Source of the DNA: Actinomycetota bacterium | Lineage (GTDB): Bacteria; Actinomycetota; Thermoleophilia; Solirubrobacterales; Thermoleophilaceae | Reading direction: 5' to 3' | Assembly (NCBI GenBank): GCA_046726915.1 | Contig: JBKPBS010000008.1 | Coordinates: 10 to 64,009 of the forward strand | DNA length: 64,000 nucleotides | Shown here: in pieces, positions 1 through 64,000 of the stretch | Layout of the letters: each line of letters starts with the position of its first letter | How positions within the stretch are numbered: the first letter of the stretch is position 1 | Program-made: the position numbers and the translations under genes | The notes under the pieces: model-generated | Seen by the model: only the letters and a program-made list of their open reading frames with translations | What the model was told of the DNA's origin: nothing | Database searches by the model: none

Positions 1-500
1 AGCAGGGCAGCTCCCGCCAGCGCCGCGGCCGCGGCCGGCTCCGGGTACACGGCGGTGCCGTAGGCCACGAGCGGCGGGCTCAACCCGACCGCGAGCGCGG
101 CGCCGAACGCCCAGGGGTCCGGCGCCACCCGCAGCGCGAGCCGGTAGGCGAGCGCGACCCCCAGGGCTGCGATCGCGGCGAGGAAGAGCTCGACGGCCTT
201 CGCGCCGCCGAGCGCGTCGGCCGGCGCGATCAGCAGCGGGAAGCCCACCCCGTGCGGCTCGTTAAGCCGCCCGTCCGTCTCGCGCCCGTGAGGCCGAAGC
301 TCCTGCGGGTAGAACTTGGCGTACGAGCGCTCGGCGTACTCGTCCTGTACGTCGACGTCGCCGTCGTCCGTGATCGACTCGGCGGCGAGCAGGTAGTGCG
401 GCTCGTCGCCGCCGTAGTCCGAGCCGCCGAACGCGTCGAGCCCGAGCGTGGCGGCGTAGACGCCGAACAGCAGCAGCCAGAGGGCGAGGGTGCGACGCAT
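1..500 (-). CDS. Membrane protein, GT-C-type glycosyltransferase-like N-terminus (5' part only; gene continues past the left edge)
   Basis: Absent from the ORF track because it runs off the window. The reverse-strand ATG at 500-498 opens MRRTLALWLLLFGVYAATLGLDAFGGSDYGGDEPHYLLAAESI...GVGFPLLIAPADALGG.... This is a TM helix, then a DExxY-type loop as in GT-C (ArnT/PMT-like) enzymes, then more hydrophobic helices. Family call is from motif recall only. Confidence 0.45.
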   Translation of the reverse strand, partial: MRRTLALWLLLFGVYAATLGLDAFGGSDYGGDEPHYLLAAESITDDGDVDVQDEYAERSYAKFYPQELRPHGRETDGRLNEPHGVGFPLLIAPADALGGAKAVELFLAAIAALGVALAYRLALRVAPDPWAFGAALAVGLSPPLVAYGTAVYPEPAAAAALAGAAL

Positions 501-527
501 CGCGCGCCGCACCCTAGCCACGAGGGC

Positions 528-884
528 CTATGCGACGACGGCGATCTCCTCCTGGTACATCGCAATGCCGCGACTGAGGCTCTCGCCGATCAGCGCGGGA
601 ACGATCCCGAGCCCCTCGACAATCAGGTCGGCGCGCTGCATCAGGCGCTGGAAGTCCTCGTCGCGCGAGACGGCGTCGATCTGATCCTCGCTCCCGCGTA
701 GCAGGACATAGCCCGCGAGCTCGCCTCCATGCGGCTGAAGCAGGGCGACCTCGAAGTCCTCGATGCGTCCATCGGACTGCATCTGGCCGTAGAACTCGAG
801 CGTCTCGTTGAAGACCGCGAGCGCGCGATCCTCGCGGCCACGTACGACCTGGCCCCAGCCGATGAACAGGCCAGCATCAGCCAT
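528..884 (-). CDS. Hypothetical cytoplasmic protein (118 aa)
   Basis: ORF with balanced, non-Arg/Pro-biased composition (MADAGLFIGWGQVVRGREDRALAVFNETLEFYGQMQSDGRIEDFEV...). It sits between two co-oriented genes. I recognise no family. Confidence 0.55.
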   Translation of the reverse strand: MADAGLFIGWGQVVRGREDRALAVFNETLEFYGQMQSDGRIEDFEVALLQPHGGELAGYVLLRGSEDQIDAVSRDEDFQRLMQRADLIVEGLGIVPALIGESLSRGIAMYQEEIAVVA

Positions 885-944
885 GAGCTCCTCCTTGTAG
901 TCGGGTTGCGAGGAACCTACGCCCGCGCGCCGCCCTGGCGCAAG

Positions 945-2078
945 TCAGGCGCCGAGTGCGCGCGCGATCACCATCTGCTGGACCTCGTCGGTGCCCTCGC
1001 CGATGGTGAGGATCTTGGCGTCCCGGTAGAAGCGGCAGACCGGGTACTCCTCGATGTAGCCGTAGCCGCCGTGGATCTGCACCGCCTCCTCGGTGGCTCG
1101 CACGGCGAGCCGGCCCGTCTTCAACTTCGCTTGCGCCGCGGTTAGGGAGAAGCTTCGTCCGAGGTCCTTCTCGATCGCCGCCTTGTACGTGAGCAGCCGC
1201 GCCGCCTCGATCTCGGTGGAGAGGTCGGCGAGCTTCGACTGGATCGCCTGGTATTTCGAGATCGGCTGGCCGAACGCGACCCGCTCCTTCGCGTACGCGA
1301 GCGCCTCGTCGAGCGCGCCCTGCGCGAGGCCGACTCCCATCGCCGACACGCCGATCCTGCCCCCGTCGAGCGTCTGCAGGAACTGCTTGAAGCCCTGCCC
1401 GCGCGGCCCCACCAGGTTCTCCTCCGGCACCCGGCAGTCCTCGAACGCGAGCGGCCGCGTGTCGGAGGCGTTCCAGCCCATCTTGCGATACGGCTCGCCG
1501 ATCTCGTAGCCCGGCGTGCCGTTCGGGACCAGCAGATTTGACACCTCGTCCTCGCCGGTGCGTGCCGTGATCGTCACGAACCCGGAGATGTCCGTTCCGC
1601 TGTTGGTGATGAACTGCTTCGCGCCGTTGATAACCCACCCATCGCCGTCGAGCTCGGCGCGCGTTCGCGTGTTGCCGGCGTCGGAGCCGGCCTCGGGCTC
1701 GGTGAGCCCGAACGCGCCGAGCCGCTCGCCCGAGCAGAGCCGGGGCATCCACTCGGCCTTCTGGTCGTCCGAGCCGAACGCGTACAGCGGCCAGGTGCCG
1801 AGCGACGTGTGTGCCGCGACGGTGATTGCCACGCTCGAGTCGACCCTCGCCAGTTCCTCGATCGCGACCGTGTAGCTCAGGTTGTCCGCGCCGCCCCCGC
1901 CGTACTCCTCCGGGTAGGGAATGCCCATCAGGCCGAGCTCGCCGAGCTTGGCGACGATCTCGTATGGGAAGCGCTTCTCGCGGTCGAGCTCCTCCGCGAC
2001 CGGGCGCACCTCGCCGTCGGCGAAGTCGCGCACGAGCCGCCGGATCTGCTGCTGCTCCTCGTTCAGATCGAACTGCAT
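945..2078 (-). CDS. Acyl-CoA dehydrogenase
   Basis: 377 aa, with typical ACAD N-terminus and core (FPYEIVAKLGELGLMGIPYPEEYGG...GLTEPEAGSDAG...QIHGGYGYIEEYPVCRFYRDAKILTIGEGTDEVQ). Confidence 0.95.
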   Translation of the reverse strand: MQFDLNEEQQQIRRLVRDFADGEVRPVAEELDREKRFPYEIVAKLGELGLMGIPYPEEYGGGGADNLSYTVAIEELARVDSSVAITVAAHTSLGTWPLYAFGSDDQKAEWMPRLCSGERLGAFGLTEPEAGSDAGNTRTRAELDGDGWVINGAKQFITNSGTDISGFVTITARTGEDEVSNLLVPNGTPGYEIGEPYRKMGWNASDTRPLAFEDCRVPEENLVGPRGQGFKQFLQTLDGGRIGVSAMGVGLAQGALDEALAYAKERVAFGQPISKYQAIQSKLADLSTEIEAARLLTYKAAIEKDLGRSFSLTAAQAKLKTGRLAVRATEEAVQIHGGYGYIEEYPVCRFYRDAKILTIGEGTDEVQQMVIARALGA

Positions 2079-2104
2079 GGGGCGCCGGATGCTATTGCCC
2101 GCGC

Positions 2105-3388
2105 ATGCGGTTCTATGCTGGCCGCTCGATGGGCTCGCTACCTCTGATCCTCGCGCAGGCAGGCGGCGGAAGCGGCGGCTTCGGCGGGGGAGGCGGTGGA
2201 GGAGGCGGCGGCTTCGGCGGCGGAGGGTCCGGATCCGGCAGCGGCGACCCGATCGTGGTCGTGGTCGTCTTCGGGCTGTTCGGGCTCTTCCTGCTCTACC
2301 TGGCGATCTACACAGCCCGCTACCGGCGCAAGCTGCGCGAGCGTGACGAGCGCGTGCGCACCGCCTCGGCGGAGGCAGCCGAGGACGATGCCTACTTCGC
2401 CTCCGACGAGCTCGAGCGCCATGCCATCGCGCTCTTCCGAGCCGCCCAGATGGCCTGGGACGCGCGCGACCGCGCCGCTCTCGCGAAGCTGGTGGGCCCC
2501 GACCTACTGGTGGAGTGGAACCGGCGGCTCGACGACTTCGACAGGAACGGCTGGCACAACCGGGTCGAGGTGATCGGAAACCCGGCGGTCCTTTACGTTG
2601 GGATCACCAACCGCGAGGACGACACCGAGGACCGCGCCGTGGTGCGCATCCAGACGAGGCTGCGCACCTACGTGCTCGACTCGGACGGCGACAAGATCAT
2701 GCGCACCGGCGAGAAGGACGAGTTCGTGACGCTGGTGGAGTACTGGACGCTGGCGCGCCGTGACGGCGCGTGGATGGTCCAGTCGATCGAGCAGAAGGCG
2801 GAGGGCGACCACCACCTCGAGGAGGAGATCGTCGCCTCGCCGTGGTCGGACGACCAGCGCCTCCAGGACGAGGCGGTCACGGAGCTCGCCGTCGCGGACG
2901 CCCTGCCCGGTGGCTTCACGACTGCGGACCTCGCCGAGGTCGGGTTCGACGGTGACGCCCGGGCGCACGCTCTGGACCTCTCGGTCGCCGACGGCCGCTT
3001 CGCGCCCGACGTGCTCGAGGCCGCCGCACGGCGGGCCGTGGGCGCCTGGGCGGAGGCCGTGGACGGCGACGACGCCGATCTCGAGCAGGTGGCGTCGCCC
3101 GAGGCGGTGGGCGAGCTGCTCTACGGCGGCGACGCGAGCCGCAGCACGCGCCTGGTGGTGCGCGGGCCACGCGTGAAGCGGATCCAGATCGCGGCCGTGC
3201 AGGTCGAGCAGCTGCCGGCCACCATGACGGTCGACGTCGAGCTCGGCGGGAGCCGCTATGTGGAGGACCGCGACACGGCAGCGGTGCTGAGCGGGTCGAA
3301 GGACGGCACGACGACCTTCACGGAGCGCTGGACGCTCGCGCTCGACGGGTCCGACGACGCTCCCTGGCGAATCGTGAAGGCTTTGTAG
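2105..3388 (+). CDS. Membrane protein with poly-Gly N-terminus and two Tim44-like domains
   Basis: The track ORF 1826..3388 overlaps the divergent ACAD gene. The plausible starts are ATG 2105 or ATG 2129 (MGSLPLILAQAGGGSGGFGGGGGGGGGGFGG...). A TM helix (IVVVVVFGLFGLFLLYLAIY) follows, then two repeats of a Tim44-like pattern (FxxxAxxxFxxAQxAWDxRDxxxL...). Confidence 0.8.
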   Translation: MRFYAGRSMGSLPLILAQAGGGSGGFGGGGGGGGGGFGGGGSGSGSGDPIVVVVVFGLFGLFLLYLAIYTARYRRKLRERDERVRTASAEAAEDDAYFASDELERHAIALFRAAQMAWDARDRAALAKLVGPDLLVEWNRRLDDFDRNGWHNRVEVIGNPAVLYVGITNREDDTEDRAVVRIQTRLRTYVLDSDGDKIMRTGEKDEFVTLVEYWTLARRDGAWMVQSIEQKAEGDHHLEEEIVASPWSDDQRLQDEAVTELAVADALPGGFTTADLAEVGFDGDARAHALDLSVADGRFAPDVLEAAARRAVGAWAEAVDGDDADLEQVASPEAVGELLYGGDASRSTRLVVRGPRVKRIQIAAVQVEQLPATMTVDVELGGSRYVEDRDTAAVLSGSKDGTTTFTERWTLALDGSDDAPWRIVKAL

Positions 3389-3395
3389 CCCGCCG

Positions 3396-3986
3396 TTGCG
3401 CAAGCCGCGGGCGGTGCCCGCGGCGCAGCGATGCCCTTCCGTCCGGGTGACCCGCCAGTCTCGCTCCGTGCCCGACATCTCGGTCGCCGCCACCGCTCCG
3501 TCCGCGCGCTTCGCGCTCCCGTCGGACCGGCAGTACCTCGCGGGCCGGCACGTGTGGGCGCAGATCGAGGACGGGATAGCGACGATCGGGGTCACGGCGC
3601 CTCTCGGCGAGGTGCTCTGGTACACGCCCGAGGTCGAGTACTGGGCCGTCGACCGCGTGGATGTGGGCGAGACGCTCGCCACGGTTCAGGGTCGCTCGAG
3701 CCGCACGGTCGCCGTCGGCTCGCCGGTCGCGGGCACGCTTGTCGAGCTGAACCCGCTGCTCCGGCGGGCGCCGCACGCGCTGCTGGCGCAGCCCTACGGG
3801 CGCGGCTGGGTCGCACGGATCTCGGCCGATCGCTGGGAGCGCGACGAGACCGCGATGGTCTCGGCGCGCGCCTACCGCAAGATCCTCGACGCGGACCTGG
3901 CGCTGGGGCGCGAGTTCTGCTTCGGCGGCGCGCTCCTCGCGCCGCGGCAGCGCGAGTCGCCGGGGCCGCGCGGCGCCGCCGCCTAG
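3396..3986 (+). CDS. Glycine-cleavage H (GcvH)-fold protein lacking the lipoyl-lysine
   Basis: YLAGRHVWAQIEDGIATIGVTAPLGEVLWYTPEVEYW...VGETLATVQGRSSRTVAVGSPVAGTLVELNPLL...PYGRGWVARI matches the GcvH pattern (HEWV..., ...SPVSGxVVEVN, PYxxGWl). Start is uncertain: TTG 3396, or internal GTG 3447 or 3468. Confidence 0.7.
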   Translation: MRKPRAVPAAQRCPSVRVTRQSRSVPDISVAATAPSARFALPSDRQYLAGRHVWAQIEDGIATIGVTAPLGEVLWYTPEVEYWAVDRVDVGETLATVQGRSSRTVAVGSPVAGTLVELNPLLRRAPHALLAQPYGRGWVARISADRWERDETAMVSARAYRKILDADLALGREFCFGGALLAPRQRESPGPRGAAA

Positions 3987-4352
3987 CTAGGCGCCCTCGA
4001 CTCGGGCGCTCACGACCTTGCCCTCGTCGTTGAAGCGATAGACCCAGCGCGACTGGGTGTCGGCGAGCCGGCCCTCGTCGATCGTCCTGACCCACCCGCT
4101 GACCACCACCGAGTCGCCCTCCTCGGAAATCGAGTAGGCGCCCGCCCGCATCTCGAGGCCCTCGTCCGCGAAGCGCGACCAGAACTCCCGCAGCCCGTCA
4201 TGGCCGCGGATCTCGCGGCCCTGGGCCGCATGGGGCTGGAACACGACGTCTTCGGCCGAGTGTTTCAGGAGCTCCTCCGCCGCCCCGGGGAGGTCGTTCT
4301 TCTCCATCAGTTCGAACAGCCGGCGGATGAGCGCTACACGAGGCGAGTCCAA
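3987..4352 (-). CDS. SnoaL/NTF2-like small protein
   Basis: LIRRLFELMEKNDLPGAAEELLKHSAEDVVFQP...GHDGLREFWSRF...WVYRFNDEGKVVSARV is typical of the SnoaL-like fold. The likely start is TTG at 4352, preceded by GGAGGTGG; the track start at 4409 adds an implausible leader. Confidence 0.65.
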   Translation of the reverse strand: MDSPRVALIRRLFELMEKNDLPGAAEELLKHSAEDVVFQPHAAQGREIRGHDGLREFWSRFADEGLEMRAGAYSISEEGDSVVVSGWVRTIDEGRLADTQSRWVYRFNDEGKVVSARVEGA

Positions 4353-4415
4353 TCGCCACCTCCAGAGGGGAAGTACAGCCAATGTGCCACACCCCAACCC
4401 GCCCCACAAGGGTGT

Positions 4416-5303
4416 CTAGACCGGAGCCGGTGCCCGCTCCCGCGGCTTCACCGTCGCCACCGCCACGCCCGCGATCACGATCGCCACGCCGAGCAGCTGG
4501 ACAGCGGAGGGCGCCTCAGAGAGCAGGACCGCGCCGAGGAAGACCGTGCTCACCGGCTGCAGCATCAGGACGATCGACGTGAGCACGGCCGGGAGCCGCG
4601 GCAGTGAGACCGAGATGAGCAGCCAGCCGAGCACCTGCGAGGAGAGCGCGAGCAGCACGAGCCAGGCCTGCGACTCGAGGCCGGGCACCCAGTCGATGTC
4701 GCCGACCGCTATGCCGCCGATGGCGGAGAACACCGCACCGCTCAGAGTCGCGTCGAACAGCGGCCCCGCCGGCCTTCGCTCATCGCTGTTCCCGTGCCTC
4801 AGGATGAGGATGAAGAGCGCGTAGCTGATCCCCGTGAGGACGCCGAAGACCACTCCCAGGAGCGGATCGTCGCCGTAGGCGCCGCTCCCGATCACGCCGG
4901 AGATCAGGATCACGCCGCCGAAGGCGACCGGGATCGCGGCAAGCGAGCGGTTCTCGGGGCGCTCGCCGAGCGCGGCCCAGGCCAGCAGTCCCACGAGCAC
5001 CACCTGGGTGTTGCCGAGCACGGTCGCCAGCCCCGCGCCCACCGCCTCGATCGAGTGATGCCAGAAGGTCAGGTCCGCGGCGAACATCACGCCCGCGCCC
5101 CAGGCGAGCCGGCGGTCGCGCCACGACCGCGCGCCATAGCGCCGCCGTTCGATCCAGGCGAGGAGAGCCAGCACCGGCAGCGCGTATGCGCAGCGGAAGA
5201 ACGCCGCGGTGGAGGGCGACACCTCCGACAGCCGCACGAGGATTGCCGAGAAGGCGATGACGAGCGCGCCGAGCACGCCTGCAAGCACTGGCCGGTCAAA
5301 CAC
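4416..5303 (-). CDS. EamA/DMT-family transporter (10-TM drug/metabolite exporter type)
   Basis: Only the C-terminal 295 aa of track ORF 4416..6404 look like protein: two EamA-like halves of hydrophobic helices (VLGALVIAFSAILVRL...GLLAWAALGERP...LGWLLISVSLPRLPAVLTSIVLMLQPV). The GTG at 5303 fits as the start. Confidence 0.85.
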   Translation of the reverse strand: MFDRPVLAGVLGALVIAFSAILVRLSEVSPSTAAFFRCAYALPVLALLAWIERRRYGARSWRDRRLAWGAGVMFAADLTFWHHSIEAVGAGLATVLGNTQVVLVGLLAWAALGERPENRSLAAIPVAFGGVILISGVIGSGAYGDDPLLGVVFGVLTGISYALFILILRHGNSDERRPAGPLFDATLSGAVFSAIGGIAVGDIDWVPGLESQAWLVLLALSSQVLGWLLISVSLPRLPAVLTSIVLMLQPVSTVFLGAVLLSEAPSAVQLLGVAIVIAGVAVATVKPRERAPAPV

Positions 5304-5340
5304 GGCGACCGAGAGTAGCCGCGGGTATGGTGCGGCCCCG

Positions 5341-5517
5341 GTGGACCGCAACACGCTCCTCTGGACGCTGGTCGTCTTCTTCGGCGCATCGATCATGTTC
5401 GCCGCGATTCGCAATGCCACGCGCGACGAGGCCGCGGGCGTGCAGCTGCTCACGCAGCTCGGCGCTGGCCTTCTGGTGGTGGGGGCGATCGTCGTGTATC
5501 TCAGGCGCCGCCGATGA
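5341..5517 (+). CDS. Small two-TM membrane protein (58 aa)
   Basis: In frame with track ORF 5209..5517. From GTG 5341 it reads VDRNTLLWTLVVFFGASIMFAAIRNATRDEAAGVQLLTQLGAGLLVVGAIVVYLRRRR. Its stop overlaps the next ATG (ATGA at 5514-5517). Confidence 0.4.
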   Translation: MDRNTLLWTLVVFFGASIMFAAIRNATRDEAAGVQLLTQLGAGLLVVGAIVVYLRRRR

Positions 5518-6704
5518 AGCTGGCGATCGCGGCTCTCGTCGCGGTCGCGGTGCTCGCGGTGCTGGTCGGGATCGGTTCGCTCACCCGAGCCGAGAAGCCA
5601 CCCGAACCGGTCGTGCTCCTGCCCGGGGCGACGCAGGTCGGCGAGCTCGACAGGGCCGAGAAGCGGGAGCTCGCCCGCAGCTTCCGGCCGTACCTGTATT
5701 TCGACAGCCACGAGCCGTGGCGCCCGGTCGAGATCGGGAGCTTCCTGTCGGAGCGCTATCCCGACGGCGGAGGCCACCAGGTCTGCCCGACGTCCGACCG
5801 CAGCGGTTGCGTGCCGGTCACGAGCATCGACGAGCTCGTGGCGACCATCGCGATTCGCGACCCGGGCCAGGCGCTCCGCCTCAACATCCACGGGCGCCAG
5901 GCGGCGGGACGCGACTTCGCGAGCCCGACGCGAAGCGCGTGCTTCGAGGAGCGCCTCCGCGATTGCGACGCCGGCCCGGCGACGGTGATCTACGCGAACC
6001 TGCATCCGGCCGGCGACGAGCTCTTCATCGACTACTGGTGGTTCCTTCGCTACAACGACCTGGACCTGCCCGACGCCGGCCGCTGCGGGGGCCCCCTCAA
6101 GAAGGCGTTCCCCAAGCTGTGCGGCGACCACGAGGGCGACTGGGAGGGCATCACCGTGGTCACGGACCTGGCGGCGACGCGCGTGCGCTACGCGATCTTC
6201 GCCCAGCACGACGGCAGGATGCGGCTCGACCCCGGGCCTCAGGGGGACTTCGCGGCGCGCCGCTTCGAGTTCGCCGACCCCGAGCGGAGGCACGTCAAGG
6301 TGTACGTGGCGCAGGGAACGCACGCGTCCTACCCCTCGCCGTGCCGGCACAAGCGCGGCCGCTTGTTCTGCAAGCAGGGCAACGGCCTGCCGGAGGGCTT
6401 CCACGACGGCGAGCGCCCCTGGGGCCGCAACGACGAGGGCGACTGCGGGCAGGAGCCCGGGTGCGTGCTCCTGCTTCCGCGCATAGGCAGCGAGAATCCC
6501 GGCGAGCCGCTGCTCTACGCGGCGAGCTGGAACGCCTGGCCCGGGCTGTGGGGGTTCTGCGTGAAGGGCGAGGCTCCCTGCGCGCAGGGCCCCCGCTCGC
6601 CGGGCCTCCAGGCGCGCTATCAGCAGCCGAGCAACCGGCTCACGCCGGCGCTCGAGGTGCCCGACGCCGCGGTGCCCCTGCCCGCCCAGGAGCCGGCCCG
6701 GTGA
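5514..6704 (+). CDS. Membrane-anchored, Cys-rich HxxDWE-domain protein (Vps62/NLP-like)
   Basis: N-terminal anchor MKLAIAALVAVAVLAVLVGIGS, then PYLYFDSHEPWRP...LFIDYWWFLRYND...CGDHEGDWEGITVV...FAQHDG...VYVAQGTHASYPS. There are twelve Cys arranged in close pairs, which suggests an extracytoplasmic disulfide-bonded domain. Confidence 0.75.
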   Translation: MKLAIAALVAVAVLAVLVGIGSLTRAEKPPEPVVLLPGATQVGELDRAEKRELARSFRPYLYFDSHEPWRPVEIGSFLSERYPDGGGHQVCPTSDRSGCVPVTSIDELVATIAIRDPGQALRLNIHGRQAAGRDFASPTRSACFEERLRDCDAGPATVIYANLHPAGDELFIDYWWFLRYNDLDLPDAGRCGGPLKKAFPKLCGDHEGDWEGITVVTDLAATRVRYAIFAQHDGRMRLDPGPQGDFAARRFEFADPERRHVKVYVAQGTHASYPSPCRHKRGRLFCKQGNGLPEGFHDGERPWGRNDEGDCGQEPGCVLLLPRIGSENPGEPLLYAASWNAWPGLWGFCVKGEAPCAQGPRSPGLQARYQQPSNRLTPALEVPDAAVPLPAQEPAR

Positions 6705-7075
6705 CCCGCTGGATCGTCGACGGGATGAACGTGATCGGGTCGCGTCCGGACGGCTGGTGGCGCGACCGGCCGGGCGCGATGGGCGCGCTCGTCGAGAAGC
6801 TCGAGGCGTTCGCCCGGCGGAGCGGCGACCCGGTCACCGTCGTGTTCGACGGCCGGCCGTTCGAGCTGGAGGGCGGCGAGGGCGTGACCGTTCTGTTCGC
6901 GTCGCGGCCCGGTCGGAATGCGGCCGACGACGACATCGCGGCGCGGGTGGAGAGCGACGACGAGCCGAGCTCTCTCTCAGTCGTGACCTCGGACGCCGAC
7001 CTCGCTCGGCGCGTCCGCGCCGCCGGGGCGGCCGTTGTGGGCGCGGGCGAGTTCCGCCGCCTGCTCGACGGCTAG
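6701..7075 (+). CDS. NYN-domain (YacP/Rae1-like) predicted ribonuclease
   Basis: GTG 6701 overlaps the upstream stop (GTGA). VTRWIVDGMNVIGSRPDGWW...VTVVFDG...VLFASRPGRNAADDDIAARVE...VVTSDADLARRVRAAGAAVVGAGEF matches the YacP-like NYN pattern (DGYNVI, VVFD, ADxxI, TSD). Confidence 0.8.
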   Translation: MTRWIVDGMNVIGSRPDGWWRDRPGAMGALVEKLEAFARRSGDPVTVVFDGRPFELEGGEGVTVLFASRPGRNAADDDIAARVESDDEPSSLSVVTSDADLARRVRAAGAAVVGAGEFRRLLDG

Positions 7076-8359
7076 GTGCTCCTCGACAATCGCGCGGCAG
7101 CCGCGCCCCGGCACGACGGTCACGTGACGGACCACGCCGCGCTCGGGCCGCTGCGTCGGCGCGCGCAGTCGCACGCGGCGGAGCACCTCGCGCAGCACGG
7201 TCCGCATCTCCACCTGGGCGAACGACGCCCCGATGCAGCGCCGGATGCCGCCGCCGAACGGGATCCATGCGTAGGACTCCGGGGCACCGTCCATGAAGCG
7301 CTCCGGCCGGAACTCCGCCGGCGACTCGTACAGGTCCGGGCGTGCATGCAGCACGGCGATCGCGGGCAGCACGAGCGTTCCGGCGGGCAACCGCCAGCCC
7401 GCGACTTCCGTCTCGCGCGTGAGCTTCCGTGCCACGTCGACGATCACGGGCCGCACCCGAAGCGTCTCCTTCACCACGGCGTCCAGATAGTCGTCGTCGT
7501 CGAGCGATCCGGTCAGCCGCTCCAGCACGCGCGGAGTGCGGAGCAGGCGCTCGAAGGCCCATGCGAGCCCGGTCGCCGTCGTCTCGTGTCCGGCGGTGAG
7601 GAGCGTCATGAGCTCGTCTCGCAGCTCCTTGTCCGTCATCGCCGAGCCGTCCTCGTGCCGGGCCCGCAGGAGCAGCGAGAGCACGTCGTCCTGGTCGTCG
7701 TCCGAGGCAACCCTCCGCTCAGCGATCTCGGCGTAGATCAGCTCGTCCACCGCCGCCAGCGCCCGCCGGAACTTGGCCGCCGGCGTGAACCCGCCGAGGT
7801 CGCGGTCCATGAAAGGCAGCCAGTTCAGCACGCTGGTGGTCTCGCCGAGCGGCGGAATGCGCTCGCGGAACAGGTCCATCCGCCTGTCGTCGCGCACGCC
7901 GAAGACCGCCCGCAGGATCACGTCGAGCGTGATCGCCTGCATGCGCGGCCGCAGCTCGATCTCCCTGTCGACCGGCCAGCTCGCCACCTCGCGCTCGGTC
8001 GCCTCGGCCATGACCTCGGCGTAGCGGCGCACGCTCGCACCATGGAAGGGCGGCAGGAGCAGCTTGCGCTGGCCCATGTGGCGGTCCTCGTCGAGCGTGA
8101 GGAGCGAGTGCTCCCCGAGCGCGTCGCCGAGCGCGAGCGTGTTCGCCTCGCCGGCATGGAAGGTCTTCGAGTCGCCCGCGAACACCTCCTTCACGAGCGC
8201 TGGGTCGGCCACGTAGACCACGCGGCCGAAGATCGGGAAGCGCGAGGAGAAGACGTCGCCGTAGCGGCGCCAGCGCTTCAGCATCCAGCCGTACGGCGAC
8301 GCGGTCACGAGAGCGGCCTGGAGAAGGCTCGGCAGCCGGGGCCCGGGGGGCAGTTCCAC
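6977..8359 (-). CDS. Cytochrome P450
   Basis: Heme-thiolate loop FGGGIRRCIGASFA, ExxR (ETLR) and I-helix LLTAGHETT are present. The likely start is GTG 8359 (VELPPGPRLP...), 3 nt after the upstream stop. The 3' end overlaps the convergent NYN gene. Confidence 0.9.
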   Translation of the reverse strand: MELPPGPRLPSLLQAALVTASPYGWMLKRWRRYGDVFSSRFPIFGRVVYVADPALVKEVFAGDSKTFHAGEANTLALGDALGEHSLLTLDEDRHMGQRKLLLPPFHGASVRRYAEVMAEATEREVASWPVDREIELRPRMQAITLDVILRAVFGVRDDRRMDLFRERIPPLGETTSVLNWLPFMDRDLGGFTPAAKFRRALAAVDELIYAEIAERRVASDDDQDDVLSLLLRARHEDGSAMTDKELRDELMTLLTAGHETTATGLAWAFERLLRTPRVLERLTGSLDDDDYLDAVVKETLRVRPVIVDVARKLTRETEVAGWRLPAGTLVLPAIAVLHARPDLYESPAEFRPERFMDGAPESYAWIPFGGGIRRCIGASFAQVEMRTVLREVLRRVRLRAPTQRPERGVVRHVTVVPGRGCRAIVEEHLAVEQAAELARAHNGRPGGADAPSEVGVRGHD

Positions 8360-8361
8360 CC

Positions 8362-16799: not shown

Positions 16800-17954
16800 G
16801 TGCCGGTCGGCGTTTGCGGCCGACATTTCGCGGGGAAGCCCGTCTCTGTGAAGGTGGGGCTGGTGCTCGGGGCGGGAGGCGTGCTCGGAGGCGCGTGGCT
16901 CGTCGGCGGGCTCAGCGCGCTCGCGCGCGAGACGGATTGGGATCCCGGCAGCGCCGATCAGATCGTCGGCACCTCCGCGGGGTCGATGATCGGCGCGCTC
17001 GTGGCGGGCGGGGTGCCGCCCTGGTTCATGGTCGCCCACTCGCGGGGCGAGGTCTTCGATGGCCTCGTCGGACCCGACGGACGCCCAGCCGCGGACGCGG
17101 ACCGCTCCGCCGGCGCGAACTTCCGCCTCCACCGCGGCCTGCCCGCGATCGGCCCCGGCTCGCTGCGCATGGCCTTCACGGCGCTGTCGAACCCGCTGCG
17201 CCACACCCCGCTCCAGATGGTGGCCGGCTGGCTGCCGTCCGGATTCGTGTCGACCGACCCGCTCAGGGAGACGATCACGCGCGCCGTGCCCGGCGACTGG
17301 GTCGAGCACGCGAACTACTGGGCCGTGGCGTGTGACTACGAGTCCGGCCGCCGTACTCCGTTCGGCCGGCTCGGGTCGCCGCGGGCGGACATCGCGGACG
17401 CCGTCGCGGCGTCCTGCGCGATCCCGGGCTTCTACCGGCCCGTGAAGATCGGTGGCCGGCGCTACGTGGACGGCGGCGTCTGCTCGGTGTCGAACATGGA
17501 CCTCGTCGCCGGCCGCGGCCTCGACCTGGTCATCTGCCTCAACCCGCTCACGAGCCGCTCGGAGCGCCAAACCCGCTCCCGCGGCGGCGTCACCAAAATC
17601 GCCACCGGCGCGATCAACGGGGCGCTCGACTTCGTGCCCTCGATAACCCGCCGCGCCTCGCGCGGGCGGCTCGAGCGCGAGGAGCGCAAGGTGCGCCGCT
17701 TCGGCGCCGAGGTCGTGATAATCGAGCCCACCGCCGAGGACCACGCGGCAATGGGGCACAACTGGATGAGCGCGGAGCGCCGCCAGGACGTGATCGACAC
17801 CGCGGAGGAGACGGTCGCCAAGCAGCTGAGGAGCCCCGCGCTCCGGGAGCTGCTCAGCGGCCTTCCGCGCGGGGAGCCGCACAAGATCAGCCGCCCGTCC
17901 GGGCCGCCGTCGAGCTGGCCCGAGATGCGGGCGAGCCTACGGCGAGCCGCATGA
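16800..17954 (+). CDS. Patatin-like phospholipase
   Basis: Oxyanion GAGGVLGG, nucleophile GTSAGS (GxSxG) and catalytic DGG (YVDGGV). Alternative start GTG 16848 (VKVGLVLGAGG). Confidence 0.9.
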   Translation: MPVGVCGRHFAGKPVSVKVGLVLGAGGVLGGAWLVGGLSALARETDWDPGSADQIVGTSAGSMIGALVAGGVPPWFMVAHSRGEVFDGLVGPDGRPAADADRSAGANFRLHRGLPAIGPGSLRMAFTALSNPLRHTPLQMVAGWLPSGFVSTDPLRETITRAVPGDWVEHANYWAVACDYESGRRTPFGRLGSPRADIADAVAASCAIPGFYRPVKIGGRRYVDGGVCSVSNMDLVAGRGLDLVICLNPLTSRSERQTRSRGGVTKIATGAINGALDFVPSITRRASRGRLEREERKVRRFGAEVVIIEPTAEDHAAMGHNWMSAERRQDVIDTAEETVAKQLRSPALRELLSGLPRGEPHKISRPSGPPSSWPEMRASLRRAA

Positions 17955-17964
17955 GCCGGGAGCC

Positions 17965-18879
17965 GTGAGCACCTCCACCGCCCACGGGTCGTCGAACGGG
18001 GGAGCGCCCGGGTCCGGGGCGCCACCAGGCCCCGGCTCGATCGTCCAGTTGGTCAGCCGCGTGATCGGCGCGATCGCGGAAGAGGCCCAGCGCCGGGTGC
18101 CGAGCGCCGACCTCGACGAGCGCGACCCGGACTACATCCGCGAGACGCTCCCCGGGCTATGGATGCTCGCGAGCCTCTACTTTCGGGCCGACGTCCGCGG
18201 GCTGCAGAACATCCCAGAGGAGGGCCCGGTGCTGCTCGTGGGCAACCACTCCGGCGGCAACCTCACACCCGACACCCACGTCTTCACGCTGGCGTTCACC
18301 ACCTACTTCGGAGTCGAGCGCCGCTTCCACCAGCTCGCCCACAACCTCGTGCTCTCGATGCCCGGCCTCTCTAGCCTGCGGAAGTACGGCACCGTGGCCG
18401 CGACGCCGGAGAACGCGGCGAAGGCCCTCGACGTGGGCGCCGCGCTCCTCGTGTACCCCGGCGGCGACTACGAGGTCCACCGGCCGAGCTGGGAGTCCGC
18501 GCGCGTTGACTTCGGCGGCCGCAGGGGCTTCATCCGCCTGGCGCAGGAGCGGGAGGTCCCGCTCGTGCCGGTCGTGGCGATCGGCGGCCAGGAGACCGCG
18601 CTGTTCCTCTCGCGCGGCGAGCGCATCGCCAAGCTGCTCGGACTCGACCGCATGTTCCGCCTGAAGGTGCTGCCGGTGTCACTGGCGCTCCCATGGGGGC
18701 TGAACGTGGGCGACATGCTCGGCCACATCCCACTGCCCGCGAAGATCACGATCCAGGTCCTGGAGCCGATCGACGTGTCGGGCATGGATGTCGACGAGGC
18801 GTACGAGCTCGTGACCGGGCGGATGCAGACGACGCTCACCGGGCTCGCCGAGGAGCGGGCACTGCCCGTGCTGGGCTGA
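17965..18879 (+). CDS. Acyltransferase (PlsC/LPLAT-superfamily-like)
   Basis: PEEGPVLLVGNHSGGNLTPD and VYPGGDYEV resemble lysophospholipid/DAG acyltransferase blocks. The gene lies between the patatin and acyl-CoA synthetase genes. Confidence 0.7.
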   Translation: MSTSTAHGSSNGGAPGSGAPPGPGSIVQLVSRVIGAIAEEAQRRVPSADLDERDPDYIRETLPGLWMLASLYFRADVRGLQNIPEEGPVLLVGNHSGGNLTPDTHVFTLAFTTYFGVERRFHQLAHNLVLSMPGLSSLRKYGTVAATPENAAKALDVGAALLVYPGGDYEVHRPSWESARVDFGGRRGFIRLAQEREVPLVPVVAIGGQETALFLSRGERIAKLLGLDRMFRLKVLPVSLALPWGLNVGDMLGHIPLPAKITIQVLEPIDVSGMDVDEAYELVTGRMQTTLTGLAEERALPVLG

Positions 18880-20978
18880 TGCGGGTCCAGCGCGACATGC
18901 TGATCGACGCGTCGCCGGAGGAGATCTGGGAGCTCGTCTCGAACCCGGACAACTACGACCGCTTCTGGCACGGGCTCACGCGGCTCGAGCGCAAGAACGA
19001 TGAGAAGGGCCTCGGCGCTCGCTTCGCGCTCCGCATGCGGATCGGCTCGGCCGACCTGGGCGGGCTGATCGAGATCGTCGAGTGTGACGAGAACGCGGAC
19101 ATGGCCTGGACGAGCATCACCGGCATCGACCACCGCGTGCGCTGGCGGCTGCGCGAGGCCGATGACGGCCGTACGAAGGTGGTGCTCCGGCTCTCGTGGG
19201 ACTCGCCCGGAGGACTGCTCGGCAGCGTCGCCGACCGGGTCGGCGCGCCGATGGTGGCGACCACGCTCGAGCGAACCCTGAAGAATCTGGCTCTTGAGCT
19301 CGAGGACGAGGAGGTCCTGGAACAGGTGAGCGGCGACGACGGAAAGAGCCTGCCCGGGAGGGTGGCGTACGAGCTCGGCAGCGCGAAGGTGCTAATCGAA
19401 GCGGGCGTGATCCGGCCGATGCGGCCGGACCGCCTCTGGGGCGTCCTCCGGACCCTCCAGCGCTGGGGCCGCAGCCCCGCGGCCGGGGCGATCTCGCTCG
19501 CGGAGCGCTACCCGGAGGGGACGATGATCGTCGATGAGCTCGGCACGCTGAGCTACGGCGAGGTCGACACGCGCACCAACGCGCTCGCGCACGCCCTCTC
19601 CGACGCCGGCCTCGTCGAGGGCGACGGTGTGGGGGTCATGTGCCGCAACCACCGCGGCTTCATCGAGGCGACGATCGCGCTCTCGAAGCTCGGCGCCGAT
19701 GCGCTCTACCTCAACACCGCCTTCGCCGGGCCGCAGCTGGTCGAGGTCGTGCAGCGCGAGAAGCCGAAGGCGCTGATCTTCGACGAGGAGTTCTACGGGC
19801 TGCTCGAGGAGGCGGGCCATCGCCGCAAGCGCTTCGTGGCGTGGCACGACGAGCCCTCGTGCGACGACCCCACGCTCGACGAGCTGATGGCCGACGGCGA
19901 CCCGAGCCCGGTCGTGCCGCCGGAGCGCGAGGGCCGGGCCGTGATCCTCACCTCGGGCACGACGGGCACGCCAAAGGGCGCCTCGCGCGGCAACCCGGAG
20001 TCGATCGACCCGGTGGTCGCCTACCTCTCGAAGATTCCGCTTAAGAGCCGGCACGTGATCCACGTCGCCGCGCCGCTCTTCCACTCGTGGGGCTTCGCGC
20101 ACTTCTCGCTCGGCCTGATCCTCGGCATGACCTACGTGCTGCGCCGGAAGTTCGACCCGGAGGCCTGCCTCGCCGAGGTGGCGCGCTCGCGCGCGGACGC
20201 GCTGGCGGTGGTGCCGATCATGATGCAGCGGATCCTCGACCTGCCGGAAGAGACGCGCTCGAAATACGACACGTCGTCGCTGAAGGTGGTGGCCGCGAGC
20301 GGCTCCGCGCTACCCGGCGACCTCGCCACGCGCTGGATGGACGAGTTCGGCGACACGCTCTACAACCTCTACGGCTCCACCGAGGTCGCGTGGGCGTCGA
20401 TCGCGACACCGGCCGACATGCGCGCGGCGCCCGGCACGGCCGGCCGCCCACCGCGGGGCACCGTCGTGCGGCTGTACGACGAGAAGGGCGTGGAGGTGAA
20501 GCAGGGCGAGACCGGCAGGATCTTCGTCGGCAACGAGATGCTGTTCGAGGGCTACACGGGCGGCGGCTCGAAGGACGTGATCGGCAACCTCATGGCAACC
20601 GGCGACGTGGGCCGCTTCGACGACGGCGGTCGCTTGTTCGTCGAGGGTCGAGACGACGAGATGATCGTGTCCGGCGGCGAGAACGTCTTCCCGAAGGAGA
20701 TCGAGGACCTGCTCTCACGCCATGCCGCCGTGAGCGACGTCGCGGCCGTGGGCGTCGAGGACAAGGACTTCGGCCAGCGCCTGCGCGCCTTCGTGGTGCT
20801 CGAGAGCGGCAAGAAGGCGACCGAGGACGAGCTCAAGGGCTATGTGAAGCAGAACCTGGCGCGCTACAAGGTGCCGCGCGAGATCGTCTTCATCGACGAG
20901 CTGCCCCGCAACGCCACCGGCAAGGTGCTCAAGCGGGAGCTGGTCGAGGAAGAGGAAGAGGAGAAGGCGGCGAAGTAG
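18879..20978 (+). CDS. SRPBCC (START/polyketide-cyclase-like) domain fused to acyl-CoA synthetase (AMP-binding)
   Basis: ATG 18879 overlaps the upstream stop (TGATG). The N-terminal ~150 aa are SRPBCC-like (MLIDASPEEIWELVSNPDNYDRFW...). The adenylation core follows, with ILTSGTTGTPKGA, YGSTE, GDVGRFDDGGRLFVEGRDDEMIVSGGENV and LPRNATGKVLK. Confidence 0.9.
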   Translation: MRVQRDMLIDASPEEIWELVSNPDNYDRFWHGLTRLERKNDEKGLGARFALRMRIGSADLGGLIEIVECDENADMAWTSITGIDHRVRWRLREADDGRTKVVLRLSWDSPGGLLGSVADRVGAPMVATTLERTLKNLALELEDEEVLEQVSGDDGKSLPGRVAYELGSAKVLIEAGVIRPMRPDRLWGVLRTLQRWGRSPAAGAISLAERYPEGTMIVDELGTLSYGEVDTRTNALAHALSDAGLVEGDGVGVMCRNHRGFIEATIALSKLGADALYLNTAFAGPQLVEVVQREKPKALIFDEEFYGLLEEAGHRRKRFVAWHDEPSCDDPTLDELMADGDPSPVVPPEREGRAVILTSGTTGTPKGASRGNPESIDPVVAYLSKIPLKSRHVIHVAAPLFHSWGFAHFSLGLILGMTYVLRRKFDPEACLAEVARSRADALAVVPIMMQRILDLPEETRSKYDTSSLKVVAASGSALPGDLATRWMDEFGDTLYNLYGSTEVAWASIATPADMRAAPGTAGRPPRGTVVRLYDEKGVEVKQGETGRIFVGNEMLFEGYTGGGSKDVIGNLMATGDVGRFDDGGRLFVEGRDDEMIVSGGENVFPKEIEDLLSRHAAVSDVAAVGVEDKDFGQRLRAFVVLESGKKATEDELKGYVKQNLARYKVPREIVFIDELPRNATGKVLKRELVEEEEEEKAAK

Positions 20979-21036
20979 GCGTACCGGCCCGCTTTTTGGG
21001 TACCCCTCCCGAGACCCAGATGGGAGGACTAGAGAT

Positions 21037-21567
21037 ATGAGTACCGGAGCCATCATCGCCATCGTCATCGGCGCGCTGATCGTCTTGGCGCTCCTGTGGC
21101 TACTCGCCCGCGCCGGGCGCAACCGCAGGCACGAGACGCGTCGCGTCGAGGCGCGCGAGATCCGTCGCGAGGCCGAGGTTGGTCGCGCGCAGGCGGACAG
21201 AACCCGCGCCGAAGCCGAGGCGCAGGCCGCCGAGGCCCGGCGCCAGGACGCGCTTGCGCGCGAGCGCGCCGCGAGCGCCGAGGAGCAGCACCAGGAGGCG
21301 CGCGAGCGCCACATCGAGGCTGCCAAGAAGGATCCCGACGCGGATCCGGACGAGGCCGCGGCGCAGTTCGACCGCGAGCATGGCCGCGCCGACACGACGG
21401 CCGCCACCACGGGCCCGACGAGCTCGGACGCGGACGACGACCAGAGCGTCCAGCACTACGAGCGGACGAGCGACTCCGACGCGGAGCGCGAGCGCCGCTT
21501 CGAGCGCGACGAAGAGGGCGAGGTCGTACGCGACGAGCAGTACGAGCAGCCCCGCACGAACCGCTAG
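21037..21567 (+). CDS. Membrane-anchored, highly charged coiled-coil-like protein
   Basis: GGGAGG RBS, TM helix IIAIVIGALIVLALLWLLA, then an R/E/A-rich helical region and an acidic tail. Confidence 0.6.
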   Translation: MSTGAIIAIVIGALIVLALLWLLARAGRNRRHETRRVEAREIRREAEVGRAQADRTRAEAEAQAAEARRQDALARERAASAEEQHQEARERHIEAAKKDPDADPDEAAAQFDREHGRADTTAATTGPTSSDADDDQSVQHYERTSDSDAERERRFERDEEGEVVRDEQYEQPRTNR

Positions 21568-21592
21568 CCGGGAGGCACGGCAGAGCGCCGAC

Positions 21593-21619
21593 GGGCGCGC
21601 GCATGGACCGCGCGCGCCC
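21593..21619. terminator. 10-bp GC stem-loop between convergent genes (bidirectional terminator candidate)
   Basis: GGGCGCGCGC-atggacc-GCGCGCGCCC, located between the stops at 21567 (+) and 21658 (-). Confidence 0.5.
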
Positions 21620-21657
21620 GCCGCTTGTCGCTCTGCGGCTAAGCCGCTTCCGGGCAG

Positions 21658-22254
21658 CTAGCCGCAGACCGGCCAGTGGCCGCTGCCGTGGTTCTTCAGC
21701 AGCACCCAGGCCCTCCAGGTCTGCTCGGAGCGCGGCGCGGCGGCGGGGTCTCCCGATCCGCCCACAACTCCCCAGGTGCTGAAGCTGAACTGGTAGAGGC
21801 CGCGGTAGGCACCGCCGCCTCCGATCGCGCGCGGGTTGTTGCGCGACTCGCACCACGCGATGGAGCGCAGGTGCTCGCGGCCCCAACTCGGGATGCGGCG
21901 CACCTTGAAGCGGTGCATCGTCGCCCGGCCCTCGTAGGTCCGGGACCAGTTCGCAAAGCGGCGCTTCATGCGCCGGATCGAGCGACGCAGCTCGCGAGCG
22001 GTCGGCTCGCGGTCGTCGCTCGCGGCGGCCCGGACGAGGTTCCGTCCGCGCCAAACGCCGTAGCGCTCGAGCTTCTGTCGCCAGCGGTGGTAACGCGCCT
22101 GAAGGCGATTACCGGCCGCCTGGGCCTGTGGCTCGGAAGCCCGGGTAGCTGTCGTGTCCGTCGTATCAGCCCGCGACGGCGCCACGGCCACCGCAGTTGT
22201 CGCAACTGCCAGCAGCGCGCAGGCGCATGCAAGCAGCAGTGCTGCCTTCCTCAA
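21658..22254 (-). CDS. Secreted Rpf-like (resuscitation-promoting-factor type) transglycosylase-domain protein
   Basis: TTG start preceded by GGAGGTGG and a signal peptide MRKAALLLACACALLAVATTAVAVA. The C-terminal domain IAWCESRNNPRAIGGGGAYRGLYQFSFSTWGVVGG...WRAWVLLKNHGSGHWPVCG matches the Rpf/transglycosylase-like pattern (CES...GLxQF...TW...WPVCG). Confidence 0.85.
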   Translation of the reverse strand: MRKAALLLACACALLAVATTAVAVAPSRADTTDTTATRASEPQAQAAGNRLQARYHRWRQKLERYGVWRGRNLVRAAASDDREPTARELRRSIRRMKRRFANWSRTYEGRATMHRFKVRRIPSWGREHLRSIAWCESRNNPRAIGGGGAYRGLYQFSFSTWGVVGGSGDPAAAPRSEQTWRAWVLLKNHGSGHWPVCG

Positions 22255-22413
22255 AAAACCACCTCCGACGGTGGAACTGCCTGACCTGCGCGTTGTGCTG
22301 AGGCAGGACCAGGACTTGCCGAGTTCGCACGCGCTCCTCCCCCAGGCGCGAACACGGCCGGTTTCCGGCTTACGGCGTGACCGTAACCACCGAAAACCGA
22401 ACCTAAACGGCTA

Positions 22414-22429
22414 TGTGATCTATGTCACA
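22414..22429. promoter_or_regulatory. CRP/FNR-type binding site candidate (TGTGA-N6-TCACA)
   Basis: TGTGATCTATGTCACA has both consensus half-sites perfect. It lies about 165 nt upstream of the rpf-like TTG start, in a locally AT-richer stretch. Confidence 0.55.
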
Positions 22430-23010
22430 GACCGTGAAACCCAGTTTCACGCAACAGGGTGAGCGAGTCGCGGTGAACGCCGCCCAGTCCGGCATACCAG
22501 CCGTCACTCCGGCGGGCGCGGCCGTAAGGCACGCGCGGCCGGCCGGCTGCCCTCCTCGGTCGCCTAAGCGCCCGGAGTAACGCTGCTGTAGGACAGGTCA
22601 CCGGGCGGTAACGGCTGCCAGGTCGCTCGTTCGGGTGGCAGCGATACGTAGCGGAATACGCACCGATTCTCTGCCACCTCGATTGGCGGCAGGGGCCTCT
22701 GTTACGTCAGTCACCGGACGGTTACCGAATATGAACCGCGTGACGTTTGGCGCGCGCGCCGCGGCTTGGTCGGACCAGTTAGACGATCGACGCCAGCGCG
22801 CCGCACGCAATCCCCAGCGCGATGCCGGCCGCCCATGAGATGTAGAAAGGCCACGGCGTCTTCGCAGACGGTTTGGCTGAAACCCGTCAGTCCAGTCTCA
22901 TTCAAATCACAACCCAGCCACAGAGCCCACCCGCCGACGAGCACGAAGGGGAACGTCGTGCCGGCGGGCGATGAGGATTCGGCCGTAGCTGGGGCGGTGG
23001 CTGCTTTCAG

Positions 23011-24468
23011 TCAACTAGCGGCAGCGCGGCGTGCCAGCTCGATCAGCAGGCGGGTTCCGAAGCCGCTTGCTCCCTTGCCCACGTAGTTGCGGCTCGTTCC
23101 CCAGGCGGTTCCGGCTATGTCGATGTGGACCCAGGGGTGGTCGTCCACGAACTGGCGCAGGAACTCGGCGGCGTAGCTCGACATCGCCACTCGCTGCTCG
23201 GCGGCGTTCGTTAGGTCCGCGTACTGGCCCTTCGTCAGTTCGAAGTACTCGGGGTGAAGCGGCATTCGCCAGCCGATCTCGCCGGTGGCGTCGCAGGCGG
23301 CGGTCACGTCCCCGCACCAGTCGTCGTCGTTCGAGAAGAGGCCGGCGTAGGTGTGGCCCAGGGCCACGAGGATCGCTCCGGTGAGGGTCGCGAGGTCCAC
23401 GATCCGCTCGGCGCCCTGCTCGACCGCGTAGCAGAGCGCGTCGGCCAGGATCAGCCGGCCCTCGGCGTCGGTGTTGTTCACTTCGATCGTCTTGCCGTTC
23501 ATCGCGGTGACGATGTCGCCCGGCTTCACCGCGTGGCCGCTCGGCATGTTCTCGGTGGAGGGCACGACCGCGGTGACCGTCACGGGCACGCCGAGCTCGG
23601 CGATCCCGGCCATCGACTCGATGACCGCGGCGCCGCCGGACATGTCGAACTTCATCTCCTGCATCTTCGCCGAGGGCTTGATCGAGATCCCGCCGGTGTC
23701 GAACGTCACGGCCTTTCCGACGAACCCGAGGTGCGGCCCGCTCGCGTCTGGCGGCCGGTAGCGGAGCACGATCAGGCGCGGCTCCACGTGGCTCCCCTGG
23801 GCAACGGACGCGAACGCTCCCATCCCGCGCGACACGATCGCGTCCCGGTCGAGCAGCTCGACCTCGAGCGTCTCGTGCTCGTCGGCTATCTCGGTGGCGC
23901 GCTCCGCGAGGAAGCTCGGCGTGGCTACGTTGGCCGGCAGGTTCTGGAGGTCGCGCGCGGCGTTGGCGGCCGCCGCCGCGACGCGGCCTCGCTCGATCTC
24001 GTCGTCGGATACGGAGTCCCCGGCGATCTCGACCGACTCCACCCCGCCGTTCCCGCCGTTGTCGTTCGACTCCGACTTGAAACGGTCGAACGAATACAGC
24101 TTCAGGAGCGTTCCCTCGACGAGCGCGCCGTCCACGCCCTCACCTCCCGGGGACGCCCACGAGAGCGACACCGCTCCGAGCTCCTTCGCGCGCCCGGCCG
24201 CAGCGGCGGCAGCCACGCGTGCCTCCTCGGGCCCGAACTCGTCGCGCGGGCCGAGCCCCGCGATCAGCACGCGGCGCTGCCCGCCGCCCGGGGCGTCCTC
24301 GTGGGCGAGCGCGACCTTCTTCAGCCCGCGCTTGGCCTCGCCGAGCTCGATCAGCCGCTGCAGGGCCGGGTCGGCGAGCGAGTCGCCCTCGAAGACGCCG
24401 ACCACTCGCGTGTCGGCGGCGGTCTCCTCGGGTGCGCCGGAGCGCGCGCTGACAGTGATTGGCGCCAT
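23011..24468 (-). CDS. pepA: Leucyl aminopeptidase (M17)
   Basis: 485 aa with VGKAVTFDTGGISIKP, NTDAEGRLILADAL and HIDIAGTA motifs. Confidence 0.95.
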   Translation of the reverse strand: MAPITVSARSGAPEETAADTRVVGVFEGDSLADPALQRLIELGEAKRGLKKVALAHEDAPGGGQRRVLIAGLGPRDEFGPEEARVAAAAAAGRAKELGAVSLSWASPGGEGVDGALVEGTLLKLYSFDRFKSESNDNGGNGGVESVEIAGDSVSDDEIERGRVAAAAANAARDLQNLPANVATPSFLAERATEIADEHETLEVELLDRDAIVSRGMGAFASVAQGSHVEPRLIVLRYRPPDASGPHLGFVGKAVTFDTGGISIKPSAKMQEMKFDMSGGAAVIESMAGIAELGVPVTVTAVVPSTENMPSGHAVKPGDIVTAMNGKTIEVNNTDAEGRLILADALCYAVEQGAERIVDLATLTGAILVALGHTYAGLFSNDDDWCGDVTAACDATGEIGWRMPLHPEYFELTKGQYADLTNAAEQRVAMSSYAAEFLRQFVDDHPWVHIDIAGTAWGTSRNYVGKGASGFGTRLLIELARRAAAS

Positions 24469-24495
24469 CCGCCGCGCCAGTCTAGGAGGTCCGGA

Positions 24496-25776
24496 TCAGC
24501 CGCGCCGGCAACCCTTCGCCTTGAAGTCGCCCGGACCGGCGAGGTACTCGCCGCTCGGGTAGTAGTCACCCATAGTGTCGAGCTCCGCTCCGGGCTGGGG
24601 CACGTTCTGGATCGCCTGGGCGAACGAGGGGTCCGGGAGCATGTGCCTGTAGATCAGGAGGCCCTGCGTCTGCGGGCCCCACGGCAGCCACGTCACGCCG
24701 CACTCGGTCCGCGCGCTCGCGGGGCGCTTATCCGCCGTGGACACGACGATCGTGTAGCGGCCATCCGGTCCGACCGTGACGCGATCGTCCGAGCGGCAGT
24801 CGAACACCCGCTGCGTTGCCGGCTCGTACTGGCAGAACGACCAATAGCGAAGCTGCTGCCCGCTCGGCATGACGGCCGGGCCGGGACGCGTGTCGGCGAA
24901 CGTGGGCGCGCGCCCGCGCAGCACGAGCAGCTCGCCGAAGCCGCGCGACGTCGGCGCGAAGACGTAGGCGATGTCCCGGTTCGAGAAGAAGCCGGGACCG
25001 TTGCCGCAGCGGTCGCGAGCGCCCGGGTGGAACGGCTCGCCCGACTCGTTGTCGAGCATGATGTCCACGGCCGCGCTGCAGAAGTTCTCGAAGAGCCGCC
25101 AGTTCGGCGGGTTGCGCCCCGGGTAGCCCTCCCCGTCGGCCGTCGGGTCCGGCAACCCCGGCGAGCCCGCGATGAGGTCGTTCAGCGGCTGGGCATACGG
25201 CGCTTGGAGCTCGCGGCACTGCTCGACGGTCAACGGCGTGCCGCTGCCGTCGGCCGGCTCGAGCGTGACCGTGGGCAACGGCACGCCGCCCTTCGCGTCG
25301 CGGCCGGAGTCCGGCACGTACACGCGGTAGAGGAACGTCCCGCCTTGCGAGTCGCCCGTGTAGAGCGTGTTGGGCGCGGGCTGGGCGGGCGCTGGGCCGA
25401 CCTCGATGAAGGCCGTATACGACCGCGCCGTAACCGTTCGGTCGGCGCCGGGCAGGAACGGGTTCGAGCTGCCCGGGTCGGGGGCGAGCTCGTAATCGCT
25501 GAGCGCGTCGATCGGCCGCGCGGCGGCGTCGTAGACGTTCCAGCTGATGTAGCGCGAGTGCGGGTACTGCCCCTTGATGCGGATGCGCGTGCCGGGCAGC
25601 GTGGCGTACGTGCCGCCCCAGTAGACGGCGTTCGTGTCGACCGCGAGGACGTTCGTGGTCGTCGAGTCGAGCCTGGTGAGCGCGAACTGGCAGGTCGTGT
25701 CGGCGCCCTGGGCGGCGGCGCTGCCGGGGAGCGCCACAAGGACGCACAGCATGGCCAACAGCACCCGTGCCCGCAT
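24496..25776 (-). CDS. Secreted hypothetical protein (about 426 aa)
   Basis: Signal peptide MRARVLLAMLCVLVALPGSAAAQG from ATG 25776. The rest has balanced composition and two similar segments (RYISWNVYD / RYWSFCQYE). Family not recognised. Confidence 0.7.
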   Translation of the reverse strand: MRARVLLAMLCVLVALPGSAAAQGADTTCQFALTRLDSTTTNVLAVDTNAVYWGGTYATLPGTRIRIKGQYPHSRYISWNVYDAAARPIDALSDYELAPDPGSSNPFLPGADRTVTARSYTAFIEVGPAPAQPAPNTLYTGDSQGGTFLYRVYVPDSGRDAKGGVPLPTVTLEPADGSGTPLTVEQCRELQAPYAQPLNDLIAGSPGLPDPTADGEGYPGRNPPNWRLFENFCSAAVDIMLDNESGEPFHPGARDRCGNGPGFFSNRDIAYVFAPTSRGFGELLVLRGRAPTFADTRPGPAVMPSGQQLRYWSFCQYEPATQRVFDCRSDDRVTVGPDGRYTIVVSTADKRPASARTECGVTWLPWGPQTQGLLIYRHMLPDPSFAQAIQNVPQPGAELDTMGDYYPSGEYLAGPGDFKAKGCRRG

Positions 25777-25811
25777 GCCGCACCCTTTACCCAGTCGGTA
25801 GCTTTCCGCAC

Positions 25812-26996
25812 ATGCCAAAGACTGTGATTCTCGGCGCCGCGCGGACGCCGTTCGGGAAGATGGGCGGGGCGCTGGCCTCGCTTGACGCGACCGATCTGGG
25901 GGGCACGGCGATAGCGGCCGCGCTCGAGCGGGCGGAGGTCGCGCCGGACCAGGTCGAGCACGTGGTGTTCGGCCAGGTGCTCCAGGCGGGCCAGGGGCAG
26001 ATCCCGAGCCGGCAGGCTCAGATCAAGGGCGGCATCCCGAAGGAGGTTTCCTCGGAGACCGTCAACAAGGTCTGCGCGTCGGGCATCCGCTCGGCGGGCA
26101 TGGTCGACCAGTCGATCCGCGCGGGCGACCTCGACATCGCCGTCGCCGGCGGCATGGAGTCCATGTCGAGCGCGCCCTACCTGCTGAAGCAGGCGCGCTT
26201 CGGCTACCGGATGGGCGACGCGAAGGCACTCGACGCGATGGTGCACGACGGGCTCACCAATCCCTTCACGGGCAAGCACATGGGCGAGGAGGCGGACGAG
26301 GTCGGCGAGGAGCTCGAGATCACCCGCGCCGACATGGACAAGTTCGCGTTGCGCTCGCACGAGCTCGCGGTGCAGGCCACCGACGAGGGGCGCCTTCCGG
26401 AGGAGATCGTGCCGGTAACGATCAGCTCCAGGAAGGGCGACACGACGGTCGAGATCGACGAGGCGCCGCGGCGCGACAGCTCGCTGGAGTCGCTCTCGAA
26501 GCTGCGTGGCGCGTTCCACAAGGAGGGCGCGCACACCGCCGGGAACGCTCCAGGCGTGAACGACGGCGCCGGCGCGCTCGTGCTCGCCTCGGACGAGTGG
26601 GCGCGGGCGAACGGACGCCCGGCGCTCGCCACGATCGTGGCGCAGGCCGCGGTGGCGGACGAGTTCCCGTACCTCGCCCGCACCCCAGCGAACGCCGCCA
26701 CGAAGGCGCTCGAGAAGGCCGGGCTGAGCGTCGACGACATCGACCTGTTCGAGATCAACGAGGCGTTCGCGTCGGTCGCGCTCAACTCGATGCGGATGCT
26801 GGGCGTCGACGAGTCGAAGGTGAACGTGAACGGCGGCGCGATCGCGCTCGGCCACCCGATCGGCGCCAGCGGCGCGCGCATCCTGATGACGCTCGTCAAC
26901 GAGCTGCGTCGCCGCGGCGGCGGGCTCGGCTGCGCGGCGATTTGCTCCGGCGGCGGGCAGGGCGACGCGGTGATCGTGGAAGTGAACGGGAGCTAG
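25812..26996 (+). CDS. Acetyl-CoA C-acetyltransferase (thiolase)
   Basis: MPKTVILGAARTPFGK, active-site NKVCASG, NEAFA, GGAIALGHPIGASGARI and CSGGGQG. Confidence 0.95.
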   Translation: MPKTVILGAARTPFGKMGGALASLDATDLGGTAIAAALERAEVAPDQVEHVVFGQVLQAGQGQIPSRQAQIKGGIPKEVSSETVNKVCASGIRSAGMVDQSIRAGDLDIAVAGGMESMSSAPYLLKQARFGYRMGDAKALDAMVHDGLTNPFTGKHMGEEADEVGEELEITRADMDKFALRSHELAVQATDEGRLPEEIVPVTISSRKGDTTVEIDEAPRRDSSLESLSKLRGAFHKEGAHTAGNAPGVNDGAGALVLASDEWARANGRPALATIVAQAAVADEFPYLARTPANAATKALEKAGLSVDDIDLFEINEAFASVALNSMRMLGVDESKVNVNGGAIALGHPIGASGARILMTLVNELRRRGGGLGCAAICSGGGQGDAVIVEVNGS

Positions 26997-27018
26997 AGCC
27001 CCCACTAGCCTGGGGGCC

Positions 27019-27798
27019 ATGGCAGCAGCAGCCTTCTTCGACCTGGACAAAACCCTCATGGAGGGTTCCAGCGCCTTTCACTTCGGCCGGGCCGCCTACC
27101 GCGCCGGGATGGTCTCACGGCGCCAGCTCGCCCGTGACGCCTGGGCGAACCTGAAGTTCCGGCTGAACGGCTCGACCGATGCCGGGACCGACGAGCTGCG
27201 CCAGCGCATCCTCGACTCGATTGCCGGGCAGCGGGTCGTGGACCTGTCGCGGATGGGCCCGGACGTGCTCGCCGGGATCCTGCCGCTGCTCTACCGCGAG
27301 GTGCTCGACGAGGCCTATGCGCACCAGGACGCGGGGCGGCGCGCCTACATCGTCACGGCCGCCTCCCAGGAGCTGGCCGACGTCCTCGCCCACGTGCTGG
27401 TGCTCGACGGCGGCGTCGGGATGCGGAGCGAGGTGCGCGACGGCGTCTACACCGGCCGCCCCGCCGGGCCGTTCACGTACCGCGAGGGAAAGGCCGAGGC
27501 GATCCGCCAGCTCGCCGCCGCCGAGGGGATCGACCTGTCCGAGTCCTACGCCTACTCGGACTCGGAGTCGGACCTGCCGATGATGCACGCCGTGGGCCAC
27601 CCGGTGGCCGTGAACCCCGACCGCGCGCTCGAGCGGGTCGCGCGCGAGGAGGGCTGGCGGATCATGCGCTTCGACAAGCTCGGCCGGCGCCTCAGGTGGG
27701 GCGCGGCCGTGGCGAGCGTGGCGCTGGTGGGCGGGGGCGGCGGGTACGTGGCCGCGCGGGGGCGCCGCCCGCGGCGCCGGCTGTTGCCGCGCCGCTAG
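27019..27798 (+). CDS. HAD-IB family hydrolase (SerB-like) with C-terminal TM tail
   Basis: AAFFDLDKTL (DxD motif I), VTAASQE (motif II region) and YSDSESDLPMM (motif IV). Confidence 0.85.
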   Translation: MAAAAFFDLDKTLMEGSSAFHFGRAAYRAGMVSRRQLARDAWANLKFRLNGSTDAGTDELRQRILDSIAGQRVVDLSRMGPDVLAGILPLLYREVLDEAYAHQDAGRRAYIVTAASQELADVLAHVLVLDGGVGMRSEVRDGVYTGRPAGPFTYREGKAEAIRQLAAAEGIDLSESYAYSDSESDLPMMHAVGHPVAVNPDRALERVAREEGWRIMRFDKLGRRLRWGAAVASVALVGGGGGYVAARGRRPRRRLLPRR

Positions 27799-27823
27799 GC
27801 GGAGCCCCCACGCCGCGAAATCG

Positions 27824-28465
27824 CTAGTGCACGCGGGCGACCCGTACGCGGCTGTTGCCGGCCACGTGGTCGGCGTCGCCGTTGAAGTGCACGCGGTATG
27901 CCCTGGTCCTACGCGGGCGCAGGGTCCTCGCGTACGACGAGCAGGTCTCGCCAGGAATGTCCTTGAGCACCAATGTCCTCAAGCTGCGCCACTGGTTCGG
28001 TGCGACGCGGACCTGGAGCGCCACGGCCGTGCCGTCATGCTCCGGGCAGAGCCGGCCCGAGAAGAGGACGCGCTGGCGGACGGCCGGCGTCCGATCCGAG
28101 AGCGTCAGGCTGATCGCGGGCCGCACGTTCACGTCCACCGTCTTGCTCTCCGAGTCCGCGGAGCGAGCCCGGTAGTGCGTGTTCACCGTGGGCTTGTCGG
28201 CGAACGACCAGTCGCCCGACGCGTTCGTCTGAGTGGTGCCGGCGGTCTCGAACGTGCCGAACGGGAACGGGTCCTTCTCGACGGTGACGCTCTGCCCGCT
28301 GTTGTTCTGCCCGGTGAGCTTCCCCGACAGCGTGGCGGTGCCGCCGAACCTGACCTCGGCAGTGTTCGGGCCGATCTGGAGGTTCTTCGGCTGCGGCTGG
28401 GCTGACAGCACAGCCGGCATCGCCAACACGGCGACTGCTGCGATTGTGATGGCTGTTCGCTTCAA
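27824..28465 (-). CDS. Secreted beta-sandwich-like protein, paralogue A
   Basis: Signal peptide MKRTAITIAAVAVLAMPAVLSAQP. It shares FGG..TLSGKL..., NASGDW..., RVxFSGRxCPEHD and the ending DHxAGNSRVxxARVH with the next gene. Confidence 0.75.
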   Translation of the reverse strand: MKRTAITIAAVAVLAMPAVLSAQPQPKNLQIGPNTAEVRFGGTATLSGKLTGQNNSGQSVTVEKDPFPFGTFETAGTTQTNASGDWSFADKPTVNTHYRARSADSESKTVDVNVRPAISLTLSDRTPAVRQRVLFSGRLCPEHDGTAVALQVRVAPNQWRSLRTLVLKDIPGETCSSYARTLRPRRTRAYRVHFNGDADHVAGNSRVRVARVH

Positions 28466-28486
28466 GTCGATTCCTCCCTGATGCCG

Positions 28487-29122
28487 CTAGTGGACGCGCG
28501 CGCGCTTCACGCGGCTGTTGCCCGCCGCGTGGTCCGTGTCCCCAAGGAAGCGGGCCCGGAAACGCCCGTCGCGGCGGACGCGCTTGACCACCGAGTACGA
28601 CGAGCACGCCACGTTCGGGATATCGGCGAGGACCGGGCTGGCAATCGTCTTCCAGCCGGTGCTCGAGCGCCGCTGGAGCGCGATCGTGACGGTGTCGTGC
28701 TCGGGGCAGACCCGGCCGGAGAAGGTGACTCGCTGCCCGCGGCGGGGCGTGCGGTCGGACAGCCTGAGGGAGACCGCTGCGCGGACCGTCACGTTCACCG
28801 GCGTGGAGTCGGTGTTGCCGACGCTTGCGCGGTAGCGCGCGTTGGCGTCCGGCTTGACCGCCAGCGACCAGTCGCCCGTCGCGTTCGTCGTGGCGGTGCC
28901 GGCGTTGTCGAACGAATCGAGCGGCAGGACGTCCCGCTGGATGCGCACGTTGCGGCCGTCGACGTTCGGGCCGCTCAGCTTCCCGGATAGCGTGATCGAG
29001 CCGCCGAACTTCACCGCGGTCGGGGCCGCGGTGAGCGTGAGCGAGCGTCCCTGTTGCTGGGCTGACGCGGAAACTGCGAGGGCAGCCATGCAGGCCACCA
29101 CGATGGCGAAGGTGCGCTTCAT
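28487..29122 (-). CDS. Secreted beta-sandwich-like protein, paralogue B
   Basis: Only the last 211 aa of track ORF 28487..30331 are protein-like, from ATG at 29122 (MKRTFAIVVACMAALAVSASAQQ...). Collinear with paralogue A. Confidence 0.75.
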   Translation of the reverse strand: MKRTFAIVVACMAALAVSASAQQQGRSLTLTAAPTAVKFGGSITLSGKLSGPNVDGRNVRIQRDVLPLDSFDNAGTATTNATGDWSLAVKPDANARYRASVGNTDSTPVNVTVRAAVSLRLSDRTPRRGQRVTFSGRVCPEHDTVTIALQRRSSTGWKTIASPVLADIPNVACSSYSVVKRVRRDGRFRARFLGDTDHAAGNSRVKRARVH

Positions 29123-29197
29123 GCAGATTCCAACGCAGGAAAGGCCCGGAAGTTGCAGTGTTAGGCCCTGCCCTGAACGACCGATGCGAGAGGGAGG

Positions 29198-30517
29198 ATG
29201 CACGCGACGGTGCCCCCATTCCCAGGCAGCGACCTGAAGACGGCCGCAACGAGCGTGCTGCGGGCCAATGACACCGGGCGCTACACGCTGCCGTCCCGCA
29301 CGACCTACCCGCACCAGTGGAACTGGGACTCCGCGCTGATCGCACTGGGCTGGGCCGAGCTCAATCCGGCCCGGGCGTGGACCGAGCTCGAGGCGTTGGC
29401 CGGCGCCCGCGACGCTCAGGGGATGATCCCCCACATCGCCTTCCGGAAGGGCCTCATGCCGATGCTCCCGGGGCGGTATCTCCCGGGGCCGCGCTGGTGG
29501 GGGAGGCGCACGAGCGCGGACGGCCGGCGGATCTCCGGGATCACCCAGCCGCCGCTCGCGGCTACGTGTATGCGGCTGGTATTCGAGCGCCATCCGGACG
29601 AGCGGCGCGCCCGCGGCCTGCTCGGCCATTTCCACGCCTGGCACCGCTTCCTCGTCGACGAGCGCGACCCGCACGGGCGCGGCGAGCCCGTGCTCATCCA
29701 CCCCTGGGAGTCCGGGCGCGACAACGCGGTCGAGTGGGACGGGCCGCTCTGGCGGGTCGTGCCCGAGGTCGTGGTCGTGCGCCGCAGGGACACGGACCAC
29801 GTGGACGCCGCCGAGCGCCCCAGCCTCCAGCACTACCGCCGCTTCCTGACGCTCGTGCGCCAGGGCACCGCGACCCGCTGGAACCAGCGCGAGCTCGCGC
29901 GGAGCGGGCGGTTCCGCGTGCTCGACGCCGGCTTCTCGGCGATCCTCGCGCGGGCGTGCATCGACCTCGCGCACGTGGCCGAGCGGCTCGGCGAGCATCG
30001 GGTCGCGAGCGAGAGCCGCGCCGCCGGCGAGCGCGTGGCCGCCGCGCTGCGCGCCCGCGCCGACTCGGACGGGCTGATCCGCGCCCTCGACGCGACCGAC
30101 GACTCTCCGCTCTCCCTGACGAGCGCCGGCTCGGCGCTCGCGCTCCTGAGTCCCGACCTCGGCGACAAGGAGATCGCCGCCGCCCGCGCGATGCTCCAGG
30201 GGCCGCTCTCCTCGCGCTACGGGGTGCGCTCGCTGGACCGCGCGCACCCCGAGCGCTCGCCGCGCAACTACTGGCGCGGGCCCGTGTGGGCGAACATCAC
30301 CTGGCTGACTGCGCTCGGGCTGGCCACGCACGGCGAGGCGCGCGCGGCGCAGACGCTGCGAGACCAGATGATGGTCGCGATCGAGGGCGGCGGGATGCGC
30401 GAGTACTTCGCCCCGGAATCGGGCCGTGGCCTGGGCGCCACCGACTTCGCCTGGACCGCCGCGCTGTGCCTGCGTGAGCTCGGTTCGGCCGCGGGCGAGC
30501 TCGCCCTGGCGGCCTGA
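29198..30517 (+). CDS. GH63-like glycoside hydrolase (mannosylglycerate/glucosylglycerate hydrolase-like)
   Basis: YPHQWNWDSALIALGW, IHPWESGRDNAVEWD and RNYWRGPVWANITWL resemble the (alpha/alpha)6 GH63/MGH family. Confidence 0.7.
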   Translation: MHATVPPFPGSDLKTAATSVLRANDTGRYTLPSRTTYPHQWNWDSALIALGWAELNPARAWTELEALAGARDAQGMIPHIAFRKGLMPMLPGRYLPGPRWWGRRTSADGRRISGITQPPLAATCMRLVFERHPDERRARGLLGHFHAWHRFLVDERDPHGRGEPVLIHPWESGRDNAVEWDGPLWRVVPEVVVVRRRDTDHVDAAERPSLQHYRRFLTLVRQGTATRWNQRELARSGRFRVLDAGFSAILARACIDLAHVAERLGEHRVASESRAAGERVAAALRARADSDGLIRALDATDDSPLSLTSAGSALALLSPDLGDKEIAAARAMLQGPLSSRYGVRSLDRAHPERSPRNYWRGPVWANITWLTALGLATHGEARAAQTLRDQMMVAIEGGGMREYFAPESGRGLGATDFAWTAALCLRELGSAAGELALAA

Positions 30518-30540
30518 GCGGCTAGCCGCGGACCTAGACT

Positions 30541-32202
30541 GTGAAGGCGATGGCAGTCGAGCCGCGCCAGATGACCGACGCCGAGCGCTGGTACAGGGAG
30601 CGCTTCCAGCGCACGCCCGAGCGCGAGGCGCTGTTCTCCACCCTGAGCGGCGAGCCGGTCGAGCCGCTCTACACGCCCGGCGACGTTGGTCCCTTCGACG
30701 AGCGGATCGGCTTCCCGGGCGAGTATCCGTTCACGCGCGGGGTCTACCCGTCCATGTACCGCGGGCGGTTGTGGACGATGCGCCAGTTCGCCGGTTTCGG
30801 CACCGCCGAGGAGACGAACGAGCGCTTCCGCTACCTGCTCGACCACGGGCAGACCGGGCTCTCCACCGCATTCGACATGCCGTCGCTGATGGGCCATGAC
30901 TCCGACCATGCGCGCTCTGAGGGCGAGGTCGGCCGCGAGGGGGTGGCGATCGACACGCTCGACGACATGGAGAGGCTCTTCGCGGGGATCCCGATGGGCG
31001 AGGTCTCCACGTCGATGACGATCAACGCGCCCGCGGCGGTGATGCTGGCGTTCTACGTGGTCGCGGCGGAGCGCCAGGGCGCGCCGCCGGAGCAGCTGGG
31101 CGGCACGATCCAGACAGACATCCTCAAGGAGTACATCGCCCAGAAGGAGTGGTGCTTCCCGATCGATCCGGCCATGCGGCTCGTGACCGACATGGTCGAG
31201 TTCTGCGCACGGCGCATGCCGCGCTGGCACCCGATCTCCATCTCGGGCTACCACATCCGCGAGGCCGGCTCGACGGCGCACCAGGAGCTGGCGTTCACGC
31301 TGAAGGACGGGTTCACGTACGTGGAGCACGCAATCGAGCGCGGCCTCGACGTTGACGAGTTCGCACCGCGGCTCAGCTTCTTCTTCAACGCGCACATCGA
31401 CTTCTTCGAGGAGGTCGCGAAGTACCGCGCGGCCCGGCGGATCTGGGCGCGCGAGCTGAAGGAGACCTACGGCGCCCGCGACGAGCGCTCGCTGCTCATG
31501 CGCTTCCACACGCAGACGGCCGGCGTGTCGCTCACCGCTCAGCAGCCGCTCAACAACATCGTGCGCACCGCCACCGAGGCGCTGTCGGCGGTGCTGGGCG
31601 GGACGCAGTCGCTGCACACGAACTCCTACGACGAGGCGCTGGCGCTGCCCACCGAGGAGGCGGTCCGGGTCGCCCTCCGGACCCAGCAGATCATCGCCCA
31701 CGAGACCGGCGTGACAAACACGATCGACCCGCTCGGCGGCTCGTACTTCGTGGAGGCGCTGACCGACCGGCTGGAGGAGGCGGCCTACGCCGAGTTCCGC
31801 AAGATCGACGAGCTCGGCGGGATGGTCGAGGCGATCAAGCAGAGCTACCCGCAGCGGGAGATCGCCGAGGCGAGCTTCCGGCTCCAGGGGGAGATCGAGC
31901 GCGGCGAGCGCGTGATCGTGGGCGTGAACCGCTACGAGCAGAAGGACGACCGCGACCTCGCGATCCTCCGCATCCCGGAGGAGCTCGAGCGCAAGCAGAT
32001 CGGCCGCGTGCGGGCCGTGCGGGCGCGCCGCGACGCGCAGGCCGTGGAGAGCGCCCTGGCCGAGCTTCGGGAGGCCGCCGCAGGCGACCGCAACCTGATG
32101 GCGCCGCTCCTCGCCTGCGCCCGCGCGCACGCGAGCGAGGGCGAGATCGTGGAGTCGCTTCAGCGCGTCTTCGGGACCTACACGGAAACCCCGGTCTTTT
32201 AA
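30541..32202 (+). CDS. Methylmalonyl-CoA mutase family, large (catalytic TIM-barrel) subunit
   Basis: [61 protein letters not shown] and [16 protein letters not shown] are present. There is no B12-binding domain in this ORF. Confidence 0.95.
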
Positions 32203-32210
32203 GGGCTTTT

Positions 32211-32237
32211 CCCCCGTCCACCGGGGGCGCAAGTTTT
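32211..32237 (+). terminator. Weak stem-loop plus short T-tract after the mutase large subunit
   Basis: CCCCCG-tccac-CGGGGG followed by gcaagTTTT. Confidence 0.35.
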
Positions 32238-32301
32238 CAAGAAGTGCGGTCTCCGAGCCGATGCAAAGGGCAGTTCCCTCCGTGCCGCGGGAAAGGAACC
32301 C

Positions 32302-34290
32302 GTGACACCTGGCTTCACCCGAACCGCCTTCTGTGCAGTGACAGTCGTGCTGGCCCTGGCCCTTGCTCCGGGAGCGTTCGCCGCGCCCGAGGTCGGGGAC
32401 GCCGGCGATCTGCGCGCGACGGCGAACGACATGGGCGCCGGCGCGGTGACGACGATTTCGGGCAGCTTCACGGACGCCTCCGACGCCGACCTCTACCGCA
32501 TCTGCCTCTCGGACGGCGCCTCCTTCTCCGCGAGCACCGTCGGCGCGACCACGCTCGACACGCAGATGTTCCTCTTCGACTCGCAGGGGTACGGGGTCTA
32601 CGCGAACGACGACTGGAACGGTTCGCGCGGATCCATGCTGCCGGCGCAGCACCGATTCTCGCCCCGCGCCGGCGGCGAATACTTCCTCGCCATCAGCTCG
32701 TTCAACCGCGACCCCCAGAGCGTGCAGGGCGAGATCTTCCAGGACAACTTCAGCCGCCCCCTGTACCCGGACAGCATCGTCGACGCCAACGGGTTCGGCG
32801 CCGCCGAGACGCTCATCGGCTGGGCCGGACGGGCGTCAGGGCCCCCAGGGCTCTACGAGATAACGCTGACCGGGACGGCTCCATGCGACACGACGCCTCC
32901 CACCGTCGACCTGCGCAGCCCGGTCGACGGCGCCCACGTGAAGCAGGGGGCCGAGGTGGTCGTCGACTTCTCGTGCGCCGACGAGGAGGGCGGCTCCGGC
33001 CTCGCCTCGTGCGTGGGCACGACGGCCGACGACGCGCTGCTTGACACGAGCGAGCTCGGCGCGGTGCCGGTGACGGTCACGGCGCGCGACCACGCAGGGA
33101 ATCGGACCGTGGTCACCCACACGGTCACCGTCATCGACGAGACGAAGCCGGAGGTCACGCTGGCCACCCCGCCGAATGGGGCGGTCTACGACCGCGGCGA
33201 GCACGTCGCCGCCGACTATTCATGCGCGGACGAGCCGAACGGCTCGGGTATCGAGTCCTGCGTCGGCGACGTGGCGGACGGCGCCGACATCGACACGAGC
33301 ACGCTCGGCGAGCACACCTTCAAGGTTGAGGCCACGGACCGGGCCGGGAACACCGGTTCGAAGTCGGCGACCTACACGGTCGTTGACGCGACCGCGCCGG
33401 ACATCGCGGTTACCACCCCTGCATCCGGCGCGGTCTATGGCCTCGGCGACCACGTGACAGCGGACTACGCGTGCGCTGACGAGCCGGGCGGCTCGGGCCT
33501 CGCGACCTGCACAGGCAGCGCCGCTAACGGCGGCGCGGTCGACACCTCGAGCGTCGGCGAGAAGACGTTCACGGTCGAGGCCATGGACAACGCCGGGAAC
33601 GCGGCCTCGAAGAGCGTCACCTACACGGTGGTCGACCAGGCGCCGCCGGTGATCAGCCTCACCGCGCCGGCCGACGGGGCGGTGTACGAGCTCGGCGAGC
33701 ACGTGGTTGCTGCCTACTCGTGCGAAGACCAGCCGGGCGGCTCGGGCGTGGCCGGCTGCGACGGAACGGTGGCGAACGGCGCGGCGATCGACACGTCGAG
33801 CCTCGGGGAGCACAGCTTCGAGGTGACCACCTCGGACCGGGCCGGGAACACCGCGTCCAGGGTGGTCACCTACCGCGTGGGCTACGACTTCGACGGCTTC
33901 ATGTTGCCGGTCAAGAACCTGCCGAGCATGAACAGGTGGAAGGCCGGCCTGCCGGTGCCGATTCGCTTCTCGCTGAACGGCTTCCGGGGCGCGCGCCCCG
34001 AGGCGGACGGCTACCCGCGCTCCATACGCTGCGGTGGCGGGGACGCGGAGCAGATCACGCGCGCCCGCGCCGCGCAGAAGGCGCCCGTCTTCAGGTACGA
34101 GCGCCGCTCGGACGAGTACGTGATGCTCTGGAAGACCGCGCACAGGTGGATGGGAACCTGCCGCGAGTTCGTGCTGCGGCTGGAAGACGGCAGCGTCCAC
34201 AGCGCGCGGTTCCAGTTCATGAAGAAGCGCCCGGACAGCGGCCGCGATCGCGGCGACGACAGCGACGACAGCGGAGACGGCGGCGACTGA
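32302..34290 (+). CDS. Secreted multi-domain surface protein (N-terminal PPC-like domain, four Ig-like repeats, C-terminal GFxxPV domain, acidic tail)
   Basis: Signal peptide ...ALALAPGAFAAPE. The N-domain has DADLYRICL...MFLFDSQG...YFLAISSF, followed by four ~82-aa repeats, then GFMLPVKNLPSMNRWKAGLPVPIRFSL, and it ends in DDSDDSGDGGD. Confidence 0.85.
   Translation: MTPGFTRTAFCAVTVVLALALAPGAFAAPEVGDAGDLRATANDMGAGAVTTISGSFTDASDADLYRICLSDGASFSASTVGATTLDTQMFLFDSQGYGVYANDDWNGSRGSMLPAQHRFSPRAGGEYFLAISSFNRDPQSVQGEIFQDNFSRPLYPDSIVDANGFGAAETLIGWAGRASGPPGLYEITLTGTAPCDTTPPTVDLRSPVDGAHVKQGAEVVVDFSCADEEGGSGLASCVGTTADDALLDTSELGAVPVTVTARDHAGNRTVVTHTVTVIDETKPEVTLATPPNGAVYDRGEHVAADYSCADEPNGSGIESCVGDVADGADIDTSTLGEHTFKVEATDRAGNTGSKSATYTVVDATAPDIAVTTPASGAVYGLGDHVTADYACADEPGGSGLATCTGSAANGGAVDTSSVGEKTFTVEAMDNAGNAASKSVTYTVVDQAPPVISLTAPADGAVYELGEHVVAAYSCEDQPGGSGVAGCDGTVANGAAIDTSSLGEHSFEVTTSDRAGNTASRVVTYRVGYDFDGFMLPVKNLPSMNRWKAGLPVPIRFSLNGFRGARPEADGYPRSIRCGGGDAEQITRARAAQKAPVFRYERRSDEYVMLWKTAHRWMGTCREFVLRLEDGSVHSARFQFMKKRPDSGRDRGDDSDDSGDGGD
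32890..33882 (+). repeat. Four tandem ~246-nt (82-aa) coding repeats
   Basis: Repeat consensus: P.V.L..P..GAVY.LG.HV.ADY.CADEPGGSGL..C.G....G..IDTSS.GE.TF.VEA.D.AGN...KS.TYTVVD. Repeat boundaries fall at about aa 197, 281, 363 and 446. Confidence 0.8.
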
Positions 34291-34333
34291 ACCACCGGTG
34301 CGAGGCGCGCGTACCCACTAGCGTGCCCGCCTC

Positions 34334-35086
34334 ATGAAGCATGTCGCCCTGCTCGCATCGATCTATGCGCTGATCGTTGTCCTGGTACTTCCTGGCTCGA
34401 TCCTCGCGCAGGAAGAGGCCGCGCCTACGGCGACCGAGACGACGCCCGCTGAGGCTGCACCCGCTGAGCCGGCTCCCGCCGAGCCGGCGCCGGCCCCTGC
34501 CGAGGCCACGCCCGCCGAGCCGGCCCCGCCTGAGCCGCGGTTCCTCGCCGACGAGGGCGCCGACTCGCCGGATCCTCAGCCCAAGGCCATCGCGGCCGCG
34601 AGTGGCTCCGTCACGATCGCGGACTTCAGCTTCAGCCCCGCCACGATCACCATCAACCAGGGCGACACGGTCACCTGGAACAACAACGGGCCCACGCCGC
34701 ACTCAGCCACCGCGAGCGACGGGTCGTTCGACACCGGCATTCTCAAGAAGGGCGGCAGCGGCTCGCACACCTTCAGCCAAGCGGGCAGCTTCTCCTACTT
34801 CTGCAAGCCGCACCCGTTCATGAAGGGCACGGTCGTGGTGCAGGCAGCGCAGACCGGCGGTGGCGACACGAGCGGCTCTGGCAGCGGCGACACCGGCGGC
34901 GCGGCCGGCACGGGTGGCACCGGCGCCGAGGCTGCCCAGTCGGACGGCGGTCCGACGCTGCCGAACAGCGGCAGTGACTCCGGCGCGCTCCTGGTGCTGG
35001 GCGCCCTGATGCTCGTGCTGGGGATCGCCGTGCATCGCCGCACGGCTGAGCACGAGCCGCGCGCCGCTGGGCGAATTGGCTGGTAA
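34334..35086 (+). CDS. Amicyanin-like type-1 copper protein (cupredoxin) with LPXTG-like C-terminal anchor signal
   Basis: Signal peptide, then a Pro/Ala/Glu-rich stalk, then a cupredoxin domain with ligands PHSA...YFCKPHPFMKGTVVV (compare the amicyanin CTPHPFM loop). A Gly/Ser/Thr linker follows, then LPNSG plus a hydrophobic helix plus HRR. Confidence 0.85.
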   Translation: MKHVALLASIYALIVVLVLPGSILAQEEAAPTATETTPAEAAPAEPAPAEPAPAPAEATPAEPAPPEPRFLADEGADSPDPQPKAIAAASGSVTIADFSFSPATITINQGDTVTWNNNGPTPHSATASDGSFDTGILKKGGSGSHTFSQAGSFSYFCKPHPFMKGTVVVQAAQTGGGDTSGSGSGDTGGAAGTGGTGAEAAQSDGGPTLPNSGSDSGALLVLGALMLVLGIAVHRRTAEHEPRAAGRIGW

Positions 35087-35135
35087 GCGGCGTAGCCGCG
35101 GTTACAGCGCCCGGACGGCGCCGCTGCCATCAGAT

Positions 35136-35156
35136 GTGCGGGCAGGATGCCCGCAC
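35136..35156 (+). terminator. 8-bp GC stem-loop between the cupredoxin and mutase small-subunit genes
   Basis: GTGCGGGC-aggat-GCCCGCAC. No T-tract. It ends 20 nt before ATG 35176. Confidence 0.35.
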
Positions 35157-35175
35157 GGGGTAACCTCCCGCCGCG

Positions 35176-35574
35176 ATGAGCAGTCGAAAGATCCGCGTGG
35201 TCGTGGCCAAGCCCGGCCTGGATGGACATGACCGCGGAGCGAAGATCATCGCTCGCGCCCTGCGCGACGCGGGCATGGAGGTGATCTACACCGGCCTCCA
35301 CCAGACCCCGGAGCAGATCGTCGAGACCGTGCTCCAGGAGGACGCTGACGCGGTCGGGCTCTCGATCCTCTCGGGCGCGCACATGACGCTCGTGCCGCGG
35401 ATCGCCACGCTCCTGAAGGACGAGGGCGCCGAGGACGTGGTCCTCGTTGTCGGCGGCACGATCCCGAACGACGACATCGACGAGCTCAAGAAGCTCGGCG
35501 TCGCCGAGGTGTTCACGCCCGGCGCGCCCGTGCAGGGGATCGTCGACTACATCCGCAGTGCGGTACCGGCCTGA
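35176..35574 (+). CDS. Methylmalonyl-CoA mutase family, small B12-binding subunit
   Basis: 132 aa with the DxHxxG cobalamin motif ([10 protein letters not shown]) and SILSGAH...VVGGTIP. Confidence 0.95.
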
Positions 35575-35625
35575 GCGCCGCAGCGCAAGCACCGGGCGGT
35601 GCCCGGTGCGCCGCGATGCCGTTAC

Positions 35626-36108
35626 TCAGGCGGCGGCGCTTCGGCGCCGCCCGGCGGTGACGATCTCGCGCTCGGCAGTCGCGATCCGCTCGGCCGCCTC
35701 GCGCAGGCCCGCGAGCAGCTCCTCGCCGAACTCCTCGGCCCATTCGCGCTCGATCTGGGCGAAGATCCGCCGGCCGTTGAGGCAGGCCTCGAGTCCGCGC
35801 GGCGTGAGCCTGATGATCTTCGCCCGGCCGTCCTCCGGGTCCGGCACGCGCTCGACGTAGCCGAGTCGCTCGAGCTCCGCGACGGCCTCGCCCACGGCCT
35901 GCTTCGTCAGCCCCGCGCGCTCGGCGAGGTCGGTCAGCCGCGAGCCGTGCTCGAGGTCGATGAACCCGAAGACGCAGCCGTGCCCCTCGCGCACGTCGTT
36001 GAAGCCCTTGTCGCGGAGGCGCGCGAACACCTTCTGGACCGCGGCGACCTTGACCTCCATCAGGAGGGCGGGGAGCGGGCGCTGCGTGGGGAGCGGGTCG
36101 ACCGTCAT
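35626..36108 (-). CDS. MarR-family transcriptional regulator
   Basis: wHTH LTDLAERAGLTKQAVGEAVAELERLGYVERVPDPEDGRAKIIRLTPRG. Divergent from the MFS gene. Confidence 0.9.
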   Translation of the reverse strand: MTVDPLPTQRPLPALLMEVKVAAVQKVFARLRDKGFNDVREGHGCVFGFIDLEHGSRLTDLAERAGLTKQAVGEAVAELERLGYVERVPDPEDGRAKIIRLTPRGLEACLNGRRIFAQIEREWAEEFGEELLAGLREAAERIATAEREIVTAGRRRSAAA

Positions 36109-36130
36109 GTTGAGTTCATGGTAAGGGGGC

Positions 36131-36159
36131 TTGACTATATCGTCAAGTTACCTTATAAA
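36131..36159 (+). promoter_or_regulatory. Sigma70-like promoter (TTGACT-17-TATAAA) overlapping the palindrome TTGAC-N6-GTCAA (probable MarR operator)
   Basis: cTTGACTATATCGTCAAGttaccTTATAAAg in the AT-rich 95-nt marR/MFS intergenic region. Inverted arms at 36131-36135 and 36142-36146. Confidence 0.5.
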
Positions 36160-36203
36160 GTCTCCTGACAAGGTGACCTGACCAATTGTACCGGAGGATT
36201 CAC

Positions 36204-37784
36204 ATGCATCGGAAGTGGTGGACGCTGATAGCGGTCAGCGTCGCGACATTCATGCTTCTGCTCGACATCACGGTCGTGAACACCGCGCTTCCGTCCATCC
36301 GAGAGGACCTCGGCGCGAGCTTCACCGACCTCCAGTGGGTGATCGACGCCTACACCGTCTCGCTCGCCGCCCTCGTGCTGACCGCCGGGGTGCTCGCGGA
36401 CCGACTGGGCCGCCGGCGCGTGTTCGCCGCCGGGCTGGGCATCTTCACCGTGGCCTCGCTCCTCGCGGGGCTGGCCACCGATCCAACCTTCCTGAACGTC
36501 GCTCGCGCGGTGCAGGGCGTCGGTGGCGCCGTGATGTTCGCGGTCTCGCTTGCCCTGATCGCTCAGGAGTTCGACGCCGGCCGCGAGCGCGGCGCCGCCA
36601 TGGGCGTGTACGGCGCGACGATCGGCGTGGCCGTCGCTTTCGGGCCCCTCGTGGGCGGCGCACTCACCGAAGGGCTCGGCTGGGAGTCGATCTTCTTCCT
36701 CAACGTCCCGATCGGGATCGCGGCGATCGCGATCACATACACCAAGCTCCGCGAGACGCGCGATCCGAACGCGTCGCGGATCGACTGGGCCGGACTGGTG
36801 ACGTTTTCGACCGCGCTGGTCCTGCTCGTGCTCGGGCTTCTACGCGGCAACGACGAGGGTTGGGGCTCGACGCTGATCGTCTCGCTGCTGGCCGGCTCGG
36901 GTGCCCTGATGGCGCTCTTCCTCGCCATCGAGGCGCGCGTGAAGGAGCCGATGCTGCCGCTGCACCTGTTCCGCAAGCCTGCCTTCACCGGCGTGCAACT
37001 GGCGGCGCTGGCCGTGTCGTCCTCGATGTTCGCGCTGTTCCTGTACATGACGTTCTACCTCCAGGGATACCTCGGTCATGAGCCGCTCGAGGCGGGGCTG
37101 CGCTACCTGCCGCTCACCGTGACGAACTTCTTCGTCGCGGCCGCGACGGGCGCGTTGCTCTCGCGGGTGCAGGCGCGCGTGCTCATCAGCGCCGGTCTTG
37201 CGATCACGGGCGTCGGCCTGCTCTTGATGGGCGGCCTCGACCCGTCCGACAGCTGGACCGCGCTGCTCGGCGGCTTCATCCTGGCCGGGGCCGGCGTGGG
37301 CCTCATCAATCCGGCGATCGCGGATGTCGCGGTCTCGGTGGTGCCGAAGGAGCAGAGCGGCATGGCGTCGGGGATCAACGACACCTTCCGCCAGGTGGGC
37401 ATCGCGATCGGGATCGCCGCCTGGGGTGCGATCTTCCTCGGACGCGGCGCCGCGAAGGTCGAGCAGCTCGCTGCCGGCACGCCGGCTGCGACGGGCGACC
37501 GTCCGCGTCAGCTCGTCGAGGCCGTCTCCTCGGGCAACCTGGACAGTGCCCTGGCGAACGTGCCTGCGGGTGCGCGCCCGGGCGCCGCCGACGCCGCGCG
37601 GGACGGCTTCCTGTCGGGGATCAACGACATATTCATGCTCGGCGGCATCCTCTCCATCGCCGGCGCGCTCGTGGCGCTCTGGCTGATTCGCGAGCGGGAC
37701 ATCGAGCGGGAGGCCCCGATCGAGGTCGAGCCCGCCTTCGAGCCGCGGCCGGGCGAGGCTCTGCCCGAGCCGATCGCCGCCTAG
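36204..37784 (+). CDS. MFS transporter, DHA2 (EmrB/QacA, 14-TM) type
   Basis: ATG 36204 follows GGAGGA. LLLDITVVNTALPSI, DLQWVIDAYTV and LADRLGRRRVF motifs, with about 14 hydrophobic helices. Confidence 0.9.
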   Translation: MHRKWWTLIAVSVATFMLLLDITVVNTALPSIREDLGASFTDLQWVIDAYTVSLAALVLTAGVLADRLGRRRVFAAGLGIFTVASLLAGLATDPTFLNVARAVQGVGGAVMFAVSLALIAQEFDAGRERGAAMGVYGATIGVAVAFGPLVGGALTEGLGWESIFFLNVPIGIAAIAITYTKLRETRDPNASRIDWAGLVTFSTALVLLVLGLLRGNDEGWGSTLIVSLLAGSGALMALFLAIEARVKEPMLPLHLFRKPAFTGVQLAALAVSSSMFALFLYMTFYLQGYLGHEPLEAGLRYLPLTVTNFFVAAATGALLSRVQARVLISAGLAITGVGLLLMGGLDPSDSWTALLGGFILAGAGVGLINPAIADVAVSVVPKEQSGMASGINDTFRQVGIAIGIAAWGAIFLGRGAAKVEQLAAGTPAATGDRPRQLVEAVSSGNLDSALANVPAGARPGAADAARDGFLSGINDIFMLGGILSIAGALVALWLIRERDIEREAPIEVEPAFEPRPGEALPEPIAA

Positions 37785-37805
37785 CGGACGCTCTCCTCGG
37801 TCTTC

Positions 37806-37848
37806 GTTACCTACCCCGATTGACTCATCAGTCAACGGGGTAGGTAAC
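37806..37848. terminator. 43-nt near-perfect hairpin (19-bp stem, one bulge) containing a second TTGAC-N6-GTCAA
   Basis: GTTACCTACCCCGaTTGACTcatcAGTCAACGGGGTAGGTAAC. It lies 22 nt after the MFS stop and 64 nt before etfB. It may act as a terminator, an operator, or both. Confidence 0.6.
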
Positions 37849-37911
37849 ATCCGCCGCCTGCGGGGGCAAGGCGTTATCGCGCCCCGCTAAGGAGACCAAG
37901 GAGAAGCATTC

Positions 37912-38706
37912 GTGAAGATCTGCGTCCTCGTGAAAGAGGTTCCCGACGCCGCCGTCGAGAAGCGCATAGACCCCAACACCAAGCGCCTCGACCGCTCGGG
38001 CGAGACCACGCTCAACCAGTTCGACACCCACGCCATCGAGGCCGCCATGCAGATCCGCGAGGGCGGCGCGGCGGAGGTGGACGAGATCGTGGCCGTGACG
38101 ATGGCCCCCTCCGAGGCGGGCCGCACGCTCAACAAGGCAGTCGCCCTGGGCGCCGACCGCTCCGTGCACTTGACGGACGAGTCCCTGGCGGGCTCGGATG
38201 TCGCCGCCACCGGCTACGCGCTCGCAAAGGTGCTCGAGGCCGAGTCGCCGGACCTGGTGCTGCTGGGCCAGCAGTCGGCGGACGGCGAGTGCTACACGAT
38301 CGGCGCCGTCGTGGCCGACCACCTGAAGATGCCCTCGCTCACCCAGGTGATCAAGCTGGACGTCGAGGGCGGCAAGCTCCGCTGCGAGCGCCAGGCCGAG
38401 TACGGCTACGACACGGTCCAGGTTGAGCTGCCCGCCGTGATCTCCGTCGGCGACGCCATCAACGAGCCGCGCTACCCGTCGCTCAAGGCGATCATGGGCG
38501 CGAAGAAGAAGCCGCGTGACACGAAGTCGGCCGGCGACGTCGGCATCGAGGCCGACAGGGTCGGCGAGCAGGGCTCCCGCACCGAGGTCCTCGCGATCAA
38601 CCCGCCGCCCGAGAAGGAGGCCGGCGAGATCATCGAGGACGAGGACACGAACGAGACGGTCGAGAAGATCGTGGCCTGGCTGGAGGAAAGGAAGCTGCTG
38701 GCATGA
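37912..38706 (+). CDS. etfB: Electron transfer flavoprotein beta subunit
   Basis: GTG start. VKICVLVKEVPD...RIDPNT...LNQFDTHAIEAA...LLGQQSADG... Confidence 0.95.
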   Translation: MKICVLVKEVPDAAVEKRIDPNTKRLDRSGETTLNQFDTHAIEAAMQIREGGAAEVDEIVAVTMAPSEAGRTLNKAVALGADRSVHLTDESLAGSDVAATGYALAKVLEAESPDLVLLGQQSADGECYTIGAVVADHLKMPSLTQVIKLDVEGGKLRCERQAEYGYDTVQVELPAVISVGDAINEPRYPSLKAIMGAKKKPRDTKSAGDVGIEADRVGEQGSRTEVLAINPPPEKEAGEIIEDEDTNETVEKIVAWLEERKLLA

Positions 38707-39674
38707 GCATCCTCGTTTACGCACTTCACTACGAGGGCGAGTTCAACAAGAACTCGCTCGGCGCCGTCTCGCAGGGCGCGAAGCTCGCGAAGGAGATCGG
38801 CGGCGAGGCCGCGGCCGTGGTCGTCGGCGGCGACGACCTCACCGACGAGCTGTGCGGCACGCTCGGCAAGTACGGCGTGTCGAAGGTCTACCGCGCGAAG
38901 GGGCCCGAGGGCCTCGCCCAGCCGGTGGTCGACGCGATGGCCAAGGTCATCCAGGACGAGGGCTTCAAGTACGCGCTGTTCGGCGGCGGCCTGCTCGGAT
39001 TCGAGATCGGCGCCGGCCTGACCGCGCGCCTCGGCGCCGGCGTCACCATGGAGGTGACCGCTGTCAAGGCGCAGGACGGCAAGCTCGTCGCCGAGCGGCC
39101 GATCCTCCAGGACTCCGCGATCGTCGACGTGGGCTACGTCGGAGAGCCGGGCATCATCATCGGCCGGTTGAACGCGTTCGACATCGACGAGTCCGGCGAC
39201 GGCTCGGCCGAGGTCGTGGACGTGGACGTCCAGTTCGAGGACCACTCGACAAAGGCCGTGATGATCCAGCGCGGCGAGCAACGCGGCGCGGACGTGAACA
39301 TCGAGGACGCCGACATCCTCGTGGCCGGCGGCCGCGGCCTCGGGAAGGCGGAGGGCTTCGAGCTCGCCGAGGCGCTCGCCGAGGCGCTCGGCGGGGCGGT
39401 CGCCGCCACGCGCGCCGTGGTCGACGCCGGCTGGTACCCGTACGCCGCCCAGATCGGCCAGACCGGCAAGACCGTCGCGCCGAAGCTGTACCTGGCGGCC
39501 GGGATCTCCGGCGCGATCCAGCACAAGGTCGGTATGCAGAGCTCCGAGAACATCGTCGCGATCAACAAGGACCCGAACGCGCCGATCTTCGAGTTCTCCG
39601 ACCTCGGGATCGTCGGCGACCTCAACAAGATCATGCCCAAGCTCACCGAGGCCGTGAAGGCCAAGAAGGGCTAG
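38703..39674 (+). CDS. etfA: Electron transfer flavoprotein alpha subunit
   Basis: ATGA overlap with etfB. C-terminal FAD motif VAPKLYLAAGISGAIQHKVGMQSSENIVAINKDPNAPIF. Confidence 0.95.
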   Translation: MSILVYALHYEGEFNKNSLGAVSQGAKLAKEIGGEAAAVVVGGDDLTDELCGTLGKYGVSKVYRAKGPEGLAQPVVDAMAKVIQDEGFKYALFGGGLLGFEIGAGLTARLGAGVTMEVTAVKAQDGKLVAERPILQDSAIVDVGYVGEPGIIIGRLNAFDIDESGDGSAEVVDVDVQFEDHSTKAVMIQRGEQRGADVNIEDADILVAGGRGLGKAEGFELAEALAEALGGAVAATRAVVDAGWYPYAAQIGQTGKTVAPKLYLAAGISGAIQHKVGMQSSENIVAINKDPNAPIFEFSDLGIVGDLNKIMPKLTEAVKAKKG

Positions 39675-39679
39675 CGCGG

Positions 39680-41416
39680 ATGCCCACCGCCCCGATCGAG
39701 TTCCCGCCGCCCGTGGACTCCGCGCAGGAGTTCGTCGGCCCGCCGACCGATCCCGAGGACGAGCGGATCGAGGTCGGCGTCGTGATCGTGGGCGGTGGCC
39801 CCGGCGGCCTCGCCTGCGCGATCCGGCTGACGCAGCTGCTCGCCGAGGACGAGGCGCTGATGGAGTCGCTGGGCGAGGTGCCGGTGGCGCTGGTGGAGAA
39901 GGGGAAGAGCCCGGGGTCGCACCTGCTGTCGGGGGCGATGATGAACCCGTCGGCGATGCGGCGCTTGTTCCCGGATCTCGACGAATCCGAGTGGCCGACG
40001 TACGGCGCAATGAATAAGGACTCGGTCTACCTGCTGCCGAACGGTCGGCGCGCGGTCCCGCTGAAGCCGATCCCGCCGCCGTTCCGGAACCACGGCAATC
40101 ACGTCACCTCGGTCGCCCAGCTCGGCCGGTGGCTCTCGCAGCAGGCGGAGGAGGCGGGCGTCTACATCCTCGGCGAGACCTCTGCCGACAAGCTCTTGGT
40201 AGAGGACGGCCGCGTGGTCGGCGTGCGCTCGGGAGACAAGGGCCGCGGGCGGGACGGCCAGGAGCTGTCGAACTTCGAGCCCGGCTCCGACCTGATCGGA
40301 AAGGCGACGGTGCTCGCCGAGGGCACGGCGGGGCACCTGACGGGGGCGGCGATCCGCCACTTCGAGATCGGCTCCGAGGACCCGCAGCAGTGGGAACTCG
40401 GCGTGAAGGAGATCTGGGAGGTGCAGCAGCCGCTCGACCGGGTCATTCACACGATGGGCTGGCCGCTCCACTTCGCGGCGAAGTACCGCGAGTTCGGCGG
40501 CTCGTTCATGTACCCGATGGGCGAGGACCGCGTCTCGCTTGGGTTCGTGGTGGGCCTCGACTACCGCGACGCGCGCTTCTCCGTGCACGACGCGCTCCAG
40601 CAGATGAAGCAGCACCCGCTGTTCGCGAAGCGGCTCGAGGGCGGCAAGCGCGTCGGCTGGGGCGCGAAGACGATCCCCTCGGGCGGCTACTGGGCGCGGC
40701 CGCGGAAGCTGTGGGCGCCCGGCGTGGCGATCGTCGGCGACGGGGCGGGGATGGTGAACGTCCCGACCTTGAAAGGCGTGCACTACGCGATGTACGCGGG
40801 GATGTTCGCGGCGGAGGCGATTTTCGAACGGTTGAAGCACGGCAGCGATGAGGTGTCGGATCTGTCTAATTACCAGGACAAGGTGCAGGGCTCCGAGATC
40901 GAGAAGGACACCTACCGCTCGCGCAACATGCGCCAGCCATTCGGCAAGGGCTTCTTCGTCGGCGGCGCGATAGCCAGCATGATGGAGCTCTCGGGCGGGC
41001 GGATCCCCGGCGGCCGCTGGCAGACGCACGACGACGCGACCATGCCCGTGTTCATCGGCCCGGAGCGCGACTACCCGAAGCCGGACGGCAAGACCACCTT
41101 CGACAAGCTCTCGTCCGTCTTCGCCACGGGCAACGCCACCCGCGACGACGCGCCGAACCACATCCGCATCCAGGACAAGGTCCCGCTGGAAGTGGCCCTG
41201 ATGTGGCAGAACATGTGCCCCGCGCAGGTGTACGAGGTGCCCGACGAGGAACTGGAGGCGGCCAAGGCCGGCAGGAACGGAAAGCTGGACGGCAAGCGCG
41301 AGGTCAAGGTGCAGATCACGCCGTCGAACTGCGTGCAGTGCGGAGCCATCACGGCGAAGGGCGGGCGGCTGACGCCGCCGGAGGGCGGCGACGGGCCGAA
41401 CTACCAGGTGACGTAG
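39680..41416 (+). CDS. Electron transfer flavoprotein-quinone oxidoreductase (ETF-QO)
   Basis: ATG 39680 lies inside track ORF 38516..41416. FAD GxGxxG VVIVGGGPGGLACA and a C-terminal ferredoxin-like CPAQVYE...CVQCGAI. Confidence 0.9.
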   Translation: MPTAPIEFPPPVDSAQEFVGPPTDPEDERIEVGVVIVGGGPGGLACAIRLTQLLAEDEALMESLGEVPVALVEKGKSPGSHLLSGAMMNPSAMRRLFPDLDESEWPTYGAMNKDSVYLLPNGRRAVPLKPIPPPFRNHGNHVTSVAQLGRWLSQQAEEAGVYILGETSADKLLVEDGRVVGVRSGDKGRGRDGQELSNFEPGSDLIGKATVLAEGTAGHLTGAAIRHFEIGSEDPQQWELGVKEIWEVQQPLDRVIHTMGWPLHFAAKYREFGGSFMYPMGEDRVSLGFVVGLDYRDARFSVHDALQQMKQHPLFAKRLEGGKRVGWGAKTIPSGGYWARPRKLWAPGVAIVGDGAGMVNVPTLKGVHYAMYAGMFAAEAIFERLKHGSDEVSDLSNYQDKVQGSEIEKDTYRSRNMRQPFGKGFFVGGAIASMMELSGGRIPGGRWQTHDDATMPVFIGPERDYPKPDGKTTFDKLSSVFATGNATRDDAPNHIRIQDKVPLEVALMWQNMCPAQVYEVPDEELEAAKAGRNGKLDGKREVKVQITPSNCVQCGAITAKGGRLTPPEGGDGPNYQVT

Positions 41417-41563
41417 GTGGTTGCTCGTCCGCCCGAGTCCTCGCCTGCGCGGACGAACGACGGCATTGAGGGGGTGGGCTCGAGGCGACGATCCTGTCTA
41501 GGGCTGCTATACGCCGCCTAGGACAGGACAGCCGCCGAGAGGCCGCACTCCTTCACCGCTGCC

Positions 41564-42733
41564 GTGCGCCGGAGGAGGCGCCGCCGCAACACAGGCGGCA
41601 TCGGCGTAACCCAGCCAACCGAGCCGTTACCTTCTCCGCCCATCCGCTACCCCGGCCAGCATCCGCGTCGTGCGACGGTCGTCGGGGCCGGCTCTTTCGG
41701 CACGGCCGTTGCCGTGCTGCTCGAGCGGGCCGGGATTCGGACGACGCTTCTGTGCCGCACGGCTGAGCAGGCGCGCGAGCTAGCGGGTGCGCGCGAGAAC
41801 AAGCGCTACCTGCCGGGCGTCGAGCTGCCGCGCGACCTCAGGGTGCATCCCCTCGGTGCCGATCGTGAGCACCTGACGCGCACCGACCTCATCCTCCTCG
41901 CCGTCCCCTCGAAGGGCATAGGCGAGGCCATCACGGAACTGGGCCGCCTCGGCGTGTCGGATCGCGCCGGCATCGTCTCGCTCGCCAAGGGACTGGTGCC
42001 GCCCGACGGCGCCACACCGACGGCGCTCCTCGACGTGGCCTTTGGACCGGAGCGCGTGGCGTGCGTGGGCGGTCCCGCGCACGCGCGTGAGATGGTGGAG
42101 TCGGGAGCGGGGCTCGTGTGCGCGTCGCGCTCCGAGTCGCTTGCACACCGGGTGGCCGAGGCTTTTCAGCGGGCGGGCGTCGTGTGCGAGGTCTCGGACG
42201 ATCCGGTCGGGGTGGAGCTCGCGGGCGTCGCGAAGAACGCCGCCGCGGTGGCGGTGGGCGCGACCCAGGCCCAGGGTCTCAACGCCGCCGGCATGGCGGC
42301 CGCCGACATCTTCCTCGAGGTGCTCTCGCTGTCGTCCTCCAGCGGCGGCCAGGCGCGCACGTTCGTGGGCCGCGCCGGCACGGGCGACCTGGTGGCCACC
42401 GCGCTTGCCCCGATGTCGCGCAACCGCAGCGCGGGCGAGCTGCTCGCGGAGGGCGTGCCGGCCGCTGAGATCCCCGAGCGAGTAGGCCAGGCGGTCGAGG
42501 CTCTCGAGACGGTGCCGGTGCTGGCGCGCGCGATCGAGCGGGCCGGCGTCGAGGCGCCGGTGACGTCCGCGCTTGCCAGGCTCATCGAGGGCACGCTCCC
42601 GGTCGACGACTGGGTGGCGCTCGTGAGGGCCAAGCAACCGCCTCCGGCGGGCTTCGGGCGCCCGAGCACGTGGTGGACGCGACTCAAGGCCTGGTTCGCC
42701 CGGAGGTTCGGAAGCCGGCGGCTAGACTCGTAA
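41564..42733 (+). CDS. gpsA: NAD(P)H-dependent glycerol-3-phosphate dehydrogenase
   Basis: [27 protein letters not shown] and [11 protein letters not shown]. The nearest canonical start (GTG 41564) adds an Arg-rich extension of about 36 aa, so the start is uncertain. Confidence 0.85.
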
Positions 42734-42738
42734 GAGCA

Positions 42739-42948
42739 ATGAAGGCAGACATTCATCCCGAGTACGGCCCCGCACACGTCCGCTGCACGTGCGGCAACGA
42801 GTTCTGGACCCGCTCCACCAAGCCGGAGCTGCATGTCGAGATCTGCTCGAACTGCCATCCCTTCTACACGGGCCGCCAGAAGCTCGTGGACACAGGCGGC
42901 CGCGTCGAGCGCTTCCGCCGCCGCGCAGCACGTTCGCGCCGGGGCTGA
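42739..42948 (+). CDS. rpmE: 50S ribosomal protein L31 (Zn-ribbon type A)
   Basis: [22 protein letters not shown]...[15 protein letters not shown]; all four Cys are present. Confidence 0.95.
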
Positions 42949-43034
42949 CAGCCGTCGCGCAAGCGGCGGGCGTGCCCGCCGCGCCGCGATGTTTTGCCCG
43001 CAACTTAAGCGTTCGGCAGGCGTTCACACGACGC

Positions 43035-43757
43035 ATGCGCCGTGCGCTTCTGACAGCCGCACTCGCCGCCGCCGCTCTGCCGGCGGCGGCCGGTGCCGCG
43101 CCCGCTCCGGCGAGCGTCAAGCTCGTGAAGTGCTCCATCGAGGAGCACGAGGCGGCGTTCTACGCGCGAATGCAGCAGATCGCCGGCGCGAGCCGGATGG
43201 CGATGCGCTTCACGCTGCTCGAGGAGACGGGCGGGGACAGCTTCAAGCGCCTCAACGCGCCCGGGCTACGGCGCTGGCGCTCGTCCAAGCCCGGCGTCAA
43301 GGCCTTCGGCTACCGCCAGGGCTTTCGCAACTTGCCTGAGAACGCCACCCATCGGGTGAGGGTGGACTTCCGCTGGTATGCGCAGGACGGATCCGAGGTC
43401 GCGCGCGCCAAGCGCCGCTCAGCGCGCTGCCGCCAGTTCGTGGCGCTCCCGAACCTCGTGGCGAGGATCACGGCGGTCCTGCCCACCACGGTGGACGGCG
43501 TCGTCCGCTATCAGGCTGTCGTCAGCAACACCGGCAAGGCCGCGGCTACGGGCGTGCCCGTGCGGCTGACCGTCGACGGCGACGTCGTGGACACCGTGAC
43601 GTTCGCCGCGCTCGCCCCCGGGGAGCAGCGCTCGATCGTGATCCGCGGACCGGAGTGCCACCGCCTCGTGAAGCTCGAGGCGGATCCCGGGCAGGCCATC
43701 GCGGAGAGCTCCGACTTGGACAACCTCCACGAGCTCACCTGCGCCGCGCTCAGGTAG
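43035..43757 (+). CDS. Secreted hypothetical protein with C-terminal CARDB-like beta domain
   Basis: ATG 43035 gives signal peptide MRRALLTAALAAAALPAAAGAAP. The C-terminus VVSNTGKAAATGVPVRLTVDGDVV...LAPGEQRSIVI resembles the CARDB/adhesion fold. Confidence 0.65.
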   Translation: MRRALLTAALAAAALPAAAGAAPAPASVKLVKCSIEEHEAAFYARMQQIAGASRMAMRFTLLEETGGDSFKRLNAPGLRRWRSSKPGVKAFGYRQGFRNLPENATHRVRVDFRWYAQDGSEVARAKRRSARCRQFVALPNLVARITAVLPTTVDGVVRYQAVVSNTGKAAATGVPVRLTVDGDVVDTVTFAALAPGEQRSIVIRGPECHRLVKLEADPGQAIAESSDLDNLHELTCAALR

Positions 43758-43777
43758 ACCGGCGAACCGCCGATACG

Positions 43778-44779
43778 ATGGACACGGTGAAACCGAGGGA
43801 GGCCAAGAAGGACGCGCCCATTGGCGGCCAGGCTGTGCTCGAGGGTGTGATGATGCGCGGCATCTCCACATGGGCGGTGGCGGTCCGCAAGCCGTCGGCG
43901 CTGCAGCTCGTCCAGGGCGGGCCGAACTCCAGAGAGGGCGCGAAGGGCGAGATCGAGGTGATCTCCGAGCCGCTGGTCTCGTGGACGAAGCGCCACCGCC
44001 TCCTGCGGATACCGATCGTGCGCGGAGTCGCCGCGCTTGCCGAATCGCTCAAGATCGGCTTCCGCGCGCTGGGCATCTCGGCCAACGCCCAGATGCCCCC
44101 CGACGAGCAGGGCAAGCAGCAGGATATCGGCGGCGGCGCCTGGATCGGGACGATCGCCTTCGCGCTGCTGTTCGCGATCGGGCTGTTCTTCCTGTTGCCC
44201 GCCGGCCTCACGAACATCTTCGCGGACGACATCCCGAACTCGGTCGTGTTCGTGATCATCGAGAAGCTGGTCCGGATCACGATTTTCCTGGCCTACCTCG
44301 CGCTGATCTCGCGGATGCCCGATCTCCAGCGCGTGTTCGAGTACCACGGCGCCGAGCACAAGACGATCTCCTGCTACGAGGCAGGCGAGGAGCTCACGCC
44401 GGAGAACGCCCAGCGCTTCTCGCGCTTTCACCCGCGCTGCGGAACTAGCTTCCTGCTGCTCGTGATGATCGTCGCCATCGTGGTGTTCGCGCCCCTCGGC
44501 AAGCTCGACTGGCACTGGCTCTTCATCTCGCGCGTGCTGGGCATACCGATCGTGGCCGGGCTCGCGTTCGAGCTCATCAAGTGGTTCGGCAAGAACCGGA
44601 CCAAGCGCTGGGCGCGCGTTCTGATGTGGCCCGGCATCCAGCTCCAGCGCCTCACGACGCGGGAGCCCGACCTGTCCCAGCTCGCGGTGGCGATCGCCGC
44701 GCTCGACGCCGTGCTGGCGGTGGAGAACCCGCGCGCGGCCACGGAGGAGGACAAGGTCGGCATGGAAGTCGTGGCGTAG
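43778..44779 (+). CDS. DUF1385-family membrane protein (YqhQ-like, commonly next to prfA/prmC)
   Basis: IGGQAVLEGVMMRG, FEYHGAEHKTI and HPRCGTSF, plus TM helices. Confidence 0.85.
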   Translation: MDTVKPREAKKDAPIGGQAVLEGVMMRGISTWAVAVRKPSALQLVQGGPNSREGAKGEIEVISEPLVSWTKRHRLLRIPIVRGVAALAESLKIGFRALGISANAQMPPDEQGKQQDIGGGAWIGTIAFALLFAIGLFFLLPAGLTNIFADDIPNSVVFVIIEKLVRITIFLAYLALISRMPDLQRVFEYHGAEHKTISCYEAGEELTPENAQRFSRFHPRCGTSFLLLVMIVAIVVFAPLGKLDWHWLFISRVLGIPIVAGLAFELIKWFGKNRTKRWARVLMWPGIQLQRLTTREPDLSQLAVAIAALDAVLAVENPRAATEEDKVGMEVVA

Positions 44780-44814
44780 GTTTAGCCCGGCGGCCGTTTC
44801 GAAACGCTAATTCC

Positions 44815-45828
44815 ATGGGCGCCGTGTTCCTGACCGGCGCCACGGGATTCGTGGGAAGAGAGATCCTGTCGCGCTTTCTCGCACGCGACGATCGGCTCGT
44901 TTTCGCGCTCGTGCGCGCCGCCAACGACGACGAAGCCGCCGGCCGGCTGCCGGCGCATGACCGCCTGACCGCCGTGGCGGGCGACATCGAGCAGAGCGGC
45001 CTCGGGCTCTCCGAGGCCACGAGCGAGCGGCTGCGCCGCGAAGTGACGACCGTGGTGCACTGCGCGGCATCGGTCTCGTTCGACATGCCGCTCGACGAGC
45101 AGCGGAGCGTGAACGTCGAGGGCACGCGCCGCGTGCTGGACTTCGCGCGCAACTGCGCGCGGCTCGAGCGCCTCAGCTACGTCTCGACGGCCTACGTCGC
45201 CGGTGAGCCCGGCCGCCTCTTCCGCGAGGACGAACTCGCGGTGGGCCAGCGCTTCCGCAACCCCTACGAGCGCTCCAAGTTCGAGGCTGAGCTGGCGCTT
45301 CGCAGCGAGGGCGCGGACCTTCCGCTTCAGATACTGCGTCCGAGCATCGTCGTCGGCGACAGCGCCACCGGGCGCACGTCCTCGTTCAACGTCCTCTATG
45401 GACCCCTGAAGGCGTTCGCGCGCGGACGCGTACCGGCTATTCCCGCGAAGCGCGACGCGCCGGTCGACATCGTGCCCGTGGACTACGTGGCGGACCGCGT
45501 CCACGATCTCGCCACGCACGGCCCGAACGGGACCTTCCACCTGGTGGCCGGCCGGAACGCCACGACGGTCGGGCGGCTGCTCGAGATGTCGTCTGAGCAG
45601 CTCGGCCGCGCCGAGCCGACCGTGTTGCCACCGCGCCTGTACCGCCGCTGGGTGCATCCGTGGCTGCGGCGGAAGTACCGGGGCCTGCGGCGGATGGAGG
45701 TGTATTTCCCGTACTTCGCGATGCGGGTGCGCTTCGACGACCGGCGCCTGGGACCGGGTCCGCGGGTCGAGTCCTACTTCCACAAGCTCGTTCGCTACGC
45801 GGAGACGGTGGGCTGGGGCCGCAAGTAG
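44815..45828 (+). CDS. SDR-superfamily thioester/acyl-CoA reductase-like protein (NAD-binding_4 type)
   Basis: VFLTGATGFVGREIL, VVHCAASV, YERSKFEAE (YxxxK) and LRPSIVVGDSATG. Confidence 0.8.
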   Translation: MGAVFLTGATGFVGREILSRFLARDDRLVFALVRAANDDEAAGRLPAHDRLTAVAGDIEQSGLGLSEATSERLRREVTTVVHCAASVSFDMPLDEQRSVNVEGTRRVLDFARNCARLERLSYVSTAYVAGEPGRLFREDELAVGQRFRNPYERSKFEAELALRSEGADLPLQILRPSIVVGDSATGRTSSFNVLYGPLKAFARGRVPAIPAKRDAPVDIVPVDYVADRVHDLATHGPNGTFHLVAGRNATTVGRLLEMSSEQLGRAEPTVLPPRLYRRWVHPWLRRKYRGLRRMEVYFPYFAMRVRFDDRRLGPGPRVESYFHKLVRYAETVGWGRK

Positions 45829-45844
45829 CCCTACCCTTGTCTGC

Positions 45845-46897
45845 GTGATCGAGAAGCTCGTCGAGCAGATCGAGGGCCGCTTCGCCGAGCTTTCGGAGCA
45901 GATGGCGGACCCCGAGGTGATCTCGGACCAGCGGCGCTACGCCGACGTGGGCCGCGCCTACCACAGCCTCGAGCCGGCGCACCTGCTCGCGCAGGAGTGG
46001 CGGCACGCGACCGACGACGCCGCGGGCGCGCGCGAGCTGCTCGCCGAAGACGGGGACGACCCCGAGCTGCGCGAGCTGCTGCGCACCTCCGAGGAGCGGC
46101 TGGCCGAGCTCGAGGAGGAGATCCGGCTCGCCATGGTCGAGCCCGACCCGAACGACGAGAAGGACGTGATCGTCGAGATCCGGCCGGGTGCGGGCGGGGA
46201 GGAGGCCGGGCTGTTCGCCGGCGACCTCTACCGGATGCTCGACCGCTACGCCGACCGGCGCGGCTTCAGGACCGAGCCGATCGAGGTCGGCGACGGCCAT
46301 TTCACCTTCGCGGTGAAGGGCCGGGGCGCGTACAGCGTCTTCAAGTACGAGGGCGGCACGCACCGGGTCCAGCGCGTGCCGGAGACCGAGTCGCAGGGAC
46401 GGATCCACACCTCCACCGCGACCGTCGCGGTGCTCCCCGAGGCGGAGGACGTGGACGTGCACGTGGATCCGAACGACCTGCAGATCGACGTCTACCGCTC
46501 GTCCGGCCCAGGTGGCCAGTCGGTGAACACGACCGACTCGGCGGTGCGGATCACGCACAAGCCGACCGGGCTCGTGGTTTCGATGCAGGACGAGAAGTCG
46601 CAGCTCCAGAACCGCGACAAGGCGATGCGCGTGCTGCGCGCGCGGCTGCTGGAGCGCGAGATGGCGGCGCAGCAGGCGGAGGTCGCGGCGGCGCGACTCG
46701 CGCAGGTGGGGAGCGGCGAGCGCGCCGAGAAGATCCGGACCTACAACTTCCCCCAGGATCGGGTGACCGACCACCGCGTGGGCCTCACCAAGGGCAACCT
46801 GCCCGGCATCCTCGGCGGCGAGCTCGACGACTTCACGGCGGCGCTCGAGGCGGAGGAGAAGCGCCGGATGCTCGAGGCCGCGGAGCCGGTGGGCTGA
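45845..46897 (+). CDS. prfA: Peptide chain release factor 1
   Basis: GGQ motif SGPGGQSVNTTDSAVRITH and RF1-type tripeptide region RVQRVPETESQGRIHTS. GTG start. Confidence 0.95.
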   Translation: MIEKLVEQIEGRFAELSEQMADPEVISDQRRYADVGRAYHSLEPAHLLAQEWRHATDDAAGARELLAEDGDDPELRELLRTSEERLAELEEEIRLAMVEPDPNDEKDVIVEIRPGAGGEEAGLFAGDLYRMLDRYADRRGFRTEPIEVGDGHFTFAVKGRGAYSVFKYEGGTHRVQRVPETESQGRIHTSTATVAVLPEAEDVDVHVDPNDLQIDVYRSSGPGGQSVNTTDSAVRITHKPTGLVVSMQDEKSQLQNRDKAMRVLRARLLEREMAAQQAEVAAARLAQVGSGERAEKIRTYNFPQDRVTDHRVGLTKGNLPGILGGELDDFTAALEAEEKRRMLEAAEPVG

Positions 46898-46934
46898 TGA
46901 CCGCCGCCCCGCGAGCCAAGCTTGCGCTGCGGCG

Positions 46935-47729
46935 ATGACCGCGCGCGACGCCCTCGACGCCGCGACCACCGCCCTCGAGGCGGCCGGCTGCATGACCCCG
47001 CGTCTCGACGCGGAGCTCCTGATCGCGGACGCGCTGGACGTGCGCCGCGAGGACCTCTTCCTCGACCCCGACATGGAGATCCCGCCGCCCGCCGCGCGCG
47101 TGATCGCCGGGCACGTGCGGCGCCGCAACGAGCGCGAGCCGGTCGCCTACATCCTGGGGAAGAAGGGCTTCCGCAACATCGAGCTGAAGGTCGACCGGCG
47201 CGTGCTGGTGCCTCGGCCCGAGAGCGAGCTGCTCGTGGAGGCCGCGCTCGACCTTCCCGAGGGCGCGCGCGTGCACGACGTGGGCACCGGCTCGGGCGCG
47301 ATCGCGCTCGCCCTGCTCGACGAGCGGCCGGACCTTCAGGTCACGGCGTCGGAGGTCTCGCCCGAGGCGGCCGAGCTCGCACGCGAGAACGCGGAGCTGC
47401 TGGGCCTGCCGCTCGAGGTGGAGATCGCCGACGGCCTCCCGCCGGGCCACTACGACCTCGTGATCGCGAACCTCCCGTACGTGCGCGACGACCGCTGGGA
47501 CGGCCTCATGCCCGAAATCAACCGCTACGAGCCGCGCGTCGCGCTCACCGGTGGCGAGGACGGCCTCGACCGGGTCCGCGAGCTGGTCGCGGCGGCGCCG
47601 TCGGGCACGCGGGTGGCGCTCGAGCACGCCGACGACCAGGCGGAAGCGGTCCGCGAGATGCTGGACGACGCCGTCTCGTACCCCGACCTGGCGAACTGGG
47701 ATCGCATCACCGTCGGCCGCGCGCCGTGA
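46935..47729 (+). CDS. prmC: Release-factor glutamine N5-methyltransferase
   Basis: SAM motif VHDVGTGSGAIALAL and catalytic IANLPYV (NPPY variant). Immediately downstream of prfA. Confidence 0.9.
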   Translation: MTARDALDAATTALEAAGCMTPRLDAELLIADALDVRREDLFLDPDMEIPPPAARVIAGHVRRRNEREPVAYILGKKGFRNIELKVDRRVLVPRPESELLVEAALDLPEGARVHDVGTGSGAIALALLDERPDLQVTASEVSPEAAELARENAELLGLPLEVEIADGLPPGHYDLVIANLPYVRDDRWDGLMPEINRYEPRVALTGGEDGLDRVRELVAAAPSGTRVALEHADDQAEAVREMLDDAVSYPDLANWDRITVGRAP

Positions 47730-48337
47730 CGCCGGAGGACGTCCAGACCTTCGAGCGGTGCATATCGGTGGGCGGCGTGGCGATCTTCCCCGCCGACACG
47801 GTCTACGGCCTCGCCACCGAGCCGGACTCGCGCGAGGGGATGGACAGGCTCTACCGGCTGAAGGGCCGCGCCCCTGACAAGCCGGCCGCCGTGATGTTCT
47901 TCCAGCTCGGCAGCGCGCTCGCGGCGCTGCCGGAGCTGGGCGAGCGCACGCGCGCGGCCGCCGAGCGCCTGCTTCCGGGCGCGCTAACTCTGTTGCTGCC
48001 GAACCCCGCGCGGCGCTTCCCGCTCGCCTGCGGGCCGGAGCCCGAGCGCATCGGGCTGCGCGTGCCGCTGCTCGAGGGCGCGCTCGGCCCTCTGGCGACG
48101 GTCGGTTGGCCCGTGCTCCAGTCGAGCGCGAACCGGGCCGGCGAGCCTGACCCACGCCGGGTCGCGGAGATCGACGAGCGCGTCCGGGCCGGGGTGGACC
48201 TGGTGCTCGACGCGGGCGAGCTGCCCGGCACTCCCTCGACGGTCGTGGACCTCACCCGCTACGAGCGTGACGGCGAGTGGCGGGTTCTGCGCGAGGGCGC
48301 CGTGCCGTCCGGGGAGATCGACGTACTACTGGTGTGA
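47726..48337 (+). CDS. tsaC: L-threonylcarbamoyladenylate synthase (TsaC/YwlC type, no Sua5 domain)
   Basis: GTG 47726 overlaps the prmC stop (GTGA). FPADTVYGLA, LKGRAPDKP, QSSANRAGEP and GTPSTVVDL. Confidence 0.9.
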   Translation: MTPEDVQTFERCISVGGVAIFPADTVYGLATEPDSREGMDRLYRLKGRAPDKPAAVMFFQLGSALAALPELGERTRAAAERLLPGALTLLLPNPARRFPLACGPEPERIGLRVPLLEGALGPLATVGWPVLQSSANRAGEPDPRRVAEIDERVRAGVDLVLDAGELPGTPSTVVDLTRYERDGEWRVLREGAVPSGEIDVLLV

Positions 48338-48765
48338 CCTTCCAGCAGCGCCTTCAGTGCGGCGAAGTTGGCGTCCACGCCTCTCTTGACCGCCGACCGA
48401 GCAAGCTGCGGCAGGAGGGCCGCGGGCCGCGGCAGCTCGACCTCCGCGCTGAGATGCACGACGGTCTCGCCGTTCTCGGCGGAGAACCGGTAGCGGTAGT
48501 GGAATGGCGTCGGGCCTTCGCTCGCTCGGACCACGAGCTCGCTGGGCCGCTCGATCGCCACGATCTCGAGTTTGTTCACCGCGCGGCCATTCGGAAGCTC
48601 CCGCACCATCGAGTACGTCGACGCTGCGCCGGTATCGCCCGCTGAGGTCTTCCGCACGTCCCGGACGGCTGAGTTCCAGCGCGGAAAGTTGAGCGGGTCC
48701 GACACGTAGGAGAAGACCTCCTCGATTGGGCGACTGATGCGCGTGCCTGTCTCGAAGCTGATCAC
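48259..48765 (-). CDS. SRPBCC-family (polyketide cyclase/dehydrase-like) protein
   Basis: ISRPIEEVFSYVSDPLNFPRWNSAV.... Its 3' tail overlaps the end of tsaC. 4-nt overlap with the upstream MBL gene. Confidence 0.8.
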   Translation of the reverse strand: MISFETGTRISRPIEEVFSYVSDPLNFPRWNSAVRDVRKTSAGDTGAASTYSMVRELPNGRAVNKLEIVAIERPSELVVRASEGPTPFHYRYRFSAENGETVVHLSAEVELPRPAALLPQLARSAVKRGVDANFAALKALLEGHTSSTSISPDGTAPSRRTRHSPSRS

Positions 48766-49613
48766 ACCGCCACCTCCCCGGGGACCGGATGGACGAGCCG
48801 CCGTTCGGCGAGGCGGGCGCCCGTCTCTGGGTCGTGGGCGACGAGGTAGACCGTGGCGTTCGCCGCGGCGAACGCGCGGATCCGCTCGTGCGTGAGCAGC
48901 TCCGCCTCCTCATCGGCGCCGACGCCATCGGCCTTCCCGCGGAGCATGAGCTCCTGCGTGTAGGAGCTGTCACCGGCAAGGAAGACCGAGCGGTCGCCGT
49001 TGTCGACCACAACACCGATCTGGCCCGGGGTGTGGCCGGGAACCGGCACCAGCGTGACGTCGCCGGCGTCCGTGAGGCGCAGGCTCTGCGGGAACGGCCC
49101 GAACGGCTCCGGTTCGAGCTCGATCGCGTTCGGCCTGAACCACTCCGGCCAGCGCTTGTTCGCGACGTATCCGCGGACGCGGCCGCGCAGCCCTGACGCG
49201 AACTCGAGTTCTGTGCGAGTGACGAGGATCTCGTTGTTGGGGAAGTGGTGCAGGCCGCCGGCGTGGTCGGTGTGCAGGTGGGTCATCAGCACCCAGCGGA
49301 CGTCCCGTGGCCTGATGCCGAGCCGCTCCAGCTGTGGGCCGATCTCCTGCTCCGGCTCGACCCACTCGCGAAAGGCGCGCAGGCCTGGGTGCCAGCGCGC
49401 AAAGTAGCTGCGCTGGGATGCGCGGGCGTCCTCGCCGGTGTCGACGACGATCACCCCCTCCGGGTGCTCGATCGCGAAGGCGTAGATCGGAAGCGGCTCC
49501 GTCCACTCGCGATCAACGATCGCGTTCAGCAGGCGGCGCCTGCCGCGGCCGACGCCCTCGCGCCAAGCGGTGGTGATGGCGACCGTTCCTGTCTGGATCG
49601 CGTGGATCTTCAC
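48762..49613 (-). CDS. MBL-fold metallo-hydrolase (N-acyl-homoserine-lactonase-like)
   Basis: THLHTDHAGGL (HxHxDH), PVPGHTPGQ and VAHD. Confidence 0.85.
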   Translation of the reverse strand: MKIHAIQTGTVAITTAWREGVGRGRRRLLNAIVDREWTEPLPIYAFAIEHPEGVIVVDTGEDARASQRSYFARWHPGLRAFREWVEPEQEIGPQLERLGIRPRDVRWVLMTHLHTDHAGGLHHFPNNEILVTRTELEFASGLRGRVRGYVANKRWPEWFRPNAIELEPEPFGPFPQSLRLTDAGDVTLVPVPGHTPGQIGVVVDNGDRSVFLAGDSSYTQELMLRGKADGVGADEEAELLTHERIRAFAAANATVYLVAHDPETGARLAERRLVHPVPGEVAV

Positions 49614-50230
49614 TTTCGTCCTTCCCCTCGTGTCTTGGTGGCCTTCGTACGGCGGGACTCGCCCGGCGAGAAGCCGCGCAGCATCAGGTCGGCGACGCCC
49701 GCTGCGAGCGGCTCGTCGATCGGGCCGCCGGTGATCAGAAGCCGGTAGAAGAGCGGCCCGCCGAGCAGGTCAAGCGCCAATTCGAAATCGAGGTCGGGAC
49801 GCAAATCCCCGCGCGCAACGCCCCGGCGAAGCACTTCGCTGAGCGCCGCGCGCCGGGGGACCAGGAACCCCTCCCTGACGGCCCTGGCCAGCTCCGGCTT
49901 GCGGGCCATGGCGCCGATCAGGTTCGGCATCAGCCGGCCCGCGAGAGACCCGCCGCGGTAGAGCTCGACGGCCTCCCGCATCAGGACCAACAGGTCCTCT
50001 CGGGTCGAGCCCGTGTCCGGCACGACGATCTCCTCGCTGACGAGCGCGGCGATCGCCGCCGTGACCAGCTCGTCCTTCGAGCCGTACCGGCGGTAGATGG
50101 CGCCCTTGCCAACGCCGGCGCGGGCGGCGACGTCCTCGGTCCTGAACTCGTATGCGCCGAGTTCCGCGATCAGCTCGAGCGTGGCCTCGAGAATCGCGCG
50201 GTCGGTCCGCGCGTCACGCGGCCTTCCCAT
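49610..50230 (-). CDS. TetR-family transcriptional regulator
   Basis: ATG 50230. RDARTDRAILEATLELIAELGAYEFRTEDVAARAGVGKGAIYRRYGSKDELV. Confidence 0.9.
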   Translation of the reverse strand: MGRPRDARTDRAILEATLELIAELGAYEFRTEDVAARAGVGKGAIYRRYGSKDELVTAAIAALVSEEIVVPDTGSTREDLLVLMREAVELYRGGSLAGRLMPNLIGAMARKPELARAVREGFLVPRRAALSEVLRRGVARGDLRPDLDFELALDLLGGPLFYRLLITGGPIDEPLAAGVADLMLRGFSPGESRRTKATKTRGEGRK

Positions 50231-50287
50231 CGCACGTTCGGCTTCAGCGTGACTCTGCAAATCGGCTTCCCTTTGTAGAACTGATGA

Positions 50288-50320
50288 GTACCGGATATGA
50301 CTGTAGCACACTTCCGGTAC
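50288..50320. promoter_or_regulatory. 8-bp inverted repeat in the TetR/glyA divergent region (operator or leader hairpin candidate)
   Basis: GTACCGGA-N17-TCCGGTAC, in an AT-richer 141-nt intergenic segment. Confidence 0.35.
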
Positions 50321-50371
50321 GCACAAGTCTCATAAGTCGAGACGTGTGACGCCGGTGGTACGGTCCCTCCG

Positions 50372-51658
50372 ATGAGCGATCTGAGCCCGGATTACTTCAC
50401 CAAGCCAGTCGCCGAGGTCGATCCGGAGATCGCCGAGGTGCTCAAGGACGAGGCCGCGCGCCAGGAGCGGACGCTCGAGATGATCGCGTCCGAGAACTTC
50501 GTGCCGCAGTCGGTGCTCGACTGCCAGGGGTCGGTGCTCACGAACAAGTACGCCGAGGGCTATCCGGGCAGGCGCTACTACGGCGGCTGCGAGCACGTGG
50601 ACGTGGCCGAGCAGCTCGCGATCGACCGCGCCAAGGCCCTGTTCGGGGCCGACCACGTGAACGTGCAGCCTCACTCCGGCGCGCAGGCCAACTCGGCCGT
50701 CTACATGGCGCTGCTCGACCCGGGCGACCGCATCCTCGGCATGAAGCTGGACCATGGGGGCCACCTGTCGCACGGGATGAAGATCAACTTCTCCGGGCTC
50801 TACTTCGACATCGTGGCCTACGGCGTGCGCGAGGAGGACTCGCGGCTCGACATGGACGAGCTCGCGCAGATAGCGGAGGACTCGAGGCCGAAGCTGATCA
50901 TCGCCGGCTGGTCGGCCTACCCGCGCCAGCTCGACTTCCAGCGCTTCCGCCAGATCGCGGACTCGGTCGGCGCGATCCTGATGGCCGACATGGCGCACTT
51001 CGCCGGGCTCGTCGCGGCTGAGGAGCACCCGAGCCCCGTGCCGTACTGCGACGTGGTCACCACCACCACGCACAAGACGCTCGGCGGCGGCCGCGGCGGC
51101 ATGATCCTGTGCCGCGAGGAGTACGCCAAGAAGATCGACTCGCGCGTGTTCCCCGGTCACCAGGGCGGGCCCCTGATGCACAACATCGCCGGCAAGGCGG
51201 TGACCTTCAAGATCGCGCAGTCGGATCTCTTCCGCGAGCGCCAGCGCCGCACCCGCGAGGGCGCCGCGATTCTCGCGGAGGAGATGGTCGCGGCCGGAGT
51301 GAATGTGCTCACCGGCGGCACCGACGTTCACCTGGTGCTCGCCGACCTGCGCGAGTCGGAGCTCGACGGCAAGCAGGCCGAGGACCGGCTGCACGAGATC
51401 GGGATCACGGTCAACCGGAACGCGGTGCCGTTCGACCCGCGACCGCCGGCGGTCTCGTCAGGGCTGCGGATCGGCACGCCGGCGCTCGCCACGCGGGGCT
51501 TCCAGGCGGACGACTTCCGCGAGGTCGGCCGGGTGATCGGAGAGGCGCTCACCGGCGAGTTCTCCGACTCGCACCGCAGCGAGCTCGCCGAGCGGACCCG
51601 CGCACTGTCCGACAAGCATCCGCTCTACCCGCAGCTGGTCGAGCCCGCCGTCGCGTAG
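50372..51658 (+). CDS. glyA: Serine hydroxymethyltransferase
   Basis: [27 protein letters not shown] and [14 protein letters not shown] (PLP lysine). Confidence 0.95.
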
Positions 51659-51707
51659 GGCCATCTTCGAGCTCGAGGGGATCAGTCTGGCGCGCGACGG
51701 GCGGCCG

Positions 51708-52280
51708 GTGCTTCGCGACGTGTCGCTGTCGATACCGCGGGGATCGACCGCCCTGCTCGGGCCGTCGGGCTGCGGCAAGTCGACGCTGCTCCGCTTGCTC
51801 AACCGTCTCGCCGACCCGGACGAGGGATCGGTCCGCTTCCACGGCACGGATGTGCGGGAGCTGGACCCGCTCGAGCTGCGGCGCCGCGTGGGGCTGGTTC
51901 CGCAGCTGCCCGCGCCGGTCCCCGGCAGCGTTGCCGACAACGTTCAGTTCGGTCCTCGCCTGGACGGCCGCGAGGCCGATCCCGGGGAGCCGGTCAGGTT
52001 GGCGGGCTTGGATTCCTCGTTCCTGGACCGGGACGCCTCGCGCCTGTCGGTGGGGGAGCAGCAGCGCGTGATGCTCGCTCGGGCACTCGCCCTGCAGCCC
52101 GAGGTGCTGCTGCTCGACGAGCCGACCGCGTCGCTCGACTCCGCCGCCACCGCCGCGGTGGAGGAAGCCCTCCGGGCCCTCGGTGGGGTCTCTCTCGTCC
52201 TCGTGACCCACGATCGGGGTCAGGCCGAGCGGCTGGCAGAGCGGACGATCGAGCTCGAGGCGGGAAGGCTGAAGAAGTGA
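51708..52280 (+). CDS. fetA: ABC transporter ATP-binding protein, FetA (YbbL)-like
   Basis: Walker A GPSGCGKST, signature LSVGEQQR and Walker B LLLDEPT. Conserved-looking N-terminal residues (IFELEGISLARDGRP) lie in frame upstream of the first canonical start (see finding). Confidence 0.85.
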   Translation: MLRDVSLSIPRGSTALLGPSGCGKSTLLRLLNRLADPDEGSVRFHGTDVRELDPLELRRRVGLVPQLPAPVPGSVADNVQFGPRLDGREADPGEPVRLAGLDSSFLDRDASRLSVGEQQRVMLARALALQPEVLLLDEPTASLDSAATAAVEEALRALGGVSLVLVTHDRGQAERLAERTIELEAGRLKK

Positions 52281-53053
52281 GCATCGCGGCGAGCACCGTC
52301 TCGATCACACTTGGCGAGGTCGCCGCCTCGCTTGTGCTGATCGCGGTCGCGATCGCCGTCTCCTTCTGGCGCCGGGCGGAGCTGGAGCAGGACATCGCGG
52401 TCGCCGTGCTGCGCTCCTTCGTCCAGCTCACGGCAGTGGGCTACGTGATCCAGGCGATCTTCGACACCGACAGCCTCTGGCTCGTGGTCGCGCTGCTCGC
52501 CGGCATGGTCGCGTTCGGCGCCTGGACCGCGCGCGGGCGCGCGAAGGCCGTGCCGGGCGCAACGGGCCCGATCCTGTTGGCCCTCGCCGTGGCCGCGGCC
52601 GTCACCCTGGGGCTCGTGCTCGCACTCGGCGTGTTCAAGGCGGAGCCGCGCTACCTCGTCCCGGTGGGCGGGATGGTGATCGGCAACTCGATGACGGCGG
52701 TGGCCGTGGCGCTCAACCGGCTGGCCGACGAGATGCACGAGGGCCGCCGCCAGATCGAGGCGATGCTGGCGCTCGGCGCGACCTCGTTCCAGGCGGCGCG
52801 CGGCACGGTGGCGCGCAGCCTTCGCTCGGGGATGATCCCGCTCATCGACTCCACGAAGACGACCGGGATCGTCTTCTTCCCCGGCACGATGGTTGGGATG
52901 CTGGTGGCGGGCGCGGAGCCGGTCGACGCCGTGCGCCTTCAGCTGGTGCTGCTTTGGGTCCTGCTGGGTGCCGTCGCGCTCGCCGCATTGATCGCCGTCT
53001 CGCTGGGGTACCGAGGTTTCTTCACGGATGCCCATCAGCTCCGCGAGAGTTAG
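52277..53053 (+). CDS. fetB: ABC permease, FetB (YbbM, UPF0014)-like
   Basis: 258 aa, about 7 TM helices, with PVGGMVIGNSMTAVAVALNRL and IDSTKTTGIVFFPGTMVGM. GTGA overlap with the ATPase gene. Confidence 0.85.
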   Translation: MSIAASTVSITLGEVAASLVLIAVAIAVSFWRRAELEQDIAVAVLRSFVQLTAVGYVIQAIFDTDSLWLVVALLAGMVAFGAWTARGRAKAVPGATGPILLALAVAAAVTLGLVLALGVFKAEPRYLVPVGGMVIGNSMTAVAVALNRLADEMHEGRRQIEAMLALGATSFQAARGTVARSLRSGMIPLIDSTKTTGIVFFPGTMVGMLVAGAEPVDAVRLQLVLLWVLLGAVALAALIAVSLGYRGFFTDAHQLRES

Positions 53054-53057
53054 CCGG

Positions 53058-54065
53058 GTGAGGATCTGGATCGACATCACGGCGCCGGCGCATGTCCTCG
53101 TGTTCCGGCCGATCATCGAGGTCTTCCGGGCTCGCGGGCACGACGTGACCGTGACGGCGCGCGACTATGCCCAGACGCTTCAGCTGCTGGAGCTCCACGG
53201 TATCGAGCACACCGCGTTCGGGCGGCACGGCGGCGCGTCGCGCGCGCGGAAGCTCACCTCGCTCGTCGAGCGCACGTGGCGCGCGCGGCGGTTCGCGCAG
53301 CAGGGCAATTTCGAGCTCGCCTTCGCTCATGGCTCGAATGACCTGGCGCTCGCCGCGGCGTCGCTCGGAATCCCTGCCGTCAACATGTTCGACTACGAGT
53401 TCGCCGTGCAGCAGCACAACATCGGCTGCAGATTGGCGCGCCGGGTGATGACCCCGGACCGGATTCCGCCTGAGCGCCTGGCAAGGTACGGTGCCGGGCC
53501 GGAGAAACTTGCGCAGTTCCCGGGCCTAAAGGAGGAGTACTACCTCGCTGACTTCGAGCCGGACCCCGCGATCATGGAGCGCCTCGGCGTCGATCCGGAG
53601 CGCGTCACCGTCGTCATCCGGCCGCCCCCGGACGTCTCGCTCTACCACCGGCGTGCCAACCGGCTGTTCCCCGAGGTCGTGGCGACGCTGGGGACGGACG
53701 AGGGCGTTCACGCGATCGTGGTGCCGCGCACGGAGGAGCAGCGGACGTTCGTGAAGAGGCTCCGCCTCCCGTCGCTGATCGTCCCGGACGGTGCCGTCGA
53801 CGCCCAGAGCCTCATCGCGGCCGCCGACCTCGTGGTTTCGGCCGGCGGCACGATGAACCGCGAGGCCGTCGCGCTCGGGATCCCGGTCTATACGACCTAC
53901 GGCGGTCGCCTCGGCGGGGTGGACGAGGCCCTGATCCGCGAGGGCCGGCTCCGCCCGCTTACGAGCGCCAACGCGATCGAGGTGAAGAAGCGCCCGCCCA
54001 GTGGCGAGCGCGAGCGCCGCGACCCGGCGCTGCTCGCGGACCTCGCGCTCGAGGTGGTGAGCTAG
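53058..54065 (+). CDS. DUF354-family protein (GT-B glycosyltransferase-like)
   Basis: VRIWIDITAPAHVLVFRPIIEVFRARGHDVTVTARDYAQTLQLL matches the DUF354 N-terminus. GTG 53058 lies just after the fetB stop. Confidence 0.75.
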   Translation: MRIWIDITAPAHVLVFRPIIEVFRARGHDVTVTARDYAQTLQLLELHGIEHTAFGRHGGASRARKLTSLVERTWRARRFAQQGNFELAFAHGSNDLALAAASLGIPAVNMFDYEFAVQQHNIGCRLARRVMTPDRIPPERLARYGAGPEKLAQFPGLKEEYYLADFEPDPAIMERLGVDPERVTVVIRPPPDVSLYHRRANRLFPEVVATLGTDEGVHAIVVPRTEEQRTFVKRLRLPSLIVPDGAVDAQSLIAAADLVVSAGGTMNREAVALGIPVYTTYGGRLGGVDEALIREGRLRPLTSANAIEVKKRPPSGERERRDPALLADLALEVVS

Positions 54066-54791
54066 ATGGCGGTCAGAGACCGGCTGCGGGCGCGCCGCCT
54101 TACGCGCCTCGTCGCTCCGCCCCCGGAGGCCCGGCCTCACGAGGGTGAGACGCTTGCCGAGCGCTACAGCCGGATGGCTCACGAGGGCTGGCGGCCGGCG
54201 CGGGTCGACTTCGCGCTGCGCGCGCTCGACGTCGTCATCGCGGCGATGGCTCTGCTCGCGCTCTCGCCGCTGCTGGCAGTGGTCTGGATGCTCGTTCGGC
54301 TCGACTCGCGGGGGCCGGCGGTGTATCGCGGGCTTCGCGTGGGCAAGGCGGGCCGCGTCTTCACCATGTTCAAGTTCCGCACGCTCCGGGTCGACGCCGA
54401 GTCGCGGCTGGGGCCCTACCTGGGAGCGGAGCTGACGCGCCTCACGGAGGACGAGACCACGAGGATTGGCCGCCGGTTGCGCGGCGCCCATCTCGACGAG
54501 CTCCCGCAGCTCGTCAACGTCCTTGCGGGAGACATGAGCATCGTGGGCCCGCGCCCGATCCGGCCGGCGTTCTTCGAGCAGCTCTGCGAGCGCATCCCGC
54601 AGTACTGGCAGCGGCTCGTGGTGCCGCCCGGCATGACCGGCTTCGCCCAGCTGCGAATGACGCGCGAGATGACCTGGGAGGAGAAGGTCGCCCACGACCT
54701 CGAGTACATCGCCGACCGCTCGCCGCGGCTCTACCTCGGCGTGATCGCCGAGACCGCCGCCGCGATCCCGCGTCGCGCGCGCGCCGGCTGA
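54066..54791 (+). CDS. Polyprenyl-phosphate sugar-phosphate transferase (bacterial sugar transferase family)
   Basis: RALDVVIAAMALLALSPLL, FKFRTL and DELPQLVNVLAGDMSIVGPRP. Confidence 0.9.
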   Translation: MAVRDRLRARRLTRLVAPPPEARPHEGETLAERYSRMAHEGWRPARVDFALRALDVVIAAMALLALSPLLAVVWMLVRLDSRGPAVYRGLRVGKAGRVFTMFKFRTLRVDAESRLGPYLGAELTRLTEDETTRIGRRLRGAHLDELPQLVNVLAGDMSIVGPRPIRPAFFEQLCERIPQYWQRLVVPPGMTGFAQLRMTREMTWEEKVAHDLEYIADRSPRLYLGVIAETAAAIPRRARAG

Positions 54792-54793
54792 CC

Positions 54794-56695
54794 ATGTGCG
54801 GCATCTGCGGTATCGCAGCCGGGCGCGGCGGCGCGCCGGACCCGGAGGCGCTCGCGGCGATGAGCGCCACGCTCGTGCACCGTGGGCCGGACGACGACGG
54901 ACAGCTCGTCGCGCCTCCGGTCGGCCTGGCGGCCCGGCGCCTGTCGATCATCGACCTCGCCGGAGGCCACCAGCCGATCGCGAACGAGGACGGGCGGGTC
55001 GTGGTCGTCCAGAACGGCGAGATCTACAACCACGAAGAACTGCACCGGGAGCTCGCGGCGGCCGGGCACGAGTTCCGCACGCGCTGCGACACCGAGGCGA
55101 TCGTGCACCTGTTCGAGGAGCTCGGCGACGGGTTCGCCGAGCGCCTGCGCGGGATGTTCGCCGTGGCGTTGTGGGACGGGCGGCAGAATCGCCTCGTTCT
55201 CACGCGCGACCGCTTCGGCATCAAGCCGCTGTTCTACTGGGAGTCGCCCGACGGCGGCCTGGCGTTCGCCTCCGAGCTGAAGGCACTCATGGCGCTGCCC
55301 GGCTTCCCCACGGCGCTCGACATGCGCGGGCTCGAATCGCTGCTTGCGTTCAACTCGATTCCGCGGCCGCTGACGATCTTCGAGGGCGTGCGAAAGCTCG
55401 AGCCCGGCCATCTGCTCTCGTGGAGCCCCGACGCCGGGGCGCACGTCCGGCCGTACGCCCGCCCCGCGCCGGTGCCCGTCGAGCGCTTGCGGCGCGAGTC
55501 GGGCGCCAGCCTCGCGGCCGAGCTACGCGAGCGACTGCGCGATTCGGTCAGGGCCCATCTCATCGCTGACGTCCCCGTGGGCGTGCTGCTCTCGGGCGGC
55601 GTCGACTCCGCGACCCTGGCCGCGCTCGCCGCGCAGGAGAGCGGCGAGCGTGTCCGGACGTTCTCGATCGGCTTCCGCGAGCGCTCGTTCGACGAGCTCG
55701 AGCGCGCCCGGCTCGTGGCACGCCGATACAACACCGACCATCATGAGCTCGTCGTCGAGCCGGACGTGGCAGAGCTGCTCACACGGCTGGCGGAGGTGTT
55801 CGACGAGCCGCTCGCCGACTCGTCCGCCGTCCCGACCTACCTCGTCTCCGAGCTTGCGTCTAGAAATGTGAAGGTGGCGCTGTCGGGCGAGGGCGGCGAC
55901 GAGCTGTTCGGCGGTTACTACACATACGTGGCGGACTCGCTTGCCCCGCGGCTCGGCCGTCCAGCGGCGGCGCTCCGGCCGCTGATCGAGCGACTCCCTA
56001 GCTCGTCCGCGCGTGTGAGCTTCGACTACAAGGCGAAGCGGTTCGCGCGCGGTGGCGCGCTCCCGCCGCTTGAGCGGCACCACGCGTGGAAGGAGATCTT
56101 CTCGGCCGATCTGAGGGCGGAGCTGCTCGCGGCGCCCGCAGCCGCGGGATTCGATCCGCTGGACGTGTACCGGGAGCGTTACGCCGCGACCGCGGGCGCC
56201 GAGCCGCTCGCGCGCCTTCAGGACGTCGACCGCGACATCTACCTCGTCGACGACCTGCTCGTGAAGACGGACCGCGCCAGCATGGCGCACTCGCTCGAGG
56301 TGCGTGTGCCGTTCCTCGACACGATGGTCACGGACCTCGCGCTGGCCGTGCCGAGCAGCCGGCACCTGCGCGGCTTCCAGAGGAAGCGGCTGCTGCGACG
56401 TGCTGTCGCGCCGCTCTTGCCGCGGCGCGTTCTCCACGGACGGAAGCGCGGCTTCTCGATCCCGGCGGCCGCCTGGCTCCGGGGCGAGCTGCAGCCGTTC
56501 GCGCGCGACGTGCTGGCGCCGGAGACGGTGCGCCGCCAGGGTCTGTTCCGGCCCGAGGTTGTGGAGCGCCTGCTCTCGGAGCACGCGGCGGGCCGCGTCG
56601 ACCACAGCCGCCAGATCTGGTGCCTCATGACGCTCGGGCTCTGGCTCGAGCGCTATGGGGCCCGCCGGGAGGTCCCCTACCCTCTGGCAGGGTGA
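54794..56695 (+). CDS. asnB: Asparagine synthase (glutamine-hydrolysing) family amidotransferase
   Basis: N-terminal nucleophile MCGICGI, NGEIYNHEEL and PP-loop LLSGGVDSA. Confidence 0.9.
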   Translation: MCGICGIAAGRGGAPDPEALAAMSATLVHRGPDDDGQLVAPPVGLAARRLSIIDLAGGHQPIANEDGRVVVVQNGEIYNHEELHRELAAAGHEFRTRCDTEAIVHLFEELGDGFAERLRGMFAVALWDGRQNRLVLTRDRFGIKPLFYWESPDGGLAFASELKALMALPGFPTALDMRGLESLLAFNSIPRPLTIFEGVRKLEPGHLLSWSPDAGAHVRPYARPAPVPVERLRRESGASLAAELRERLRDSVRAHLIADVPVGVLLSGGVDSATLAALAAQESGERVRTFSIGFRERSFDELERARLVARRYNTDHHELVVEPDVAELLTRLAEVFDEPLADSSAVPTYLVSELASRNVKVALSGEGGDELFGGYYTYVADSLAPRLGRPAAALRPLIERLPSSSARVSFDYKAKRFARGGALPPLERHHAWKEIFSADLRAELLAAPAAAGFDPLDVYRERYAATAGAEPLARLQDVDRDIYLVDDLLVKTDRASMAHSLEVRVPFLDTMVTDLALAVPSSRHLRGFQRKRLLRRAVAPLLPRRVLHGRKRGFSIPAAAWLRGELQPFARDVLAPETVRRQGLFRPEVVERLLSEHAAGRVDHSRQIWCLMTLGLWLERYGARREVPYPLAG

Positions 56696-57876
56696 GCGAG
56701 CTCGACAACGCTCTGGGCGGCTTTGCGCTGGCGCTCGTCGTCGCCTGGATCGTCACACCCGTCGCGGTTCGCGTGGCGTGGCGCCTCGGCGCTATCGACA
56801 CGCCTCGCGCACGCGGTCTGCACACGTTTCCGACGCCGCGGCTCGGCGGTCTGGCGATCCTCGCCGCGGTTGCAGCTTCCGGTCTCATCTTCCTCGACCC
56901 GAACGACGAGACCCGAGGGATCCTCGGCGGGGCGCTCGTCATAGCGGTCGTCGGAGCGGCCGACGACCTACTCGATCTGTCGCCGGACGTGAAGCTGCTG
57001 GGACAGATCCTGGCCGCGGTCATCCCAGTCGCCTCCGGTGTGCGGGTCGAGGACTTCACGCTGCCGTTCGTCGGCCGCGTCGAGCTCGGCGACCTGTCGT
57101 ATCCCGCAACCGTCGCCGGGATGGTCGCCGTCATGAACGTCGTCAACTTCATCGACGGTGTCGACGGGCTGGCGGCGGGGATCTGCACGATTGCTGCAAT
57201 CACGTTCGGGGTGATCGCGCTGTCGCTCGATCGCGGCCCGGCGGGCATCCTCGCGGCGATCACGGCCGGCGCCGCGCTCGGGTTTCTCCGGCACGGGTTC
57301 CATCCGGCCACGATCTTCCTCGGCGATTCCGGGTCCAACCTGCTCGGCTACCTGCTCGCCGCGATCGCGGTGCAGGGCGCTCTGAAGACGAACGCCGTGA
57401 TCGCCCTCGTGTTCCCGTTGATCGTGCTGGCCGTGCCGATCCTCGACGGAGGCTTCGTGATCGCGAAGCGGATCAAGTACGGACGGCCCGTTTACCTGGC
57501 GGACCGCTCGCACTTCCACCACCGCTTCTCGAACATCGGGTTCTCGCCGCAGCGGACGGTGCTCTACCTGTACGCCTGGAGCAGCGTGCTGGCGCTCCTA
57601 GCCCTGGCGCTTCGGTTCGTGCCCTACTCCGACGACCACGGTCATTTCGACACCGGGTGGACGCTCGTCCTGCTCGCGTTCGGGCTGCTCGCGCTCGGGG
57701 CGAGCGTCTATCTCGTGACGGTGCTCGAGATCCTCAAGTTCCGCAGCTTCCGCGAACGCGAGATCAGGCGCCAGGTCGAGACGGGCGAGATGCCCGCTCT
57801 GACCAAGGAGGAGATCGAGCGCGAAATCGACCGCGAGGTCGAGACCGGCGAGTTCGACGCGATTGGCCGGCCCTGA
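56692..57876 (+). CDS. Glycosyltransferase family 4 (MraY/WecA-like polyprenyl-phosphate HexNAc-1-P transferase)
   Basis: GTG 56692 overlaps the asnB stop (GTGA). IDTPRARGLHTFPTPRLGG, GAADDLLDL, NVVNFIDGVDGLAAG and FLGDSGSN. Charged C-terminal tail with duplicated VETGE. Confidence 0.9.
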   Translation: MSELDNALGGFALALVVAWIVTPVAVRVAWRLGAIDTPRARGLHTFPTPRLGGLAILAAVAASGLIFLDPNDETRGILGGALVIAVVGAADDLLDLSPDVKLLGQILAAVIPVASGVRVEDFTLPFVGRVELGDLSYPATVAGMVAVMNVVNFIDGVDGLAAGICTIAAITFGVIALSLDRGPAGILAAITAGAALGFLRHGFHPATIFLGDSGSNLLGYLLAAIAVQGALKTNAVIALVFPLIVLAVPILDGGFVIAKRIKYGRPVYLADRSHFHHRFSNIGFSPQRTVLYLYAWSSVLALLALALRFVPYSDDHGHFDTGWTLVLLAFGLLALGASVYLVTVLEILKFRSFREREIRRQVETGEMPALTKEEIEREIDREVETGEFDAIGRP

Positions 57877-57895
57877 ATTCGGGCACCGACAAGAA

Positions 57896-58330
57896 ATGGC
57901 CGAACCAACCGAGGAGATCCAAGAGGTTCTGAACTTCCTGCTCCCCCGCGCGGAGCGCATGCTCAACGAGGACGGCGAGTTCTACCCCTACGCCGTGGCG
58001 CTCGACCGTGCGGGCACGATCGAGGCCGTGGCGCCCGCGGTCGAGACCGACGACCTCGACGTCGGCGACCTCCTTGTCGCGCTCCACAAGGATCTGCGCG
58101 AGCAGGCGGCCGAGGGCTCGATCCGCGCATCGGGAATCGCGGCCGATGTGATGTTGACCGATCCCGACAGCGGCGAGACGACCGACGCGGTCCAGCTCGA
58201 GCTCGACCACGCTGACGGCGACGCCGTGGACATCTACGTGCCCTACGAGAGCGCCGACGACGGCGTGAAGTTCGGCGAGCTGGTGTCGGCGGTGGGACGC
58301 GAGCCGGTGTTCGACTCCTCGCCGGCCTAG
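57896..58330 (+). CDS. Acidic hypothetical protein (144 aa)
   Basis: ATG 57896 (MAEPTEEIQEVLNFLLPRAERMLNEDGEFYPYAVALD...). Balanced composition. Family not recognised. Confidence 0.55.
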   Translation: MAEPTEEIQEVLNFLLPRAERMLNEDGEFYPYAVALDRAGTIEAVAPAVETDDLDVGDLLVALHKDLREQAAEGSIRASGIAADVMLTDPDSGETTDAVQLELDHADGDAVDIYVPYESADDGVKFGELVSAVGREPVFDSSPA

Positions 58331-60393
58331 AAGAGCTTGGTCTGAGCGGGCTCGCGCGGGGGCCGGGGCAAGGGGAGGGTGACCGGGTCCTGCTCCGGAG
58401 CCGACATTCGCATCGACCGAGTCCCGGAGCCCGGCCGCAGCAGCGCCTGGATACGCTCGCGCTCCGCCTTGCCGACGTACGCGCCGCGCGCATAGAGCTG
58501 CTCGTACCGAGGCACCAGATCCGGCCGGTATGAGCGAAGCCACTCGAAGAAGATGTCGCGCACCTCACCGCGCAGGTGGAGCGGAATGCCGCCGATGTTC
58601 ACGGCGCCCGCCTCCCCGCAGAGCTCGAGGATCTCCTCGACCTGCTTCGGTGAGTCGTTGATGCCGGGCATCAGCGGCGCGATCAGCACGCCGGTCGGAA
58701 TCCCGGCCCGGTTCAGCTCGGCCACCGCCTCGATGCGCTTGCGCGGATGCGGCGTGTGCGGCTCGCTGGCGCGCCAGGCCTTCTCCTCGAGCGTCGGGAT
58801 CGAGAGGTTGGCCGCGAAGCCGGCCACCTCGTGAATCTGCTTGAACAGCTCGATGTCGCGAAGTAGCAGCGGCGACTTGGTGAGCACGGACGAGGGCGTG
58901 CCCGAATCCCGCATGGCCTCCCAGATCCCCGGCATCAGCCGGTAGCGCCCCTCGACCCACTGATACGGATCCGTATTGGTCCCAAGAGCAACGTGCTCCC
59001 GCTTCCACGACGGCCGCATCAACTCCGCCCGGGCAACCTCCGGAACGTTGACCTTGACGACGATCTCCTTCTCGAAGTCACGGCCGGCGTTGAAGTCGAG
59101 ATAGGTGTGGGTGGGCCGGGCGAAGCAGTTGTGACTCACGACGCCGTTCGCGATGAAGTCACCCGTACCGGTTGTGATGTCGTAGAGGCGATAGCCGCGT
59201 CCGAGAGGCTCGATCTCAGCAACCCTGAGCTTCGCCGGGTTCTTAAGCGCGACGGTCTCTATGTCGCGCTTGCGTGTGATCGCGGGGTCGACCGTGTGGA
59301 AAAAGCGCAGCTTCTCGCCCAGGCCTCCGAGCAACCGAACCACGCGCAAACCGTTCGTCCGCCCGTAATCCTCGACCACGTGGCGAAAGCCAAGTGCACG
59401 CAGCGACCAGCACGTCCAATCGATGATCTGAGGATCGGTGTTCGAGATCCGGATCGCGCCGCCGTGGTGCCCCTCCGCATCGTAAATGCCAGCGAGGAAG
59501 CCTTTGCACCACTCGGGCCGCACCCCGCGGGGCCATTCGATCATCTCTGTAATCGCCGCGATGTCCTGCTGTCCGCCGGCGACGAGAGCGCGCATTGAGC
59601 GTCGCCCGGCCGAGGCAAAAGCGGACTCCCGCGCGCGTACCCCCAGTGCTTCGTCGAGGTATTGCTTCGTCCGGTCAAGCGCCTCGTAATCCGTCAGAGC
59701 GAGCCGGAATCGGTTGAATCGGTGTCGCCGACCATCCGATCCTTCGCGGATCCCTGATGCGAGGTGCGCGTCGCCGCGGATAATTCCGCAGAGGTAGCCC
59801 CGGCGGTAGTCCAGCCAGTGCTCCGGTTGCTCCGCGAACGCCCCGGTCCCGATGAGCTTGTCGTTCAAGGTCAGGTGGGCCCGATCAGGACCGCGGGCAT
59901 TGTTCAGTACGTGCTTCCAGCCGCGCTGGGTCAGGAAACGGTGGTCGCCGCTCGCGATCAGTTCCGTCCCGTCTTCGAGCGTGACCCGGTACGCGGGCTT
60001 GATCGTGGACCAGTGATCGAGGACCTCGGTCACCCAGTAGCGCCTGTATCGCCCTCGCCGAACCGTCCCGTAGACGAAGTCGCCAGGTCGAACCTCGGCG
60101 ATCGGCTTCGTCCTGCCATCACCCATAAGGATTGGGGTTATACCCCATACGCAGTACAGGCAGGAATGGGTGCATCCTCTGTACGGGTTGATCGTCCAGC
60201 GGAAGGGCATCCGGGATGCGTTCGGAACCCTGTTCAGTGCTGACTTCGCCCTGACTTCGTAGAAGCGGGTGTCGAGGGCCTCGGGTGCGTCGAAGGTGCG
60301 CACGGTCGCGGGCTCGCGGTAGCCCGGAAGGGTGCGGGCGTCGTCGGCGTCGACCTTCAGGTTGTCCCAGCGCACGAACACATGTTCGCACAT
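58327..60393 (-). CDS. Radical SAM protein (Rv2578c-like family) interrupted by an in-frame intein
   Basis: Exteins: ...FRWTINPYRGCTHSCLY / CFARPTHTYLDFNAGRDFEKEIVVKVN...LGTNTDPYQ...IAPLMPGINDS.... Joining them restores CTHSCLYC (CX3CX2C). Confidence 0.9.
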   Translation of the reverse strand: MCEHVFVRWDNLKVDADDARTLPGYREPATVRTFDAPEALDTRFYEVRAKSALNRVPNASRMPFRWTINPYRGCTHSCLYCVWGITPILMGDGRTKPIAEVRPGDFVYGTVRRGRYRRYWVTEVLDHWSTIKPAYRVTLEDGTELIASGDHRFLTQRGWKHVLNNARGPDRAHLTLNDKLIGTGAFAEQPEHWLDYRRGYLCGIIRGDAHLASGIREGSDGRRHRFNRFRLALTDYEALDRTKQYLDEALGVRARESAFASAGRRSMRALVAGGQQDIAAITEMIEWPRGVRPEWCKGFLAGIYDAEGHHGGAIRISNTDPQIIDWTCWSLRALGFRHVVEDYGRTNGLRVVRLLGGLGEKLRFFHTVDPAITRKRDIETVALKNPAKLRVAEIEPLGRGYRLYDITTGTGDFIANGVVSHNCFARPTHTYLDFNAGRDFEKEIVVKVNVPEVARAELMRPSWKREHVALGTNTDPYQWVEGRYRLMPGIWEAMRDSGTPSSVLTKSPLLLRDIELFKQIHEVAGFAANLSIPTLEEKAWRASEPHTPHPRKRIEAVAELNRAGIPTGVLIAPLMPGINDSPKQVEEILELCGEAGAVNIGGIPLHLRGEVRDIFFEWLRSYRPDLVPRYEQLYARGAYVGKAERERIQALLRPGSGTRSMRMSAPEQDPVTLPLPRPPREPAQTKLF
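59128..60153 (-). mobile_element. Class-1 intein with LAGLIDADG homing-endonuclease domain (342 aa)
   Basis: Starts CVWGITPILMGDG (block A). It carries SGDHRFLT (block B), two LAGLIDADG motifs (YLCGIIRGDAHL, FLAGIYDAEGH), and ends YDITTGTGDFIANGVVSHN followed by the +1 Cys. Codon positions were checked against the sequence (gca at 60151-60153 and at 59125-59127). The region looks less GC-rich than its flanks. Confidence 0.85.
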
Positions 60394-60418
60394 GGCCAGG
60401 ACGGTTGCCGGGACCCGC

Positions 60419-60844
60419 TCAGCGCTCTTCGCCGAAGGCCGTGAAGACGACCCGGCGCGGGCCGCCGTGATTCCGGTGCTCAGCCAGGTAGATGCCCTGC
60501 CAGGTGCCGAGTGCCAGCGCCCCGCGGGACACCGGGATCGTCAGTGAGGAGCCGGTCAGCGAGGCCTTGAGGTGGGCCGGCATGTCGTCGGGTCCTTCGA
60601 GGGTGTGGGCGAAGTAGTCGGCGCCGTCGGGGACGGCTCTGTCGAACCAGGTGGCGAAGTCCCGGCGCACGTCGGGTGAGGCGTTTTCGTTGATCGTCAG
60701 CGACGCGGACGTGTGCTGCATGAAGAGGGTCGCGATTCCCACCTCGAGACGGCCGAGATCGGGCACCGCGTCAACGATTTCGGAGGTTACGAGGTGGAAC
60801 CCGCGCGGTCGTGCACGGAGCTCGATCTGCTGCTGGATCCACAT
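60419..60844 (-). CDS. YjbQ/UPF0047-family protein (secondary thiamine-phosphate synthase-like)
   Basis: ATG 60844. FHLVTSEI...LFMQHTSASLTINENASPDVRRD...HLKASLTGSSLTIPV..G.LALGTWQGIYLAEHR. Confidence 0.9.
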   Translation of the reverse strand: MWIQQQIELRARPRGFHLVTSEIVDAVPDLGRLEVGIATLFMQHTSASLTINENASPDVRRDFATWFDRAVPDGADYFAHTLEGPDDMPAHLKASLTGSSLTIPVSRGALALGTWQGIYLAEHRNHGGPRRVVFTAFGEER

Positions 60845-60926
60845 CGCGCGCATTCTGGCGGTAACGGCAAAGCGCACATATTGTGACGCCAGGCCCGAAG
60901 GCTCGTAGACAGGCCAGAGGAGGAGC

Positions 60927-62582
60927 ATGGATCCGCCCCTCCGCGAGCGGTTGCGCTGGCGGAATGCGACAGGATACGGTGTCGGGCCGGCCGTCAGGCG
61001 GGCGCCGCTGGCTCCTACCGCCGCCCTCCTGTTCGGGGCCGCCGCACTGATCTGCCTGACGGGCCTGCTGGTGCCCGGCGACGCGCAGCTCGACGACGAC
61101 GTTCTGCTCGCCACGGCCGCCGCAGCGGCGCTCGGCTCCGCCTTCCTGCTCGTCGTCAACGAACGCGTGCCCGAGTGGACCTACCACCCCATCGGCGTGT
61201 TCGGCACCGCGGTGTCGACGGCCGCCGCGTACGGATGGGGCTCCGGAACCGCCTACGGACCGCTGCTCTACGTGTGGGTCACGATGTTCGCGTTCTACGT
61301 CTTCACCCGCGGCGCCGCCCTCGTGCATCTGGCGCTGATGGGCGTCGCCTACGCGTTCGCGCTCGTCCTCGAAGACCCGGCCGAGAACCCGCTCGACGGC
61401 TGGATCGCCACGGTGGGAACGCTGCTCGGCACCGGGCTCTTCGTCGCGTTCGTGCGCGACCGCCTCAGCAACATGTTCCACCGCCTCCGTGAAGCGGCCC
61501 ACCGGGACGCGCTCACCGACCTCCTCAACCGGCGCGGCTTCCAGGGCGTCTTCGACACGGAGCTCGAGCGCGCCCGGCGAGCCGACCAGCCGCTCAGCCT
61601 GATCGTCGGCGACATCGACCGTTTCAAGCGCGTGAACGACGCCCACGGCCACGCCGCCGGCGACGCCGTGCTCACGCGCGTGGCCGACGCCATCCGCGGC
61701 GCCAAGCGCGGCTTCGACAGCGCAGCCCGGGTCGGCGGAGAGGAGTTCGCGGTGCTCGCGCCGGACTGCGACGCGCATGGCGCCTACATGCTCGCGGAGC
61801 GCATCCGCGCCGCGGTGCACGAGGCGCTCTCCGCGAACGTCGAGGGCGGGCCGCTCACGATCAGCTTCGGCATCTCGACCTTTCCGCTGCACGGCCAGTC
61901 GGCGGACGGCCTCCTGAGCACAGCCGATCAGGCGCTCTACGCCGCCAAGCGCCTCGGCCGCAACCGTTCGGTCATCTCGAGCGCCGAGGTGCCGGGCATT
62001 CTCGCGCGCGCGTCGCGTTCCCGCGACGGCGACGCGCACGTCGAGCTCGCCGCGCTCCTGAACCTCGCCGAGGCGCTCGACGTGCGCGACACGGGGAGCG
62101 CGTCACACTGCCATCGCGTCGGGCGCTTCGCGGAGCTCGCCGCCCGCGAGCTCGGCCTGCCCCCGGAGATCGTGGAGCGCGTTCGGCTTGCGGGCATCCT
62201 CCACGACGTGGGCCGGGTGGCGCTGCCCGATCACGTCCTCGCAAAGCAGGGGCCGCTGACCGACGACGAGTGGGCCTGGATCCGAGCCCACCCGGCGGTC
62301 GGCGCGCGGATGATCGAGACGACCGAGTACGAGGACATCCGCTCATGGATCCTGTTCCACCACGAGCGCCCCGACGGCCGCGGTTACCCCGAGGGCCGCG
62401 GCGAGGACGACGTGCCGCTCGAGTCCGCGATCATCGGCGTGGCGGACGCTTACGAGGCCATGACGAGCGAGCGCCCGTACCGCTCCGCCCTCCCCGCCGA
62501 GGACGCTGCCGACGAGCTCCGCCGCGAGGCCGGGCGGCAGTTCCGTTCGGACGTGGTCGAAGCGCTGCTCCGGGGCGTGTGA
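60927..62582 (+). CDS. Membrane sensor with GGDEF (diguanylate cyclase) and HD-GYP (c-di-GMP phosphodiesterase) domains
   Basis: About 5 N-terminal TM helices. RDALTDLLNRRGF...VGDIDRFKRVNDAHGHAAGD...RVGGEEFAV, then HCHRVG...ILHDVGRV...HHERPDGRGYP. Confidence 0.9.
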   Translation: MDPPLRERLRWRNATGYGVGPAVRRAPLAPTAALLFGAAALICLTGLLVPGDAQLDDDVLLATAAAAALGSAFLLVVNERVPEWTYHPIGVFGTAVSTAAAYGWGSGTAYGPLLYVWVTMFAFYVFTRGAALVHLALMGVAYAFALVLEDPAENPLDGWIATVGTLLGTGLFVAFVRDRLSNMFHRLREAAHRDALTDLLNRRGFQGVFDTELERARRADQPLSLIVGDIDRFKRVNDAHGHAAGDAVLTRVADAIRGAKRGFDSAARVGGEEFAVLAPDCDAHGAYMLAERIRAAVHEALSANVEGGPLTISFGISTFPLHGQSADGLLSTADQALYAAKRLGRNRSVISSAEVPGILARASRSRDGDAHVELAALLNLAEALDVRDTGSASHCHRVGRFAELAARELGLPPEIVERVRLAGILHDVGRVALPDHVLAKQGPLTDDEWAWIRAHPAVGARMIETTEYEDIRSWILFHHERPDGRGYPEGRGEDDVPLESAIIGVADAYEAMTSERPYRSALPAEDAADELRREAGRQFRSDVVEALLRGV

Positions 62583-62637
62583 GGATCGGGGTAGCCCCTT
62601 TAAGGGACAGAGCCTTCCCGTCGATAACAACTGGGAA

Positions 62638-63867
62638 ATGGAGCCGGCAGGCACCCTCGCTCCGCTTCTGCCCTCCGTCTGCGCGATCGTGCTGGCGGGA
62701 TTCGTGCTGCACCAACGCAAGCGCATCGCGGGCCTGCGCGCCCGCATCGCCGGCTCGAACCGCACCGACCCGCTCACCGGGCTCTTCAACCGTCGCGCCT
62801 TCGAGGAGCTGCTCGAGCTCGAGCTCGAGCGCGCCACGCGTGCCGGCCGCCCGATGTCCGTGATCGTCGGCGACATCGACGGCTTCCGCGCGGTCAACGA
62901 GCGGCACGGCCACGCGGCCGGCGACACGGCGCTTCAGGCCGTGGCCCAGAACGCGCTCAAGTGGAAGCGCCGCATCGACGTCGCGGCGCGGATCGGCGGC
63001 GAGGAGTTCGCGCTGCTGCTTCCGGAGACGGACGAGCGCGGCGCCTTCATCGTGGCCGAGCGACTGCGCCGAGCCACCCACCGCAGCTTCAACGAGGCGG
63101 CCCCCGGCGTCACGTTCAGCTTCGGGGTCGCGACCGCACCGGCTCACGCCACAGACGGAGTCGGCCTGCTGAGAGCGGCCGACAGCGCCACCGCCGCCGC
63201 CAAGGACCTGGGCGGCGACCGCACGGTCATCTACAGCGACGAGATTGCGCGCATGCTCGCCGAGGCGGGTGCGGCCGCCGGCGGCGAGCTCCAGCTGGCG
63301 ACGGTGATAGCGCTCGCCGAGGCACTCGACATCCGCGACACCGGCACGGGCCAGCACTCGCACACGGTCGGCCGCTACGCGGAGCTGATGGCGCGCGAGC
63401 TCGGGTTCGAGGAGGACCGCGTCGAGCGCATCCGCCTCGCCGGCGTGCTTCACGACATCGGCAAGATCGGCATCTCGGATCGCCTGCTCTCGAAGCCCGG
63501 CCCGCTCGACGCGGACGAGTGGCAGGAGATGTTCACGCATCCGGAGATCGGGGCGCGCCTCCTGTCGCGGCCCGAGTTCGACGACCTGCGCGCCTGGATC
63601 CTCGCCCACCATGAGCGCCCCGACGGGCTCGGCTACCCCCACGCCCTCAGGGCGGGCGAGATCCCCCTGGAGTCGCGCATCCTCGCGGTCGCGGACGCCT
63701 ACGAGGCCATGACCGCGGACCGCGTCTACCGCCCAGCCCTAGGCGAGGATGCCGCGCGCGCCGAGCTCGAGGCCGGCGCGGGCACACAGTTCGACGCGCG
63801 GGTCGTCGAAGCACTGCTGCGGGTACTCGACGCGAGCCGCGCCCGCCGCCTGCGCCGCGTGGCCTAG
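62638..63867 (+). CDS. GGDEF plus HD-GYP domain protein (shorter paralogue, one TM)
   Basis: TDPLTGLFNRRAF...VGDIDGFRAVNERHGHAAGD...RIGGEEFAL, then HSHTVG...VLHDIGKI...HHERPDGLGYP. Confidence 0.9.
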   Translation: MEPAGTLAPLLPSVCAIVLAGFVLHQRKRIAGLRARIAGSNRTDPLTGLFNRRAFEELLELELERATRAGRPMSVIVGDIDGFRAVNERHGHAAGDTALQAVAQNALKWKRRIDVAARIGGEEFALLLPETDERGAFIVAERLRRATHRSFNEAAPGVTFSFGVATAPAHATDGVGLLRAADSATAAAKDLGGDRTVIYSDEIARMLAEAGAAAGGELQLATVIALAEALDIRDTGTGQHSHTVGRYAELMARELGFEEDRVERIRLAGVLHDIGKIGISDRLLSKPGPLDADEWQEMFTHPEIGARLLSRPEFDDLRAWILAHHERPDGLGYPHALRAGEIPLESRILAVADAYEAMTADRVYRPALGEDAARAELEAGAGTQFDARVVEALLRVLDASRARRLRRVA

Positions 63868-64000
63868 GTGTCCTGCTCGCGGACCTGCTGGACGCGGCTG
63901 ATCGGGGGTCGGCCGCGGGCGGCTGAGTGCGGGCGCCTGCGGTTGTAGAAGCGCAGGAACGATGACAGCGCGCGGTCGCGCGTAGCGGAGTCGGACCAGA
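63864..64000 (-). mobile_element. IS481-type (rve integrase-core) transposase gene, 3' end only (continues beyond the right edge)
   Basis: The reverse strand reads ...ALSSFLRFYNRRRPHSAARGRPPISRVQQVREQDT*. The YNxxRPHxxxxGxxP(I)xR tail is typical of IS481/IS3-class DDE transposases. Its stop overlaps the stop of the convergent gene (CTAG). Confidence 0.7.

Follow-up and report, generated by a model that had tools for sequence, protein, structure and literature searches.

An NLP/Vps62-like gene as a probably dispensable occupant of a tiny membrane ORF-NYN ribonuclease operon in Solirubrobacterales

A run of three genes, each overlapping the next, raises the question of whether it encodes a dedicated system in which a tiny membrane protein, an extracytoplasmic NLP/Vps62-like protein and a cytoplasmic NYN ribonuclease act together, or whether it is an ordinary operon of the high-G+C type. 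The run lies in a 64,000-nucleotide stretch of Thermoleophilaceae DNA (the window), whose relevant features are as follows:

4416..5300 (start approximate), minus strand: EamA-family transporter gene (PF00892, E=1.7e-26), divergent
5326..5331, plus strand: TATGGT, a -10-like hexamer and putative promoter, 9 nt upstream of the tiny ORF GTG
5341-5517, plus strand: tiny ORF, 58 aa, GTG start at 5341, stop ending at 5517
5514-6704, plus strand: middle ORF (NLP/Vps62-like), 396 aa, ATG start
6701-7075, plus strand: NYN gene (third ORF), 124 aa, GTG start inside GTGA
6977..8437, minus strand: cytochrome P450 gene (PF00067, E=1.2e-63), convergent
15786..16748, plus strand: distant paralogue that shares a YW...HxxDWEG...H...GSH core with the middle family

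The chaining of the three genes by start/stop overlaps is as it was preliminarily described: the tiny ORF stop is shared with the middle ATG in the ATGA at 5514-5517, and the middle stop with the NYN GTG in the GTGA at 6701-6704. In both the middle and the NYN frame GC3 lies at 0.9-1.0. The EamA gene is found in the same place in loci L004-L006, L087 and L088 and is a neighbor by synteny that lies outside the operon; at the other end, the 3′ tail of the P450 gene runs 99 nt into the 3′ end of the NYN gene, an overlap also called in L004, L087 and L088. The TATGGT hexamer falls in the ∼40-60 bp gap between the tiny ORF and the divergent EamA gene, and a TAnnGT hexamer precedes the GTG by 7-9 nt in the window, L004, L005, L006 and L088; TATGGT is the putative promoter from which the tiny-middle-NYN transcript would start leaderless or nearly so. 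A scan for sigma-70 consensus promoters gave no match, and a terminator-like hairpin within the middle gene (6338-6359) is at chance level (one found, 0.6 expected).

The product of the third gene matches NYN_YacP (PF05991) over residues 5-122 with 43.7 bits (E=3.8e-11, cut-off 24.6), which upholds its earlier assignment as a YacP-like NYN nuclease. It has more than 7700 homologs, and its acidic residues D7, D76-D78, D98 and D100 are invariant in 18 of them, as are the acidic motifs VDGxN, AADDDI and TSD in the homolog alignment; presumably these residues include those of the PIN/NYN-fold active site. The protein ends at residue 124 and covers profile positions 2-127 of 166, so its C-terminal part is missing. 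A single-sequence PDB search with it returned no solved relative, and the FCGBP matches in that search are low-complexity-like and were rejected as spurious.

The middle protein has all of the parts first ascribed to it, namely an N-terminal membrane helix, twelve cysteines in six pairs and a characteristic motif series. Its only hydrophobic segment is residues 1-23, with the putative signal-anchor helix at residues 2-23, and its h-region, about 21 residues long, resembles an anchor more than a cleaved signal. There are exactly 12 cysteines, paired as 91/99, 143/151, 191/203, 277/286, 311/317 and 349/356 with spacings of 6-12, and 26-29 of 29 relatives keep pairs 91/99, 143/151, 277/286 and 311/317. 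The motifs are YWWF (residues 174-177), GDHEGDWEG (204-212, with HEGDWE encoded at nt 6129-6146), QHDG (231-234) and VAQGTHASY (265-273); H206, D209, W210 and E211 are invariant across sets of 30 and 58 relatives. Further features are an RFRPxLxFDSxExWRP segment, conserved and N-terminal, and a C-terminal extension rich in cysteine. Longer members of the family are fused to PD40, DUF5122, LamG, patatin or GDSL lipase domains; such domain kinds are usual in exported proteins.

The reading of this protein as Vps62/NLP-like is supported. Against Pfam Vps62 (PF06101) it scores 13.5 bits (E=0.023), below the gathering score of 22.1 bits, and the match covers only residues 203-282 (profile positions 365-435 of 541); 21 of 30 relatives match Vps62 at E<=0.1 (best 1.7e-7), and a few database relatives carry a precomputed PF06101 match. 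The NPP1 model (PF05630) has no match at E<=1 to the protein itself and is matched weakly by ten of the 30 relatives (best E=4.2e-4). A profile of the middle family finds NLP chains only among PDB sequences (3st1, E=1.6e-4). The AlphaFold model, which rests on 30 sequences, has a pLDDT of 73.7 overall and 85-95 in the core, and its predicted fold is the NLP beta-sandwich: the best 15 Foldseek matches in the PDB are all NLP toxins with probability 1.00 (E 3.5e-5 to 6e-4, the next match being at E 0.85), with moderate TM-scores of 0.41-0.56 when normalized to the NLP target. In profile alignment to 3gnz, 5nnw and 3st1, H206, D209 and E211 stand opposite the H, D and E of HRHDWE, N181 stands opposite the Asp of PKD (Asn replaces the first Asp), and a cysteine aligns with the conserved NLP cysteine. 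By this alignment the predicted pocket corresponds to the NLP cation and sugar site, which in NLPPya we take to be D93, H101, D104 and E106. The strict NLP heptapeptide GHRHDWE is absent, and the sequence there is DHEGDWE (residues 205-211). These profile matches and the predicted model support a distant but specific relationship of the middle family to Vps62 and NLP/NPP1.

The middle family is bacterial, unannotated and large, with 6651 cluster representatives at 50% identity; the best matches found come from Thermoleophilia. The family is fitted by no Pfam or NCBIfam model, and literature searches found no studied member. The gene at 15786-16748, which had been called an HxxDWE paralog, is confirmed as one by the family profile, built without it (21.2 bits, E=6e-9 in a single-target test); it falls in another subfamily, one conserved more widely, and lies upstream of patatin and acyltransferase genes.

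Conservation of the trio in related genomes was to distinguish co-function from chance adjacency. It is conserved in a narrow Solirubrobacterales clade, trivially so, as the whole neighborhood is syntenic there, and it is not conserved beyond. The arrangement is kept in L004, L005, L006 and L087, and among loci picked by way of the middle gene it occurs only at 76-81% identity and with full synteny; the trio with both 4-nt overlaps is present in five independent contigs, down to 76% identity. The middle homolog that is 59% identical adjoins DUF2277, and one that is 39% identical sits between a beta-helix protein gene and mfd. In none of the 82 loci anchored on more distant middle homologs (the 59%-identical one and 81 more distant still) does a NYN gene or tiny ORF lie within ∼6 kb; the neighbors there are varied housekeeping genes, the commonest in 16 of the 82, and none is a consistent functional neighbor. 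The reciprocal comparison, starting from the NYN gene, covered 83 metagenome loci that, like the others compared, are short and unevenly sampled. The middle gene is present in one of these (L087), in nine the tiny ORF abuts or overlaps NYN with no middle gene, and three carry a short-chain dehydrogenase (SDR) gene in the middle slot with GTGA overlaps on both of its sides; the slot is thus empty or SDR-filled in 12 loci. Close relatives in the same syntenic context have the tiny ORF joined straight to NYN, and this junction in L088 looks like a deletion scar. In a NYN tree (124 residues) loci with and without the middle gene interleave, and the GTGA junction of the NYN gene is constant whatever gene sits upstream. 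A search upstream of NYN genes farther afield found no small coupled membrane ORF outside the narrow clade. Composition gives no hint that the middle gene was recently inserted by horizontal transfer, its GC3 being as high as in the neighboring genes.

The conserved core of the locus is thus a tiny two-helix membrane ORF coupled through GTGA to a YacP/Rae1-type NYN ribonuclease, and a minority of closely related Solirubrobacterales genomes have an NLP/Vps62-superfamily gene between the two. It is exceedingly unlikely that the tiny ORF is no gene and that the unit consists of two genes behind a long 5′ leader. The ORF is admittedly short, Pfam and NCBIfam scans gave its product no informative family match, and the column in which its GC3 is high is also that of the EamA gene on the opposite strand, farther upstream. 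It is, however, 58 codons long throughout 16 loci with its sequence conserved, and over these loci its own frame has 1311 synonymous against 1710 nonsynonymous differing codons, while the other five frames have 201-871 synonymous ones, so that the synonymous excess is confined to its own frame; in each arrangement seen, the start that follows overlaps its stop. The protein has two hydrophobic helices and ends in RRRR. For the middle gene, an unlikely alternative is that it encodes a genuine NLP-type cytolysin, secreted and in this operon merely by happenstance, that attaches to glycosphingolipid-like receptors on eukaryotic or competing cells and injures the membranes of those cells. Only NLP toxins are among the best structural and profile matches, the heptapeptide residues H, D, W and E of NLPs do not vary within the family, the cysteine is aligned and some members are fused to patatin or GDSL lipase, all as a cytolysin would have it. 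Against this, the protein has HEGDWE in place of GHRHDWE and no PF05630 match, its N-terminal h-region appears anchor-like, it exceeds NLPs in length by ∼180 residues and carries additional Cys-rich segments, and its family is very large and found in housekeeping contexts in free-living soil Thermoleophilia.

That all three genes form one functional module, in which an envelope event, whether sensed or caused extracellularly, is coupled to RNA cleavage inside the cell, is very unlikely and already largely refuted by the comparative data. The 4-nt overlaps at both junctions and the retention of the trio in L004, L005, L006 and L087 speak for it, as does the lack of any described system of such composition in NCBIfam, PADLOC and literature searches; the NCBIfam and PADLOC scans returned nothing informative for any of the three proteins, and no PADLOC-DB defense model matched them or the paralog at E<=0.01. 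But the tiny ORF and NYN gene remain coupled in close relatives that lack the middle gene at the same syntenic locus, another clade has an unrelated cytoplasmic-type SDR gene in the same slot, and the two anchored surveys (NYN nearby in 0 of 82 loci, the middle gene in just one of 83) show no co-occurrence of the components beyond shared synteny. Thus, the co-function of the NLP-like domain and the NYN RNase that the preliminary description favored is not supported, the three-gene arrangement being conserved only in the syntenic clade. Nor do the overlaps rescue it: 4-nt start/stop overlaps are the commonest operon junction type in high-G+C bacteria, and since they are so commonplace and the GTGA is kept with any upstream gene, they show co-translation and not a specific partnership. 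It is also unlikely that the tiny-ORF/NYN junction is a recurrent landing site for unrelated cargo genes, with the middle family as a large NLP/Vps62 branch. If it were, the actual unit would be the two-helix ORF with its RRRR-stop end plus a minimal Rae1-like NYN RNase, and the NLP/Vps62-like protein here and the SDR elsewhere would be lineage-specific cargo, translated under the tiny-NYN coupling and possibly under ribosome-stalling or RNase control. The middle protein would, separately, stand for a bacterial NLP/Vps62 branch that is very large, unannotated and engaged in membrane or glycan binding. Because related genomes keep the tiny ORF and the RNase paired without the middle gene, the trio is not a dedicated system; probably it is an ordinary operon of three genes in which the NLP-like gene and the nuclease have no dedicated partnership, and the NLP-like gene is a dispensable occupant of the tiny-NYN operon. 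The persistence of the trio and both overlaps in the five contigs leaves room for some clade-specific co-function, which is possible.

In such an ordinary operon the three genes would share one transcript, probably a leaderless mRNA, made from the short gap between them and the divergent EamA gene, and ribosomes would re-initiate at the overlaps. Export of the middle protein would rely on its single N-terminal hydrophobic helix, acting as a signal anchor or uncleaved signal; export is suggested because the protein has this one hydrophobic helix, conserved cysteine pairs and relatives fused to domains of exported type. Outside the cell it may fold as an NLP-like beta-sandwich with four to six short-range disulfides, and the most likely ligands of its conserved pocket N181/H206/D209/E211 are a divalent cation together with a glycan or glycolipid head group, which would belong to the cell's own envelope or to a foreign membrane. 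In the cytoplasm, the NYN protein would act as an endoribonuclease of the Rae1 kind, independently of the middle protein. Taken as a new system that joins an RNase to an extracytoplasmic NLP-like domain, the locus fails, and little follows from it in that respect. NLP/Vps62-fold domains with a conserved HxxDWE pocket do form a large bacterial family, which may merit characterization for what such folds bind outside the plant-pathogen context.

Among known systems, the NLP/NPP1 cytolysins (PF05630; 3GNZ, 5NNW, 3ST1, 6QBE, 9WSC) are predicted to have the same fold as the middle protein, with profile similarity over the central strands. They have in common with it the HxxDWE core of the cation-binding heptapeptide and the aligned Asn/Asp and Cys, and they are extracytoplasmic, as it too appears to be. 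NLPs are ∼210-230 aa long, whereas the middle protein has 396 aa, with its N-terminal membrane helix, RFRPxLxFDSxExWRP segment and Cys-rich C-terminal extension as additions; the motif differs (GHRHDWE in NLPs, HEGDWE here), and the host is a bacterium of the Solirubrobacterales with no toxicity known. The best Pfam relative of the middle family is Vps62/DUF946 (PF06101), whose HVGDWEH motif (PMC13159263) resembles the HEGDWEG of the middle protein; Vps62 is a family of eukaryotic vacuolar-sorting or plant proteins, in contrast to the bacterial middle protein, and no solved Vps62 structure is among the PDB matches. The NYN protein shares its family match and acidic motifs with Rae1/YacP (PF05991), and Rae1 cleaves mRNA upstream of stalled ribosomes (PMC12407103, PMC13622287); it differs from the full-length Rae1 architecture in lacking the C-terminal part, and coupling to a tiny membrane ORF sets it apart from Rae1/YacP elsewhere, being seen in this clade only. 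The arrangement as a whole belongs with the generic translationally coupled operons of high-G+C Actinomycetota, from which no feature sets the trio apart: in the loci compared, ATGA or GTGA stands at every junction whatever occupies the slot. The trio is thus a clean example of how, in high-G+C genomes, start/stop overlaps alone are not evidence for co-function.

The middle gene of the trio appears to be an accessory occupant of an operon whose conserved element is the tiny ORF and the NYN gene. The chain of three overlapping genes recorded in the preliminary description is present, between a divergent EamA gene and a convergent P450 gene:

5341-5517, + strand: tiny ORF, first gene of the trio, 58 codons, GTG at 5341, stop codon at 5515-5517
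5514-6704, + strand: middle gene, 396 codons, ATG within the tetranucleotide ATGA (5514-5517)
6701-7075, + strand: NYN gene, 124 codons, GTG within GTGA (6701-6704)

The middle and NYN frames have a third-position G+C of 0.9-1.0. The tiny ORF is 58 codons long across 16 related loci, and its product has a strongly conserved N-terminal half (VDRNTVLWTLVVFFGAS) and a basic C-terminal end (RRRR). Between-locus codon differences are enriched for synonymous changes in its own frame only (1311 synonymous versus 1710 non-synonymous; 201-871 versus 2163-2836 in the other five frames). By these comparative criteria it is a real gene; Pfam and NCBIfam scans found no informative family match for its product. 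Transcription would start in the short gap between EamA and the tiny ORF. There a TAnnGT hexamer lies 7-9 nt upstream of the GTG (conserved in five loci; window 5326-5340), and visual inspection showed nothing like a Shine-Dalgarno sequence in the short interval ahead of the GTG; together these suggest a leaderless mRNA that starts at or beside the start codon. At the other end, the 3′ tail of the P450 gene overlaps the 3′ end of the NYN gene by 99 nt (6977-7075), and the same overlap is called in homologous loci L004, L087, and L088. The P450 Pfam match stops at residue 431 of 486, so the tail may be read-through without function, in a genome with few stop codons.

Loci L004, L005, and L006 (76-81% identity) carry all three genes with the same overlaps in a wholly syntenic neighborhood (GCV_H, SnoaL, EamA, trio, P450, hydrolase, ROK). 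The next middle-gene homolog (59% identical; 229-kb contig) is accompanied by neither the tiny ORF nor the NYN gene; its neighbors are a 5′-3′ exonuclease gene, an unannotated opposite-strand gene directly upstream and DUF2277 downstream, and a 39% identical homolog is flanked by a β-helix protein gene and mfd. An HMM scan of about 6 kb around eighty further middle-gene loci (32-40% identity; Solirubrobacterales, Thermoleophilia, or unclassified Actinomycetota MAGs throughout) found neither the NYN gene nor the tiny ORF in any of the 80. The neighbors at distant loci are heterogeneous housekeeping genes, the commonest encoding an ABC1/UbiB-like kinase (16 of 82).

Close relatives of the NYN gene form more than 120 clusters at ≥72% identity, far more than the roughly 10 that the middle gene has at ≥55%, and a middle-family gene is present in only one of 83 NYN-anchored loci (L087-L169), namely L087, which has the full trio. 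L088 retains the EamA, tiny ORF, NYN, P450, and hydrolase synteny and lacks the middle gene, with 7 nt between the tiny ORF stop and the NYN start. The tiny ORF also abuts or overlaps the NYN gene in L090, L091, L092, L093, L111, L126, and L150; in L090, L091, and L126 the junction is cGGTGAnCCGCT (GTGA), identical to the link between the middle and NYN genes in the window. Outside the trio clade the upstream neighbors of the NYN gene are varied and mostly uncoupled. Thus, the co-function of the NLP-like and NYN proteins that was proposed from their tight coupling is unsupported: the middle gene is rare beside NYN, and neither partner accompanies it at distant loci. Comparison of the loci indicates instead that the tiny ORF and NYN gene form the conserved element and that the NLP/Vps62-like gene sits in the operon as an accessory in some lineages.

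In a deeper-branching clade a short-chain dehydrogenase gene (about 255 codons, with GTGA overlaps at both ends) fills the slot in place of the middle gene, so the same junction has accepted unrelated genes at least twice:

L098, 503-1279: short-chain dehydrogenase gene
L103, 2219-3001: short-chain dehydrogenase gene
L127, 2225-3001: short-chain dehydrogenase gene

The overlaps characterize the NYN junction and the operons of such genomes; they are not the signature of a three-part machine. In a neighbor-joining NYN tree, loci that carry the middle gene are mixed with loci that lack it (L005 groups with L088, and L004 with L091), which implies repeated loss or gain, with the caveat that a tree of 124 residues is weak. 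At the L088 junction the sequence is ATG-GCG-CGG-TGA. Between the tiny ORF stop and the NYN start in that locus (3985-4005) lies ATGGCGCGGTGA, a mini-ORF resembling the first codon joined to the last few codons of the missing middle gene; this is only suggestive of a scar left by clean internal deletion.

The NYN protein was correctly called YacP-like, as it matches Pfam PF05991 (NYN_YacP) at 43.7 bits (cut-off 24.6). Across 18 homologs its acidic motifs do not vary, and since it covers only profile positions 2-127 of 166 it is a minimal version. Two papers describe the characterized member of the PF05991 family, Bacillus subtilis Rae1, as cleaving mRNA upstream of ribosomes that have stalled or collided (PMC12407103, PMC13622287). 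The C-terminus of the tiny protein is always a run of 3-5 basic residues (RRRR, RRKR, RRHR; window 5503-5514), followed directly by the stop codon that overlaps the start of the next gene. It is pure speculation that this tail might matter for NYN expression, by analogy with Rae1-type RNases, which act where ribosomes stall, stop codons among such sites.

The middle protein has a single hydrophobic segment (residues 1-23, modeled as a helix), the four motifs quoted earlier, and exactly the 12 cysteines counted then, in six short-range pairs (91/99, 143/151, 191/203, 277/286, 311/317, and 349/356), four of which are kept in 26-29 of 29 relatives. Its assignment as Vps62/NLP-like holds at the superfamily level; by the thresholds of the two Pfam families the protein belongs to neither. 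Alone it matches Vps62 (PF06101) below threshold (E=0.023; 13.5 bits versus 22.1) and nothing in an NCBIfam scan; 21 of 30 aligned relatives match Vps62 (best 1.7e-7) and 10 match NPP1 (best 4.2e-4), and the sole other family match among them is a weak TMEM106_N hit in one member (E=0.074). The link is specific despite the protein's own sub-threshold match. A family profile run against all PDB sequences (E≤10) returned seven, all NLP toxins (best 3st1, E=1.6e-4), with N181 aligned to the Asp of PKD, and H206, D209, and E211 to the H, D, and E of the GHRHDWE motif. An AlphaFold2 model from the 30-sequence alignment (mean pLDDT 73.7, core 85-95; pTM 0.77) gave NLP structures as its best 15 Foldseek matches in the PDB (9wsc, 3gnz, 5nnw, 5no9, 6qbe, 3st1, 6qbd, 3gnu; E 3.5e-5 to 6e-4, probability 1.00, TM 0.41-0.56 normalized to the NLP), the sixteenth having E=0.85. 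The likeness of the Vps62 peptide HVGDWEH to the NLP heptapeptide was noted independently in a 2026 paper (PMC13159263), and together with the relatives' matches and both PDB searches it supports the superfamily-level fold.

Searched against 1.84 billion representatives, the profile finds 6651 proteins at E≤1e-3 (clustered at 50% identity) and 575 at E≤1e-30. The family (P0001-P0211) lacks a Pfam or NCBIfam model, Vps62 and NPP1 matches within it are only marginal, and its conserved N-terminal RFRPxLxFDSxExWRP and C-terminal PRSPxxQxRY segments stayed outside the profile's alignment to NLPs. Many members are multidomain (500-1500 aa); partner domains in 58 long members include PD40 and DUF5122 propellers, laminin-G, patatin (2 of 58), and a GDSL lipase. 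Such domains are usually extracytoplasmic, consistent with an exported location. What remains of interest is the size of this bacterial family and its lack of annotation.

The second HxxDWE domain noted in the window is that of a distant paralog, sharing with the middle family the core YW...HxxDWEG...H...GSH and matching a family profile built without it (21.2 bits, E=6e-9, single target). It lacks most of the middle protein's cysteines, and it falls in a much more widely conserved subfamily (1684 matches) with a conserved context of its own (window 15256-18879; also L170 and L171):

15256-15789: upstream 177-aa ORF, 4-nt overlap with the paralog
15786-16748: paralog
16800-17954: patatin gene
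17965-18879: acyltransferase gene

In relatives an AMP-binding/cyclase gene follows, and gene order is kept at about 70% identity. The paralog and upstream ORF both start with ERGQAxVE(W/F) and a hydrophobic stretch, which resembles TadE/pseudopilin-like N-termini; Pfam gave no match for these. The adjacent patatin gene and the patatin fusions are a hint that the role of the superfamily is lipid-related.

The middle protein would be exported by its N-terminal helix and stabilized by disulfides, and would probably bind a cation and a sugar or lipid head group in its conserved pocket, as NLPs do. A PADLOC scan of the three proteins and the paralog matched no component of a known defense system. 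That the middle protein is a true cytolysin is possible but less likely, since its gene contexts are housekeeping ones in free-living soil bacteria and since, whereas NLPs are marked by the motif GHRHDWE, it has a divergent motif and a membrane anchor.

Follow-up and report, generated by a model that had tools for sequence, protein, structure and literature searches.

A LAGLIDADG intein at the third cluster cysteine of an Rv2578c-family radical SAM enzyme from a Thermoleophilaceae genome, with probable relatives in other radical SAM families

The [4Fe-4S] cluster motif (CX3CX2C) of a radical SAM gene in a Thermoleophilaceae MAG is interrupted immediately before its third cysteine by a 342-residue insert. 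The insert is very probably a full-size class-1 intein equipped with a two-motif LAGLIDADG endonuclease, a selfish mobile element lodged in a putatively SOS-regulated, SPL-like radical SAM enzyme. The gene was analysed within a 64-kb stretch of DNA, hereafter called the window. Coordinates of the relevant features are provided in Table 1.

Table 1. Features of the intein-bearing radical SAM gene (positions in the window; intein residues are numbered from Cys1 where motifs are given)
Feature	Position	Strand	Remarks
Precursor gene, Rv2578c-family radical SAM with intein	58327..60393	-	688 aa as annotated
N-extein, 80 aa, C-terminal ...NPYRGC74THSC78LY	60154..60393	-	first two cluster Cys; Cys78 is position -3
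CTHSCLY codons, first seven residues of CX3CX2C	60154..60174	-	N-side half of the putative homing site
Full-size class-1 intein, 342 aa, 1026 nt, CVWGITP...GVVSHN	59128..60153	-	precursor residues 81-422
Block B, S68-G-D-H71 (TxxH, Ser for Thr)	59941..59952	-	motif in translation
LAGLIDADG homing endonuclease domain, intein residues ~110-290	59284..59826	-	fold, profile, dN/dS
LAGLIDADG motif 1, GYLCGIIRGDA, catalytic Asp128	59767..59799	-	
LAGLIDADG motif 2, GFLAGIYDAEG, catalytic Glu227	59470..59502	-	
C-terminal splicing region, blocks F and G (...LYDITTGTGDFIANGVVSHN), His341-Asn342 end	59128..59241	-	
Cys+1 codon TGC	59125..59127	-	predicted splicing nucleophile and, after splicing, third [4Fe-4S] ligand
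C-extein, 266 aa and stop, rest of the radical SAM barrel	58327..59127	-	
Predicted LexA (SOS) box, CGAACATGTGTTCG on the gene strand	60375..60388	.	overlaps codons 2-7 of the annotated ORF

Removing the intein from the translation restores a C74-X3-C78-X2-C radical SAM triad that reads C-T-H-S-C-L-Y-C, which bears out the proposal, made in the initial annotation, that Cys+1 is also the third cysteine of the motif. The junctions read CTHSCLY/intein/CFARPTH (here and below, slashes mark insertion points). In alignments with intein-less homologues of up to 91% identity, a single gap matches the insert exactly (alignment A1). Related Thermoleophilaceae genomes that are syntenic in this region carry the same gene, at 90–92% identity, without the insert. 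At three syntenic empty loci (L001–L003), the DNA is collinear with the window on either flank, and the alignments end no more than about 20 nt from both intein termini. The boundaries first assigned to a clean 342-residue insertion are thus exact, as evidenced by both the orthologue alignment and the DNA of the three empty loci. The empty allele (L001/L002) reads TGC...TAC/TGCTTCGCC around the junction, and the translated reading at 78 empty loci is G-C-x-H-x-C-x-x/C-F-A-R-P. The comparison of base composition suggested in the initial annotation places the intein (GC 0.637) below both the N-extein (0.642) and the C-extein (0.678); GC3 values follow the same order (0.77 for the intein, 0.85 and 0.89 for the N- and C-exteins). 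The annotated start of the precursor is probably too early, and translation would begin at a GTG, either codon 5 or codon 7; homologues begin with either MFVRW or MRW (alignment A1).

Judging from profile matches, the host belongs to the Rv2578c family of radical SAM enzymes (COG1533, “SplB” or DNA repair photolyase-like). The precursor aligns to positions 1–566 of the 574 positions of NF038136 (673.4 bits, E = 3e-202) and narrowly misses the cutoff of 700 because its intein is longer and divergent. The intein alone covers positions 76–334 of this model; when the spliced product is aligned, its C-extein covers positions 335–566. NF038135 is by far the top family for the spliced sequence (394.5 bits, versus an equivalog cutoff of 430; positions 1–308 of 317), followed by PA0069 with 249 bits. 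The unspliced 688-residue precursor matches Pfam Radical_SAM (PF04055) with 37.1 bits, the cutoff being 29.5. Searching PDB sequences with the spliced extein gave no match at E ≤ 1, and a fold search was therefore used. The model of an intein-less orthologue (P0121; pLDDT 84.3) is best matched by spore photoproduct lyase (4fhc/4fhf; E = 2e-9, TM 0.55, 288 columns), and other radical SAM structures match too. Spore photoproduct lyase (SplB; Geobacillus structures 4fhc–4fhg) is likewise a radical SAM enzyme and acts in DNA repair, but is only about 16% identical in sequence to the host, whose match to NCBIfam TIGR04070 is marginal.

The host gene is a predicted member of the LexA regulon. The box fits the CGAAC-N4-GTTCG operator, overlaps the start of the annotated coding region, and is identically placed in 77 of 78 homologous loci. 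Rv2578c of M. tuberculosis is a LexA target in ChIP-seq (PMC3381160). Two other GAAC-N4-GTTC sites in the window, at 33348 and 49200, were discarded, as both lack the full CGAAC/GTTCG arms. A sigma-70 promoter scan upstream of the precursor gene gave no match.

The canonical blocks that the initial annotation had recognised (A, B, two LAGLIDADG motifs, and F/G ending in HN) are all present, and are near-invariant in 119 close homologues and 20 distant relatives. The class-1 residue set is complete, and comprises Cys81 (Cys1), S68xxH71, Asp325, His341-Asn342 and Cys423 (Cys+1). Catalytic residues are invariant in the 20 relatives (32–59% identity): His71, Asp325, His341 and Asn342 never vary, and Ser68 is conserved in at least 90% (alignment A3). 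Block B Ser68 and His71 are kept in at least 98% of the 119 close homologues, and all 118 close inteins among the matches listed feature the Cys1...SHN/Cys+1 arrangement. Profile searches for intein and LAGLIDADG signatures upheld the assignment in part: NF038136 aligns end to end, whereas matches to Pfam Intein_splicing and LAGLIDADG_3 are below the gathering thresholds. A profile of the intein clan described below matches the gp41-1, DnaB and DnaE mini-inteins among PDB sequences. In the AF2 model, the splicing region has pLDDT values of 45–70, and Foldseek matches of the whole intein include PI-PfuI, Tli VMA and PI-SceI; these and the mini-intein matches are consistent with a HINT fold. The AF2 model of the whole precursor is poor (pLDDT 61.5), with the endonuclease domain as the only usable part, so that it allows no statement on the geometry of the four cysteines.

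The endonuclease looks functional, as suggested by its residues, its predicted fold and its substitution pattern. Asp128 is invariant in both the 119 close homologues and the 20 distant relatives; Glu227 is invariant in the distant relatives and conserved in at least 90% of the close ones. Nearly all precursor residues from 190 to 370 are modelled with pLDDT values of 81–95, with the minimum at the C-terminal end (AF2), and the modelled domain is pseudo-dimeric, with an alpha-beta-beta-alpha-beta-beta-alpha topology that occurs twice. Foldseek matches the domain to I-DmoI (TM 0.72–0.79, rmsd about 3.2 Å over about 182 columns, E = 4e-11) and to PI-PfuI (1dq3; E = 4e-11), and the clan profile matches I-DmoI with E = 3e-11. 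The dN/dS of the domain is 0.17–0.21, close to that of the exteins (0.16–0.18); these figures are rough, since intein dS is near saturation. The initial description of the endonuclease as apparently intact is therefore supported by both the I-DmoI fold match and purifying selection.

Occupied and empty sites are both found at orthologous, syntenic loci, and empty alleles account for 78 of the 79 scorable species-representative loci in the closest relatives. Intein dS (1.0–1.7) exceeds extein dS (0.5–0.6) two- to threefold, and the identities of the inteins show hardly any correlation with those of the exteins (Mantel r 0.24). For instance, in 97 pairs the exteins are at least 94% identical while the inteins are at most 60% identical, and exteins that are about 95% identical house two intein subtypes sharing only about 57% identity. 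Mobility is further backed by the GC3 of the intein, lower than that of the exteins, and by decayed and mini variants at this site. The intein thus looks mobile, with a history decoupled from that of its exteins, though the evidence for mobility is comparative, as the sequences come mainly from MAGs and metagenomes. The CTHSCLY-coding stretch lies within a local GC3 trough. Synonymous changes by which empty alleles escape the endonuclease were rejected as its sole cause, because eight intein-bearing alleles share both the trough and the GGA/CAT codons; a smaller trough occurs in six high-GC homologues from outside Thermoleophilia (n = 6). A search for a second clan copy within the 64-kb window found none.

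The element could also be a vertically inherited relic that still splices, but whose endonuclease is inactive and no longer drives homing. Shortened or decayed variants do occur at the same site, with lengths of 154 (P0207), 277 (P0037), 321 and 322 residues; in P0207 and P0037 the endonuclease is deleted, which indicates that the homing cycle runs to decay in some lineages, and the sub-threshold match to LAGLIDADG_3 points in the same direction. At the present locus this reading is quite unlikely. Both catalytic residues, Asp128 and Glu227, are conserved, the LAGLIDADG fold is confidently predicted by AF2 and Foldseek, and the endonuclease dN/dS is about 0.2. Moreover, neither the divergent intein subtypes within near-identical exteins nor the excess of intein over extein dS fits vertical descent. 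That the insert does not splice at all, and that the host gene is a pseudogene, is extremely improbable, given that the frame is open over 688 codons, that every splicing residue is conserved, and that intein-bearing exteins, with the low dN/dS given above, are 93–97% identical to the exteins of intein-less alleles.

As a mobile intein, the element would act as follows. The 688-residue precursor would be translated first. Cys1 would then undergo an N-S acyl shift, aided by Ser68 and His71 of block B and by Asp325 of block F, and the resulting thioester would be attacked by Cys+1. Cyclisation of Asn342, assisted by His341, and a final S-N shift would yield a 346-residue enzyme, with C74-X3-C78-X2-C intact, and the free intein. 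The freed endonuclease would cleave intein-less alleles at the sequence coding for GC.H.C.Y/CFARP, and recombinational repair would copy the intein into the cut allele. Both splicing of the precursor and endonuclease activity are inferred here. Splicing is supported indirectly by the strong purifying selection on the exteins of intein-bearing alleles; homing has comparative support from occupied and empty orthologous sites, from the incongruence of intein and extein, and from the dN/dS of about 0.2. In the precursor, the third cluster ligand is 342 residues away from the first two and is itself the splicing nucleophile, so that the mature cluster site should form only after splicing; cluster loading would accordingly follow splicing. 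Since the insertion position is invariant and the cysteine obligatory, imprecise loss of the intein would be lethal to the enzyme, which may be why this site is favoured.

The same arrangement lends itself to a regulatory reading, in which splicing is a post-translational switch gated either by a Cys78(-3)-Cys1 disulfide or by metal or Fe-S binding at C74, C78, Cys1 and Cys+1. The nucleophile at +1 doubles as a cluster ligand, and Cys1 could be trapped by Cys-3. Splicing would thus depend on redox or Fe-S status, which would place a further checkpoint on a SOS-induced, oxygen-sensitive repair enzyme; the oxygen-labile protein would mature under permissive conditions only. C78-L-Y/C81 supplies the required Cys(-3)-X-X-Cys1 geometry, and the timing of activity could matter for a host that is predicted to belong to the DNA-damage regulon. 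There is also a precedent in the MoaA intein of Pyrococcus abyssi, a redox-trap intein reportedly described by Callahan et al. in 2011. Its junction may be the same site as that of the present insertion. Its host is a radical SAM protein, as here, and the C-X-X/C arrangement is common to both, but the protein is archaeal and belongs to a different family. In the MoaA intein, a disulfide between Cys-3 and Cys1 blocks the first splicing step until it is reduced (reviewed in PMC10663303 and PMC3922620). Against the regulatory reading, both Cys-3 and Cys+1 are demanded by the host motif, and their presence is consequently uninformative about selection for regulation. Furthermore, intein-less alleles are so common in the closest relatives that the host does not need the intein. 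We therefore regard regulatory coupling as unlikely, and favour the selfish mobile element.

The intein class is already known, both as NF038136 and as “SplB” inteins, and as a single locus the present one is ordinary. The statement, in the initial annotation, that Rv2578c-type inteins had been catalogued is correct. NF038136 (“intein-containing Rv2578c family radical SAM protein”) has the same host family, and its junctions, 75/76 and 334/335, correspond to Y80/C81 and N422/C423 here, but it has about 259 intein match positions, versus 342 residues in the present intein. Homologues bear the NF038136 name in NCBI records, for example in Micromonospora. According to the searchable part of Novikova et al. 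2015 (PMC4760082), there are 48 SplB (COG1533) inteins in Actinobacteria, and SplB is among the commonest bacterial intein hosts of that survey. The present host differs in coming from a Thermoleophilaceae MAG, and the Fe-S motif is absent from that part of the article. PI-PfuI, PI-SceI and Tli VMA have the bipartite architecture that is predicted here, composed of a HINT splicing domain and a monomeric two-motif LAGLIDADG domain. I-DmoI is a free-standing LAGLIDADG endonuclease. All four are only 13–20% identical in sequence to the present intein and have other hosts and target sites, and none of the PDB structures compared is from the present clan.

Related inteins, among about 1800 matches to the clan, are inserted at CX3CX2/C in several other families of radical SAM enzymes, including DUF5131, B12-binding, SPASM and QueE. 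Their hosts are found in bacteria and in phage or viral contigs, and include phage QueE proteins and SPASM maturases. At the N-junction, Cys1 is present in 81 of 87 clan inteins, and 74 of the 87 also have a cysteine at -3, hence Cys-X-X-Cys1; Cys+1 is present at 73 of 75 C-junctions. These sequences make it likely that a single ancient clan of LAGLIDADG inteins has become specialised for the CX3CX2C motif of radical SAM enzymes, at its third cysteine, and has moved among at least six families in bacteria and phages. The families considered at the clan level are COG1533/Rv2578c-PA0069, DUF5131/mobile pair A, B12-binding, SPASM peptide maturases, QueE and MoaA/viperin-like proteins. A parallel is provided by extein-switching P-loop phage inteins (PMC5050341; bioRxiv 10.1101/2025.01.02.630785), in which one lineage occupies an equivalent catalytic motif in different host families, with phages involved. 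The motif in that case is nucleotide-binding rather than CX3CX2C, the superfamily is different, and radical SAM hosts are unmentioned in the main text of either Kelley 2016 (PMC5050341) or the bioRxiv report. No paper on inteins within the radical SAM cluster motif turned up in the searchable literature, where the site shared across radical SAM families appears to be unreported. Whether the clan-level pattern is undescribed so far is, in our estimate, evenly balanced. A paper on Campylobacter phages treats inteins and radical SAM proteins separately.

The clan-level pattern points to the cluster loop as a homing site used throughout the superfamily, comparable to the P-loop that other inteins target. 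It is relevant to annotation, as regards radical SAM genes that are called split or “too long” and LAGLIDADG matches that are called “partial”, and to the understanding of extein switching. The conservation of the LexA box adds weight to the view that Rv2578c-family enzymes act in the DNA-damage response. Finally, with one cysteine as both predicted splicing nucleophile and Fe-S ligand, the locus would be a clean natural system for directly testing a long-discussed idea, namely that redox or metal status is sensed by inteins.

The radical SAM ORF encodes a precursor in which a 342-residue intein follows ...NPYRGCTHSCLY and precedes CFARPTHTYL.... The coordinates of the insert in the initial annotation agree exactly with the translation, and its in-silico removal restores, as had been proposed, the radical SAM CX3CX2C triad, the resulting 346-residue protein reading C74-T-H-S-C78-L-Y-C. 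Block B, two LAGLIDADG motifs, block F and a block G ending in HN, all previously claimed, were located in the sequence. Among the matches listed, all 118 inteins of close homologues have Cys as first residue, SHN as their last three residues and Cys at +1; their catalytic positions are at least 90–98% conserved. GC3 is 0.77 in the insert versus 0.85 and 0.89 in the exteins.

Features of the intein-bearing locus (window coordinates; motif residues in intein numbering)
Feature	Position	Strand	Details
Precursor ORF	58327..60393	-	688 aa
Intein	59128..60153	-	CVWGITP...GVVSHN; residues 81-422, 1026 nt; from translation
Position 1			Cys1
Block B			S68-G-D-H71
LAGLIDADG motif 1			GYLCGIIRGD128A
LAGLIDADG motif 2			GFLAGIYDAE227G
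Block F			D325
Block G			H341-N342
Position +1			Cys+1
Canonical LexA/SOS box	60375-60388		CGAACATGTGTTCG
GC3 trough	60124-60183 and 59116-59127		codons -12..+3; loci L001-L080, L121-L126
UPF0047/YjbQ gene	60422-60850	-	same strand as radical SAM ORF
GGDEF + HD-GYP (HD_5) gene	60927-62579	+	divergently upstream of the UPF0047-radical SAM pair
GGDEF + HD-GYP (HD_5) gene, adjacent paralogue	62638-63864	+	divergently upstream of the UPF0047-radical SAM pair

With the spliced sequence as query, many intein-less homologues of 340–355 residues were retrieved, at identities of up to 90% (P0121 and P0122, for instance). In a joint alignment these feature a single gap of exactly 342 residues and read RGC.H.C.(Y/F)↓CFARPTH across the junction (↓), confirming a clean insertion. 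A scan of species-representative genomes yielded 575 relatives. The best 80, nearly all labelled as Thermoleophilaceae, Solirubrobacterales or unclassified Actinomycetota MAGs, have an empty site in 78 cases; the sole occupied locus noted among them, L028, carries a 347-residue intein at the same position. On both flanks, three empty loci (L001-L003) align collinearly with the window at the DNA level, through the UPF0047/YjbQ gene upstream and through the genes downstream; the alignments stop about 20 nt or less from both intein ends. Presence of the intein at this site consequently varies among close relatives, and the window locus represents an occupied allele. The labels of these relatives and the collinear loci also identify the organism as a Thermoleophilaceae bacterium.

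The precursor aligns to positions 1–566 of the 574 of NF038136, the NCBIfam model for intein-containing Rv2578c family radical SAM proteins (673 bits; curated cutoff, 700). Positions 76–334 are matched by the intein alone and 335–566 by the C-extein, and the junction is therefore that of the curated family. Among Pfam models, Radical_SAM scored over threshold, while Intein_splicing and LAGLIDADG_3 remained below it. The best model for the spliced sequence is NF038135 (Rv2578c family; 394.5 bits, cutoff 430), followed by PA0069 (249 bits). NCBI names of the proteins found include [quoted passage not shown] and [quoted passage not shown], and their sources are Actinomycetota, Acidobacteriota, Pseudomonadota, Armatimonadota and Planctomycetota MAGs. 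The expectation in the initial annotation that the class is probably not new is borne out by NF038136 and by Novikova et al. 2015 (PMC4760082), in which SplB/COG1533, with 48 inteins in Actinobacteria, is among the top bacterial intein hosts. No paper linking inteins to the CX3CX2C motif was found among the open-access papers searched. Both the observation and the interpretation of the initial annotation are correct; what is new is a Thermoleophilaceae member, below the curated HMM cutoffs, of an already catalogued intein class.

No solved structure for the spliced host was detectable by sequence search. In a fold search with a model of the intein-less orthologue P0121 (pLDDT 84.3), spore photoproduct lyase was the best match (E 2e-9, TM 0.55; 4fhc, 4fhf and related entries), ahead of other radical SAM enzymes. 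The intein is inserted into the loop that follows strand beta-1 and bears the cluster ligands. The LexA box overlaps codons 2–7 of the annotated ORF and occurs at the same offset from the gene start in 77/78 homologous Thermoleophilia loci (among L001-L080), suggesting that the conserved "CEHVF" N-terminus is probably the operator read as protein and that the annotated ATG start (60393) is probably wrong. Since homologues begin with MFVRW or MRW, a downstream GTG is probably the true start. The UPF0047/YjbQ gene, the pairing of which with the radical SAM gene is kept in most related loci examined (L121, L123, L124, L125), ends about 25 nt before the ORF, so that any SOS promoter must lie inside or at the end of it; no sigma-70-like promoter was detected upstream of the ORF. 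In M. tuberculosis, Rv2578c is a RecA-dependent LexA ChIP-seq target (PMC3381160). Given the fold, the LexA box and this target, the host is most likely a radical SAM repair enzyme whose expression is induced by DNA damage.

The endonuclease had been described as apparently intact, and several observations support this description. The precursor as a whole was modelled poorly by AlphaFold (pLDDT 61.5), but its endonuclease domain is confident and reaches pLDDT 81–95 over nearly all of residues 190–370, with the expected doubled alpha-beta-beta-alpha-beta-beta-alpha topology. Foldseek matched this domain to I-DmoI (TM 0.72–0.79, rmsd about 3.2 A), whose fold it shares, and the intein as a whole to PI-PfuI, Tli VMA and PI-SceI; PDB sequence and profile searches are consistent with these placements. 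Both motif acidic residues are present. In codon alignments of eight intein-bearing genes, dN/dS is 0.17–0.21 in the endonuclease domain (dS about 1.7), 0.13–0.20 in the splicing domain (dS 1.0–1.5) and 0.16–0.18 in the exteins (dS 0.5–0.6). Intein dS is near saturation and the ratios are rough; they nevertheless indicate that the endonuclease is under purifying selection and that the intein lineages predate the divergence of their present hosts.

Intein and extein histories appear decoupled. Identities of the two parts show almost no correlation, both with the window protein as reference (r = 0.13) and over all pairs (Mantel r = 0.24, 6555 pairs), and in 97 pairs exteins at least 94% identical carry inteins at most 60% identical. 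Almost identical hosts feature two intein subtypes, of about 342 residues ending in ANGVVSHN and about 347 ending in SNGVISHN. For instance, two Thermoleophilia contigs from one soil sample (L121 and L123, ENA ERZ25039586) carry subtypes of 341 and 347 residues within near-identical exteins beside the same YjbQ neighbour. The inteins of P0029 and P0114 are both 58–77% identical to the window intein; in other pairs the subtypes are 51–60% identical to each other. Intein-bearing and intein-less alleles are intermixed at 93–97% extein identity. A close relative, P0207, carries a 154-residue mini-intein at the same site, and P0037 (277 residues), P0038 (321) and P0044 (322) carry partial endonuclease deletions, variants of the kind that the homing cycle predicts for its decay phase. 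P0334, P0335, P0360 and P0390 are further variants of this kind. On this comparative evidence, the element is probably an active, textbook homing intein.

In 78 empty alleles, codons -10 to +3 around the insertion site have a GC3 of 0.68, versus 0.895 expected from the usage of each amino acid elsewhere in the same genes. No other stretch of 14 codons in the gene is as extreme as this trough, in which GGA (Gly-8) and CAT (His-5) codons recur. Eight intein-bearing alleles show the same trough (0.43–0.79 versus 0.89–0.97) and the same codons; escape from the endonuclease among empty alleles is therefore not a sufficient explanation. A smaller trough (mean deficit about 0.08) is seen in six high-GC homologues of other clades. 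The trough may stem from co-conversion tracts or from scars left by earlier occupancy, from recognition at the nucleotide level, or from a host constraint acting on translation of the cluster loop.

The precursor would be spliced by the standard class-1 route, with Cys1 and Cys+1. Because Cys+1 is the third ligand and the first two lie 342 residues upstream, the native cluster site is expected only after splicing of the precursor. A regulatory intein, gated by redox or Fe-S state, would fit the position of Cys78 at -3, as this C-X-X↓C arrangement is shared with the P. abyssi MoaA intein, in which it forms a disulfide blocking splicing (reviewed in PMC10663303, PMC3922620). However, the host motif itself requires the junction cysteines, and the intein is absent from most close relatives; the cysteines are thus no evidence for adaptive gating, and we regard a regulatory role as improbable. 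The gating hypothesis is directly testable with this intein.

A complete phmmer search using only the intein as query retrieved 1782 proteins at E ≤ 1e-3, 265 of them at E ≤ 1e-30. Hosts in this clan are mostly COG1533-type, but relatives 28–48% identical and collinear over both domains are inserted immediately ahead of the third CX3CX2C cysteine in further radical SAM families (e.g., P0272, P0291, P0316, P0318, P0348, P0377, P0283 and the viral loci L087-L115). Full-length relatives with 35–48% identity occupy this position in DUF5131/PF07505 (mobile pair A) proteins (a ParB N-terminal domain is present in at least P0272), B12-binding radical SAM enzymes and several plain Radical_SAM families. 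C-X3-C-X2 precedes the N-junction in 74 of 87 representatives; among those with a C-junction, Cys+1 is found in 73/75 and the HN end in 75/75. Twenty inteins from at least five host families align collinearly over the splicing and endonuclease domains, with C1, H71, D128, E227, D325, H341 and N342 invariant. In a rough neighbour-joining tree, drawn without support values, COG1533 inteins form one clade and those of other hosts a second, with families interspersed, which suggests extein switching.

IMG/VR viral contigs contributed 34 clan relatives with junctions at the same cysteine. By NCBIfam, their hosts are QueE (GCNLRCEW↓C...HN↓CDT), SPASM peptide maturases, MoaA/viperin/W-cofactor-maturase-like proteins, an anaerobic-sulfatase-maturase/SPASM-like protein, radical SAM mobile pair protein A and COG1533-like proteins; NF038136 scores far above any other intein-bearing model on the intein part. 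In P0329 (821 residues) the intein lies one cysteine earlier (GCPYR↓C...SHN↓CNFC), Cys+1 being the second cluster ligand, and in P0293 (761 residues) position 1 is Ser instead of Cys. Clan intein-like ORFs P0265 and P0267 lack the CX3CX2 N-flank and Cys+1 (...SHN↓WDPRN or RDAGR), and may be free-standing, decayed or frameshifted copies. DUF5131 and SPL are neighbouring sub-clusters of Megacluster-5 in RadicalSAM.org (PMC9477430). The remaining clan hosts presumably belong to different megaclusters. No description of a clan at the radical SAM third Cys, viral hosts included, was found in the searchable literature. Besides the SOS context of its host, the analysis of this intein adds the finding that a single intein clan occupies the radical SAM cluster loop in many families and also in phages.
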